From Podarcis erhardii (Eukaryota), in the NCBI GenBank assembly GCA_964252035.1, contig OZ176200.1: a stretch of DNA of 64,000 bases; one strand, 5' to 3'. The notes under the pieces were generated by a model. The model did not search any database and had not been told where the DNA came from. It saw only the letters and a list, made by a program, of their open reading frames with translations. The position numbers were made by a program, and so were the translations under genes. Each line of letters begins with the position of its first letter. Within the stretch, counting starts at the first letter, position 1. Shown one piece after another: positions 1-64,000 of the stretch.

Positions 1-255
1 AAGATGGGAACAAAGCTCAAAGTAGTTGACTCTGCTTGCCGTTGGCTCTAGCTCCCCCTACTGCTGGCCTCCTGCATTATGCCCTAGCAGTCCCAATGGA
101 TGTCACTGACACACAGCCACTAATGACACACGTGTAGGTGTAAAAAAAGTCCACAACCTTTTTTTTGCACAATACCTTCCATGGTTTGGTGTAGCAAGCG
201 GCAGGGACTAAAAGACCCCATCCAGCTTTCTGGGTAGAATTTCAGAGGAAGCAAA

Positions 256-438
256 AGCAATGTGGTATAGTGGTTAGAGTGGGAGACCAGGGCTGAAATC
301 CCTGCTTGGCCCTGCTTGCTTCAGCCTAACGCACACCACAGAGTTGTTGTGGGGATTAAATGGGGGGGGGGGGAACAACCATGTATGCCACCTTGAGCTC
401 CTTGGAGAAAAGGTGTGATATAAATGCAATTAATAAAT
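256..438 (+). mobile_element. Degenerate tRNA-derived SINE (MIR/Squam3-like)
   Basis: A-box-like head TGTGGTATAGTGGTTAGAG; body with GTTGTTGTGGGGATTAAA; tail CCTTGAGCTCCTTGGAGAAAAGG...TATAAATGCAATTAATAAAT. Confidence 0.6.
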
Positions 439-1840
439 CATAAGACGAGGTTCATTGTACTGACCATTTTCCCTCCCGCCCCCAATATCTGACGGTATCA
501 TTGATTAGGTCCCAAGAAATTTGAGTTCCTATAATGAGGCACCCTCAAAACAAGCTATTGGGGAAGTCTCACTCTTCTTACTTCTCAAAGTGGCATCCTT
601 GCCCAGTCCCAAGGTGCAGAGTTTGCACCTGGCTGGCTGGATTCCAGCACCAAAATAAGAGATAGACACTGTCTTCTCCACAGAATTCCCTGCAGTTGTA
701 TGAGTTCTCCAGATAAGCAGCTACACACATGCACACACCACAAATGTGGGCAGGAATTTTGCATCACCTTTGTTATTTATCTCAAGCGAGTCTTCAACTC
801 ACTTGGGTGCTAAGCATGCTTCCCTAAACAATGCTAGGGAAGCTATAGCACTTTTCATTCCCTTTTTTGTGATACTATCCTACAAGACTTACTACGAAAT
901 ATGGGTTTGCCACATCAGAATGGCAATGCCGGGATAAGGAGTAAGGCGAAGACGCTGCTATAATAATGTGATCTCTATAAAAGGATTTCCCTATTCCTTT
1001 CATTTAACCTACATTTGGCTCGAAAGATCTGAGCAGAAATTTACAGCTGCCCATTTCTACCGTGCTCAGATGTAGCAGTCATCCCATTAGAGCATACTGG
1101 CTTTGGCGTAATGGGTCGCATAAAAGTTCTATTGCACTGTCTGCAACTTTGAAGCAAAGACCTTCCCCAAAGTATGATATCTTAACTGAGGCCGTCTAGT
1201 CGAAGTTCCACACTCTAAAGGCAAAAATAGATTGCACTTGGTTTGTTAGTTGACTTTTTTATTATTTCCTAAAGCCTTGTGATTAAGTGAAAAGCTTGCG
1301 TGGACTAAATCTTGCAGCCGTTTGATGTTCCAACCTGCCTCTGGCACTTTCAGACTTGCTGTTTTGCTACTGATAATTTTTAAACTCTCCAAAGAGACCT
1401 CTGCTCTGTTCATGTGTGTTTGCATAGCCTCTGTAAAACTCAAGTTGTGTGTTAATGCTCGTTGTAGCAGTTACACCCCAGGTGTCTCCCCCGCGTAATA
1501 CTAATACTGTGGCTGGCAAGCCAAAACCCTGTGGTTGATATGAAGCACTCAAATTTGTACAAATTTACTGGATTTCTTTTGTAAAATGGTTACACGGTTT
1601 CCTCAAAAGAAATGGAGTCGGGCTCTAGCAAATTCTAGAGGACATGGAGAATAAAGTGCCCGATAGTAAAATTCTTCCTTCTTCAGAGATGAGAAGCTTT
1701 ATACTGAGATCACCACTGGTTTGAATCTACTGCTTTGAAATGTAACGGCTTCTGTCTGAAATTAGTAATTGATTTCTTAAACTCTGCCATGAAGAGAGGA
1801 GGACTGAGAGCTGAAAGGGCACAGTGGCTAGGCTGAATCT

Positions 1841-1955
1841 TACATAACGAGAGCCCTGCTATATCAGACCAAAGGCCCATCTAGTTCAGCATCCTGTTCC
1901 CCCAGTGATCAGCCAGCTGCCAATGGAAAGCCAGCAAGATGAACCTGCCTGCAGC
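1841..1955 (-). mobile_element. CR1-type LINE 3' end fragment
   Basis: ACATAACGAGAGCCCTGCT...GGCCCATCTAGTTCAGCATCCTGTT is the reverse complement of the CR1 3' tail also seen at 34595-34833 and 43251 onward. Confidence 0.5.
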
Positions 1956-2032
1956 CCTGCTAGTTCGTCAGCTGCCTCCTCAGCTACCATGGAAATCTTG
2001 GACAGCTGGCTCCTCGCCTTATGTGTCATTGG

Positions 2033-2216
2033 CATAAGAGCCAACTCCTAGGGGCCAAGGTCTCTTCACCCCCCAAAAAATTGAGAGGGCCACCCCCACC
2101 CCAAATGATGGGCATTGACATTCAAATGGTGTGTGGGCGCCGTGTCTTGTGATTGATTATGTGTGGCAGGAATTCCCTGGGGTCCCTCTCATATTTTATC
2201 CAAGTTGGCACTTCAG
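2033..2216. mobile_element. Non-autonomous DNA transposon (hAT-like MITE), degenerate
   Basis: Imperfect terminal inverted repeats CATAAGAGCCAACT / AGTTGGCACTTCAG; no clean target-site duplication (TSD). Confidence 0.5.
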
Positions 2217-2729
2217 GGAATCAGCTTCCTCCCACTCCCCACCCCACCCCCTTGGCAGTAGGTAAGCAGAACAAAGGAAAAGGAGTCTCTTACCAGTTAG
2301 AAACTTTCATGATCACAGCGAGAGAACAAAGAATCCATTCCTAGGAATGAAGGTGCTCCCAATGAAGGGTCCCACCCACTTCCTCCCTAGTCACCCATGT
2401 CACTACCGCGTCTTGTAAGCTGATCACACAACCACTGTGCTTTCTGTTCTGCCACCTTATCAGCTCTTCTTGTCCTTGGGCTGGGCGGAGGAATGCTTCC
2501 CAGAGACAGTGAATCTGTTAATTCTCTCTCTCCCAGTGCTTCTTCTCCTAGCTGTTCCCCATCCACTACTTCCCAGCTTCTGCCTTCTGAACTATGTCCC
2601 TCTGCAAACCACTGTTCCAAATCTATACTGTCCTCCTGCTCCTGGGAAGATTCAGGATCCTGATCAGGAGCAGGGGGAGGCTCCCACCATTCCTCCTCAG
2701 TGCAGACCTCCTCAGGACAGTCCCTGACA
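2212..2729 (-). mobile_element. LTR-like element, copy A (same family as 50548-51052)
   Basis: Ends in CCTGACA like copy B; shares TCAGGGAATC, CTCTTACCA and CTGCAAACCACTGTT..ATCTATACTGTC with copy B; left boundary obscured by the MITE at 2033-2216. Confidence 0.55.
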
Positions 2730-3188
2730 GCACCCCTGGTATCTTCTGGCAATATTGTAGCAGGACCCTTTCCCAAGTCACCACTTGAGTTCTTGCCACA
2801 CCCAGCCTCTCATTCTTCCTCCTCTGCTGGCCATCTATCTTGGTTGGCACCATGGGACCCACGGCAGGGTTGGTTTTTTTTGTCCCAATGTGCCTCACTT
2901 TTCACTTGCATACATTGAATCACATCTGCTGCTTCAATCCCCATCCATCTCTTAAGGATAGAGTCTTCCCCTTCTGGGTGGCCTGTCTCAAAGGGTGATC
3001 ACTATTCCAAGCAGACCCCAGGGTAGTAACCATTAGCTATCTGTTCCCCAGCAAAAACTGCTCTTTTATAAGATGTATACTATCCAGGTAAACAAGGCAC
3101 TGTTAAACAGCATACATGTGGAAGGGTTACAGCTCAGTAGCAGAGGACATGTTCTGCTTGCCAAAGATCTCAGGTTCAGTTCCAAGTA

Positions 3189-3437
3189 CAGTCATACCTT
3201 GGATCCGAAATGCCACCGAGTCGAACATTTTGGCTCCTGAACACTGCAAACCCAGAGGTGAGTGTTCCGTCTTGCGAACGTTCTTTGGAACCCGAATGTC
3301 CGATGTGACTTCCGCAGCTTCCGATTGGCTGCAGGAGCTTCCTGCAGCCAATTGGAAGCTGTGCCTTGGTTTCTGAACATTTTGGAAATTGAACAGACTT
3401 CCAGAACAGATTCCGTTCGACTTCCGGGGTACCACTG
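3189..3437. mobile_element. Tc1/mariner (Tigger-like) MITE
   Basis: TA on both sides (3187-3188, 3438-3439); termini CAGTCATACC / GGTACCACTG; internal palindrome TTGGCTGCAGGA-GCT-TCCTGCAGCCAA; homologous to 45111-45356. Confidence 0.85.
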
Positions 3438-3502
3438 TATCTCTAGGTAGGGCAGGGAAAGACTCCTGTCTGAAACCCCAGAGAGCCACTGGAAGTAAAT
3501 GT

Positions 3503-3627
3503 AGGTCGGGGTGTCTAATCAGTAGCCCTGCAGATGTTGTTGGAGTCCCAGCCAGCATGGCCAGTGGTCAGGATGATGGGATTTGTAGTCCAACCACAAC
3601 TGGAAGGCCATAGGTTGGTCATTCCTG
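3503..3627. repeat. Short palindromic MITE-like repeat (~125 bp family)
   Basis: CCCTGCAGATGTTGTTGGA...GATGATGGGATTTGTAGTCCAACCACAACTGGAAGGCCATAGG; several related copies in the window. Confidence 0.6.
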
Positions 3628-4618
3628 CTGCAGGCAATCCTGAGCTAGATGGACAAATGATTTCATATGAAACAAGGCAGCTGCCCAGGGTCCTATCCTT
3701 GGTGGGTTTTTGTTTTTGTTTTTGTTTTTTGCCATTTAGCACAACTAAAAAGGTGCAATTTATTTTGTAGAAGGGAAGTAAGTGTTCTTCCTTATAGAGC
3801 TTTATCATACATATGCCAAAGAGTGAATCTGAAAAGGTAGCATATGTATCTTGTTCCATCTGTGCGTCTGTCTCTTCATCAGACTGGAAAAGTGTAAAAA
3901 GACTCTCAAACTAGGTCACCTTTTATCATACCACAGAAAAAGCTTGTAACAAGACACTGCACTTTCTTGATGCTACAATTCATTGGTTGCTGTCCTGTTA
4001 ATTAAGTACGCAAATATTTTTCCAAACAGCCCAAGGAGCACTAGATCCTTTGGATAGGCAGAGCTTCATAAAAGCTGCTGTAGTGTTTCTATGGAGGATG
4101 CACAATGAATTCTGATAAACTGGAGCTTGAAAATACCATGGTTCAGCAAATGGGGATTCTGCTGAAAACTAGATTCAGCGGCTGAGTGCATCAATGACAG
4201 GCATGTCATCATTACAATAGCAATCTGTGATATTTTTAAATATGTCTCTGACGAGGAAGTCCCCCTCCCCCATTGGAAGATTTTCCAGAAAGTCAAGTAC
4301 ATACAAAAATCTGCTTGTTAGGAGAAATTCACATTAAGATACTGAAGAATTTTCATAAGGAACTTGATGGAGAACAGATTTTTTTAAGAAAGAAAGGAAC
4401 CAGAAAATTGGCAGATTTGTCAATCCCTAGAGATATGCCATGTGAATATTGTTTTCTCTTAAGCAGGCACATATTGAAGGTCAAATTTTGTCCCATTTCA
4501 GAGATGCTGTGTAATGTGATGTGTTGTCTTATGCAGTAATTCCAGTACAATTTCTATTCCTTATCTAGATCCACAATAGTGAAAGAGATGAGATATTATA
4601 AAAATCATTTGTACTTTA

Positions 4619-4955
4619 CCATCGTTCTGCCCGGACCACTGAAGTCCAGCTCCGAGGGCCTTCTGGCGGTTCCCTCGCTGTGAGAAACCAAGTTACAGGG
4701 AACCAGGCAGAGGGCCTTCTCGGTAGTGGCACCCGCCCTGTGGAACGCCCTCCCACCAGATGTCAAAGAGAAAAATAACTACCAAACTTTTAGAAGACAT
4801 CTAAAGGCAGCCCTGTTTAGGGAAGATTTTAATGTTTGATAGGTTATTGTATTTTAGTGTTTTGCTGGAAGCTGCCCAGAGTGGCTGGGGAAACCCAGCC
4901 AGATAGGCAGGGTATAAATAATTAATTATAATTATTATTATTATTATTATTATTG
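4619..4955 (+). mobile_element. L2-type LINE 3' end with (TTA)n tail
   Basis: GGAACCAGGCAGAGGGCCTTCTCGGTAGTGGCACCCGCCCTGTGGAACGCCCTCCC...; nearly the same sequence is at 48009-48570, where it follows an L2 C-terminal coding stretch. Confidence 0.8.
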
Positions 4956-5167
4956 AAATTATGTAAGACTTATTATTACTATTCATACTGAAATCTGCAT
5001 ATTGGGGCACTTTCATAAATTTCTTTTGATGTTGATGCTGTTGCTTATTTACTGAGACAATTTGGTTACAGAAACACTTTCTGTGGTTAAATTATTATTA
5101 TTGTTAGCAGTATCACATTTTATATTTCGGAATATCACTATGATAATTGCTCTGTTCATCTCAGGTA

Positions 5168-5867
5168 CATAGAATCATAGAACTGTAGAGCTGAAATGGA
5201 CCCCAAGGGTCATCTAGTCCAGTCCCCTGCTATGCAGAAATTTCAACTAAAGCATCCATGACAGATTGCCATCCAACCTCTGCTTAAAAACCTCCATGGA
5301 AGGAGAGTCCACCACCTTCTGAGGGAGTCCATCCCACTGTTGAATAGCTCTTACCATCGGAAAGTTCTTCCTGGTGTTTTGTTGGAATATCCTTTCTTAT
5401 AACTAGAAGCCATTGGTTTGGGTCCTACCCTCCACTGCAGGAGAAAACAAGTTTCCTCGATCTTCCATGTGTCAGCCCTTTAGATAGTTGGAGATTGGCT
5501 ATGCTGTTTCCTTCAGTCTCCTCTTTTCCAGGCTAAACATTCCCAGCGTCCTCATAATGCTTGGTTTCCAGACCTTGATCATCGTGGTTGCCCTCCTCTG
5601 CACACGTTCCAGCTTGTCAACATCTTAAATTGTGGTGCCCACAGTACTCTAGGTATGGTCTGACCAAGGTAGAAAAGAGCAGTACTATTACTTCCCTTGA
5701 TCAGGACACTATATTTCTGTTGATGCAGCCTAGAATAGCATTGGGGATATTTTTGCTGCTGCATCACACTGTGGACTCATGTTAAGCTTGTGGTCTACTA
5801 AGACCCCTAGATCCTCTTCACATGTACTACCAGCAAGCCAGCTGTCCCCCATTTTATATTTGTGCAG
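5168..5867 (-). mobile_element. CR1 LINE, 5'-truncated, decayed reverse transcriptase C-terminus
   Basis: CATAGAATCATAGAA tail; minus-strand translations YKMGDSWLAGSTCEEDLGVLVDHKLNMSPQCDAAAK and WAPQFK match CR1 ORF2 motifs; frameshifted. Confidence 0.9.
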
Positions 5868-6087
5868 CTCCTGCGCATGTTGGCCAGGGCAGAGCACAAC
5901 GGCAGAAGGAAGCCATTTTTGGAGGAGCCATAATGAATGTTCCCGTTCTAGTGGAGAAAGTGAGGCAGTGTCAGACATAGCAAGCATCCTGACAGAAGGC
6001 ACAGAGGTGGGGCTGAGAGGGGGACAAAGAAGACACCCTTTGAGATGAGTTTGAAAGCAACACTGTCCTCATTAAGAAAGTGAGTTG

Positions 6088-6287
6088 NNNNNNNNNNNNN
6101 NNNNNNNNNNNNNNNNNNNNNNNNNNNNNNNNNNNNNNNNNNNNNNNNNNNNNNNNNNNNNNNNNNNNNNNNNNNNNNNNNNNNNNNNNNNNNNNNNNNN
6201 NNNNNNNNNNNNNNNNNNNNNNNNNNNNNNNNNNNNNNNNNNNNNNNNNNNNNNNNNNNNNNNNNNNNNNNNNNNNNNNNNNNNNNN
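6088..6287. other. Assembly gap (200 N)
   Basis: Run of N. Confidence 1.
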
Positions 6288-7332
6288 CCCTTCTGTGCCG
6301 TTCCCACAAAAGACAATTTGAACTTGGAAGTGCTAGAGTAAGTGAGATATATCCATATACTGAAGAGTGGGAAGAAATGTTCGAGGCCGAGAACGAGATT
6401 AGCACGCAGACTAGCTGGGAGCTATATTTGTTACAGACATTAAAAAGCAACATGATTTCAGCTGGACAGAACATAAGCCTTAAATCTTATGCAAACATTC
6501 AAAGCTGTTTAACACTGTCTTACCCCCAAAGCCCCTGGAAGGAGGCAGGTGAATCCAGTACCAAATACATTTTTCATGTTCCTTAAGCTGACTGTTTAAA
6601 TAGTTAAGTGAACATCTGTCCAAACTTCCCATCATTTCCATTTAGAGAAGCCGCTAATTCAAAGGGTGACAAAAAGTGCCTATTTAACAATGCAGATGGT
6701 GCTGTCTGCCCCCCTTTTTTTGTTTAATCTAGATTGAGCACCACACAACTGTGATGCTAATGAATAATGGATTTTTTTATATTCGCACATGGAGTGGCAT
6801 TGCGCTCTGAACAAATCTAGGACTAGCTTGCTTCTAATTTTCCCATTTGGATATAGGGCAGTGATTTATTTATTTTATAATGGTAACCGATGTGGATATT
6901 TTAAAGATCAGAAGGGTAGCATTCTGATTTCAAAGATGAAAGCAACTTGTCAACTTTGTCATTTGGAAGAGTAACACAGATTAATATGAGTGCAGCAATA
7001 AAATGCTGAGAACCTCCATTTTTTTGCAATTTAAGTGAGCTGCATCCATCAGTGATACTTATATTTTATTGGCAAAATTGACACAAATTTGCAACTGTCT
7101 GATAAACACATTGTGTGTTACCTCCCAGTTTTCATAGAACTACTGTCCCTTTAAAGATAAACAAGTATAGTCTCATTTCAAAGATAAAGATAAAGGAAGT
7201 GGGGATACTTTCTAAAGCACAAACCAAATCAAGATGAGGCAATGTTATAGTTTCCTGAACTGATTTAGGCCATTTATATTCATAAAACCTACAGAGAGGT
7301 GATGAGTTAGTAGTCATTCAGTAGCAGCAACA

Positions 7333-7376
<44 letters not shown>

Positions 7377-7525
7377 CCCACCTTTCCTCCAAGGAGCTGG
7401 AAGTAGCATGCATGGTCCTTCCTATCCCCTTTTTACCTCACAACAACCCTGTAAGTAGGTTATGTTTAGAGAAATAATGACTGGACCAAGGTGAGCTTCA
7501 TAGCTGAGTAAAGATTAGAATCCTT
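7333..7525 (-). mobile_element. Degenerate SINE (MIR/Squam3-like) with (ATT)n tail
   Basis: (TTA)n followed by CCCACCTTTCCTCCAAGGAGCT...CTCACAACAACCCTGTAAGTAGGTT; reverse complement of the 256-438 family. Confidence 0.55.
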
Positions 7526-8180
7526 TACACCACACTGTTTGGGGCAAAAAATCATATTCAGCTGACCCCAGAAAGCACATTGTTTGAACAAATTCATGTG
7601 AGATTCAAAGTGTTCAAATATTTGTGGGGTTCCTTTTTCAGTGGGATGACTTTTGAGGGATGTGAAATGGCCAGCATAGTCATTTCCTGGCTTTGTTTCC
7701 CTTTCATTGCAAAATTCATTTAATGCCTCTTTCTACTTGTTTGCTTAAAGCTGTTGTTCACTATAGCAGCCATTAAGTTAGATAACAGCTTGAGCTAAAA
7801 CAATGTAAAGTAACAATAGGATAAAATCCATTCAACGTAGTCATTACAACAAACTAATGCGAATAAAGACCTTTCATATCAATTGACTTAGGCTGGAATT
7901 CGAAACACACTTCCAAAGGCCTAAAACCAGCTAACACAGATGAATTTCTGAGTAAACATGCAATAGATTGATCTTCATATCTAACCTTTGAAGATAGCGA
8001 TGGCTTCACTGCTGGGGCATCAGAAAAAGCTATCTCTCAAATATTTTAGGTAGGGGTAACCAATGTAGTGTCCTCCAGGTGCTATTTTGTCCCATTCATA
8101 TGTGTGTGCCCCTTCCCCCAAGAAATACTACTGAAACGGAGGAGGCCTTTTCAAAGAGCTAAAGGTTGTGCCAACCATCC

Positions 8181-8511
8181 CAGGGGCAGAGGAAAGTGAT
8201 GTGGTGGGAGCAGGCCACCCCAGGTGTCACCACTGAGGGGGGTGACAAAATGCCGGGCGGCACTCACTGCGAGGCCTGCAGCGCGCCAAAGCCATGCGTC
8301 TCTCCTGGGAGTGATGCGGTGGCTTGGGTGCCCACAGTCTCCACGCTGCCCCAAACGGTCCGCCCGCCGCCTCATCTGTAGGGCGGCTAAGTGGGAGGAG
8401 GCAGGCAGACTCCTCAGAGACCCTGTGGAGTATCCTGACCTGGGTCTCCCTGCCCCTGGGTGCAGGGTACACACGCCACTCCAGTCTCCCGATCAGCTTG
8501 CTCCACCGCTG
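8181..8511. mobile_element. GC-rich hAT MITE
   Basis: Termini CAGGGGCAGAGG / GCTCCACCGCTG; 8-bp flanks AACCATCC (8173-8180) and AACCAGCC (8512-8519), a 7/8 match as expected for a hAT TSD. Confidence 0.8.
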
Positions 8512-8944
8512 AACCAGCCGCCCCATTTTTGCTTGGTTCTATTTTAAAGTGCAAGTTAGAGGACTGACACTAAAACTCTGGACAAAGAGACTCTGGATCT
8601 TCAGAGTCGTGCACAAATACTCTTAACTTTGAGAAAGAGACAAAAGCTTCAAATACTCTCCCACTTCTCCAAGAACAGGCTGCACAGGAAACTCTGGTTT
8701 CACGCAGATCTAGACAATGTTTTTCCTCTGACCTTGTGGTAACTTTTCCCATCACCTCATGATGAGACCGTATAGAAGTAGGTCATCAGAAGGTTATGAT
8801 GCATATTTTTACTCCGGCACCCAGTCGCTGATGGAACATGATTCTCAAGGCTCTGTCGAGGTAGACTACAGCCTGAGCTCAGTTATAATGGAAGCAAGGA
8901 TGCGTCACGGTTGATGAAAAGCTGAACTCAGATCTGGGTTTAAG

Positions 8945-9065
8945 TAGCATCCGTGTGACAGCTTTCTTGTGTGTGGCCTTCAACAAATCTCAGATTCAGC
9001 TCCCCATCTGTAAAATGAGAATAGTAATGAACCATCTTGCCAGTCTGTTGTGAGGATGAAAGCAG
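8945..9065 (+). mobile_element. Ancient CORE-SINE (MIR-like) fragment
   Basis: TGTGGCCTTCAACAAATC...CTCCCCATCTGTAAAATGAGAATAGTAATG...GTTGTGAGGATGAAA resembles the MIR CORE domain. Confidence 0.45.
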
Positions 9066-9932
9066 TGAAGATTGCAAATTTTCTCTACAGGATTAAAAGC
9101 ACAAATATTAGCAATAGCACTAGACCCATATTAATATTTATATATACAAGCATTTCTATCTACTCATTTGGCCCTAAAGAGCCTTTCCCCTCAAGGTAGC
9201 TTACATCTATAAAAGATGTAAGCATCAATTACAGTTATTATTGTTACATTTCTATAGCAGCAAACACGAACAAGTTGAAACAATACAATTTAAAACAAAA
9301 CAAATTTTAAAACCAACTAAAACATTTGAAAGCATATAGAACATCTAAAAACACAATGGCAAACTATCACAGCTGCTAATTTCAAGGTTGCCACGGCCAG
9401 TATCTTTCAGTCATCAAAAGCCAAGGTGAACAAGAATGTTTTTCGATTCCTCCTGAAAGTCAACAATGAAGGAAGAGACGGATGCATCTCCCCAGGTTTT
9501 GAACACATAAGAGAGACCTTATCACAGACTCATACTCACAAACTAAATCAGCACACTGTGTATTTTGTAGTTTTTACTGAGTCTTTTTTACTTAAAGTGT
9601 AGCTAGCAATTGATTGGCACCATTGTCATACAAACTTTGAAGTGGAGTCATTTGCAAACTACAGAGGTTTAGCTCTTGTGTGTTGGAAAAGGCAACAGAA
9701 CGCTGTCTTCCACACCGCTGTAGTAATTACATAATAAATCATATTGGATCTAGAGTAAGTTAGTTGTACTTAGGCCCCATTGAAATCTGCCTGAAAAATG
9801 AGACATGAAAGAGTGGAATCCCACTGATTTTTAAAAGTTTAACCCGCTCAATCAGGATCTAACCTATTGCCTTTCAAATAAAGCTATTTATTGCCTACAT
9901 TTATTGTTAAAGAGGAACTTAATCTGACCGGG

Positions 9933-10101
9933 TATGAAGTTGCTTTATATTGAGTCTGTCCAATGGTCCATCTAGTCCCACATTTTCTACTCTTGACTGG
10001 CCATAGCTCCCCAAGGTTGCAGGCCCTGCTACTTATGGTTCTTTCACCTAAAAATACAGGACCTTCTGAGTACAAAACTTGTGGTCTACGTCTGAGATAC
10101 G
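9933..10101 (-). mobile_element. Degenerate tRNA-derived SINE (3120 family)
   Basis: AAGTTGCTTTATATTGAGTC...CCAATGGTCCATCTAGTCCC...GGACCTTCTG. Confidence 0.5.
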
Positions 10102-11050
10102 GTGAACTTCCCATGTGTCGTACTTGTCAAGAGATCCCCGCCTCTTTTTAAGAGGAGTTGTGATGCATTCTTCATGTGCTGGTGATGCTGCAGCGATCTT
10201 CAAGGACTTGTAGGTGGGCCTGGAAGAGCAAACCGTACTTCTTGGAGTGTCATGCTCTGAAAGCAGCCAGTATCTGTGGAAGCAGATAACAAAGTTGGCA
10301 AAGCATTCGTGTTGACACAAAAGCTATCTCCAAAGACCAGGGGTGGGGGTGGGGTGGAACCAATTGATGTAGAGGAAGAATTACTTTCATTGAGAAATTG
10401 AAGAGAAAGGAGTAAGAGGGAAGCAACACTATTTTTTGCCAAAATTCATTTCCAGGTTGAGATTCCAATTAAGATTCTTAACATTTTAACTGTGGGAAGA
10501 TTGTACTCTTCTCAGAGGGAGACTTTGGGCCACGTAAACATGGTTTACATTGAGTCAACTTGACTCTTCCAGTGGATATGGATGGGCTGAGTAGCTTTTG
10601 CGAATGCCCATGTATGTTCAGATCACAACTCCTCCACGTCCTAGAAAATCCTCCAGTGATGTGGTAGATAATAATCTTGATCCACATGGAAGCAGTCATG
10701 GGATCTGTTCTGCACTGGAAAAATCAACTTGCATTTCCAATTCAGCACTAAATGACTGAATGTGAAATAATTCAGATGAGTTTTTTGAGCCAAACCAAAC
10801 TTGCATTGATTGATATCACCCTGGGGTCCCATCAGCATAGGATCCTATTTCAGTGTTTAGTTCTAGAATGAAAATGCCCCGACCGACACCACCACCCCCA
10901 GTCTGAAAAAAATAAGTATCATGTAGAATAAACTTTGCTCTCTCTGCCTCCCAGGTATCTTAACTTCACCCAACTTCTGCCTATAACAAAGGCAAATTGT
11001 GGCCCACAGGGAACATGTTTACATCCAGTGCTCCAAAAAAAACATACCCG

Positions 11051-11051
11051 G

Positions 11052-11084
<33 letters not shown>

Positions 11085-11088
11085 GTAT
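11051..11088. repeat. (GC)5-(AC)n alternating purine-pyrimidine microsatellite
   Basis: GCGCGCGCGCACACACAC...ACACGTAT. Confidence 0.95.
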
Positions 11089-11520
11089 AGCTAACAAATC
11101 AGTAGGAATTGATGAAAGAATAGCAAATTAGAAAGTGGAAGGTCTGAAAGAGGGGCCTGTAAAGATGTTCTGCAAAGATGCTCTTAATTTGCATAAGGGG
11201 GGGGCAATTAGATTGCTTTGACTAAGATGTTGGAAGCCCCAAAATAGTGCTCTGTGTGCAAAATGCATTTCTTCATTAGGCAGTCAATTAGCAGGAGGCT
11301 CAGAAGCCGAGCAAAGGAGCCCAGCTTTCTTTTCCTTCTCCCTTTTTCTTTTCTCCGTGCCATTTCAGCCCACATTCCCACACACTGGCTGGTCAGCGAA
11401 ATAAGGGACGGCAACTTCTCTTTATTGGTGCAATACAGTATTTGATACTGCTAATTACACTTAATTAGTCCTTCCGCCATTTAATTAAAACGGCTTCTAA
11501 TGATTGTGCTTCCTTGGCAG

Positions 11521-11646
11521 GCTCTTTGGGACCACGGGGAATTGTGCTGCCTGCAGTAAGCTGATCCCTGCCTTTGAGATGGTGATGAGGGCCAGAGATA
11601 ATGTTTACCATTTGGACTGCTTTGCCTGCCAGCTTTGCAACCAGAG
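11521..11646 (+). CDS. LMO1: LIM domain only protein 1 (rhombotin-1), penultimate coding exon, 126 bp, phase 2 at both ends
   Basis: Preceded by TTCCTTGGCAG and followed by GTGAGG; translates (R)[41 protein letters not shown](R); GTTG and RARD distinguish LMO1 from LMO3 (GVTG, RAKD). Confidence 0.97.
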
Positions 11647-12824
11647 GTGAGGACATGAGGCTTTTATATGAACAGAACAGAAAGAAAGAAAGAATGCAAG
11701 TTATTCCCCACCCCCCACCCACCCCTGATCCCAGTGGAACAAGAAAGTCTGGCTCACGGTTTGATATCCATCACCTTCTCCCAGGCCTTCAAATTGCCAC
11801 TGCTGGGTGAGTCACTTTACCTGCTAATGGAACACTGGAGCCTTTCCCCTGATAGGCCAACATGCGGAATTGGTGGTAGGTTGGATTGTGGCAGGAGCAA
11901 ACAAACAAACAAAGTGAGTGCTGTGCTGCAGGCTGGCAGGTGGTGTTGAGCGGCACCGAGGCAACTGAATGAGCAGCTTCAAAGCCAAGCTTCTTGTCGG
12001 TCTGCTGCACATCCATTGATATGAGGATGGCTTGGCATAAATACTTTTTAAATCAAGGTTACTTAAGTTGGGCATCTGACAGGCTTGGAGGCCGGGCTGG
12101 GAAGAGTCAAAGGAAAGAGAGCTCTTCAGAATAATTCCTTGCAGAGCCCCATCAGCTCGCCGCACGGTCGGGAGGGTCTGTTCAGAGCGCAGCTTTAAGT
12201 GGGACATATCATGTGTGCCTAAAAGGCAAGCTATAATAGGAGAGGCTATATAATGAAGAGCGCGGTTGCTATTCTGGCGTGCTTCGCATCACCATTGTAC
12301 TGAAGTGTCCTGCAGCTTTTAATGCACCGTGGTCGACTTGTATGTTGTGCATGGAGGGTATCCACTTAAGGTTTAATTTGAGGAGGGTTAGCTGGGGCCT
12401 GGAGCTTTTCTCTCAGATAACAACCATATTTCCCAATGACACATAACCACCAAACCTAGGAGTCCTGTCACATTAAAATTCCAAACTCTACACAAGGCCA
12501 GCCTGGTCTTAGAACCCTTTTGGGAAAGGTTCAGGTTTCAGTGAGTTTCCAAAGGCAGGAAAAGGAGTGAAATTTGTTAGTTATGAAGCAGCTACAAACA
12601 ATGCTGCCCTGCTATATACACCCTCATAGTACATACTGAGATTTCCACGCAGATGATCTTTGCACTCAAGATGGTGTTGGTCTAGGCTTTAAGCTAGATC
12701 AAATTCAAGAGCAAGACAGCATGCAATCCAAGCAGGGCTGCTTGCAAAATTACAGAAACATCTATTCTAATTAAAAAGTATTTCAGTATCTCTAAAGAGA
12801 AGGCGGAAATGCTTCATGCAAATG

Positions 12825-12951
12825 AGGGTAGCCAGCCTGGTGCTCCACATACGTTTGGGACTACAACTCCTTTCAGCCCCAGCTAACATGGTCAGTGCTC
12901 AGGAATTATGGAAATTGTAGTCCACAACATTAGGAGGCCACCAGGTTGGTA
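12825..12951. repeat. Short palindromic MITE-like repeat (~125 bp family)
   Basis: GGGTAGCCAGCCTGGTG...GGACTACAACTCC...TTGTAGTCCACAAC...CACCAGGTTGG. Confidence 0.6.
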
Positions 12952-13090
12952 TAGATAACTGTGAGGAAACAGAATCTGACAATGTCCAATATCAAATGTA
13001 GCAGTACTGGAAATTCAGAATCAAGTTTCCATAAAAATGCTTTAAATAAAGAGGAACATCAGTGTGTTGGAAATTAGGAACCATGTTAAG

Positions 13091-13180
13091 TCTGCCATTC
13101 TTATGCCCACTTACCTGTGCTTAAGTCCCATTGAATTCAATGGGATTTATTTCTGAATAGATATGTATAGGATTGTGCTC
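13091..13180. repeat. Short hairpin-type interspersed repeat (~90 bp family)
   Basis: CACTTACCTGTGCTTAAGTCCCATTGAATTCAATGGGATTTATTTCTGAATAG; central palindrome CCCATTGAATTCAATGGG; related copies at 16570 and 49535. Confidence 0.55.
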
Positions 13181-15740
13181 TTGGAATAATTCCAGACACT
13201 ACACCATGTAGAGGGGAAAGGAAGCACAGTTTTTGTAAGCTTCCTGATCACTACAGTTCTTCGTAACTTTTGCATCTTTCTCCTACAGAGTTGCGAGCAG
13301 GAGCATCACAGAGAAGTTGCGCATCCCAGTCTGGCTCCCAAATTTCAACACATTTATAAACACACACATCTCATCACAGAGGGGAATGTCTAATTGAAAC
13401 TTGAGACATTTAGAAGAAGCCTGAAGGACAGGAAGTGGGAGCACTTCCTGTTTCCTGCACACAATTAAACCACTCAGCTGGCATCCTAGCATAAGCTTGC
13501 TTTCAAACAACAAATCCATATGCATACCTTACTTTAACCCAGATAAACTGTATTTCTACCTCTTAATATACTTTTTAAAAAACCTCTAAGCCTTATATGT
13601 GCCAAACAGGTAATCTAAAAAGCTCAGCTCATCGGCAGCTTGACATACTGCTGCTGTTGCTTCACCACACTAAGGAAGTTTGGAATTAGCAAACCAAATC
13701 CGTTTTTGCTTGGTGAAGCATTCGGACAACAGACCTTCGTGCACAAAGAGGTCTCCACAGGATTACCGGTGAGTAGAGCTGCACTGCTGGCCCTCTGGAT
13801 GTCCACATGTTGACATAGACACCTGCACTGTCAAAGTAGCTCCTTTCATGTATGCTTCCATGTGTTCCAGAGCCCAAATCACATGGGCACCTGTGCATAA
13901 GCAACCAGTCACACATAGGCTTTGACAGTGCAGGTGTCCACACCAATCGGTGAACAGTCAGGGAGCAGAGACAGCAGCACAGCTCTGCTTCCTGGTAATC
14001 CCATGGAAACACCCTCGCCAGATTAATAAGTGAAGGGTGCTCACCTTTTGGCCACATCATATTAAAAGCAGTGACCAGTGGGCGTGTGGATTGGCCATAA
14101 AGAACATCATTATCATGATGAATCCATTCACTTTACTCAAAACCCCTTGGCTCCACATCCATGCAGGCTCCCTTGAGTGCAAACCCAGTGCATTTCTTCT
14201 CAACCATTTCTAAGAAATAATTTAGCTTTTCGGTGAAGTCAGTGTAGTTTCCCCTGACAGAAAGGTGCGGGGAACAGAACATATCCGAAGTTAAGAGTAT
14301 CAGGAATTCCGTCGTTTTGGGTGGCTGTTATTGAAAAGGCTGCATCAAGCACGAAGCTGGCATTATTTGTTTGGAGTAGACTGCCTTTCTGTATGAAAGA
14401 AGCAGGCTCAATAAATCAAGCTGTCCCATTTGATAGGCTATTCCACTGAGGTTCTAGTGACATCTAGTGGGTTCAGATAGATATCCCCATTTCTGTGTCC
14501 ACCTTTGTTGAAAAATGCTAGAATGTTGTAGGATCTTACTGTCTGCCCCGACTTTAAATGTGTTTGTGGGGCCTTTACCAAAGTTATGTGAGGAAAACGC
14601 ATTGACTGTTTTTTAGTACTATGATGGTAACAAAAATACTTTCTTTGATCACAGCAGACCTTTTTAGTACACAGTGGAGTTTCTGAGGCTTGTTCACAAA
14701 ACTTTAGCAACCCTAATTAAAAATGAAGAGAAAAGTTGGCTGAGTCTGGACATTCTATGAAATAAGGCAAAGCTGAAGTTTTTCCGACTTTCCCAGACAT
14801 AGACTTGTACTCACAGTCACTGCAGCTTCAGCCTTAAGCATCACAACCCTCCATTTATTTATTTATTTGTAAAATTATATCGTCTCCTTCCAAGCATTCA
14901 TGGAGCTATTCTATTTTATCCTCCTAGCAACCCTTCATTCAATGATTATGATATCCCCTATCTTCAAAGATGGTTCATCAGAGATTTGAGCAGAAGGAGC
15001 TTGCTGGTTAGGGTGGAGCCATGCTAGCGCCCCAGTCACCGTTGCTTAAATGGGGAGAGGGAGGGGCAGGTAGGTCAGGGGGGTGCAACTGCGCCAGCAG
15101 CACCAATCTAGTGCTCCTGCTGACCTGGCTGGGGAGGAGCATGCAGACCTGGCTCCTCCCCATCTTTCTTGCAGTAAGCAACAGTGGCCCACCTGCAGAG
15201 GATTTAACATAGCTCTTCTGGATTTGAACCCAGCTCTCCCCAGTCCAAGACCAACACCCCAGCAACCATACTTTGTAGTTTCTCGGTGCTACTGAATGAA
15301 GAAAAGGCTAGGTTAATGTTTATTTCTGTATTTATTTGATTCCATTTCTTAATTGCATCTTGAAGTGAAAGAACCATATAAGCAATTCCATGTATGTAAA
15401 GCATTGAAAACAATTCCTTTTTTTTAAAAAAAAAACAATTAAAAACCAGTTCATAAGTAGATCCAAACCAGGATATGGAGCATATTTTCCAAAGTTTGGA
15501 AGGGAAGGGGGAGATAAGCACATAATAATGAAGTTCCTTGGACCTGAAGGGATGGAAACAAAATCAGATACTACTACCTTGTCAATTGGATTTGAAATTG
15601 TTTTTATATGTGTTTTTATTGATGGTGTTGTTTTTAATTATCATTTTTTAAGATGCTTTGGTTGTTAATTTCCTCAAGTTTGTTTCATGGGAAGCGCTTC
15701 ATAAATTAAATGAATGATTGTTACTTCTAGGGCGTTAAGT

Positions 15741-15855
15741 TAGAGGTGGGTGGCCCCTGGCCCTCCAGATATTGTTGGACTCAAACTTCCATCAGTCCCA
15801 GGCACACTGGCCAATGGTCAAGCAACATTTGGTGGGCCAGAGATCTCCCACCCCT
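15741..15855. repeat. Short palindromic MITE-like repeat (~125 bp family)
   Basis: GGTGGGTGGCCCCTGGCCCTCCAGATATTGTTGGACTC...CAACATTTGGTGGGCCAGAGATCTCCCACCCC. Confidence 0.55.
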
Positions 15856-16569
15856 CTCTTAAGTCATAGCCTTTACACACACACACACCCGTGACACCCC
15901 CCCACACACACAACTCCAGTGCTTGAGAAATGTCAAAAAGTGTGTCATGGAAGAGCCCCCCCCCCCGGGTTCCTAAAATATATGTCACCCAGATATATGA
16001 TCAAAAGTTAGACTCATTTTAGATGACTTGTCTGTGCTGTTAGCACACTGTTTTTTTAAAACCACAAACTCAAAACTACTTCAGCACTCTATTTCCATTA
16101 ATTATCTTCCACAGTGCACTGTTAGTGTTACTGTCAGCGTTAACTGTTACTTCTAAAATATTTCCTGGCAATAACTCTATTGCAATTTGTTAGATGAGAG
16201 CTGGGTTTGTTCGGTTTATTTGTTGTTGGTTTTTTTGGTTTTTTTAAAAAAATCCTTTTAAATCCTCAACCTCATTTCAAGAATTGTAGGCAGTGTTTAA
16301 AAGAATCCTGAAGGCAATTTACCTGCTGCTTTAAACAAATGTTATAAATTTAAACATTGGTTCCTAAAGTGACTGCGAATGGGACACCTCATTTTTTTTA
16401 TAAAAAAAAAAAGCTCATGCCAGCAGAATGAAAATAAATGATTTCTACTGATTCTCCCTGCCTTCTGCGCTTTCTGAAAAGCTGTTCCAGAGAGCTAGAG
16501 GCCATTCTGGAGCCGTGTATTTGCAGAATGGACAGTTAGGGTCCAAGTCATTGATTCTGAGGTGATTCG

Positions 16570-16650
16570 GGCTGCACTTCTGCACCCACTTACATGGGAG
16601 TAAGCCCCACTGAACTCAGTGGGACTAACTTCTGAGTAAGCATATAAAGT
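16570..16650. repeat. Short hairpin-type interspersed repeat (~90 bp family)
   Basis: CCCACTTACATGGGAGTAAGCCCCACTGAACTCAGTGGGACTAACTTCTGAGTAAGC. Confidence 0.55.
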
Positions 16651-16794
16651 GGATGGTTACTCATTGCATCTGGTACTGGTTCCTTTCACCAAGTCCTCAG
16701 GCACACCAGTTATCTCACATGATATGGATGCCCCAGGCTGCATGAAAATCTGTGCACTCTCTCCAAATGAACCCATTTAAGTGAATACCGTGGA

Positions 16795-16935
16795 AATCAT
16801 AGATTTGTAGTGTTGGAAGGGATCCTGAGGATCATCTAGTCCAACGCCCTGCAATGCAGGGAAATGCAGCTGTCCCATACAGGGATCGAACCTGCAACCT
16901 TGGCGTTATCAACACTACACTATAACTGAGTATCC
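16795..16935 (-). mobile_element. tRNA-head SINE with CR1-derived 3' tail
   Basis: The minus strand reads GGATACTCAGTT...GGTTGCAGGTTCGATCCC (intact B box), then the CR1 tail GGACTAGATGATCCTCAGGATCCCTTCCAAC...CTATGATT. Confidence 0.7.
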
Positions 16936-18002
16936 AGAGTTGTTACATGCCAAATAAACTCATTGGTGTGTGTTTACCAGCAATGTCCCCATATATAATG
17001 CATTTTTGTATATGATTTTGATTAAGACCTGCATTTTGGTGCATACTTTACCCCAATATACACCTTTTTTGTATGTATTTTTGGGTTGGACAACTACATT
17101 GCAAAATTCAGAGTAGTGTGCATCGGTTTGGAAGGTGAAAATTAGGTAGATTTGCATAAAAATTTCTCCCCCTCCCCATGTCCAACCCACATCTGCTGCC
17201 ATGTAATATATGACACAGCCCAGCTGCCGGGGGGGGGGCTAGTTTGACCCCACTTTGAAATTCTAGTCGGGGAGCTTCCAAAATGTCATTTCTAAAACAT
17301 AACACATTTCTTCTCCATGCTTTGCGAGGTCTTCCATCCCTGCTCCTCGAAACCTCCGCTGATTTGGCAAGAGGCAGCTGTCAAGCGCGCTGCACTTGTG
17401 CCGGTGGCAAGACTTTAATCTTCATTTTGCATTACTACTCCTTCAGTTTTTTGCTTCTTGGTTTAAGGCAAAAATATGTAGCGAGTCAGCAGCTGTCTGT
17501 TTTTCAGTCAGCAAGGGAAACCTTTCCAATTCAGCAAAACACTTGGAGAGGCCCTGCACTTTTCACAACAGATTTTGAGGTGCGGATTTTAGCTGGTGTG
17601 ATAATTATTTTGTCTATATCTCCTTGATAGAAACCCAAAAATCATAGAGCTCAGTAGTATTGAAAGGAGTTTTGAAATTCTCATAAGGCTAATACATATA
17701 GGGCACCAAACTGAATCTTACCTGATCTATTAATTAACCCTTTCCCCATTGAACCCATAAGCTTCTTGCCTATTGTCATCAAATTAAGCTGCCAGCAAAC
17801 CTGAGGGTCAGAAGAAAATTAGCTGTCACCAAGACCGCTGATACTTCATCGTGCTAAGTAGAACCAGTATTTCCCCAGTGTGCAAGTTTGCTGCGGGAGG
17901 GTTTAATTTCCTATTCTGTGAAGTCTATAATTTTTTTCAGCAGCAGCATGAAAACTGCTTTGCCTCTCTCTAGTTCCATCGTTCTCAAGCAACATCCAGA
18001 TT

Positions 18003-18135
18003 GAGGGTAGCCAACATGGTGGCCTGCAGAGCTTGTTGGATTTCAATCCACATCGTCCTTGACCGTTGGCCATGCTGCTTGTGGGTATGGGAGTTGCAGC
18101 CCAACATCTGCAGACCACCATGTTGACTACTTCTG
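18003..18135. repeat. Short palindromic MITE-like repeat (~125 bp family)
   Basis: GGGTAGCCAACATGGTGG...CAACATCTGCAGACCACCATGTTGACTAC; arms GTAGCCAACATGGTGG / CCACCATGTTGACTAC. Confidence 0.6.
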
Positions 18136-19588
18136 ACCTAGGCATTATTTGAAACTGATGACAGGGGACAAGGGGAAGACATTCTTTTGCTGCTTCAACT
18201 GCATATATGCCGATGTCCACACGTACATGCTGATCAGAGTCTCCCACATAAGCCAGATGAATGATCATTACCCTTTTCAGTAGGTGATATTCAATGAGAA
18301 GGAACCATGATTATTGCTTCCTGGATATGGTACCTCGATCTGTATTGCAGTGGGACTGGACTATTGAGCAGGAGCTCTCAAACGTTTGAAGTCATGTGCA
18401 CACTAGGACTGAGAAAAATAAGCATGCATTCCATGAAGGTGTTTGATGGAACGACACCTCACTTTCCTTTATAGTGCAGGATAATTCTAGCCCTCATCAA
18501 CACATGTTTGATTATAAATGTGTGAATCTGCCTTGAGCCCAAAGTTTAAGTAGGTCCCAGTGAAACTAAAATTGCAATCCGAAGTCCATTTTCTCAGGAG
18601 TAAACCACACTGAACACATTGTGACTTACTTCTGAATACTGCAAATTCATTTTCCAAAACTTAGCAGCATGACTCTCTGGTGATATAAACAAGTTTCTTG
18701 CTGCCAGAAAACAAGTTACCTTGCAGTGTGGTCCCTCGGTTGAGAGAAAATGCATTAAGTATCCACCAAAGTGCAAAGGCTGACACCTCCACTCCAGTCA
18801 TACACTTGGCGTGCATGAAGTATTCTCTAGCCTTGCCTTTCAAATGATGCCTCTTGCACAGCCCTGAATACAATCAAGTGTTGCATCCCAGCAAAGTAGG
18901 AAGTAGGAAGACAGTTTGCCTTGGTGCCCATAGTTCAGCTGCTAGTCTTTGTTATAGGCCTGGCAAAGTTATTTCAGCCTTACCTAAATGATCTCACAAG
19001 TGGCCAAGGCTACGTGTGCATAGCCCTGTTTTTAATGTGAAGACACTGGGGATAAGGTACACCTATAGGGACAAGATTAGCTGCCATGATCCAGCTCTCC
19101 CTTCAGCATTTCTGCTTAATGTGTGGGTGGGAGGATTGTGCTTTGGGAGACTGCATTTCTTACTCATCATTCATCAAAAGTAACATGAATGTCAAAGGAA
19201 ATACATACATACATCATTTTATTTGTATGCCGGCTTTCCATAGTTGGAACCATGCTCAGGGGGAATTGCAACATGTAAAAAAATGCATAATCACATACAT
19301 AACAAAAGTAGTCAAACAATAAATAAAACATCAAAAAGTACACAACCAAACAGAACAATTTCCACATCAAAAATAAAGATACAAAAAAATTAATATCAAT
19401 AACGGCAACAACCCCCACCCAGAAAAACCACATAAACAGCACCCCCAGCCCAAGAGTATGGTCAGCAGCCTCAGCTTCTGCACCTGGAGTGAGTCTTCCA
19501 GGACTCATAGTCAATAAATAGCACATGGCTCATATTATGCTGGTTCAATATTCCATATATAATGTGAAAAAAATTCCCTAGACATAGA

Positions 19589-19766
19589 TTTCTGTGCACT
19601 GCTCTGGTTTCACCAGAAGTGGCTTAGTGATGCTGGCCACATGACCCTGAAAAACTGTCTGCAGACAAACGTCGGCTCCCTCAGCCAGTAAAGCGAGATG
19701 AGCGCCACAACCCCAGAGTCATTCGTGACTGGACTTAACTGTCAGAGGTCCTTTAGCTTTACCTTT
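19589..19766 (+). mobile_element. Sauria SINE, 5'-truncated
   Basis: Matches the 3' half of the 32795 copy: GCTCTGGTTTCACCAGAAGTGGCTTAGTGATGCTGGCCACATGACCC...AAAGCGAGATGAGCGCCACAACCCCAGAGTC...CTTTACCTTT. Confidence 0.85.
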
Positions 19767-21515
19767 TAGACATGGATTAAGTTTTAAGATGGGAAGAGGC
19801 TAAGAGAAGAGACAGTTCCATTGCAAGTTCTCATTTGGTAACTTAAGCATAGGCCATGGCTCTTTCAGACTACTGTTTCTGTCGACTAGACTACATATCA
19901 GGTGAATGTAATAGTGGAGATCCTTGTTTTTAAGGTTTAGCAAATTCAATTAGGTTCAATACCAAACAGGGGCTTGCAGATTTATGGCAGACTTGGAATG
20001 AAGGTGTGAGTGTTTGCGAGGGGTTACACTTTTAGAGATCATAAGTCGGACTCTTTATAATTTGATGGGTGATACAAAGAATGGGGACTCGTGTGTGTGT
20101 GCACAGAACCCAGTTGCATTTAAAGGCAGAAGGCACCACCTATATCCAGTACCAGGTTGAGACCTTAGGTGAGCACTGGAAGTGTTCAGCAGGTGTATAA
20201 GCAAAGGGCCAGGACCACGGACAGCTCTCTGCAGAATATGATAGTCAGGCTGGACATAAAACACCAGAACACAAGTTAAGATGCTTCCACACAGCCTTTT
20301 ACTGTGGACCCTGTGCTGCAAGCTTTTGTCACCCGCCATATAATGTAATCCTTATCGAAATGCCCTCCCATTCCCCACTTCCCTAATTTATTCTGCATTT
20401 ACTATTTGCGATTCTTTTATTTTTTTACTTATCAGATTTCCCACAGAAATGGAAAATCCAGATTAAATTGTAAAAACTATATGGAACATCATTTTTTAAT
20501 GAGATCACTGTCATATGGATGCTGTGCAAAAGTTGCATGCAGGAGCAGCCCTGAGTCCACAATAAATTACCGTATGGAAGTGCCCTATCTGACCTGAATC
20601 TGTATTGGGCCTGAATTCCATCCTGCTCCACAATGGGCTGTCCATGGTCCTGGCTCCCCCACCTGCCCACTACCTGGGCAAATCTTCCAGTTCTCACCTG
20701 CAGGTCTCAGCCTGATACTGGACCTCTCATAGGTCACTGAGAGAGTGTGTGTAACTAAACATAAAGGGGCTGATTTATTAAAGGATTGCCAGAAGTGTCT
20801 GATGCATTGCAAACTCAGGGCCAAACAAGTTGAATAAGCCTGGTTTGTGGCCCCTGAGATCACCAGGTTAATTTTACGTTTCCAATTAACAGTTATAATT
20901 GAAGGCCTCTGGACCTTTTGATGCTAGAGGCAGAAAATCTTAATGACATTCTTCTCTCCTACCCCTCACTTTGGTGTTTAAAAATATGATCATAAGCCAA
21001 ATTAGTGATCATTTTATGCCCTTTAAAACTTGCCATTTGAACCAAATCATCTAACTTCGCCTAATGTTAGGGCCAATCTCCCTTCTTGGGTTTCTTAATC
21101 AGCTCATAGCAGCTCAAAAAGAGTGATCTGAATCTATCATTGTGGAGCATTTTTATCTATACAAGCTTACCCTGCCATACGACCCAGTTTTGTGTTCTTC
21201 TGATTCTCACTGCCCACTTTTTAAAAAAAGCTTTTTGCTTTTGTCTTGATTATATATTCATCTCTTTGAGAAGTGTTTTTCATTCCTGATGTGGTGGTAA
21301 TAGAAAAGTATTTGTAAATAAATTAAATATTTTCAGGTGGGGAGGAAAAAGACGCACAACATAACCACTTCTGTTTTTCTCAAAAGCCAATGGACGATAA
21401 AACATAAAGACCTTAAAAATGATGCATTTCTTGCCTACTCAAGGTCAGGAAAAAGAGATTCTTATTTTTTTCTTTCCTTAGGTAAATGATCTCTTCTTTT
21501 TCTTCTGTGTTCTAG

Positions 21516-21621
21516 ATTTTGCGTGGGAGACAAATTTTTCCTGAAGAACAACATGATCTTGTGTCAGATGGACTATGAGGAGGGGCAGCTGAACGGGAGC
21601 TTTGAGCCCCAAGTTCAATAA
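21516..21621 (+). CDS. LMO1: LMO1 last coding exon (106 bp, stop TAA at 21619-21621)
   Basis: Translates (R)FCVGDKFFLKNNMILCQMDYEEGQLNGSFEPQVQ*; QMDYEEGQLNG is the LMO1-type C-terminus (LMO3 has QTDYEEGLMKEG). Confidence 0.97.
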
Positions 21622-21975
21622 CAAACCCTGCTTTGCTGAATCACTGTGGGATGGACGTTCAGCCGCACTAGCAGTGAAGGGCGTCTGTCAGCTTGCCTGC
21701 AATATTTTTTTAATTCTCGGTCCACAAAGGACTCTATACATTGTAGTATTTTCCCCCCTCCCCACAACACAAAGCAGTTACAATTTTAGATGTACAGTTG
21801 TGCCTGCTTAGCTGAGCACTGCATTGCCTGTATGTTCGTGAGTTTTTTGGGGGGGATATTTGGGGGAGGGCTCTGTACAGTCTGTTTTTTCTGTATATAA
21901 ACTGGAACATTTATTTTATGAAAAATGTAATGCAATTTTATTACAGGTGTGAATTAAAAAAAAATATGAATGTTT
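21622..21975 (+). other. LMO1: LMO1 3' UTR (end approximate)
   Basis: Follows the stop codon; repeat-free and U-rich; six TGTA motifs and an ATTAAA near the end. Confidence 0.7.
21953..21958 (+). terminator. Candidate polyadenylation signal ATTAAA
   Basis: ATTAAA with upstream TGTA elements and downstream TGTTTCCTGG and CTCTGGTGGTGTT. Confidence 0.55.
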
Positions 21976-22220
21976 CCTGGCCATCTTTAAGCAATTATTT
22001 GCTCTGGTGGTGTTCACATAGGAAGAAGCCATGTCACTCAGTGCACACAAGTTTCTCCATGTGGAAGTTCCCAGAGTGGTCTGAGATTGCAGAAGAGAAG
22101 TTCTGTCCTGGGGCTCTTCATTAGCCCAAGAATCCTAGCCTTCTCTATGACATACCTTTTATTTCTGCATTCCTGGAGCTTCTCTTCAATACTGAATAAT
22201 ATTTAAACCAGCCAGCAGGG

Positions 22221-22347
22221 GCATAGGAAGCTACCTATTGGTCCATCTGGCTCAATATTGTCTACAATGACAGACAACATGCTGGGGATTGAATCTGGGA
22301 CCTTCTGCATGCAAAGCAGGTATTCTACCATTGAGCTACGATCCTTC
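22221..22347 (-). mobile_element. tRNA-derived SINE (3120 family), internally deleted
   Basis: CATAGGAAGCTACC...GGTCCATCTGGCTCAATATTGTCTAC...GGGGATTGAATCTGGGACCTTCTGCATGCAAAGCAGGTATTCTACCATTGAGCTAC. Confidence 0.7.
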
Positions 22348-22698
22348 CCACCAAGCCACAGCAACCTGGAATGACATATGCCAGGAAATCAGGGGTTGCC
22401 AATCTGACCACTAAGACTTTCTCTGGCACCCCCAGGGTTCCAGTCCCCCCCCCCCCGCTCCACTGAAAAGAGACTTGGAAGATGCATTCTGTTGTAGCCA
22501 ATCTAATAGCTTGTGTTGAGTGCTTGGCTGCCGTGTGTGTGTGATGCCCATGATGGTTTCTTCTGCTTGCAGATGTACCCGTGGGCTCCAAAATGTCAGC
22601 AACCCCAGCTTTACCATTTGATCTTGCTGATTGTATAAGCCGACCTACAGAGTAAAAGGAGGAGAGAGGCTGTAGAGAGAACTATTCAGGTTCCAGGG

Positions 22699-22998
22699 CA
22701 GAGGTCGGCAACCTAAGGCTAAACCGGCGTAGTGCAGCATGGGGACTCTCTTCCGCGGCTCTGGAAATCGCATCTGCGCATGCCCAGATGCTGGAAATCG
22801 CATCTGCACATGTCCGTGGCGCTGAAAATCACTTCTGCACTGGTGTGATTTTCGACATCCAGGCATGTACAGAAGCAATTTCTGGCACCGCGGACATCCG
22901 CAGACACAATTTCCGGCATCGCACTGCGCCGGTCCGGCCCATGGAGGTTCTCAGCAGGAGTGATCCAACCCATGCCCGGTAAGCCTTGCCGACCTCTG
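22699..22998. mobile_element. hAT MITE (300 bp) with internal tandem repeats
   Basis: Perfect 13-bp terminal inverted repeat CAGAGGTCGGCAA / TTGCCGACCTCTG; flanks TTCCAGGG (22691-22698) and TTCCAGAG (22999-23006). Confidence 0.9.
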
Positions 22999-25216
22999 TT
23001 CCAGAGATGCTTGTAGAAAAGAACTTCCTTATACATGATAGCACCCAATTCAAATGCATAGCCACTGCAGCCCAGGCCGGCCTGTGTGGTGGGGCAGAGC
23101 CATGGTGTTGCCCTCTTGACCTGGGCAATGTTGCAGCTTCCTTGGATGAGACTGGAATCATGCATCCACAAGGGCAGGGCTGCACCAGTGTGCAGGCACA
23201 GCCAATTCAGCACTCACACTGGTTTGCCTCCACAATTCCTGCCTCATCCCTACCCTGACCCCATCCAGATAAGCTGTGGAAACAGTGGTGTCCATAGGGC
23301 ATCTCTTCCTACCACAAGGCCACTGTGGACAGTAATTGTGCTGCTCCATTAGAAGAGGCGAACTACACCGGCTCTCCCCACCTCTGAATATCTATTGCCA
23401 TTATTCTAATAGGACACCTGGCCCAGCATCTGGGTGCTTTGACCAGCTTGGTATATATCCCCTACAGCAGGACCAAACACATTATGGAGTCATTGCAAGC
23501 AACATTTCTTATGTCGTTTCCGATGAAAGATTTTCTTGCAAGATTCCACTGCTCCCAGGTTACGCTGAGTGTCACCATGAAAGAACACAAACTTCTTTCA
23601 GGGTTGTCTAGCTCATTCCTGGGGGAATGGGTGGGAACTTTAAACAGGGAAAAGGTAGTCAACTTTTTAAACAACAACAGGTATAGGGCATAGGCTGTTA
23701 CAACTCATAACAGTGTGTCCAAACTGCAGGACACTGGCTGTGTTTGGATGTAATACTAAGCCATGGTTTGTTGAACAAACCAGGATCACAGTACAATAAA
23801 CCGGTTTCTGGTTTTTAATGGTTTACCATGATATACTATTGCCCCCACTTCATTCTTCATCTGGCATGAGCAAGAGAAACAAGCAAGGATGCTGCGATTC
23901 AGCTTGGCTTCCTGATTACATCTTGTCCCTCATCATGTCACAATCTGGAATCCATAAGCCACCCGCAAACCATTGTTTAAGACTTGCAAATGACCGTGGC
24001 CTGTTAGTTAGCTACAAACCACGGTCCTGGGTTTGGACATAATGAGAAGCCAACCCTAACTGCGGGTTTATGGTATGTTTTACTTGTGTGAGGGGAAGAG
24101 TCAAGAGGGAGCAATCAGGCAGCAGACACCAACATCCTGCTCAGTCATGGCAAACCACAATAGGCCAGAAACTATGGTTTATCCTGATGTGCAAATGTGA
24201 CTGCTCAAACAAGCCATTGTCTCTTTCATCTAAGGTGGGTTAGTTGCCCCACTACCTCCTCTGTGAGAAGCCCTTTGCATCACCCATTATCACACCATTA
24301 GAGAAACAAGGCAGGTTACAGAGATAATTTGGCTTTCAGCATAATCCTGAGCAAAAAAAGAGGGGAGAAAGCACACTCCCTCCCCTATTTCTAGTCAATC
24401 CTCACAAAACCTTTGCAGCCCTCTTTGATAACCGTTACCTCTCAAACAAAAGGTCCTCCCCACTGTAACCACTTTTTCAATAGGAATAGTCCCACCGCCC
24501 CAGTACTAAACTTTCAGTGGCAGCAGAAGAAACAAGTGCTCAAAATGACTTGGGCCCTTGGAATATAAAAGGTGACAGGTGGGTTTTTTGCAGAACAAGG
24601 GTTTTTCATGGGAAGCAAGGGGAGGAGTGCTGGCCGTGGCTGAGAAGACGAGCACAGAAGAAAGCTTGTGGCAGGACTGCTGTGCTTGGTAGCACTTCAG
24701 AGAGAGGAGATGGGACAAAAACATGTAAGAGCAGATTACAGTTCCTTTTCTAGGAATTCCTGGGGCTTGTGGAAAGGGAGGTGATGAAACAGCGCAAAAG
24801 ACTATGATGAAGGACGTCCAACAGCAGGAAAGAGGGATGGCAGCATTAAACAAAATGCTCCCCAAAAGCAACAAAGAAATGTGAGCCTCAGTAAGGTGCA
24901 GAAGAACATGTTCAGATAGCTGAATTGCCGAACATGTTTGGGGAAGTGTCATGACTGTTGTTGTTTTTTAAGGTACTAACTAAGGGAAAGGACAGTTGCA
25001 ACTTGGCGTCAACCTCAGTGAGACATGAAACGCATGTATGACTGCATTTACCATTTAAGATTTAACTTGCCTGCCTGCCTGCACACACACACATGCCATG
25101 GTCCCAATGCAAAGTGGCAACTTTCCTCCCAAAGCCAATACAAACTTTCCCCTCCCCAGGCACCATCCCACTGACATTGATATATATAACACAAGGTATA
25201 CGTAATGCATTCACAC

Positions 25217-25457
25217 ATACACTCACAACCACAATCCGTTCCGGAGGCCCATCCAGAAGTTGAAATGGGTCTCTGGGAGAGGTGCCGTTGTGTGCAGGCG
25301 TGGGTGGCAATTGCCCGCTCCTATGCATGCGCGAATGGCGATCGCTGCTCCAGCGCATGCGCGAATGACGGCAAACCCACCAGTTACTTCCGGGTTTGCC
25401 ACGGACGTTGGGCAAAATGGACGCGAGTGGAGGTGGATGTAAGAAGAGGTTTGACTG
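25217..25457. mobile_element. CpG-rich Tigger-like MITE, left end degraded
   Basis: Right terminus AGGTTTGACTG followed by TA; internal AATCCGTTCCGG; left boundary uncertain. Confidence 0.5.
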
Positions 25458-28400
25458 TATTGTATGTTCCAGACCATCACCCGTTTATCAAAAGGTGTTT
25501 CCAATAATCATTTAGCTTGAGCCACTCCAGTTTACCTGAAAATAAACCACACTGACCTTAGGTATTTACTCTCAAGGAGCTTGAGCAGCTTGAGCTGACC
25601 TCTTGGTTCACCTTCCTTTGGTGCTTTTTGCATCCACAGAATCCAAGATCTGAGAAATGAAGTTACTAGTGATTTCAAGCAGTTTTCATATTTCTAATGG
25701 GAATGTCTTTCTTAAGACAGGTTAGATGTGTGAATGTGGAAGCTGTTATTCATGTGCCCAAAATGGTATCCTCAACAGTCACCAGTCTTGCAAGTAATTC
25801 TTCTTATGGTCATAATGGTTTCCTAGAGCTTGCCTTCCACCAGGGTAAAACATGGCTCGCTTCAGAGATGTTGCACGTCAGGGAGAAGTTTGGACTGGAA
25901 TACAGCCAGCATCTCTTCTCACAGTGGCCAACCAGATTCCCATGGGTAGCAAACAATCAGGACCTGTGCGCATCAAATAATCTCCCCTCCCACGGTTTCT
26001 AGCAGCAGGTATTCAACCTCTAGAAGTGGAGGTGGAACATAGTCATCAGGGTTTAGTGGCCACCTCAGTTCTACAGATGCCAAATGCCTGCTATCTCTCT
26101 TCCCTCCTCCCTCCGTCCCCTGCCTTTCTGATAGTGCAAGCATCATGTCGATCATACTGTCATGTGATCTGGGCATCTGTATCATGTGTGGTGCTGTACT
26201 TGCTCCTCCACCATGCAAAAATTCGCTAGCTGGTAAAGATCTGAACTGGAACCATCACAGCTCATTCTGCTGTAATGCAGATGCAGGCCATGCTGAGTTA
26301 ACTTGAGAATGGCTGTGCAAGCAGCTCTGGTGCCAGGTCCATGCCAGAGAAACCCACAATTGAAACGCCCCAAACCTAAGCCCCAGGGCGACAGGTCCAC
26401 TTTTCTCTAGGCAATCTGCCAGCTGCTGTTCTTGTTGTTTTCCCCAAAACTTTAGTATAAAGGAGGGAGATTTGGAATGCACACATGAATCGCTAGAAAG
26501 TTAGTTGCACTTCAGGGCCATAGCACAGCTCGCTGAGGCTCCGGGAATCTCATTTGTTTAGCATCTTCGCCACATGGACTCCCATGCAAATCCTGTTTGC
26601 ATTTCCCTGCCTTTCATCTCGTTGCATTCAGAACAGCTCAATGCTCATGTGCCCATGCAAATGGCTTTTTGAATTATTTCCACGATGTAAGTTTGGCAAG
26701 CGAAAAAAAAACATTTGTAAAAAAAAGAAATAAATCGCAAGGAATTATTGATCGGCTTTCACAGAAGCTGCAACAAAACAGCCAGAATTTCACATAAAAC
26801 CTGGGAGAGAGATTGTACAGAATCTTTATAACGGTGTACATAAATATATATGTGTGTGTTGAATAAGGCCCTCCTGCCGTGACCCACATTCTTAGGTGCA
26901 AAGGAATGATTTCCTTTTTTAAAAAAAAGTGGAATAAAAATGCAATCATGAATTTTGTGTGAACACTGCAAATTTGCTTAATAGAAACAAGTATTGAAGA
27001 CCAGACCTGCCACTGAATAATCGCTGCAGCTCTGAAGAATGGAAACGGGGGGAGGAACCTTTTGATGGTGCTGTACTCATCACTTGGCATAAATATTCAT
27101 TCACGGAATCAGAGCCGGGTAAATGGCATTTAGTATTAGCAGATAGCCTTTTTGCTGATAAAGATAACCACCTCTTAATCAGTTTAGTGACCACTGGCCT
27201 ATTGTGAGGCATTTAAGCTTTTGAATCAGACCCTGCATTGAGAACAAGTTAATCCCTGCCCCTGGTGCTTGAACCTTAATGAATCTTACTTTTGAGTCCA
27301 TTTATAGATGCTGCTGGATGCAGCAAAAAGGGGGGGAAAGTGCATGCTGCTCAACTTCTGAGGCCTGGTTCACGTGGCCATGTGGTTCTAGAAACAAACT
27401 ATGCAGAGGCAGAGGGAGAGGGAGAGAGAGAGAGATGTAACTTCTAGAGGTCTAGAAAGGCAAAACAGGAGTTACTTATCAAGGCATAGGTACCACAAAA
27501 TTCGGATTGATCTGGTAAATAGGAAATCAGATGGCACATACCGTCAGGTGTTCAGCTGGGGGTCTTTCTCAGCCCTACCTAAAGATGCTGGCGATTTTAC
27601 CGAACCTGGAATTTTTTGAACGCAAAGCATTACTCTGTCACTGAACAATGGCCTTTCTACTTGCAGGGATTTTCACCTTTCCCCTGCACCATGAAAATCT
27701 GTTCTGGACTGGTAAAGCCTTAGCTGTTAATAGATCATGAACATCCACTCATGTTTTGTAAATTTAGAAACCACAAGAATTCTAGGACTGACCAACGCTT
27801 CAGTGATGCAGGAGGAAGTCCCTGCCTGACCGGATTCCGGTAAAAACAAAAAAGAAGATCCCGTAAAAGTAGGGTTTGTCTGCACCCGAAGCTGAACAGT
27901 GATCAACTGTGATCATTGTATTAGAAAGTGTTTAGTCTTATTTTAATTCAGGCTTACACTATTTTGGAATAACCAAAGCTGTCTTCTCCCACCGAATCCC
28001 TAATGCTGTGGGGATTGTTCTGCCAATGCTGACTTCATTTCCATTCTACCTCTTTCGCTTCCCGGTACATCTGTATTTCAGAGAGCCGCTGCTGCCGCCG
28101 CTGCCACAACCACCTTTTTCCTCGACTGCATTCCTTTCATTGGCCAGGCCAGCTCCAGGCAATCTTAACTCTCGCGAATTCATATCTTTCCAAAGAAGTT
28201 AATCTAATATTAACAGCAATTTGTTACCGTGCTATTAGCTTAATTTGAATTACAAAAAGCTGCTGCATTTGCAGCTCAACTCTGAGCCGTTCATTTGTAA
28301 GCTTTATCCAGCCTCTGTGCTGTTAACGATCACTCACTTTGCTGAGAGCGATACGCCAAAAAAAAGAAAAGAAAAGAAGGGGGGGAAAGGAGGAGGTGGG

Positions 28401-29523
28401 GGGTAGAAGAAGAATCTCTTTGCCACGACGGCTGGCTGTAGCAAGTTACATATGGCAGACAGGGGAAGCATAATGAGAAGTGTTCACTAATTGGCTGGGT
28501 GGTGAAAGATAGTCTGAAGAACTCTTTCAGCGATAAGGGCTACAGAATGAAGATCTGTGCATGTCCTGGAAATGGGAGAGTCCGCCGAATACAAATACAA
28601 TACTGTTCTTCCAGTAATACCGCTAAAGAGTAGACAGCAGTTTTCCCTTGTGGCAAATGTATACAGTAAATGTCTTTAGTATGGAAATAAGCAGACATAT
28701 GGGCACAACAGCAGACATTTCTAATACCAACAGATTCCTGACGCATTTAGATGCTGCTTCCACGCTCTTCGTCAACATGTGCATTAGGGTTTTCCGAGAT
28801 TTATCTACTGCCAAAGTAAGTATCTGTCTTTTTGCCGGCAAATTCTTGTAAGAGTAGGGAGGGGAAAGGAAGAGGAATGCTGATGAACGCAATGAGGAAA
28901 TCTTTGCCCCCTCCTCGGCACTTACACACACACACCTTCCCAGCTTCGCTATGCTTAGCTCAGATCTCCAACTGAGGAGGGCTGGGATGTAATTGGATGG
29001 AGGTCCTCCAAACGAAAGCTCGGCAGCAGATAAAATGCTGACAGCAGTTCAGTCCCTTCGGCAGTAAGCCGCAGTCTGCCACTCTATAAAAGGGAATGGT
29101 CCTGGTAATTCTGGGCTAATTGTTGGCCATGATGGGCATTGACCTGATCAGATCTGAGGCTGAATTTGCTGAGTCACTTTTTAATGGGGACAGGATGTTC
29201 CAAATGTCTGTTTGGTGTTCTCATCCACTACCGAATAACATCTTTTCTTGGGAGACTTTCAGAGTGGTCCACATACTGAGCTTATCTTGACCCTGTTGGA
29301 GTGGTGGGCCAGTTCAGATGGGAAAGTGTTTAAGATGAAATCTGTGTCAAGGTCATTGATTGAAGATGTAAATCAAGTTTAATATATGTTTGGCTTGCAA
29401 CATGCTTCGGAAAGAAAAGTGCTGAAATGTGTGAGGCATTTTAAATATATATGGTATTAAACCCACGAAAATGGCATTGCAGCTCCTTCAGAGTTCTGAA
29501 GGGTGCAACTATTGGTTTTTTTT

Positions 29524-29683
29524 AAAAAAAAATGTTTAGGGGTATTTTCATTTTGACTCAAGAAAATCACCATTTTACAGTTCAAATCGGGGGAAATAGA
29601 TACAGTAAATGGACAAAAGTACAAAGATTCACAAAATGTTTAGGGGTATGCGTACCCCTGCATACCCCCAGAAAAAAGCACTG
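29524..29683. mobile_element. hAT-like non-autonomous element fragment
   Basis: Reverse complement of 39670-39810; ends AGAAAAAAGCACTG; contains two AATGTTTAGGGGTA motifs. Confidence 0.7.
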
Positions 29684-30180
29684 GGTTCAACTGAATAGCA
29701 ACTTCCTCACTGTGTCTACCACATGTTAAAACCTGAAGCATCGAGTGGTGAAGAACTTCCATGTGTTCTTTAGCCATCAAAGGCTCATCAATAGAATAGT
29801 GATATCTCCAGATGTCAATTCAAGCATAATAGCGTTCAAAGGAAACATGTCCCAGCTTTTGCCCAGCACAGAAGCTCTTACATTTAAGTAAGGAAGAGAG
29901 ATTTATTCTGGCAAAAAACAGCACTGGCTCAGCAGCAGACATAGAGTTTAGGAATCATGATTCTGGAGTTTAGGAATCAGGCAAAAAGTTTAGAACTAGT
30001 TAGAAGCGGCAAAGGTGTCCCATCCCTTTCCATATGGTTCCACAGCTCCCCCCAGCCTCCACCAGGCCTCTCTATTTAACTGAAAGGTCAGGCGGAGAAG
30101 GCACCCCTTCTCCTGCTTCCAAAATGGCTGAAGTTGGGGCACAATGGGGAATCTCCTTACCACCACCAACCCCAGTTCCC

Positions 30181-30318
30181 NNNNNNNNNNNNNNNNNNNN
30201 NNNNNNNNNNNNNNNNNNNNNNNNNNNNNNNNNNNNNNNNNNNNNNNNNNNNNNNNNNNNNNNNNNNNNNNNNNNNNNNNNNNNNNNNNNNNNNNNNNNN
30301 NNNNNNNNNNNNNNNNNN
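30181..30318. other. Assembly gap (138 N)
   Basis: Run of N. Confidence 1.
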
Positions 30319-31633
30319 AACTCAGTCTTGACTCTACTGTCAGGCCCATGACAAAGACAATACAATGGTCCATGGGCTCATCTCATGTATGAACCAATCC
30401 ATGGAATCATAGGTACAAAAATGTCATTCAATCCAATCCTCTACCCTCAATATAGGGCTGTCCATCAGTTCACCACAGATCAATCACACAGTCCTGGGCT
30501 CAGTGTTCTATACAGAGAGAGAAGCTCGCCTGAGTGCTTGATAGAGTAGCCTGACTTGCCTGAGAAAGACGCAAGCTATTGTGCTATTGTGGGCTCGGTA
30601 ATGATGAGCCCTGTTAAAAAATGTTGTCTATCTTCCACTTCTCCCTAAGTCTTAACATGCCTATTGCAGTATTTCCTCTCTGACCTAGAACTGTTTCCAG
30701 AAGATACCGTGAGGTGCTGAATTGATTTTGTGGGCATTACACCGATGTGAAATTATGAATGGGGCCCAAGAAGGTCCACCAAGATAGCTTCATTAGATTC
30801 TGCTTAATGAACTCTTACCTTCTCCTTGACATAGTTTTTCTGGTATGTATGTCGACATTATTCCTCTATCAATGCTACATTGACTTTGGTTTTGAACTCA
30901 TACCCAACTTCACACTCTGCTATAATGCTGTCAACTCACATTTTGTCACATTAAATACAGTAAAACCATTCAGATCAAATGTTGGGGTTTTTTTGGAAGC
31001 TAGTTGACATTTGTCATTTCTCCATTTTTCACAACTGCCAAGTTTTCCTTTCAGTGCCACTGACTTTTAATTTTTTCCGTCTATAACTTTTACTTTGTTC
31101 TCAGTTTAATTTACCACAGACATGCTTTTCTTTTCTTTCAACATTTATTTCTTCAACATGAATTGTTTTCCTAGCTCTCCTATAATTTCTGACTAGATTA
31201 TCGTCATGTTATAAGCCATGAGTTTCTTGGTTGTTTTTGCTGTAAGAGGCTGCCTCTCCAGAGTTTTTGTCTTTCTTAATGAACACCCAAGAAGTCTTTG
31301 AAACATCTGTTAGATTTCTGTCAGTATATCTTATCATGGCTGTGCTAGCTGGAGCTGATGAGATATCTGCTGCAAAACAGCCGACGGGCACCAGGTTAGC
31401 AAACACTGCCTCATCAGGGATCCAATTTCCTTTAAAAGTAAGTAGCATGCATTTCTCAAATATAGAACATAACTCTATTGGATCTACCTTGGGAGATAGT
31501 ACTGAGGGTGTTTATATTCTCCTATGAATATTGGCATGGAGAAGTCCCAGGTTAATCTGTTACCTACTTCTGGCTTTAATATTAACAAATCTTTTAAATA
31601 ATATATTGGAACAATTTGATTTGATTATTTGAT

Positions 31634-31817
31634 TGCCTTATTTACACGAATCTAATGCGCACTCAATTTTCAAAACCTTGAAACCAAAAACAATTTGCTA
31701 TATCAGTGGTGTTTATCAAGTTTACAATCAAACCTAATGTGCCACCAAATCTAATGCACACCCTAATTTTCACAACATAATTTGGCCAAAAAAAGGTGTG
31801 TTTGAGTAAATACAGTA
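31634..31817. mobile_element. Degenerate Tc1/mariner (Tigger-like) MITE
   Basis: TATTTACACGAAT at the left and TTGAGTAAATACAGTA at the right; internal duplication ATCTAATGCGCAC / ATCTAATGCACAC. Confidence 0.45.
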
Positions 31818-32229
31818 TTTAATTTCTATACCACCTAGTATAGGAAAAATATCTTTTCACCTGGAATACATAGGCCATTCATCTTAAAAGGCTGATCCTA
31901 AAGGTGCAATAGAAATCCTGGAGGGTAGTCTTATGTGTGTTACAGACCACTTATGAAACCAGGCCATAATATGAGGACGCATGAATCAACCACCTTTTTG
32001 CTAGTAAGCAAGTCTCAATCAAGTCAGTGCCTATATAGGAGATCCCCTGGGAATACCATCTTCATTTCTCTAGTAAAATAAAGGTGGGCTACATATGTTG
32101 TAAATAAACCAGGGTTTGCTATGGGCACCAGTCACAAAATGGTTGCTCTGGGGCCTTGTAAGAGAGGCTGCGCTAGTGCAAACAGGAACTGAGCAGGAGC
32201 AGCAAAGAGCTTCTAAACTAGTGCATTGT

Positions 32230-32472
32230 GGATAGATAGATAAACTTTATTTGCATTAGCCAACGGCCATAGCATCATAAAACAAGCAATATATACAATT
32301 AAAAAGACAACAATGGGTAAAAAGGGCAATCAAATGACCAAGATTATCGTCCAGATAGTGGCCCTTAATCTCATTGCACCTTCGACAAACCTAGCAACCT
32401 TTGCTGTTGTCTGATCATTTTGATCTGATAAAAGAAAGGACAGTGTGGACGCAGATGGGCGGCCTGGGATGG
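32230..32472 (-). mobile_element. Non-LTR retrotransposon 3' end (clade uncertain) with (ATCT)n tail
   Basis: The minus strand is open as IPGRPSASTLSFLLSDQNDQTTAKVARFVEGAMRLRATIWTIILVI*, followed by AATAAA and ATCTATCTATCC. Confidence 0.55.
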
Positions 32473-32794
32473 TAAGTAAGAGTGGGGTATGATCTAATTC
32501 CTCAGATCTTTATAAAGGGGGCAGGACAGGAGAACATGCGCCACTGTTTCCAGATTGCCATCTCCACATGGGCAGAGTCATTTCTCAGTTGGAATCTTTT
32601 GGTATCTGCCCTCAAGTACGGCAGAGGGCATCACACTGGCCAGATTGGATGTGTGTTGTGCATTATTGAGGGGATCTTGACTGAAACCTCACAAATAATA
32701 TACCTTACTAAAGTGATACCTCGATATCAAGGAACAGATCGCCTTCAAGTGCAAGGAGGAGCTCACATGAGTTAATGATCCACTATTCCAACAT

Positions 32795-33140
32795 GCTGGT
32801 GGTGCTGTGGGTTAAACCACAGAGCCTAGGACTTGCTGATCAGAAGGTCGGCGGTTTGAATCCCCACAATGGGGTGAGCTCCCGTTGCTCGGTCCCAGCT
32901 CCTGCCAACCTAGCAGTTCAAAAGCACATCAAAGTGAAAGTAGATAAATAGGTACCACTCCGGCGGGAAGGTAAACGGCGTTTCTGTGCGCTGCTCTGGT
33001 TCGCCAGAAGTGGCTTAGTCATGTTGGCCACATGACCCAGAAGTTGTACGCCAGCTCCCTCGGCCAATAAAGCGAGATGAGCGCTGCAACCCCAGAGTCG
33101 CCCACGACTGGACCTAATGGTCAGGGGTCCCTTTACCTTT
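32795..33140 (+). mobile_element. Sauria SINE, nearly full length
   Basis: GGTGCTGTGGGTTAAACCACAGAGCCTAGG...GGTTTGAATCCCC...CCCTTTACCTTT; 13-bp flanks ACTATTCCAACAT (32782-32794) and ACTATTGCAACAT (33141-33153). Confidence 0.95.
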
Positions 33141-34169
33141 ACTATTGCAACATAAACCATTGCACATAGAAAACAAGATGTGAATGGGAGCAATTCTAGT
33201 CTAGCTTTCCCCAGAACATGCTAGTTTTCTGTCTTGGGGGAAAACATTATATGGAATATAGCAGCATGCAATCAAGAATGCCCCCACCAGTAGTTTAAGT
33301 GGTGTGGTCCAGGCTCACCTCAGTGAGAAGCAATCCATCATTTTCTGACAGGGTATAATAGCTCAATGGGTATAGCATTGAGCAGATGCAGCAACAGATG
33401 CAGCAGCAAATGCAGGATTTCTCCTTGGCTCACAGCGATTGCAGTTACAGGTCAGGAGTTGGCAAAACACAAGTTCACCAGAAGGTTCGGCTAAAGCTCA
33501 TTGTCCCCCTCAAAGGTGATAGTGAAAATTCAGCATATAACTTGTTCTGAAATACAGACAAGGTTGGGGACCTTAATTCTTAAAGGTAAATGGAAGTCAG
33601 ACTAACTAAATATTTTAAAGACAAATACCATCAACCCATTTTTCAAGCAATTAACAGATTTTACCTTCATTTAAAGATGAAAGTTAATGAGGAGATGACC
33701 CACTTTAACAGGCTGCAGCAGCAGAGCAGAGCAAACTAGATAAGGTGGTCCAAACCAAACAGAATCGGCACACACAGCAAAGCATTAAATATTTAAACAC
33801 CATTTTGGGGAGCGGAGGCAACTCTAGTCCACTTGCCTGCTTTCTTCTTCAGCTGCTTTCGCTCGGCCTATGATGATGCTCTTATTAATCTAAAAAAGTT
33901 CCTTGAGCAAATAATTCCTTTCCCCCCAATCTGCAGGGTAATAGCAGTAGATGGATATCTCCCTCCCAGACAGCATGAAGTGGCATTTCATTATGGCTGG
34001 ACATCCAGCGAAACTGAATTTTGGAAGATTCAGGATGGATTTTTAAAAAGCACTTCTTCATGCAGCACTATGGAACTTTCTCCCCTGGGAAGCAGTGATG
34101 GCCACCAACTTGGATGGCTTTAAGAGGGGATTTGACATTTTCCTTTCTTTTGAATAACCTAAAAATGTT

Positions 34170-34570
34170 ATTTATTTAAGCTGCTACTGCTACTGTTAGC
34201 CCCAAAATGGAAAACGAGCGAGGTCCCAACGAAAGAAGAATGGCAACTCAAACTGATGGAATATGCGCAGCTTGCAGACCTAACATATAGAATAAGAGAA
34301 CAAGAAGATTGGGAAATGTTTATAGAATATATGGAGAGGATGATAGTATACACTTGAAAACGTCGGCAGCATTAAGATAAATTCAACAGTGTAACTAAGT
34401 TTTGATGGATGTAAAAATGGAATGCTGAATGGTTTAGTTTATGTAAAATATGCAGGGATTTATTTTATGCAAAATGAACCATGGAAAAGAGAAGAAGGGA
34501 AGTCGTTGATGTTTTAAGGTTGTTTAAATGAATATTCTAAATTGTAAAACAGAAAATTTAATAAAAATTA
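34170..34570 (+). mobile_element. L1-type LINE 3' end (ORF2 C-terminus and 3' UTR)
   Basis: Translates LAPKWKTSEVPTKEEWQLKLMEYAQLADLTYRIREQEDWEMFIEYMER, which resembles reptile L1 ORF2 C-termini from recall; ends in AATAAA. Confidence 0.6.
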
Positions 34571-34594
34571 GAGAGGGGCGGGGAGAGAAAGAGA

Positions 34595-34833
34595 GAGGCA
34601 GGGTTTGACAAGTTCATGGAGGGCAAGACTACCAATGGCTGCTAGTCATGATGACTTTGCTCTGCTTCCATGGCTTGACTGCCAGTTGCTGGAAACCCCA
34701 GGAGGAATGAGCATTCTCTGCTCAGGTCCTGCTTGCAGGTTTCCCACAAGCATCTGGTTGGGCCCTTTGGGGTTGCTGGACTAGATGAGCCAATGGCTTG
34801 ATCCAGCAGGCTCTTCTTACAGTCTTATGTTCT
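34595..34833 (+). mobile_element. CR1 LINE 3' end fragment
   Basis: GACAAGTTCATGGAGG...GGACTAGATGAGCCAATGGCTTGATCCAGCAGGCTCTTCTTACAGTCTTATGTTCT. Confidence 0.7.
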
Positions 34834-35382
34834 AACTCATGGCTAAGAAGGATGACCATTCCCACCTAAATTAGGCTGCCAAAAAGGAGAAAGCTAATCA
34901 GGAGTGGTCTTCTTTGTGAAAGCACTGTGAGCTCAGATTAGCTGTGGTGCTGAAAAGCAATCCCTAGACCGCTCTGAAGCAGCCTGTTCTTTAATTCTAA
35001 CTGCATGTCCTTTGCACCTGACTCTAGCTGATAGATGTTGAGGTTCTAATAAAAAACAAAATAGATCTGCCAAGTCCAAAGTTCGCCCAGCCCTGCTTCA
35101 GAAGAATGCCACTTTTGGTGCAATGTTTATTTTTTGGGTTTTCCTGAGCCTGATCTCACAGAGCAATGGGAAAGAAAACATTTTCCAGATGTGAACAGTG
35201 CTGCAGCATTGCTTATGTATTGAGAATACTGTGGCATTCAAGTACATATGCTGGGGTGGTCTAGACCTGAGTTTGAGTCTGGCGTTGCTGATTGTAATCA
35301 GCTGGGTACATTGTCTGCTTTTCAAAGTGGCCAGTGGAGACAGGCATTTGAACATGTCACCCCTGATGAAATACTGAATAGA

Positions 35383-35522
35383 CCAGGTGTGGGAAACCTT
35401 TGGTCCTCTGGAGTTTGCTGAACTGGAACTCCCATCCTCCCTGGCCATTGGTCATGCTTGCTAGGGCTAATGGGAGCTGTGGTTCAGCAACAGCTGGAGG
35501 GTCAAAGGTTCACTTCCCCTGG
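35383..35522. repeat. Short palindromic MITE-like repeat (~125 bp family)
   Basis: CCAGGTGTGGGAAACCTTTGG...CAAAGGTTCACTTCCCCTGG. Confidence 0.6.
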
Positions 35523-37105
35523 CATAGACTATGCTTGCGAATGGCATTTGAAATTCTTATGGGGGGAGAGAAATTACCAGTTGTGCAATTGATCCTGAAA
35601 GTGAGTGTGCCACATGTCAATATATGCTTCATTGAAAACAGAACTTTGTGTCATACACAGTAGGGGCTTGTGCACTAGGGACTAGGATAAAACCCCAGTT
35701 AAAAATCAAAATGGGAGCTCTGTGGGACTTACTCCCAGGCCGTTGTGTATAGGGTGGCAGATAGAAATTATCAGACATTTGTAGAGTTGCGATATTTAAA
35801 CGGAGGATGGGAACAAAAATAGGCCCCTTTGGCCCTGCCTATATGTCCTCTTTGTCCACAAAGCAGCCCCATCAGGGATCACAAGCCATCTTAGTACCTT
35901 GCAGGTAGAGGGCTGAATTTGTGCGCTAGTGCCAGGATTAGCCCTGGTGCAAGGGAATTCCCCCCACCCATGCAAGACATATTCCCAGATCTGCTCTGGA
36001 GGGTTGCAAGGAAATTCAGGACAGATTTCGGGGAGTGGGCTCAGGGGGAGAAGAATGGGAGCCCCCTGCCAGTGTGTTGGCTGATTGAAGAGAAATGGAC
36101 TAAGGGGGGCGGGTGTGTCTTGGTTTAATGCTGGGGTCTGGAAAGACAACCTCTTGAAGCAGGACTGATAATCTGGGTTTCCTGTTGCCAATAAATAGTT
36201 TAGACCATTGTTGTCAGATTCATTCAGAGATTAGAATACATAGATAACAAGTTGTGTTGGTAAAGGGGTTTGCAAGCTTCCCAAGCCCTGCAGGTGCTAT
36301 TACTTTTCAGTGTAATAGCTGAAGCCCATCTAAAATTCGTGATCTTCATGCTAGGAAGCCAGAGGGCTTCAGGTGTTATAATGGCAATGAATTTAAAAGG
36401 TGGTAAAATTGACGCACATCACATTTATAATCAAACGGAAGGTGTGTTTTTTTTATTTAGACAGTTCCATATTCAGCACAAACTGATCTATCGCTACATG
36501 TGATTACACGAGAAACAGCATATAAAACATTACTAAAAGCATGCTGTAAAAAAATAAAAAAATAAAACCTCGCATACATTGGGAGGTTTGGCCTTGAAAT
36601 GATCTATAACAGATAAGCTCTTTTACCATCCTATGAAACTGCATTTGGCACAGGAACCCCACCATGTATCTAAATATTCTCATTTGCAGCCTTCAGTGCC
36701 ATAGGACCAGCCCATGCAGTTCATCACCTATACAACATATATGTCCTTGTATATATTTGAATGGATGGGTGGCTGGATGGGATACTACTTTGCTGTACAA
36801 AAGCCTCCAAACTTTACAAGATTTGGGCTGCAATCCCAAAAAAACCCCAATGCTGGGCTGGTGTCTTTGTATGGATTGGGTAGAAGGACCCTCTGCCCAG
36901 CCCTGATGGTCTCTGCTTGTCTCTGGCAGCTTCTGCCCATTGAATGGGTAGGATACAGGGCTGCTGCAGCATCCCCACTGACTTCAACCAGTAGAGGCAC
37001 CCCATAATGGGACATTCCAGGATGGGTTAGGGCTGATCTGATCTGTGGTCCACAGTTTTCCAAGCGTGCATGCACAACTATAATGTTGTTGGAATGATAC
37101 TTAAA

Positions 37106-37277
37106 GGGACAGGAGCCGTAAGCTCATGGTAGAGTGCATGTGTTGCTCCCAAGTTAGCATCTTCAGTTTAAAGGATCGTGGGGCAGGGAGAGGCCTCTGC
37201 TCCTAGAGAGTTGTTGCCAGGGCCAGATGGACCAGATGGACTAATATTCTGACCTGTTTATAAGACAGCACTTTATG
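37106..37277 (+). mobile_element. Degenerate tRNA-derived SINE (3120 family)
   Basis: AGCTCATGGTAGAGTGCATG head; CCAGATGGACTAAT...TATAAGACAGC tail. Confidence 0.5.
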
Positions 37278-37885
37278 CCCTAACCAGATACAATGGGGTG
37301 CAATACCATGTGCGTCCTAGGACTGTACCTTCTCATTTGTTTTACAATGAAGTTGGAAATCTGCAACCCTGTCTATGCCACGTAGTTCAATTGCGGCCTG
37401 CATCACTTCTTCCAGTGCCAATGTGGATGCACACTGCGTGCAGCTTTTGTGGACCTGGATGAAGTAATGTATAAGTCTATTTCATTCTTTAAAGATTTAT
37501 ATCATAAATAAAGGGAACAAAGCTTAACACTTTTTAGGTTCACAAACCCAATCATTAAATAATTCCTCTATTGTCTGCAAGAATTCACTGTGTATATAAG
37601 AAACCCTCATCTACAAAATAGCCACTGACATCATATGGCAGTCTTAAAACTCAGAACAGCAAGGTTACCAATCTCACTGCTATGTCAGCCCCTCTCCTTG
37701 TTTAGGGAGATTCTTTAACTTAAATAAAAACCAGCATCAATCTCTGCTGTCCAAAAGCTTTCTCTCTCTCCCAGTCTGGCCTCCTCCTTTAATTTGCATT
37801 GGTAAAGCATGAAACAAAAATAAGAGGGTCAGTCAACCACTCCTTTCAATATAGCAATGCTCTTCTATAAGTGAAGTTTAACCTA

Positions 37886-38151
37886 CCATATTTTTTCGTG
37901 TATAACATGCCCCTATGTATAAGACGATGCCTATTTATTTTGGACCGCAACAAAAAAATTGGAGGGGAGATTGCCCAGACTTTGGGGGGGGGGGGTCCAC
38001 CACCACCAATCACTCTACAGCCTTCCCGCAAACAGAAGTCGCATGCATCACCGCAACCCCAAATCATCTGCTATCTGTGTATAAGACAACCCACATTTTT
38101 TGCCTATTGTTTCTAAGGAAAAAATATCGTCTTATACACAGAAAAATGTGG
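37886..38151. mobile_element. Tc1/mariner MITE
   Basis: TA flanks (37884-37885, 38152-38153); termini CCATATTTTTTCGTGTATAA / TTATACACAGAAAAATGTGG; internal repeats of GTATAAGAC. Confidence 0.8.
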
Positions 38152-38777
38152 TATATTGTCTTTCTATATTTTTTTAAAAAAATTATTAATATCATCATCA
38201 TTATTCAGATTATGATCTTCCAGATTCAACAGTTTTTAAAAAACAATGTTTTTGTTCCATACTGGGGGCAATTGACCAAGATGATTTTAAAAATTGAAAA
38301 GAATTTCAGGGAAGAAGCAGTTCTAGCATGCCTGACAGAGCCCAGTCCAAGACAAAGTGGAATGGAATTTGGCTCTGGGAAGCATGCAGAAACACTGAAT
38401 GAACCATCTGCACATTTGTGCTAAGGGCATTACGGAGGAAATGTGTGGCCCAGTTTTGCCATTCCATATGCTTTCCAGCAAACCATTCATGTGGATTTAT
38501 TGCTGCAGCTGACTCAGGGAGCTCTGCCTTCTCTCCTTGGGCACTCATGGCTGCATCCTGAGGATATGTTCTAGTGCTCATGGAATGGGTGTCCAGGAAG
38601 GGCTTGATTTAGGAAGAGAGGCATGTTGGAGATACCAGTGCACAGAAGCAAAGGGCTAGTCCATGAAAGAGGATCCAAGAATGCAAGGAGCAGAGCTAAC
38701 AAAGTCTTTTAAAACATTTTATAATTTTCTGCCCTTATACGTTCTTAACTGGCCAAAGACAAGTTAAAATGTGTAGC

Positions 38778-38972
38778 CACTGTGGAATGCCCTCCCATCA
38801 GATGTCAAGGAAATAAACAACTATCTGACTTTTAGAAGACATCTGAAGGCAGCCCTGTGTAGGGAAGTTTTTAATGTTTGATGTTTTATTGCAGTTTTAA
38901 CATTTTGTTGGGAGCCGCCCAGAGTGGTTGGGGAAACCCAGCCAGATAAATAAATAAATTGTTGTTGTTGTT
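38778..38972 (+). mobile_element. L2-type LINE 3' end
   Basis: TGTGGAATGCCCTCCCATCAGATGTCAAGG...GCCGCCCAGAGTGGTTGGGGAAACCCAGCCAGAT; same family as 4619 and 48009. Confidence 0.8.
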
Positions 38973-39669
38973 TATACCAATTAAAGTTATATTCAATAAT
39001 CTGTTAGAATACAATAGAGCACAGTAAAATTAACTCTCAAAATAATTAAACAGAAATTCACTCTTAGCAAGCACAATAAATAATTACTAAACTGCATAAA
39101 ATACCACAATACAGACAAAACTATGTAAAAGGATCAAACCGAGAAACAAAGACATGCAACTTATAAAAGTATTTTTTTAAAAAACAACAACACACCAAAC
39201 TCCTATTCTCCCTTCCCAGCTGCTTCTGCTCTTCTTAAAGTCCTGACCTGGGAGAGGCTATTGCTCAGCTGGACTTGACTGAGGGTAGGGGAGGTTCTTT
39301 CCCCTTCTTTGCACTTCCCTGCTGAGGAAGCTGGCAAGATGCTGAGAAAGTGGTAGATGTTCAAGGGGTCCTCATCCCTCTTTCTTCTGCCTGTTCACTC
39401 GTCAGAACAGTCTGGCTGAAGCCTCAACTTAATGCCTGTGGCAGCAGCTCCATTCTGAAGGTTCCTTAGGCCGGGGGTAGGGCAGCACGAGTGAAACCAA
39501 CCACCCCCAGTCTCACAACCCTCACAATTCTTCCTCTGGAAACAGCTCCCCATGAGGGCTCTTAGGACTGGAGGGTGGGACAAAGCAGGGGGAGAAAGCC
39601 ATTGCCTGGTGGCCAGCACAAAGTCTCTCACTCCTCACAGCTGCTACATGATGTGTTCATCCATATAAC

Positions 39670-39810
39670 CAGTGCGTTTTTCGGGGTGGGGGGGATACGC
39701 ATACCCCTAAACATTTTGTGACTCTTTGTACTTTTGTCCATTTACTGTATTTATTTCCCCCGATTTGAACTATAAAATGGTGAGAGTACTCCTAAACATT
39801 TTTTTGAGTT
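39670..39810. mobile_element. hAT-like non-autonomous element fragment
   Basis: Starts CAGTGCGTTTTT; contains TACCCCTAAACATTTT and TACTCCTAAACATTTT; homologous to 29524 and 52874. Confidence 0.7.
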
Positions 39811-40020
39811 TTTATATTGTGATTTTATGTTGTGAACAACCCTGAGACCTGCAGGTACAGGGTAGCGTACAAATTTTAATAAGGTAAAAGTTGTATCTTC
39901 TGCCATGTAACTACCAGAGAAACGGAGGACAGGCTGAAACCTAACAGACCTCTAGCTATGCTCCTCAATGTCATTGTGAAAGGGTATCCCTTAAAAGCAA
40001 AGTTAGAGTGGGGGTGGGGA

Positions 40021-40023
40021 GAG

Positions 40024-40072
<49 letters not shown>

Positions 40073-40075
40073 AAG
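40021..40075. repeat. (GAAA)n/(GA)n microsatellite
   Basis: Direct reading. Confidence 0.95.
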
Positions 40076-41389
40076 ATTTACCAGGCAGGATGTGGTACAG
40101 GAATATTGAGATTGTTCCTTGCAATTAGGAATGGCTTGTTCATATGGGGAGAGAGCAAAGCACGGATTTGTTTGGGTTTACTTTGGTTTGAGCTATTTCC
40201 CACCATTATACCCCAGCAAGGAAAATAGCACACAAGCCAACCTTTTTACTCATCCCTGTAAAGTGATGCAGGACTAGCCATGAAAGTTGTGTTTTCACCA
40301 CACAGCAACTCCCCGACAAAACTCTGCACTGCAGGTGTCATGAGAGGGCTCCAATATGTTGGAGGGGAATATAAAATCTTCTACAGACCCAAATAAACTG
40401 CCCCACACCTGAGCTGCTGACACCATCCAACATGTTCTCCCACAAACCATGTGTCATTGACTGTGCCTAATGGCTCTGTAACAAACAGAAGCATCCTGTT
40501 TAGTGCTGACAATGCTGAGGGTGGCAGTTTATGAAATATAATCTGGAAAGGATCCTGATTTACACATCTGCGCCTTCTGCATCAAATTGGACTAGGTCGG
40601 TCAGTGCAATTGCATCTGGTCTTTGTAATGCAGGTTGCAGACAATCACATTCTCTAAAACAATTAATCTTCTCTCCCCTCCACCACCACTTCCAATGTAG
40701 AAATACAAAAAAATCTGTCTCTTGGCAGCTTACCTGGCCAACACAGTAAGCATATGACAGATACAGCGTGCCTCATGCCAAGGTGCTTTGTACTGGAATT
40801 GAATTTTTTCCCTGCAGTTTATCTTTTTACACAGCATAGTATGTGCAGACAAAGCGGGTTGTGATGCACAATCAGAACATTTATGCCATGTAGCAGATCA
40901 TAGAGTTGTGGGAGAGAAAGGATGTTCTACATCAAGGATGGCCCCCAGTTAGTATTATCAGGCCCTGAAGATCCTATCAAATTTCATCAAGCTGTTGTAA
41001 AATGCTTCCTCCAGTTCACTCACAAGGAATAGAAAACTGTTCTCGAGATGTAAGAACAGGTAACATGAATTGAGTTACAGTGAGTTCCAGCTGTAGGGGG
41101 AAAGCCCTGTATGTAGCTATATATATTTATATGTAGCATTATGCCGGAGCATAATTAGAGAGTCCATAATTGAGAAGTTCTTCCTCCTAGCTAGTGTTGG
41201 TGTGTAAACTTTGCAGGCACTGCAGTAGCCTGCACACATTCAGTGCCCTTGATCCATTTTATAGCAAGACCAAGAGGGACTGGGTGTGCTGGGAATCCCA
41301 CCAGCATGGATTCACTAGACAGCATTAGAACAATAATGACCATAATTTAAACACATTAGAATCAAGAGCCTGGCTAGGGAGGTGGCTGA

Positions 41390-41595
41390 ACTTTGGGACA
41401 ACAAAGGACTTGAAAGTGTACTAAAAGCTGAAAATGAGATAGCAGAGAAACTGAATAAATTATTTGCATCTGTTTTCCTAGCAGAATACATGTATGCGTG
41501 AACTAACTTTCACAGAAAGAGCATTTAAAGAACTGCTGCCAATGGTAGTGACAAGAGACAGAGTCCTAGAACTTATTGACAAATTTGAAAAATGA
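41390..41595 (+). mobile_element. Old CR1 ORF2 internal fragment
   Basis: Translates KAENEIAEKLNKLFASVF and ELLPMVVTRDRVLELIDKF, resembling the CR1 linker motif AEKLNEFFASVFT. Confidence 0.6.
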
Positions 41596-41774
41596 CAACT
41601 CACTTTAGCCACCATTGGCATGTCGGCCCTGGAAGGTTCTCCATCAGAGGCTGAAAAAAGGTTATGCACACCTGTATAAGACAGTTACAGATAGGTAGCC
41701 GTGTTGGTCTGCCATAGTCAAAACAAAACAAATTCCTTCCAGTAGCACCTTAAAGACCAACTAAGTCAGTTCTT

Positions 41775-41814
41775 GGTATGAGCTTTCGTGTGCATGCACA
41801 CTTCTTCAGATACC
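41775..41814 (-). ncRNA. Minimal type I hammerhead ribozyme motif (mirror copy)
   Basis: Minus strand: GGUAU-CUGAAGA-A-GUGUG CAUG CACAC-GAA-AGCU-C-AUACC; helix I 5 bp, helix II 5 bp, palindromic helix III AGCU. Confidence 0.7.
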
Positions 41815-41824
41815 TATCAGATAC

Positions 41825-41862
41825 GTATCTGAAGAAGTGTGCATGCACACGAAAGCTCATAC
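41825..41862 (+). ncRNA. Minimal type I hammerhead ribozyme motif
   Basis: GUAU (41825-41828), CUGAAGA (41829-41835), A, GUGUG/CACAC helix II (41837-41841 / 41846-41850), GAA (41851-41853), AGCU (41854-41857), C (41858, predicted cleavage nucleotide), AUAC (41859-41862). Confidence 0.7.
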
Positions 41863-43407
41863 CAAGAACTGACTTAGTTGGTCTTTAAGGTGCTACTGGA
41901 AGGAATTTGTTTTGTTCTGTATAAGACAGATTCTTATAGTCCCTTCATTGTCTTCTCATCCTATTGTGCATCATACATCACCACCCATTTTCCATTCAGC
42001 ACTGTTGCAGACATATAACATTATATATTACGACTATGACTGAATGATCTATCTTAGGTAATGCAATAAATTTTTGGAAAATATCTCAGAGGATTTAGAA
42101 CATGCAGAGTCAGGCAAATGAGGTGAACACTGTTAAATAGCAATGCACAAGTTACTAATTTCCCATCTTGTGTACATAATACCAGAGGTTTATTTGAATG
42201 TACACTGCATCTGCACCTTCCTGGTGATGGCCTTTTCACTCCAGCTCCCCCGAATTAAGTTAAGTATGCAAGAGTGGTGGTCAGATTTCCAATAGTCATA
42301 ATCAACTAGCAGCTCCTGTTCTTAAATACCTTTGCACATACTTAAGTGCTCCAACTGGAAATCCAGGGGGCTGAACTTCTTTGAGAGTCTGGTCCAAACA
42401 TTCCTTGTAAAACCTATTTAGTTGGAAGGCAGAAAAATATGCATTAAATGGAACATTACCAAAGAAAATCTCATTGTGAAAGTTAAAATGAGAGTAGGGA
42501 AAGGAGTCACTTGCAGTATCTTACAATTGTGAATTCCCTCCGCGATTTTATTATAGGTATCTGTTAAAATATATTATGAGGCAAATTACCAAAGGCAGTG
42601 TAGTGTGTTACAATTACATTACAATGTGTGCTACAGAGGGAAGCCATTTCAGTACCTGTAGTAGTGTGAAACCAAACCAATTTTATGACAAATGAAGTTG
42701 TAGTGTTGTCAGAAATAATGAGAGAAACAAAGGAAATTTAAACACAAAAACCCGCCTCTAACATCAATTAAATTTCAATGTCTTGTGGATTTATGTCAGA
42801 CCCCGAACGCTAATTTGAAGGGATTCTTTTGGTTAAATAATAGACTTGTTGAAAAGAAATGAAGGAAATCTGGTTATAATAGGACAAGTGTTAGTCTGCC
42901 ACTACTGTATTTATTTATGGATTGTAAAAAAAAAAAAAAAAAAAACCTAATCAAGTTTTAAACCCACATCTCAGGTAACTGGAGATGATGCCCCAATCAC
43001 ACAACAACTAATAGAGCTGTCAACAGCTTTGTCTTCATAGTATTAATGCTACAAACCCATTCCTGGCTGCACAATAACACCGTTCTCTGCATAGTCTTTG
43101 GCTTTGTCAGCCATCTTAGACCAATGGTTCCCATAGGAGGACTTGGGCCACGGAGGAGACCCAGCAGGTGCGAGTTGAATTGTGACCATTCTCAGTTTGC
43201 TGATAGGACCAGGAAGTAGAATATCAGTTTATCTACCCGATGCAATCAGCACATAAGAAGAGCTCTGCTGGATCAAGCCAAAGTCCCATGTCATCTGGCA
43301 TTCTGTACTCACAGTGATTAATCAGATGTCCATTGGAAGCTCACAAGTGGGGCCTGAGTGTAGCAGCACTCTCCCGCTCACAATGCCCAGCAACTCATTG
43401 CTGGGGG

Positions 43408-43711
43408 CAGGGCTGTCTTAAGCATATCTGGTGCCGTGGTGAAAAATCCGTCCAGCAACCCCCCCCCCATGTTTCCCAGAGTTGTCGACCTTTTCCCAAG
43501 CCTCTGCAGGGTTCATTCTCCTTCCATGGAGGCTTGGGAAGGAAGCTGCATGCCCACCAGCCATATAGTTGGCGGGGCACAGCTGGCGGGCATGCAGGGA
43601 ACGGGGAGGCCACTGGCAAAGGCGCGCAGCTCCCCTGCTTGCTGGGGCAGCCCTGAGAGACCAGCACCCTGGCGCAACACACCAGTAAGCCCAACAGGAA
43701 AGACAGCTCTG
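43408..43711. mobile_element. hAT MITE nested in CR1
   Basis: Terminal inverted repeat CAGGGCTGTCTT / AAGACAGCTCTG (11/12); 8-bp flanks GCTGGGGG and GCTATGGG (6/8). Confidence 0.7.
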
Positions 43712-44024
43712 GCTATGGGCATACTGTCTATGACAAGAGAGGTATACCATAGCCCTGATGGCTAGTGACCATCTTACCTTCCATGAATTTGTCTCATCCT
43801 CTTTTAAAGCCATCTTCAGGCTACAGTTGAACTATGCAGTCTGTGAAGTACTTTCTTTTGTCTGTCCTGAATCTTGCAGCATTTGTCTTCATTGGACGTC
43901 CCCAAGTTCTAGTATCATGGAAGCGGGAGAAGATCTCCTCTCTATGCTCCTTCTCCACACCATGATAGACACCTCTATCTTGCCCCCTCTTGCTCACCTT
44001 TCCTCTAGCTAAAAAGCCCTGAAT

Positions 44025-44274
44025 GCCAGCATGGTATAGTGGTTAAGAGCGATAGACCCGTAATCTGGGGAACCGGGTTCACGTCTCCGCTCCTCCACAT
44101 GCAGCTGCTGGGTGACCTTGGGCCAGTCACACTTCTCTGAAGTCTCTCAGCCCCACTCACCTCACAGAGTGTTTGTTGTGGGGGAGGAAGGGAAAGGAGA
44201 ATGTTAGCCGCTTTGAGACTCCTTCAGGTAGTGATAAAGCGGGATATCAAATCCGAACTCCTCTCTTCTTCTTC
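44025..44274 (+). mobile_element. Squam3-like (MIR/Ther1-derived) SINE with (CTT)n tail, nested in CR1
   Basis: A box TGGTATAGTGG; GCTGGGTGACCTTGGGCCAGTCAC core; CCGCTTTGAGACTCC...AAAGCGGGATATCAAATCC; (CTT)n tail. Confidence 0.85.
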
Positions 44275-45110
44275 TAACCTTTCCTTATAGGGCAGCTGCT
44301 CCAACTCCTTGATCGTTTTGGTTTCGCTTTTCTGAACTCTTTCCAGCTCTACAATATCCTTTCTAAGGGGATGTGACTAGCACTGCACCCTGTATTTCAT
44401 GTGTGGTTGCACCATAGATTTGTATAATGGCATTATGATATTGGTAGTTTTATTTTTAGTCCCTTTCCTCATGATCCCTGGCATGGCATTCACCTTTTTC
44501 ACAGCTGCAGCAAACTAGGTCAACATCTTCATCGAGTTATATCCACTATGACTCTAAAGTCTCATTCCTGGTCAGTCACTGCCAGTTGAGAGCCCATGAG
44601 TGCATATGTCAAATTAGGATTAGGATTATTATTTTGTTCCAATGTGCATTTACACTTGCTTACCTCGAATTGCGTTCGCCATGTTACTCCCCATTCTTCC
44701 AATATATACTAACATTCATCCTCCTCACACCTACTTAAACACACAAATTCAAAAATCAGTGTCATTATCCAGCACTGTTGATCAGAGCCATTCCAATATA
44801 TTTTGCCATCTGTATTCCTTCATATATGGACACTTACCAGACTGGCAATTCAACATTTGCAGTGGAGCAGTATCCTGCACTGCCACTGGGGGCAGCAGGC
44901 TAGATTAGTAGATGCAGGCCAGGTAGCACTGGCCCTTCAACTCTATCCTCCAGCAGAGGTGAATGGCTACAAGGCTCAGGGGGAATAACTGGAGGGTCCA
45001 TCACAACTGCCCCCACATGTACCCACTGCCTGAGGCAACACCTCACTCTGTTAATGAAAGATTGTCGTGTCAGATTGCCCATGCTAGGGCTCCAGGCTGT
45101 TTGAATCTTA

Positions 45111-45356
45111 CAGTCATACCTTGGTTGTCAAATGCCTTGGTACTCGGACATTTTGGTTGTCAAATGCCACAAACCAAGAATGTTCCGGTTTGCGAACGTT
45201 TTTCGGAAACCGGATGTCCGATGTGACTTCCACAGCTTCCAGTTGAGTGCAGGAAGCTCCTGCAGCCAATCGGAAGCCACACCTTGGTTTTTGAACCATT
45301 TCAGGAGTCGAACTGATTCCCAGAATGGATTAAGTTTGACAACCAAGGTACGACTG
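45111..45356. mobile_element. Tc1/mariner (Tigger-like) MITE
   Basis: TA flanks; 22-bp terminal inverted repeat with one mismatch, CAGTCATACCTTGGTTGTCAAA / TTTGACAACCAAGGTACGACTG; homologous to 3189-3437. Confidence 0.92.
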
Positions 45357-47823
45357 TATTTGTTTTCTGAAAGGTGGGGTGTGATATCACATGTTGTGTC
45401 AGCAATGGTACTTTCTCAACCCTCTGGAGCAGATTTGGAAAAGGCAGGAGCTACACTCAGGAGAAGAGGGAAAGGAAATCCCATTGTGCTGGTGGAAGTT
45501 CATTCCAACAGCAGATAGACACTACTGGATGTCACCAAAAATCTTCACATACTCCCACTCATGACCAAAGTTCAGGAGGAGCAGAGCAGTCTAAAATACC
45601 ACTCCATCAGAAGAGTAGCCATCCTAGGACTCTCAAGGGCCTTCAGTGAACCTCTCACACGAAAGGATTCATGAAATGTGGTGAAAAGAAACATCTTCTC
45701 CACAAAGCGTCTTGTGAGCCGCCATGTTTTCTCTCTCTCTTTCTTTGTCTTTTATTCAGGAGTTTCTCTTTCTGCTTCTCCTCTTTACAACAATGCACCA
45801 TAATTTGGCACGGTTGTTTTACATGCTTCAGGAACAGCCTGGCATTATGAGTAGCACGGACGCCAGAGATCAGGATTTAGTCCCACTGGCAGCACTCTGT
45901 GGAAAAGGTTCCCTGCCACCTGCCTGTACCATGTCTCCCTCAGTCTCATCAACGTGAATATCCTCCACATTAAAAAAAGAAAGAAAAGAAATTAATGGCA
46001 TAAAAGCAATACAACTTCCACCTATGAAGGACATTTTTTTTGCTATCAGTACAGACAAAGAACCAAAATTTGGAAGCTTTTGACGGGAACTGGGTCTGAA
46101 CTTCTGAGTAAATGAGAAAGTATTGAAAAGCCCTGTGTTTGTGAGCTCCTCTGAGGTAACTTTCCGCTTTGAGAGAATATTTCACAAGACATTTTATTCT
46201 TTCGAAGATGCCAAAAAATGCAAGACTTGGCACTTTAACAAAACAGAAAAACGAAAATACATAATCTTCTTAACTAGTCAGTCTTTGAGCCCAGCATCAC
46301 ATTGTTGCCATATAATAAAAAGGATTGCTTTGCAGTAATTTGAGCAGTTAAGAATTCTGTGCATGCTCAAAATCATGACATTTCAAGGACAATAAAGTTG
46401 GCTGGCTGTTAGCCATTGGCTGTACAGAGTGAGGGGAAAAACCTGTTTTGTCAGCTGGTTATTCAGACTGCATTATAAAACAAGTTTCCAAACAGACAGC
46501 CACTCTTTTTATTTCCCTAGTATGTTACTCCAAAAAATATGTACATATATTTTTAATTCAGCATCTTTATGGGGGCTTATTTAACAAATGTCAAACCCAT
46601 ACGCAAAATTCCTCAGCACAATATGGTGTTCAACTGTTCTTCTTTGTGTATGTTCAACAGAAACAATGGATGCAGAAAAGATATACTTTCAGAAGCAAAA
46701 AATTATACCTGGTTAAAGTGAAATTTTAATAAGCACAGATCAAGTTTATAAAAATAAAATAAAAAATAAAGTGGTGTGATTAGAGCTGTTTCCAAGCTAG
46801 CAAACACAACACAAGTATCCTCAAAAGAGTTCTGTTTTGTAAGTCCTGTTTCCGCACAACCTTCAATTGTGTGGTACCACCAACTGCTCTGGCATGGCTT
46901 CTTCTGCACTGACCAATAATCTCAGAAGCCCAGACTCACACAGCAGGAAAGACCACGCTGTGGTTAAGGATCTGAAATTACCTCCACAATTACTTTGGGA
47001 AGACACCACAGAATGAACTCCTCCCATGTGACCATCATGGGTATCCATGTTCAAGCTGCATGGGTAGGAATCAACCTGCAGTGGCTCCATCAGGCTGAAT
47101 GGGACCCAAGTTTATCTTCAAGGTAAGTTAACCCAGATAAGTTAATAGCCTTCAACCATTCTATTCTGTTTCCAGTTTGGTAAGATGGTAGTTTTTCTCT
47201 ACCCTGTCCTATATCAGTGCCTGTATATAGATGAAATGGAGTGTTCAAGAGAAACTCTGTGCAGATAGCATCCCCAACTCCATATGTTCAAAATCCAACT
47301 CTCAACAGACTTATGCATATACTGTAGGTCTGAAGCATACATGTAAGCTACACTGCAAAAAATGAAACATGTGGATCACATATAGGGAATACCCCATTCA
47401 TGTGTCTGCATGTGGGTCCCTGAGTAAATGGGAAAATCAGATTAGGTCCAGGAGGTGCAATCCCAATCATTTCCTATACTTATTCATTTTGCACACTCAG
47501 TGCCAGTCTGCATGGGAACACAGATGAGGTATTCCAGACTGATTACTGCAAAGTTTAAGAGTGTGGTTTTGTATACATGTCGGTCACGTTGAGAACAGGA
47601 CGCTGGACCTGATTCAGGAGGCTCACCTTATGTGGTACATTTTCCCTCTCCATCCTTGCTTGTTGCATGTGGATCCCTGCAGCTTTTAGCCATCTCTTAG
47701 CCAATTAGGAGATCTGCTTCTGGAGACGCCCGAAACCTTACTTTGCATCTTTGTCTATAGTTCTGTAATGGTTTGGAGACATGTCTTGATGACTTGTTAG
47801 GACAGGCTGTCATTCTGGAGGAT

Positions 47824-47919
47824 AAACAAAACAAATTCCTTCCAGTAGCACCTTAAAGACCAACTAAGTCAGTTCTTGGTATGAGCTTTTGTGTGCATGC
47901 ACACTTCTTCAGATACCTG
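47824..47919 (-). mobile_element. Solo Penelope-like terminal fragment with a mutated hammerhead
   Basis: 12-bp direct flanks ATTCTGGAGGAT (47812-47823, 47920-47931); matches the left arm of the 41722 palindrome except C>T at 47890. Confidence 0.85.
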
Positions 47920-48008
47920 ATTCTGGAGGATGGTATATTCAGGGGCAATGTGTGCCTAGCTCCAGGATGGGGAACCTACGATCCTCTGGAAGTTGAGAAT
48001 AACCAAGT

Positions 48009-48379
48009 GGCCGCCGAGACCATATAACACTGGTCCTGAAAGACCTGCATTGGCTCCCAGTACGTTTCCAAGCACAATTCAAAGTGTTGGTGCTGACCTT
48101 TAAAGCCCTAAACAGCCTTGACCCAGTATACCTGAAGGAGCATCTCCACCCTCATCGTTCAGCCTAAACACTGAGGTCCACCTCCAAGGGCCTTCTGGCA
48201 TTTCCCTCACTGCAAGAAGTGAGGTTAAAGGGAACCAGGCAGAGGGCCTTCTCAGTAGTGGCACCTGCCCTGTGGAACACCCTCCCATCATATGTCAAGG
48301 AAATAAACAACTATCTGACTTTTAGAAGACATCTGAAGGCAGCCCTGTTTGGGGAAGTTTTTAATGTTTGATGTTTTAT

Positions 48380-48428
<49 letters not shown>

Positions 48429-48491
48429 AATTCTGTTTGGAGCCACCCAGAGTGGCTGGGAATACCCAGCCAGATGGGCAGAGTATAAATA

Positions 48492-48569
<78 letters not shown>

Positions 48570-48570
48570 C
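48009..48570 (+). mobile_element. L2 LINE 3' end with compound (GTT)n, (TTA)n and (CTA)n microsatellites
   Basis: Translates GRRDHITLVLKDLHWLPVRFQAQFKVLVLTFKALNSL (L2 C-terminal LHWLP motif); (GTT)n ~48383-48428; (TTA)n(CTA)n ~48494-48570. Confidence 0.9.
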
Positions 48571-49534
48571 ATTTGAAGGCTGTTGCCTCCATCATCTTCT
48601 GTCCACGTGCACCCAGGCCTAGCATTTAAAGGAGAGAAAGGAGGCTGGATCAGAATGGTGTTTTATTACCTCTCAGTCCCCTGAGGGGTGTGGGAGGGGG
48701 TGCTATTTTTGAACTAGGGCATGCAGTCTTTTTCTTAATTAAATTTCAGAGTGCCTGAATGAATAGCAGAGACCGGATTAAATAATAGACACTCGTTATC
48801 CTGTTTCACAATGCGGCCTTCTTTGAAGTCAACATGGTCTCATCGACACAATGGCTAATTGCACTCTTGCCTCTTTTTACATGTGGGCAGCGTTGGACGG
48901 GGTGGGGGGTGGGGGCTGTGTTTTGCCAGACAGTAAGTGCGGCTGCAAAGCAAATAAATACAGGTGAGCAAATTTTGTCCGAAAGAGTTTGGCCTTTCTC
49001 GAGCTTGAAGGTTAATAGATTACAAAATGATTGCAGCAAAAATTGAAGCCTGTCTATTGGGAGGCTTGTTTTTTTGTCTTTCCCTACAAGCAGTCAACTG
49101 ACAGTCATGCCTTCACTTCTCATTTCAAGGAGGCAACCGACTTCATTGACTTGATTTTCCACATAACCGTCGATCCCTTATGGTTCTTGTTGACTAGGTT
49201 TTATAAAAATGAAAGTTATCAGCAGTAAACTTGACCCTGCTGATCCTTGAAATTTATTTATTTATTTGTGGAAGGGGCAGACAGTCAAGGGAAATTAAAC
49301 TGAAGCAGCTGATGTTTCGTCTAATAATACAGCACCAATATAAAAAAAGAAAGAGAGAGAGAGAAGAAAATCTGAAGGGCAGTCTAACAGCACACTTTCA
49401 AACTGTAAAGAAGGCCTCCTGCCTTTTAATAGGAAAGACTTTGGGTTGCCAGGGCAAAGAAAGTTTTCCCAGCCATTTGGAGGAAGAAAAGAGGAAGAAC
49501 CAACTTGAAACAAAGACATCTTATTTCCTGGTCT

Positions 49535-49628
49535 AACCATACAATCTTTTACATGCCTACTCAGAAGTAAATCCCACTGAGTTGTAATGAGATTCATTCC
49601 CACCTAAGAAAGTGCTGGATTGCAGCCT
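49535..49628. repeat. Short hairpin-type interspersed repeat (~90 bp family)
   Basis: CTACTCAGAAGTAAATCCCACTGAG...GGATTGCAGCC; reverse complement of the 16570 type. Confidence 0.5.
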
Positions 49629-49713
49629 AAGCTATATATAAGTCATAGTTTTTTGCCTGTATTTTACCTGCTTTAAATTTAGTGTCCCAAATCTGGATTT
49701 ATTTTGGACATGG

Positions 49714-50057
49714 CAGACCCTCCAAGTGTCCCTATTTTCTAGGGACATCCCTGATTTAGAGAAGCCATCCCGGTTTCTGATTTGATCCCAGAATATCCCA
49801 CTTTTCCTTAGGATGTCCCTACTTTCACTGGAGAAATGTTGGACTGTATGGAGTTATCCGACCCCCGAGCCATCTGAAGGCAATCCTGTATAGGGAAGGA
49901 GTTTTTTTATGTTTAATGTTTGATTGTGTTTTTATATATGTTGGAAGCTGCCCAGAGTGGCTGGGTAATCCCAGTAAGACGTGTGGCATATAAATAGTAA
50001 AGTTATCATTATGGAATGGGACGTCCCTATTTCATTGGAGAAATGTCGGAGGGTATG
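49714..50057. mobile_element. MITE-like element containing an L2 3' UTR segment
   Basis: Termini CAGACCCTCCAAG / TCGGAGGGTATG; 6-bp direct flanks ACATGG (49708-49713, 50058-50063); internal repeats of GTCCCTATTTTC. Confidence 0.7.
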
Positions 50058-50267
50058 ACATGGAAGTAAACTGGAGCTTTGCCATAAGAATTGCTGTGTA
50101 CATGACGTGAAGATTCATTACAAAGATATTCAGAAGCAAAAATGACGGAATCAGCTTTCATTTCATTACAGGTTTAGGGGGCTGCTGTAAGGACAATAGG
50201 AGACACCTGTCAGTGATGCACGTTTTGCATCTGATTGGACCCTGATGGAACTATAATGTTCAACAAA

Positions 50268-50447
50268 GAAAGCTGCTGTATTTACCGAGTCCATCTAGCC
50301 CAATAATGTCTACACTGACTGGCAGTAGATCTCCAAGATCTCTAATAGGAGTGAGTGGTTCCTTTTTCATCTCTACCAGAGACGCCAGGGAATAAACCTT
50401 GGATCTTCTTCATGGAAAACATATGTAGAGTCACTGAGCAGGGACCT
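50268..50447 (-). mobile_element. Degenerate tRNA-derived SINE (3120 family)
   Basis: GAAAGCTGC...GTCCATCTAGCCCAATAATGTCTACACTGACTGGCAG...GAGACGCCAGGGAATAAACCTTGGATCTTC. Confidence 0.55.
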
Positions 50448-50547
50448 TACATGTATGATGGAATATAACCATCTCTCATCTCAACAAGGAGATGAAACTA
50501 TTCTTGTGGGCAAAACAGGTTGTAGCAAAAATAAATAAATGGAAGGG

Positions 50548-51052
50548 TGTCAGGCGTCAGGGAATCTGATCCCAACACGGCAGGCTGCCAGGGACAGATG
50601 GACAAGAAAAGCTCTTACCAAAGTCTTTTATTCAGTATTCACAGAGAGAGGCTTACAAAGGCAGCCTCTTGGAGTAATGACATTGTTTAGAGTAATCTCC
50701 CCCCCCCCCTTTCCCTTCTCAATCGTCAACAGCACCACCTCTGTTACGGTACCTGCTTAAGGCCAATTGCCTCTTAGCACTATGCTCTCCTACTTTCACT
50801 GCTCGCCAGGTTCTGGGAGAAGGAGTGTCTGGAATGCTTTCTAGTGATAACATGTCAGCCAGCTGCTCTGGCTCTGCTTCTCCCCTCCCCTCCTCTTCTC
50901 CCATTATTTCCCAGCTTTGTCCCTCATCTATCTCTGAGCCGTGACCTTCTGCAAACCACTGTTGTATATCTATACTGTCTTCCTCTTCTGTGGGAGGTTC
51001 AGGAGGAGGGTGAGGCAGCCTCCACCATGCCTCCTCAGTCCAGACCCTGACA
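50548..51052 (-). mobile_element. LTR-like element, copy B (505 bp)
   Basis: TG...CA ends with a perfect 7-bp inverted repeat TGTCAGG / CCTGACA; AATAAA on the minus strand at 50627-50632; no TSD found. Confidence 0.65.
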
Positions 51053-52280
51053 TTTGGGCAGCTTTGTTTAAAAGTGTTATTCCCTTACAACATTCAGCAA
51101 CATCCACAGGCAAAAAACAAAAACCAGACACACATAGACTTGGATTTTTACTACTCTCTTTCCACCGACCCGCCAGACATTTCCTCTTCAAGAAATCACC
51201 TTTTCAGAATTCCTAGCAGCAATCATGAGAAGTGAGTCCAGAAACCTAGACACTGAGAAAGGCCTATGCCCAGTCCAGTTTGGGCTTATGTGCTTCAGAC
51301 TCAGAATGCATACACACCATACATTTAAAGCACATTTAAAGCATGTGCTTTTGTCCAATGAATCCTGGGAACTGTAGCTCTGTGAAGGGGCCTCCTAACA
51401 ACCCATAGGATTTTTAATGAGTCACTGTTCCCAGGATTCTTTGGGGGGAAGTCATGTGCTTTATATGTGCTTTTAAATTTATCTAGCCAGAAGGATAGGG
51501 AGCATCTATCGTCTATGCTCCATCAAATAAACTGACATCTCTGGGAGATAAGGAAACTATCATTTAGGAAAGAAATCAGGGGGGCAGGATTGGAAAAAGT
51601 AGGAAAGGTATAGCAGCAGGCCTCTTTGAAGCCCATCACATGCTTTGAGGACACCCCTTAGGGACACCTAAAAATGGAATGTAAGGTTATTAACTGTTGC
51701 TCAAGCACAAATAGAGAAGCGGTCAATGACGCCATTTGAGCAGAGCTTTGCTCTGTGTGCTGCACTGTCTTCAGACCTGCACCCATCCCACAAATGCAAG
51801 TATAGGCCTAGTATGAAGATGGGCTGTTGCAGTCACGATTTCATGAGAGAAATGTCTGGAGGATCTACCAACAAAAGCTAGCTTCCCTACTTCCCAATTT
51901 ATCATGTGGCTTAGAATTTCAACCTGCATGCAATTATGCATTAGTTCTTAATTGCTCATTGACCCTCAGTTACTATAAACTTCCTGTAAATTAATTACAT
52001 TAGAAGAACCCATGGTGGGAGGGGAGCTGCCACTGCAGAATGATTTGATAATGATTTGTATGGCTTATGATCCCATTACACAAGCACGAGTGTCGAAGTA
52101 TTCTCTTCATTCAAGAGCAACATCAGCATATGAGGATCGCTGAGGCAAGCAGGGATGAGGGGAGGGAGCAAAAGACCACGTGCAACCAAAGGACGCTTCC
52201 TAAAATCTGGAAGCACAGAGTTACAGTGGCTTCGCTCCTATCTTACTAGCAAATTCCAGAAGGTACTGCTGTCTACTGCA

Positions 52281-52282
52281 CT

Positions 52283-52318
<36 letters not shown>

Positions 52319-52319
52319 T
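52281..52319. repeat. (TTTC)n microsatellite at the tail of a decayed minus-strand LINE 3' end
   Basis: Direct reading; followed by ATTTATATACCACCCC...GGCAGTTCACA. Confidence 0.85.
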
Positions 52320-52400
52320 GATTTATTTGATTTATATACCACCCCACATCATAAGATCCCGGGGCAGTTCACAGAATAAAATGCAGGATAAAAACAAGTA

Positions 52401-52626
52401 CAGTGGTACCTCGGGTTACATACACTTCAGGTTACAGACTCCGCTAACCCAAAAATAGTGCCTCAGGTTAAGAACTTTGTTTCAGGATGAGAACAGAAAT
52501 TGTGCTCCGGCGGCACGGCAGCAGCAGGAGGCCCCATTAGCTAAAGTGGTGCTTCAGGTTAAGAACAGTTTCAGGTTAAGAACGGTCCTCCAGAATGAAT
52601 TAAGTACTTAACCCGAGGTACCACTG
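52401..52626. mobile_element. Tc1/mariner (Tigger-like) MITE
   Basis: TA flanks (52399-52400, 52627-52628); perfect 18-bp terminal inverted repeat CAGTGGTACCTCGGGTTA; internal CAGGTTA repeats. Confidence 0.95.
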
Positions 52627-52767
52627 TAAATAAATGAAACGAAATAGCAAAACAATAACCCCTCCCCTTTCTACATGTCCATTACTATAATACTTGTCCT
52701 TCATGCTATTTAACATCTAATGAAACTACTGGGAATGGTCACTCAGGGGTTTGGGTTGTGTTCATTG

Positions 52768-52857
52768 GGGTAGCCAGCATGGTGCCCTCCAAATCTCACT
52801 GGTTACTGGGGTGGGATGATGGGAGGTGTAGTCATTCAATATTTGAAGGTCTTCCCT
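52768..52857. repeat. Short palindromic MITE-like repeat (~125 bp family), partial
   Basis: GGGTAGCCAGCATGGTGCCCTCCA...GGATGATGGGAGGTGTAGTC. Confidence 0.45.
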
Positions 52858-52873
52858 TGATGTAGATGATACC

Positions 52874-53001
52874 CAGTGATTTTTTTGGGGGGGACGACAC
52901 GGGGGTACTCATACCCCTAAACATTTTGTGCATCTAGATTTGGCCTCATTGAGGGGTAAGCTCAGTATGAGTAGGAAAATGAGAGTACCCCTAAACATTT
53001 T
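52874..53001. mobile_element. hAT-like non-autonomous element fragment
   Basis: CAGTGATTTTTTT...TACCCCTAAACATTTT twice; related to 39670. Confidence 0.65.
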
Positions 53002-53221
53002 AACCTAACCTAGCTGTAGCTGTGAATACCCTGCTGAAGAGTTTGGAGGCAGTCATGGGCTGCATAGTAGTCTTATAATCTGATGTTTAATTGGGACAAT
53101 ATGGAGGCTGGGAATCCATCTCAGCTTATATGTGGGGTTTGGCCTGTATTTGATGGGAATAGCTTTCCCTCTTAAAACACCAGTGCCACACTTTGGGCAC
53201 TCAAATTTCAGTGGTGCCTTA

Positions 53222-53580
53222 AAAAGGTAAAGGGTAAAGTGATCCCTGACCATTAGGTCCAGTCGTGCCCGACTCTGGGGTTGCGGCGCTTATCTCACTT
53301 TATTGGCCGAGGGAGCTGGCGTACAGCTTCCGGGTCATGTGGTTAGCATGACAAAGCCGCTTCTAGCGAACCAGAGCAGCGCACGGAAACGCCGTTTACC
53401 TTCCCGCCGGAGCAGTACCTATTTATCTACTTGCACTTTGACGTGCTTTCGAACTGCTAGGTTGGCAGGAGCAGGGACCGAGCAACGGGAGCTCACCCCG
53501 TCGTGGGGATTCGAACTGCCGACCTTCTGATCGTCAAGTCCTAGGCTCTGTGGTTTAACCCACAGCGCCACCCGTGTCCC
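53222..53580 (-). mobile_element. Sauria SINE, full length
   Basis: The minus strand starts GGGACACGGGTGGCGCTGTGGGTTAAACC with an intact B box GTTCGAATCC; flanks TGCCTTA (53215-53221, 53582-53588). Confidence 0.97.
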
Positions 53581-55140
53581 ATGCCTTATGCGATACTAAA
53601 ATCCCTCCCCCCTTGTTCTACAGCATTGTTTTGGTGCCCCCTGCAGGGCGGCATCCAGGGTGACCACACCAGTTGTGCTACCCTAAAACCGCCTCTTCTG
53701 GTGGCTAGTAGCCCAGTTGCATGAAGTGTATTTTATTACTTTGGCTTGTTGCACAGATGCTCGCCTTCCAGAAGAAGATTATATTGCCTCATTTATCCAC
53801 GTTTTCATATCATCTGCACTTAATTGTTGCGATGCATTACACTGAGGACGGAAACTGTCTGGAAACTTCAGCTGGTTCAGAATACAGCCACTCAGCTGTT
53901 AAACTGGCAGTCACAGTGAAGAACGTTATTTCTCTAAAAAAACAACCTTTTGTTTCTGGGTTTATTTCAAAGTGACCTGCCAAGGAATGGGAATATGTAA
54001 AGTAAAAGCCACCCTCAACTTATTTCCTCTGTCGTAATAGCAGAAATATGTTGTTAAGTAGTGGTTCATCTCCAGCAATGACTTCACTATAAACCTCTGG
54101 AATGTAATGCATTTGTAGGGGTGTGTGTGTGAGAGAGAGAGAAAGAGAGAGAGCCGGCGGGGGGGGGGGGGAGGGAGAGAAAAAGAGATAGGGTAATAAG
54201 AAAGGTTTAGGAGTTTTGTGCAGTATTGTACAGTTCATAAATCCACACCTTGAACAGTCAGAAAAGACGGAAGTATCACAGCTCTTGTAAATCACTCTGC
54301 TCAAGAGTTCAATAGATTAACTCTCCAGTCATCCCAGGTCTTTTAAAGGGCTTTTTCTCTTTTTATTATCCAATTAGCTCTACATGTTAATAAGAAATTT
54401 TCTTTCTTATAAAACTGTGCAAATTTCTTTCCGTGCCTGGGGTGATATAAATAGACCTTTTCACATATAATTTCAGTGCCCCGGGACTGATTTGTGGGTA
54501 TATATTGCTGCTTGGGAACATTATAATTTACAGGTGATTGTTTGGAGGAGTTCAAATTACCAGCACTCATATATATGGATATATAAATAAAAAAATGAAG
54601 CTCCTCAAGAGATTCTGCACAAACAGTTTGCTTGGACAGGAAAAGAGTTCTCAATAAAAACGTGTATATATATGTATACGTATATACACACACACACCTC
54701 TGCATAAAGTATTGATAGATTATTTCAGTCCTTCATTTCTATTTCAGCATTTCTGAACCATTTCCTCTAACATTTTATCTCCTCCCCCCGCTCCCATCAT
54801 CGTATAAATCCTCATATATCTCAGTCTCTATGGAATCAGGCCATTCCACAGTTTGAAAAGGGGAAACCGAATCTAGGCTAGAGAAACTGGGTTTGTCCGT
54901 GGGGTTTGATTACTTACTGCAAAACCGCCTGTAAGAAGAAAAGATTGGTGTGCAGGTCAATCCGAAACCCTGATCTTCCTTGCTACATAGAGAAAATGTG
55001 TCCCTCTGCTCAGCCCCGCCCAGTTCCACCAGCAGGAACTGCATCAGCACCAGCAGGAAAGCCATGTCAGAGAACCCCAATGTACCCAGGCAAATAGCGG
55101 ATCGAAGCAATCACCAGCAGTATTATTGATGTTTCATATT

Positions 55141-55490
55141 AAGGTAAAGGGACCCCTGACCATTAGGCCCAGTTGTGACCAACTCTGGGGTTGCGGTGCT
55201 CATCTCGCTTTATTGGACGAGGGAACCGGCGTACAGCTTCCATGTTATGTGGCCAGCATGACTAAGCCACTTCTGGTGAACCAGAGCAGTGCACGGAAAC
55301 GCCGTTTACCTTCCCACCGGAGCGGTACCTATTTATCTACTTGCACTTTGACGTGCTTTCGAACTGCTAAGTTGGCAGGAGCAGGGACCGAGCAATGGGA
55401 GCTCACCCCGTCGTAGGGATTCGAACTGCCGACCTTCTGATCGGCAAGCCCTAGGCTCTGTGGTTTAACCCACAGTGCCACCCGCGTCCC
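55141..55490 (-). mobile_element. Sauria SINE, full length
   Basis: The minus strand starts GGGACGCGGGTGGCACTGTGGG; 11-bp flanks TGATGTTTCAT (55127-55137, 55491-55501). Confidence 0.97.
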
Positions 55491-55694
55491 TGATGTTTCA
55501 TGTATTGGAGATTTTATTTATGTTTTCAATATTGCATATTGTTGTAAGCAGCTTTGAGACCTACATGGTGGGGGGGAAAGAGGAATACGTGTTCAAATAA
55601 ATAAATGGTAAATAAGTATCCTTGCTGGCAATAGTGGGAATCCCACCAAGTGGGGCATCTGAGGAGCCTGGAGGGATCACGGCCAGCAGTGATT

Positions 55695-55910
55695 TGTGAG
55701 AGCCATGATGGCTATGCTCTGCCTTCACAGTGGGAGGCAGCAATGCTTCTGAATGCCAGTTGCCAGCAGCAGGAGGAGGGGAAAGGGCTGTTGTGCTCAG
55801 GTCCTGTTTGCAAGTTTCCCACAGGCATCTGGTTGGTCACTGTGAGAACAGAATGTTGGACAAGATGAGTCTTTGGCCTGATCCAACGGGCCCCTTCTTA
55901 CGTTCTTGTG
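55695..55910 (+). mobile_element. CR1 LINE 3' end fragment
   Basis: GCCATGATGGCTATGCTCTGCC...CAGGCATCTGGTTGGTCACTGTGAGAACAGAATGTTGGAC...CTTCTTACGTTCTT; same family as 34595. Confidence 0.7.
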
Positions 55911-56163
55911 CAGGGGTCAGCAACCTTTTTCAGCAGGGGGCTGGTCCACTGTGCCTCAGACCTTGCGGGGGGGAGAGACTATATTTTGAAGGGGGGGAAA
56001 TGAACGAATTCCTGTGCCCCACAAATAACCCAGAGATGCATTTTAAATAAAAGCATACATTCTACTCATTGAAAAACACACTGATTCCCGGACCGTCCAT
56101 GGGCCGGATTGAGAAGGTGATCGGGCCAGATCTGGCTCCCAGGCCTTAGTTTGCCTACCCATG
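55911..56163. mobile_element. hAT (Charlie-like) MITE
   Basis: Termini CAGGGGTCAGCAA / TTGCCTACCCATG; identical 8-bp flanks TTCTTGTG (55903-55910, 56164-56171). Confidence 0.88.
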
Positions 56164-57755
56164 TTCTTGTGGATGTTGAGTTAGCCTTGCTGCTGTCAGG
56201 TGATTACAAGGGACCTGATCCAAGCCTCTTTGCTGTACCAGCCTTGGTGGCAACACAGTAAAGAGGCAGTTTTTCCTTCCCCATCTTTCCTCCCTAGCAG
56301 TGAGGCTGTCGATGCGGAGCTGCCAGCAAGGGCTGTAGCTTAAGGATCTGGGAATACCTAATCGAATGACGCTTTCCAAAGGAATTAGTTTCACTGGGTG
56401 TCAAAAGAAAAAGGAGACAACTTCGTAGGAACCTGATATTTCAGAAAGGACTGAGAGCACCAACTCGAACAAGTCAGTAGGGCTACACCAGCCAGTATCT
56501 GCTTACCCCTTCTGCCTCCTTCCTTGTCCTTGAGAAATGAATTCAAAAGTTTTAAAACTGAAATAACTCGGGGAAATTAAGCAGCTTATTCAAATCTCAG
56601 CAGCTTATTTTGATAGCTCCATTTGGGGTATTTGACTGCAACATTTGTTGTGTTTTAGTGCAGAAAAGCTACACTCGTTCACACACCTGCCAGATGTAAC
56701 TGATTTGTGTAGTGTAGTACTCGGTTTATAATCCTGCTAGCTGTTATGTTTCCTGATATGGCAATTTTAAGATTATTGGAATTCGTACTTTAATTGTAGC
56801 TTTCAAACTGTGCAATTTGTCTTAACCAACTTTTAACAGGCTACTAAAAAAAAAAAAAAAAAAGGTGAGATCTATCTTTACACACAGAGAGACAGACACC
56901 CAGGTTTTGAGGTTGACCGAGATGGCTTTTTTATTATTTCTTTCTTTAAAATTAACACAATCTATATGCCAGAGAAAGAGTTATCTATTTGAAAGGAATA
57001 TTTCTGAAGTGAGATTACCTGATCCATGAACCATTAATAAAGCTCAATTCAATATATGCATTCCCTGGGAGTCAGAGGTAGATTTATTGCTTTTATTGCC
57101 TGCACAATCTCTTGTGACAGACAGAAAGAAATTCTGAGATTGCTGAGCCTGTTTTACCTAGGAGTGGTGAGCAGAGAGGAAACTGCATGGGCTCTTGTAT
57201 ATCATTGATCTCCTGGTCACCAAATAATGATTCAGATTCACAGAGAGATCCGTAAAAGTCTGTGGTTTATTACTGTCTTGTATCTCTATATTAACCACCT
57301 CATTATCATCCCAAATGGAATATAAATCTAGCAGTATCCAGTTGCTTTAATCTGCACGCTAGCTCCTCCGCCATCTTTATCCTGTAAATCTTAGCCCTAC
57401 ATAAAGTGAACAAGTGTACAATTACCAGGTTCTTGAATAGAAGACAATTACAGGAGATATATTTCTTTTGCTCGGGGGGACAAGGTACACACAGTTTCAT
57501 ATTTCTTAATAATACTTCCTTGCTTGTACAATGTTCCTCGGTCCTATTGACACAATTGATCAGGAGAGGCTGCTAGATTGCGGAAGGGGTTCAGAGTTAA
57601 ACCACACTAATAATCTTCCTTCATTCCTGTTTTACAGAGAGGGCCGGGACTCTCTTATCCAAACCCATCGGCGGAATAGCACTCAGTATGCAAACCTCTG
57701 TCAGATATAGCAGCTTGTTATCCAAATTCTCTACCCCACCAAATGATCCTTAAAC

Positions 57756-57887
57756 TGGAATGGGGACCCTGTGATCCTCCAGATGTTGGACTATCGCTTC
57801 CATTATCCCTGACCTGTTAATGTACAGGCTGGGACTGATGGGAGCTGGAGTCTAACAGCATCTGAATGGCCCAAGGTACCCCAAGCT
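57756..57887. repeat. Short palindromic MITE-like repeat (~125 bp family)
   Basis: GGGGACCCTGTGATCCTCCAGATGTTGGAC...GATGGGAGCTGGAGTCTAACAGCATCTG...AGGTACCCC. Confidence 0.55.
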
Positions 57888-58109
57888 GTGTGTATAACGT
57901 GTCCTGTTTGCAGTACGATCCAATCTATCCCAGAGTAAGAAGACAGAAAGAGCGCTGCTGATCTGACTTACAGTCCATCTAACGCAGCATCCTCTTTCCA
58001 ACTGTAGTCAGCTGGGAGGTTTGCAAGCATGAGGTGAAGGCAACAGCCCTCCTCTGTCATATAGATACAGCATCTGATATTGAGGCATATACTACCTCTG
58101 AGGTGTATA

Positions 58110-58715
58110 AGGTGTTAGGGGAGCGGTAGTACCTCTGCTGGGAGACACATCATGCTCATTCTGGGGTAGTTTGCCCACCTTTGGTCCCCACCCTGCATTC
58201 ATTTCTCACCTGTGGCTCCTAGAAGCTGTCAGCATGTGAGAGCGGTCACACCCTGGGAATGCCCTCTACTGGCCAGCTAAACCAGGTGAGGGTAGTCGAT
58301 GGGTCTCAAACCCTCAGTGAGTCAGGGATTTCCCTGCATGCAAAGACAGGTTCTGCTGGATTGAGGGGATGAGACTAATAGTTGGCTCAACGGTCAAGAA
58401 GACAGTTTCTGCACATGCTGTAGAGGGAAATGAGGGGCAGATGAGGCCCATCAACCTGGGAAGGTAGCCCATCTAGCAGAATAAAAATTCTGGTCCTAAA
58501 CCTCCCCTGCTTTGTGGGATATCTTCAGGAGAAGGAAAGGCTAAGGAGTAAAGCCTACACAAATCTGGAGTGGAGTTGGTTAGATGACACATTGGATGCT
58601 TCCTTCTGGCAACTCCTGCAGCCAAGCTGGTGCCAAACATATTGCTCTGCTTTCCTTTGGATCACATTAGGGAAGCTGAGAGTGGGGCCTTGTCATCTGG
58701 GTAGGCCGGACCTCC
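58110..58715 (+). mobile_element. Probable RTE-clade LINE 5' UTR fragment
   Basis: GGTAGCCCATCTAGCAGAATAAAAATTCTGGTCCTAAACCTCC and CTCCTGCAGCCAAGCTGGTGCCAAAC resemble squamate RTE 5' ends as I recall them; no ORF follows. Confidence 0.45.
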
Positions 58716-61338
58716 ATATACTCCATTTTGTACCACAAAATTCAGAGCACTTCAAAATTCAAAGAATAAACATGTTCCAATTCATACATTAGGCCAGGGG
58801 ATACCAATCAGGTGCATTCACATCAGAATTAATAGAAATTGAATCCCTCAAGCATCGTTTGTGGCAAGTGCCTTCACAAAATTCTTACAAACTCCTCAAC
58901 AAACCTGAGGTCTTTCTAGATTCTTGCATACCTATGGCTCCAGACATATCTGAGTAATGTGGGTCAGTTACTGGCAGCAGTGTGAGGCTCCAATCTATTG
59001 CGCTAATCCCACTGTCGTTGTAGGCAAGTACTAGAGCACAGTTGTACTCATTTGCATGGAAGGTAGACTTAGGCATGCTGATCTCACTTGCTTAATTAGG
59101 TGCATGTCTTTCAAATAGTGGTGGTTTCTACCTTGCAGGTCAGGGAAGGTGCATCCTTGCCAAGTCATACAATGTAACCTCGGAACGGCTCTGACTAGCC
59201 TTCCCCCCAACCTTATGAATGCTATTGACCCAAAACACGGAGTGAGCTAACAGCTCCTCCAGAGGTAATGAGGAAATAAGGCATCATTCCTCAGGTGAGA
59301 AGACCTATATTGCATTTTTACAGTTTCGTGCTACGTAATTTATGAGACACCCCTCAAAGTAGCCTTATACTTCAGTGTCTAGAAGAACCCAATTCTCTTT
59401 ATGATCTGCCTGCTGGCACCTGGCAGAAAGGTTTAATAAAATTCTATGTCATGATGGGTAAAACACGGCGTAATTAAAATGCATTTGACAAAACAATAAA
59501 AAGAGCTTATGCTTCAAAATATAAGACCCTAGCCAAACACTCAATCCCATCTGGCACAACTTAGATCCTCCCCTATATTTCAGGGGAAGCACACCAAAAT
59601 AACTTGAGCTGAAGATGTGGTCCATGAAGTCATATCATTCAGGAGACTAGCCAGTTTATTCCATTATAAATCCAGTCAGTCTATGCTTTGGATACAGTAG
59701 CCAACACTTTGTGATTGTTTTTGACGGTAATTTCTTTACGTTTTCTTGAATGGCCTCCTTTCCTCATATTTTTCCTTTCTGTTCAAAAAAGAACTCATGA
59801 TTTAACTTCTCCAAAGTGTTTTGGCTGAGCCAATTCAAATCTGATGCAGCCTTAATTTAAAAAAAATAAAAAATAAAATAAATCTTCCTGTTTGCCCCCT
59901 AAATGAAATGTGCTGCGTTTCTCTTCCCATGAATGCTAATTACTGAACAATTCCTGTTTGAACAGGAGCTTTGTTCCTCATTTCCCTTTTACCCATCCAC
60001 TCAGTGTTTGTATCATTACAATCTGATGCCATGGAAATTACTCTAACATTACAGGCAGAGAATAATGAATCTATTGCTTGAAATGGTGAAGAGAGGAGAT
60101 AGATTGTAAAAAGGAAAGGTCTGGCTTGAATAATGATACTCCTATGCTGAAAAAGAGAAAAGAGCATGATGATGATCTTGAAATTACAGGAAACATGAAT
60201 ATAATTCTATATATAAATATTAGGCTGAAATGTCCTTTTTAGGCAAAGAGTTTTTTTTTAAAAAAAAAACAACAACCATGCACTCTCAAATAGAAAAGGA
60301 AGAGAATGCAGGCTGAAATTTATTCTCCAATCCTCAGACATTACAGGCTTTGTCTTTTCAGTAAGCTACTTATACAAAAGAAGAAAAAGAAATGGTGATT
60401 CTCGTGATATTTAAGCGGCATTACCAATTTCCCAGAATAAGACCAATTAATATCTTCTCACACACACCTTTAAAAATAGGCCTTTATTCCAATGAGAGCT
60501 GAGCTGAAATTTCTTAGGAGACAGACTTTGAGAACATTTCTGAGATATTGCACCAATAGCTTCCTATTTTGCCTCAGGATGAATTTGTTACCAAAAGAAA
60601 AATACCATTGGAACAGTAAATAGCTTCACCTTGTGTTTAACTGGAAGACATCCTGAAAATAGGGAAAACCATGCAGTTATATATTGCTTTGTTTGCGGCG
60701 TTGCAGGCTTTCAAGATGTTTGCCCAAATGAAGCAGAGCTTGCACAAGTGACGTTTGGTCCAACTTGGGATGAGTTGTGCACCGCTGTCTCTCTAGTTGT
60801 GTGACTTGTTATTTCATTCACCCAAGTTCCTTGTAGAACCAAATAGTCCCTTGAGACTGAGACAACAGAAGTGGTAGGGATGCTTTTTCAGTTTGGGGCT
60901 GATTGGGCTGTGCCCTCCAAAAAGTAAACAAACCCAGAACAAGAGCCTTCTCTCTCTCCATTCTCCATATAAACATCAGTTCTGACTATCAGTCCTCTCT
61001 CCACCCCCCTCTGGAGTCCATTTTCAGTTTGTGCTGGCCAATCAGCTGCAAGTCAGACACATGTATCCAATCAGCAATCACTGTGTGAGGGGTGGGCGGG
61101 GGTTCACTGGAGAGAGAGCATCTCACAGAGTTGGCAGTACAGCTGAAAAGACCCTGCCTGCCATGTCCACCTTTGGCAGGTGGATACATGGTAGGACCTC
61201 TGATGCTGAACAGAGAGAACAGGAAGGCACAGGCAGGAGAAGGTTAGACCCTCAGGTACCTGAGTCCCAAGCCATTTAATGCTTTAGAGCAAGGGTAAGG
61301 TGTCCCCAGGTCTTTATTTATTTACAAAAATACTTGTA

Positions 61339-61569
61339 CAGTGGTACCTCGGGTTAAGAACTTAATTCATTCTGGAGGTCCGTTCTTAACCTGAAACTGT
61401 TCTTAACCTGAGGTACCACTTTAGCTAATGGGGCCTCCCGCTGCCGCTGCATGATTTCTGTTCTCATCCGGAAGCAGAGTTCTTAAGCCGAGGTACTATT
61501 TCTGGGTTAGCAGAGTCTGTAACCTGAAGCGTCTGTAACCTGAAGTGTCTGTAACCCGAGGTACCACAG
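61339..61569. mobile_element. Tc1/mariner (Tigger-like) MITE, inverted relative to 52401-52626
   Basis: TA flanks (61337-61338, 61570-61571); termini CAGTGGTACCTCGGGTTA / TAACCCGAGGTACCACAG. Confidence 0.95.
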
Positions 61570-61774
61570 TATAACACTATTATCAAAGTGGTTTACAACA
61601 ACCAAACATACAATAAAAACCATATAAAATGTTTAAAACTAGAGATCAAGTAACTGCAGAAATATACCTTCTCCGTTGCCCGAATAAGAGGTATGGCATG
61701 GAAAAGTTTTCGGCAGCCATTTAAAAGCCAAAACAGAAGGTGTCTGTGGTTGTGGTTAGACTCCCAGCAATCAT

Positions 61775-61858
61775 CAGCACCAGCTGGCCTGGTCAGTAGC
61801 CAGGGATGGTGGGAATTGCAACCTAGTAGCATCTTGAGGACCATAGGTTCTTCATCTC
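61775..61858. repeat. Short palindromic MITE-like repeat (~125 bp family), partial
   Basis: CAGCCAGGGATGGTGGGAATTGCAACCTAGTAGCATCTTGAGGACCATAGGTT. Confidence 0.45.
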
Positions 61859-62477
61859 TGCTTTGGAGGAAGAATCAGCACTTTGAATTGAGCCTGGAAA
61901 CCAGCAGAATTGTTTACTAGGTTGCTGCAGCTCAGCACTAGAAAGTAGAGAGATATTCTCACCGCTCTGTGCCAAGTGGCCACGTGGATAGGGGCCCTCG
62001 TTGCTGCTAGCAGCCTGAGAAAGAAAACAAGAAAATGCTTCTTATACTTCGAGGATTAGTTTGCAAAAGACAGATATTTTCAAAAGCAGGTCTATGACAA
62101 AGCAGTGGGTGAATGGGACCGGCTGCAGCTAAAATTCCAATCAACAGAGTGTGTGCTTTCTGTTTGGAGAATTATTTCAAGTGGCTGTTTTCTATGAAAA
62201 CTTCTTTGAATTAATTTTTGCCATTTATTCTGATTAAACGCACCCCCCTTTTTGGAAAGAAAATGATAATGCAATATTTCATAATTGTGGACATTTGGAT
62301 GCCATGGTGATGAGTTCGATATAAATTCCAAATGAAATAGAAGAGATTAGCAATAAATAGATTATGCAGACTAGTTACCTTTGCCAAAAACACTGCTCTG
62401 ATTTATGGCTCCATCTCTAACACTAAGAAACAACACATTTCCTAGGTTTATGAACCCTCTGAACCAATCTTACATTT

Positions 62478-64000
62478 TTGTTGTTGTTGTTTAGTCGTTT
62501 AGTCGTGTCCGACTCTTCATGACCCCATGGACCAGAGCACGCCAGGCACTCCTGTCTTCCACTGCCTCCCGCAGTTTGGTCAGACTCATGTTTGTAGCTT
62601 CGAGAACACTGTCCAACCATCTTGTCCTCTGTCGTCCCCTTCTCCTTGTGCCCTCCATCTTTCCCAACATCAGGGTCTTTTCCAGGGAGTCTTCTCTTCT
62701 CATGAGGTGGCCAAAGTATTGGAGCCTCAGCTTCACAATCTGTCCTTCCAGTGAGCACTCAGGGCTGATTTCCTTAAGAATGGATACGTTTGATCTTCTT
62801 GCAGTCCATGGGACTCTCAAGAGTCTCCTCCAGCACCATAATTCAAAAGCATCAATTCTTCGGCAATCAGCCTTCTTGATGGTCCAGCTCTCACTTCCAT
62901 ACATCACTACTGGGAAAACCATGGCTTTAACTATACGGACCTTTGTTGGCAAGGTGATGTCTCTGCTTTTTAAGATGCTGTCTAGGTTTGCCATCGCCTT
63001 TCTCCCAAGGAGCAGGCGTCTTTTAATTTCGTGACTGCTGTCACCATCTGCGGTGATCATGGAGCCCAAGAAAGTAAAATCTCTCACTGCCTCCATTTCT
63101 TCCCCTTCTATTTGCCAGGAGGTGATGGGCCCAGTGGCCATGATCTTCGTTTTTTTGATGTTGAGCTTCAGACCATATTTTGCGCTCTCCTCTTTCACCC
63201 TCATTAAAAGGTTCTATAATTCCTCCTCACTTTCTGCCATCAAGGTTGTGTCATCTGCATATCTGAGGTCGTTGATATTTCTTCCGGCAATCTTAATTCC
63301 AGCTTGGGATTCATCCAGCCCTGCCTTTCGCATGATGAATTCTGCATATAAGTTAAATAAGCAGGGAGACAATATGCAGCCTTGCCGTACTCCTTTCCCA
63401 ATTTTGAACCAACCAGTTGTTCCATATCCAGTTCTAACTGTAGCTTCTTGTCCCACATAGAGATTTCTCAGGAGACAGATGAGGTGATCAGGCACTCCCA
63501 TTTCTTTAAGAACTTGCCATAGTTTGCTGTGGTCGACACAGTCAAAGGCTTTTGCATAGTCAATGAAGCAGAAGTAGATGTCTTTCTGGAACTCTCTAGC
63601 TTTCTCCATAATCCAGTGCATGTTTGCAATTTGGTCTCTGGTTCCTCTGCCCCTTCGAAATCCAGCTTGCACTTCTGGGAGTTCTCGGTCCACATACTGC
63701 TTAAGCCTGCCTTGTAGAATTTTAAGCATAACCTTGCTAGCGTGTGAAATGAGTGCAATTGTGCGGTAGTTGGAGCATTCTTTGGCACTGCCCTTCTTTG
63801 GGATTGGGATGTAGACTGATCTTCTCCAATCCTCTGGCCACTGCTGAGTTTTCCAAATTTGCTGGCATATTGAGTGTAGCAGCTTAACAGCATCATCTTT
63901 TAAAATTTTAAATAGTTCAGCTGGAATATCATCACTTCCACTGGCCTTGTTATTTGCAGTGCTTTCTAAGGCCCATTTGACTTCACTCTCCAGGATGTCT
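62478..64000 (-). mobile_element. BovB (RTE clade) LINE, 3' portion; continues past the window edge
   Basis: 3' end GAGTCGGACACGACTAAACGACTAAAC plus (AAC)n; reverse-transcriptase motifs QAGFR, FIDYAKAFD, GVRQGCILSP, LRYADD and the C-terminal WCWRR motif. Confidence 0.97.
62491..63999 (-). pseudogene. BovB reverse transcriptase ORF with one premature stop
   Basis: One frame runs from the window edge (DILESEVKWAL...) to RTRLND*, broken only by TAG at 63214-63216 (AESEEEL*NLLMRVKEE). Confidence 0.9.

Follow-up and report, generated by a model that had tools for sequence, protein, structure and literature searches.

Coding sequence that overlaps the U3 region of the 3' LTR is found in lentiviral nef and in MMTV sag. 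In plants, the gag-pol ORF in CRM group A elements and in Bingo from beet extends into the 3' LTR, and the LTR-coded part of CRM is described, in the accessible text of the sources, as carrying a putative targeting motif (PMC3059260, PMC3605345). Self-priming is known for Tf1 and its relatives, whose range, going by the available sections of the source, reaches the vertebrates (PMC4600332). An overlap of Pol with the 3' LTR is already known in plant chromoviruses, and the very likely integrase tail of the lizard element described here would be a vertebrate variant of that arrangement. In the literature searched, such an overlap was not found for a vertebrate element; Butler 2001, Gorinsek 2004, Repbase and supplements may describe it.

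Element class of LTR copies A and B

The window, that is, the whole 64,000-nucleotide stretch of Podarcis erhardii DNA that was analysed, holds two LTR copies, A and B, with the features listed in Table 1.

Table 1. Positions of features of LTR copies A and B in the window
Feature	Position	Strand	Basis or remark
Solo LTR, copy B	50548..51052	-	TGTCAGG...CCTGACA ends; own TSD absent
U3-encoded frame, copy B, very likely the C-terminal tail of Pol integrase	50719..51051	-	110 codons + TGA; starts at second LTR base, stop-free from 51051 to 50722, TGA at 50721-50719
Conserved acidic-aromatic block, copy B residues 26-50	50902..50976	-	Alignment and structure model
Predicted basic helix, copy B residues 79-104, after SP site	50740..50817	-	pLDDT 83-94
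Putative R start and target for self-priming, in decayed form in copy B	50682..50693	-	Suggested by pairing of B-lineage PBS with LTR nt 338-366 in family copies
AATAAA polyadenylation signal, copy B	50627..50632	-	Sequence
Solo LTR, copy A	2212..2729	-	3' end short by a few bases; from a subfamily with about 56% identity to B
Integrase tail frame, copy A	2387..2728	-	113 codons + TAG; 2728 to 2390, stop at 2389-2387

The repeat had been called LTR-like in a first-pass annotation of the window and is indeed an LTR, with the TG..CA ends and 5-bp TSDs of Gypsy chromoviruses. Among family copies with both ends, the TSD is exact in 31/78 and has at most one mismatch in 59/78; copy B itself has none, as had been noted, and copy A keeps 4 of 5 bases but has lost the last few of its LTR. 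Both junctions of copy B are bridged by contigs of three organisms, so the insertion must be old. The family is large. First-look searches of the 1.5 Gb genome gave 3030 candidates by DNA and 5751 by protein, of which 40 and 150, respectively, were scored. Four subfamilies were assembled from the best 30 loci each, and 27, 28, 26 and 24 near-full-length loci were retained; identity is 84-88% inside subfamilies and 56% between A and B.

The class of the element had been left open between Gypsy, ERV and tyrosine-recombinase; the first of these stands, as a chromodomain Gypsy, and the other two do not. Junction copies with internal DNA were found by a search for the PPT pattern and by DNA search. 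Upstream of their 3' LTRs lie a Tf2-1-like SH3 domain, then a chromodomain, then the polypurine tract (PPT), and translation of the A/B junction copies gives a chromodomain with a Y-W-Y/F cage. A relic of the A lineage (L139) has its pieces in the order gag-PR-RT-RH-IN, with which the Pfam order in relatives agrees (RT-RH-IN-SH3-Chromo for Pol); PF00385 was above cut-off in 4/4 long Pol ORFs of relatives and not in the L142 fragment.

A guessed PBS pattern gave 0 matches, and the PBS was later located via gag, two 5' ends before gag being found for the B lineage. The PBS of L349 is complementary over 11 nt to the 3' LTR of L064, 32 kb downstream (controls 0/300), and these two loci are probably one element. 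The PBS of L350 pairs over 9-10 nt, directly after the stop, in 10/27 B copies, and not with its own LTR. In relatives, self-priming pairing of 10-13 nt was seen in 5/6; in the family of L148 (L148:8232-8645) the target (LTR nt 286) lies within the last tail codons, so that the same bases serve for coding and for priming. Copies A and B are solo LTRs of a self-priming (Tf1/sushi type) chromodomain Gypsy lineage.

Other repeats were seen in the window: a broken LINE reverse-transcriptase end (62423-63899, minus strand), which we take to resemble RTE-BovB; three 350-nt repeats, 88-91% alike (32798-33142, 53233-53580 and 55143-55490), presumably resembling the Sauria SINE; and a MITE-like, near-perfect palindrome of 223 nt (41708-41930; 94%), with a half copy at 47824-47918.

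Origin of the LTR frame and selection on it

Translation and alignment bore out the 110-codon open frame of copy B and the colinear frame of copy A, both of which had been noticed earlier. The purine-rich strand had been entered as a caveat, but dinucleotide shuffles (5000 trials per copy, A and B) left the given frame open in 0.2% and any forward frame open in 0.5-0.7%, and purine richness is therefore no explanation for the open frame. The LTR family is open for at least 95 codons in 24/105 copies, most copies being broken. In-frame stops occur at about 1% per codon across the family, so that some open solo LTRs are expected from neutral decay.

Seventeen junctions between chromodomain, PPT and LTR were examined, of which one was dropped for an absent PPT (n = 16); one LTR start was read by eye. 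At 9/16 of these old junctions the chromodomain and the acidic frame of the LTR are read in one frame; five of the nine share the modal chromodomain-to-LTR spacing of 116 nt (two of the five are 93% alike). Among strict A/B-lineage junctions 6/12 are in frame, and the remainder are mostly off by 1-2 nt in purine runs, shifts that are expected because the copies are about 15% diverged. L061 and L069 have duplications, of 45 and 54 nt, that cover the LTR start and a PPT-like stretch; both lengths are divisible by 3.

An intact two-LTR A/B element was not found in the genome stretches examined. Full-length elements, which the first-pass annotation had proposed as a check, were available as complete two-LTR relatives: in 4/7 of these a single Pol ORF enters the 3' LTR from upstream and stops 301-355 nt (99-118 codons) inside it, and the other three comprise one with an early stop and two broken elements. 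The tail of the young sister family also forms the end of two UniRef Podarcis Pol proteins. In an integrase tree of lizard copies only, rooted at the midpoint, the A/B lineage and its close relics stand apart from the young families (support 99). Since the overlap is seen both in A/B junctions and in these separate young families, it is common to the clade. The frame had earlier been read as the C-terminal part of an accessory gene running out of a lost internal region. An ORF coming in from the internal region does have its C-terminal part here, but that ORF is Pol (integrase SH3, chromodomain, PPT, tail), and the open frame of copy B very likely encodes the last 110 amino acids of integrase.

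Selection was measured as GY omega on frame-blind DNA alignments of real copies. The tail frame gave 0.755 and 0.760 (LRT 14.9 and 13.8), values diluted because the copies are dead; the other five frames lay at 0.93-1.17 and the region after the stop at 0.83-1.19. Net omega between subfamilies was 0.32 (0.14-0.75) and 0.35 (0.19-0.64), in an uncorrected and noisy test in which some after-stop control frames also reached 0.36-0.44. No column of the tail frame has a majority stop in any of the four subfamilies, against 1-10 such columns in every other frame. Of the shared indels, 8/12 inside the frame and 1/12 after the stop have a length divisible by 3; for singleton indels inside the frame the count is 10/45. 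These results show purifying selection in the tail frame only, among the frames tested. The frame had been proposed as conserved and coding, with dN/dS, indel lengths and consensus stops as checks, and it is real and under selection.

A young sister family was treated in the same way, with 48/53 loci kept and 40 after removal of near-duplicates; its copies had been picked by a protein search whose query was the tail, so that open tails are favoured among them. Omega was 0.26 for the integrase, 0.23 for the chromodomain and 0.46 for the LTR tail (40 copies), against 0.84-1.10 after the stop. The acidic half of the tail, at 0.62, is weakly constrained; the basic half is at 0.25. Most of the young elements with long ORFs, together with nested Copia and Gypsy insertions, are on one contig (C19), which may be a W chromosome.

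Pfam gave no match above cut-off for the A and B tails, the protein search with copy B gave no longer homologue among 268 candidates, and the named relatives in protein collections are from Podarcis only. A profile built from 16 open tails matched 7 of 1.84 billion proteins (5 are unnamed fragments, the other 2 gene models from Podarcis), and in the PDB sequences it gave a single chance match (E 0.66) and no TND-interacting motif (TIM). Across families, the A/B tail profile scored clearly for L068 and L117 only, weakly for L079 and not at all for the young families; the selection data of the young families therefore support the architecture and not the A/B sequence, and the cross-family profile did not show a motif common to the tails of all families. 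L068 also has a 234-codon open frame, acidic then basic (1910-2611, minus strand), which is possibly the LTR tail of another family. L078, L079, L081 and L083 have, immediately upstream of the PPT rather than in the LTR, an acidic-Trp-Pro block that looks like the beginning of the A/B tail, as though the LTR boundary had shifted relative to the motif. LTR pieces in the tail frame were also seen in the Podarcis gene models P0004, P0132 and P0133 (lipid flippase, an endophilin-A2 isoform and SPARC), by exonisation or as an annotation artefact.

Proposed role of the tail and competing explanations

We hold with good confidence that A and B derive, as solo LTRs, from a self-priming chromodomain Gypsy element whose LTR frame is a selected tail of Pol integrase, likely a disordered one that serves for import into the nucleus and docking on host proteins. 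Pol would read past the chromodomain, through the PPT and into the U3 of the 3' LTR, which would belong to the genomic RNA and be translated after the chromodomain; R of the B lineage, judged by the PBS pairing, would begin just after the stop. Reverse transcription would then copy U3 into both LTRs, so that every solo LTR retains the frame and yet cannot express the tail as Pol. Structure prediction had been suggested for the peptide; AlphaFold models of 16 open tails gave disorder with two helices, a short one at residues 30-34 and a basic one, predicted with confidence, at 79-104 (pTM 0.26), on a tail that is acidic and ends in the basic helix. The conserved acidic-aromatic block consists of the short predicted helix, a Ser/Glu linker and SW-x-x-hydrophobic, and may be the binding site for a partner. 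Its form SW-x-x-L/V/M might be read as a LIR/AIM. Residues 77-110 of copy B have 8 K/R against 3 D/E, and the modelled basic helix is NLS-like and would act as an NLS. By analogy with the tail of Ty1 integrase, the acidic-Trp blocks would bind a host protein; the chances that this is an import and docking tail of the Ty1 kind seem to us evenly balanced.

The tail might instead be translated as a near-neutral passenger, selection keeping the promoter DNA of U3 and the PPT region being merely stop-free. This fits the weak constraint on the acidic half, the tails of distant families, which cannot be aligned, and the low-complexity, disordered model. However, constraint at the DNA level favours no frame, and it is the tail frame alone that combines an omega below 1 with an absence of fixed stops and with in-frame shared indels. 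Its basic part is as constrained as the integrase, and 42/48 young copies have one common stop position, a count subject to ascertainment bias since the tail was the query. We therefore regard the passenger explanation as unlikely.

An accessory gene of the nef/sag kind, running into the 3' LTR, had been suggested in the first-pass annotation; a separate gene of this kind, with a start or splice of its own, is now very improbable. The last Trp of the chromodomain is only about 116 nt away from the LTR, too little to fit an upstream gene; the commonest spacing keeps the frame, and in complete relatives a single Pol ORF runs in; on the other side is the half of the strict A/B junctions (6/12) that are out of frame with the chromodomain. 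An ORF separate from pol with a start of its own was seen neither at the junctions nor in the complete relatives. More improbable still is that copy B owes its open frame to exaptation by the host as a coding exon. Given the share of open copies and the stop rate in the family, open copies are expected from neutral decay, and the three Podarcis gene models with such LTR pieces at their end or within them, in the tail frame, are predictions, although their existence, like the presence of copy B in three organisms, would agree with exaptation.

If the frame is a selected integrase tail, a coding frame under selection is present in thousands of lizard LTRs, and their U3 is both regulatory DNA and protein. 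This would account for gene models that take these repeats as exons, and would make integrase tails a candidate place for encoding import and site choice.

Sister families and known systems

Three young sister families have, between the chromodomain and the PPT, a helix-Phe, an acidic linker of 8-16 residues and FxGF, an arrangement present twice in one of the three (L136:7730-7834, L291:8097-8201 and L148:7933-8037; also Podarcis P0001-P0003). The eight motif residues are retained in 39-40/40 copies, the mean for the linker being 82%; among the other linker columns, however, 46% likewise reach a retention of 95% or more. Searched with a three-row FxGF profile, 177,635 PDB sequences gave a single match, with E 0.055, in 5YI9: the motif of JPO2 in its fusion with LEDGF. 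In the definition of TIMs, as given in the accessible portions of the sources, FxGF is needed for LEDGF and HRP2 (PMC9987994; 10.1101/624023); helix, acidic linker and FxGF are all present in the three sister families, the helix being a candidate from sequence. FxGF is absent from the A/B alignment, and in the literature searched it was not found in a retrotransposon integrase. The sister-family FxGF may be a candidate LEDGF/HRP2-binding motif. Were it to bind either protein, a retrotransposon would be mimicking a cellular motif and using the same tether as lentiviruses.

The FxGF families have lost the third and mostly also the first aromatic of the chromodomain cage; A/B and the sister family L096 keep both. 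Cage loss and FxGF amount to one evolutionary event, and their association is therefore a lead and not a correlation. Tentatively, and at somewhat less than an even chance, we suggest that lizard chromovirus integrases target through a rapidly exchanged tail of motifs, partly in U3, that one clade swapped its methyl-lysine cage for LEDGF/HRP2-like motifs, and that the A/B tail serves in parallel for docking to a different host factor. If true, that clade would have moved from reading heterochromatin to using the tether of HIV integrase, by way of motif mimicry.

As in CRM and Bingo, Pol overlaps the 3' LTR, but the lizard element has a vertebrate host, keeps a classical chromodomain upstream of the PPT, and has in U3 a tail of about 110 residues, acidic then basic, that lacks a Pfam match. 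Replacement of the chromodomain by a CR motif, as in CRM, was not seen; the chromodomain of the junction copies stands upstream of the PPT. Unlike nef and sag, which are separate genes, the lizard frame is the end of Pol, and no env was seen in the element. With Tf1/sushi elements, as far as the available parts of the sources describe them, it has in common the Tf2-1-like SH3, the chromodomain, a PBS complementary to its own LTR and TG..CA ends (PMC4600332, PMC3601003), but its U3 is purine-rich and coding, whereas that of the fish and fungal Sushi model in the same partial text is T-rich (PMC3601003). The helix-Phe, acidic linker and FxGF of the sister families are like the LEDGF-binding TIMs of JPO2, IWS1 and MLL1 in the excerpted source (PMC9987994), although their motif is placed upstream of the PPT, outside the LTR, and the A/B tail is without FxGF. 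The C-terminal bipartite NLS/targeting domain of Ty1 integrase, in the sections of the source at hand, offers the same model of short import and docking motifs in a tail (PMC7459421); Ty1 is a Copia element, and the likeness meant is one of working model.
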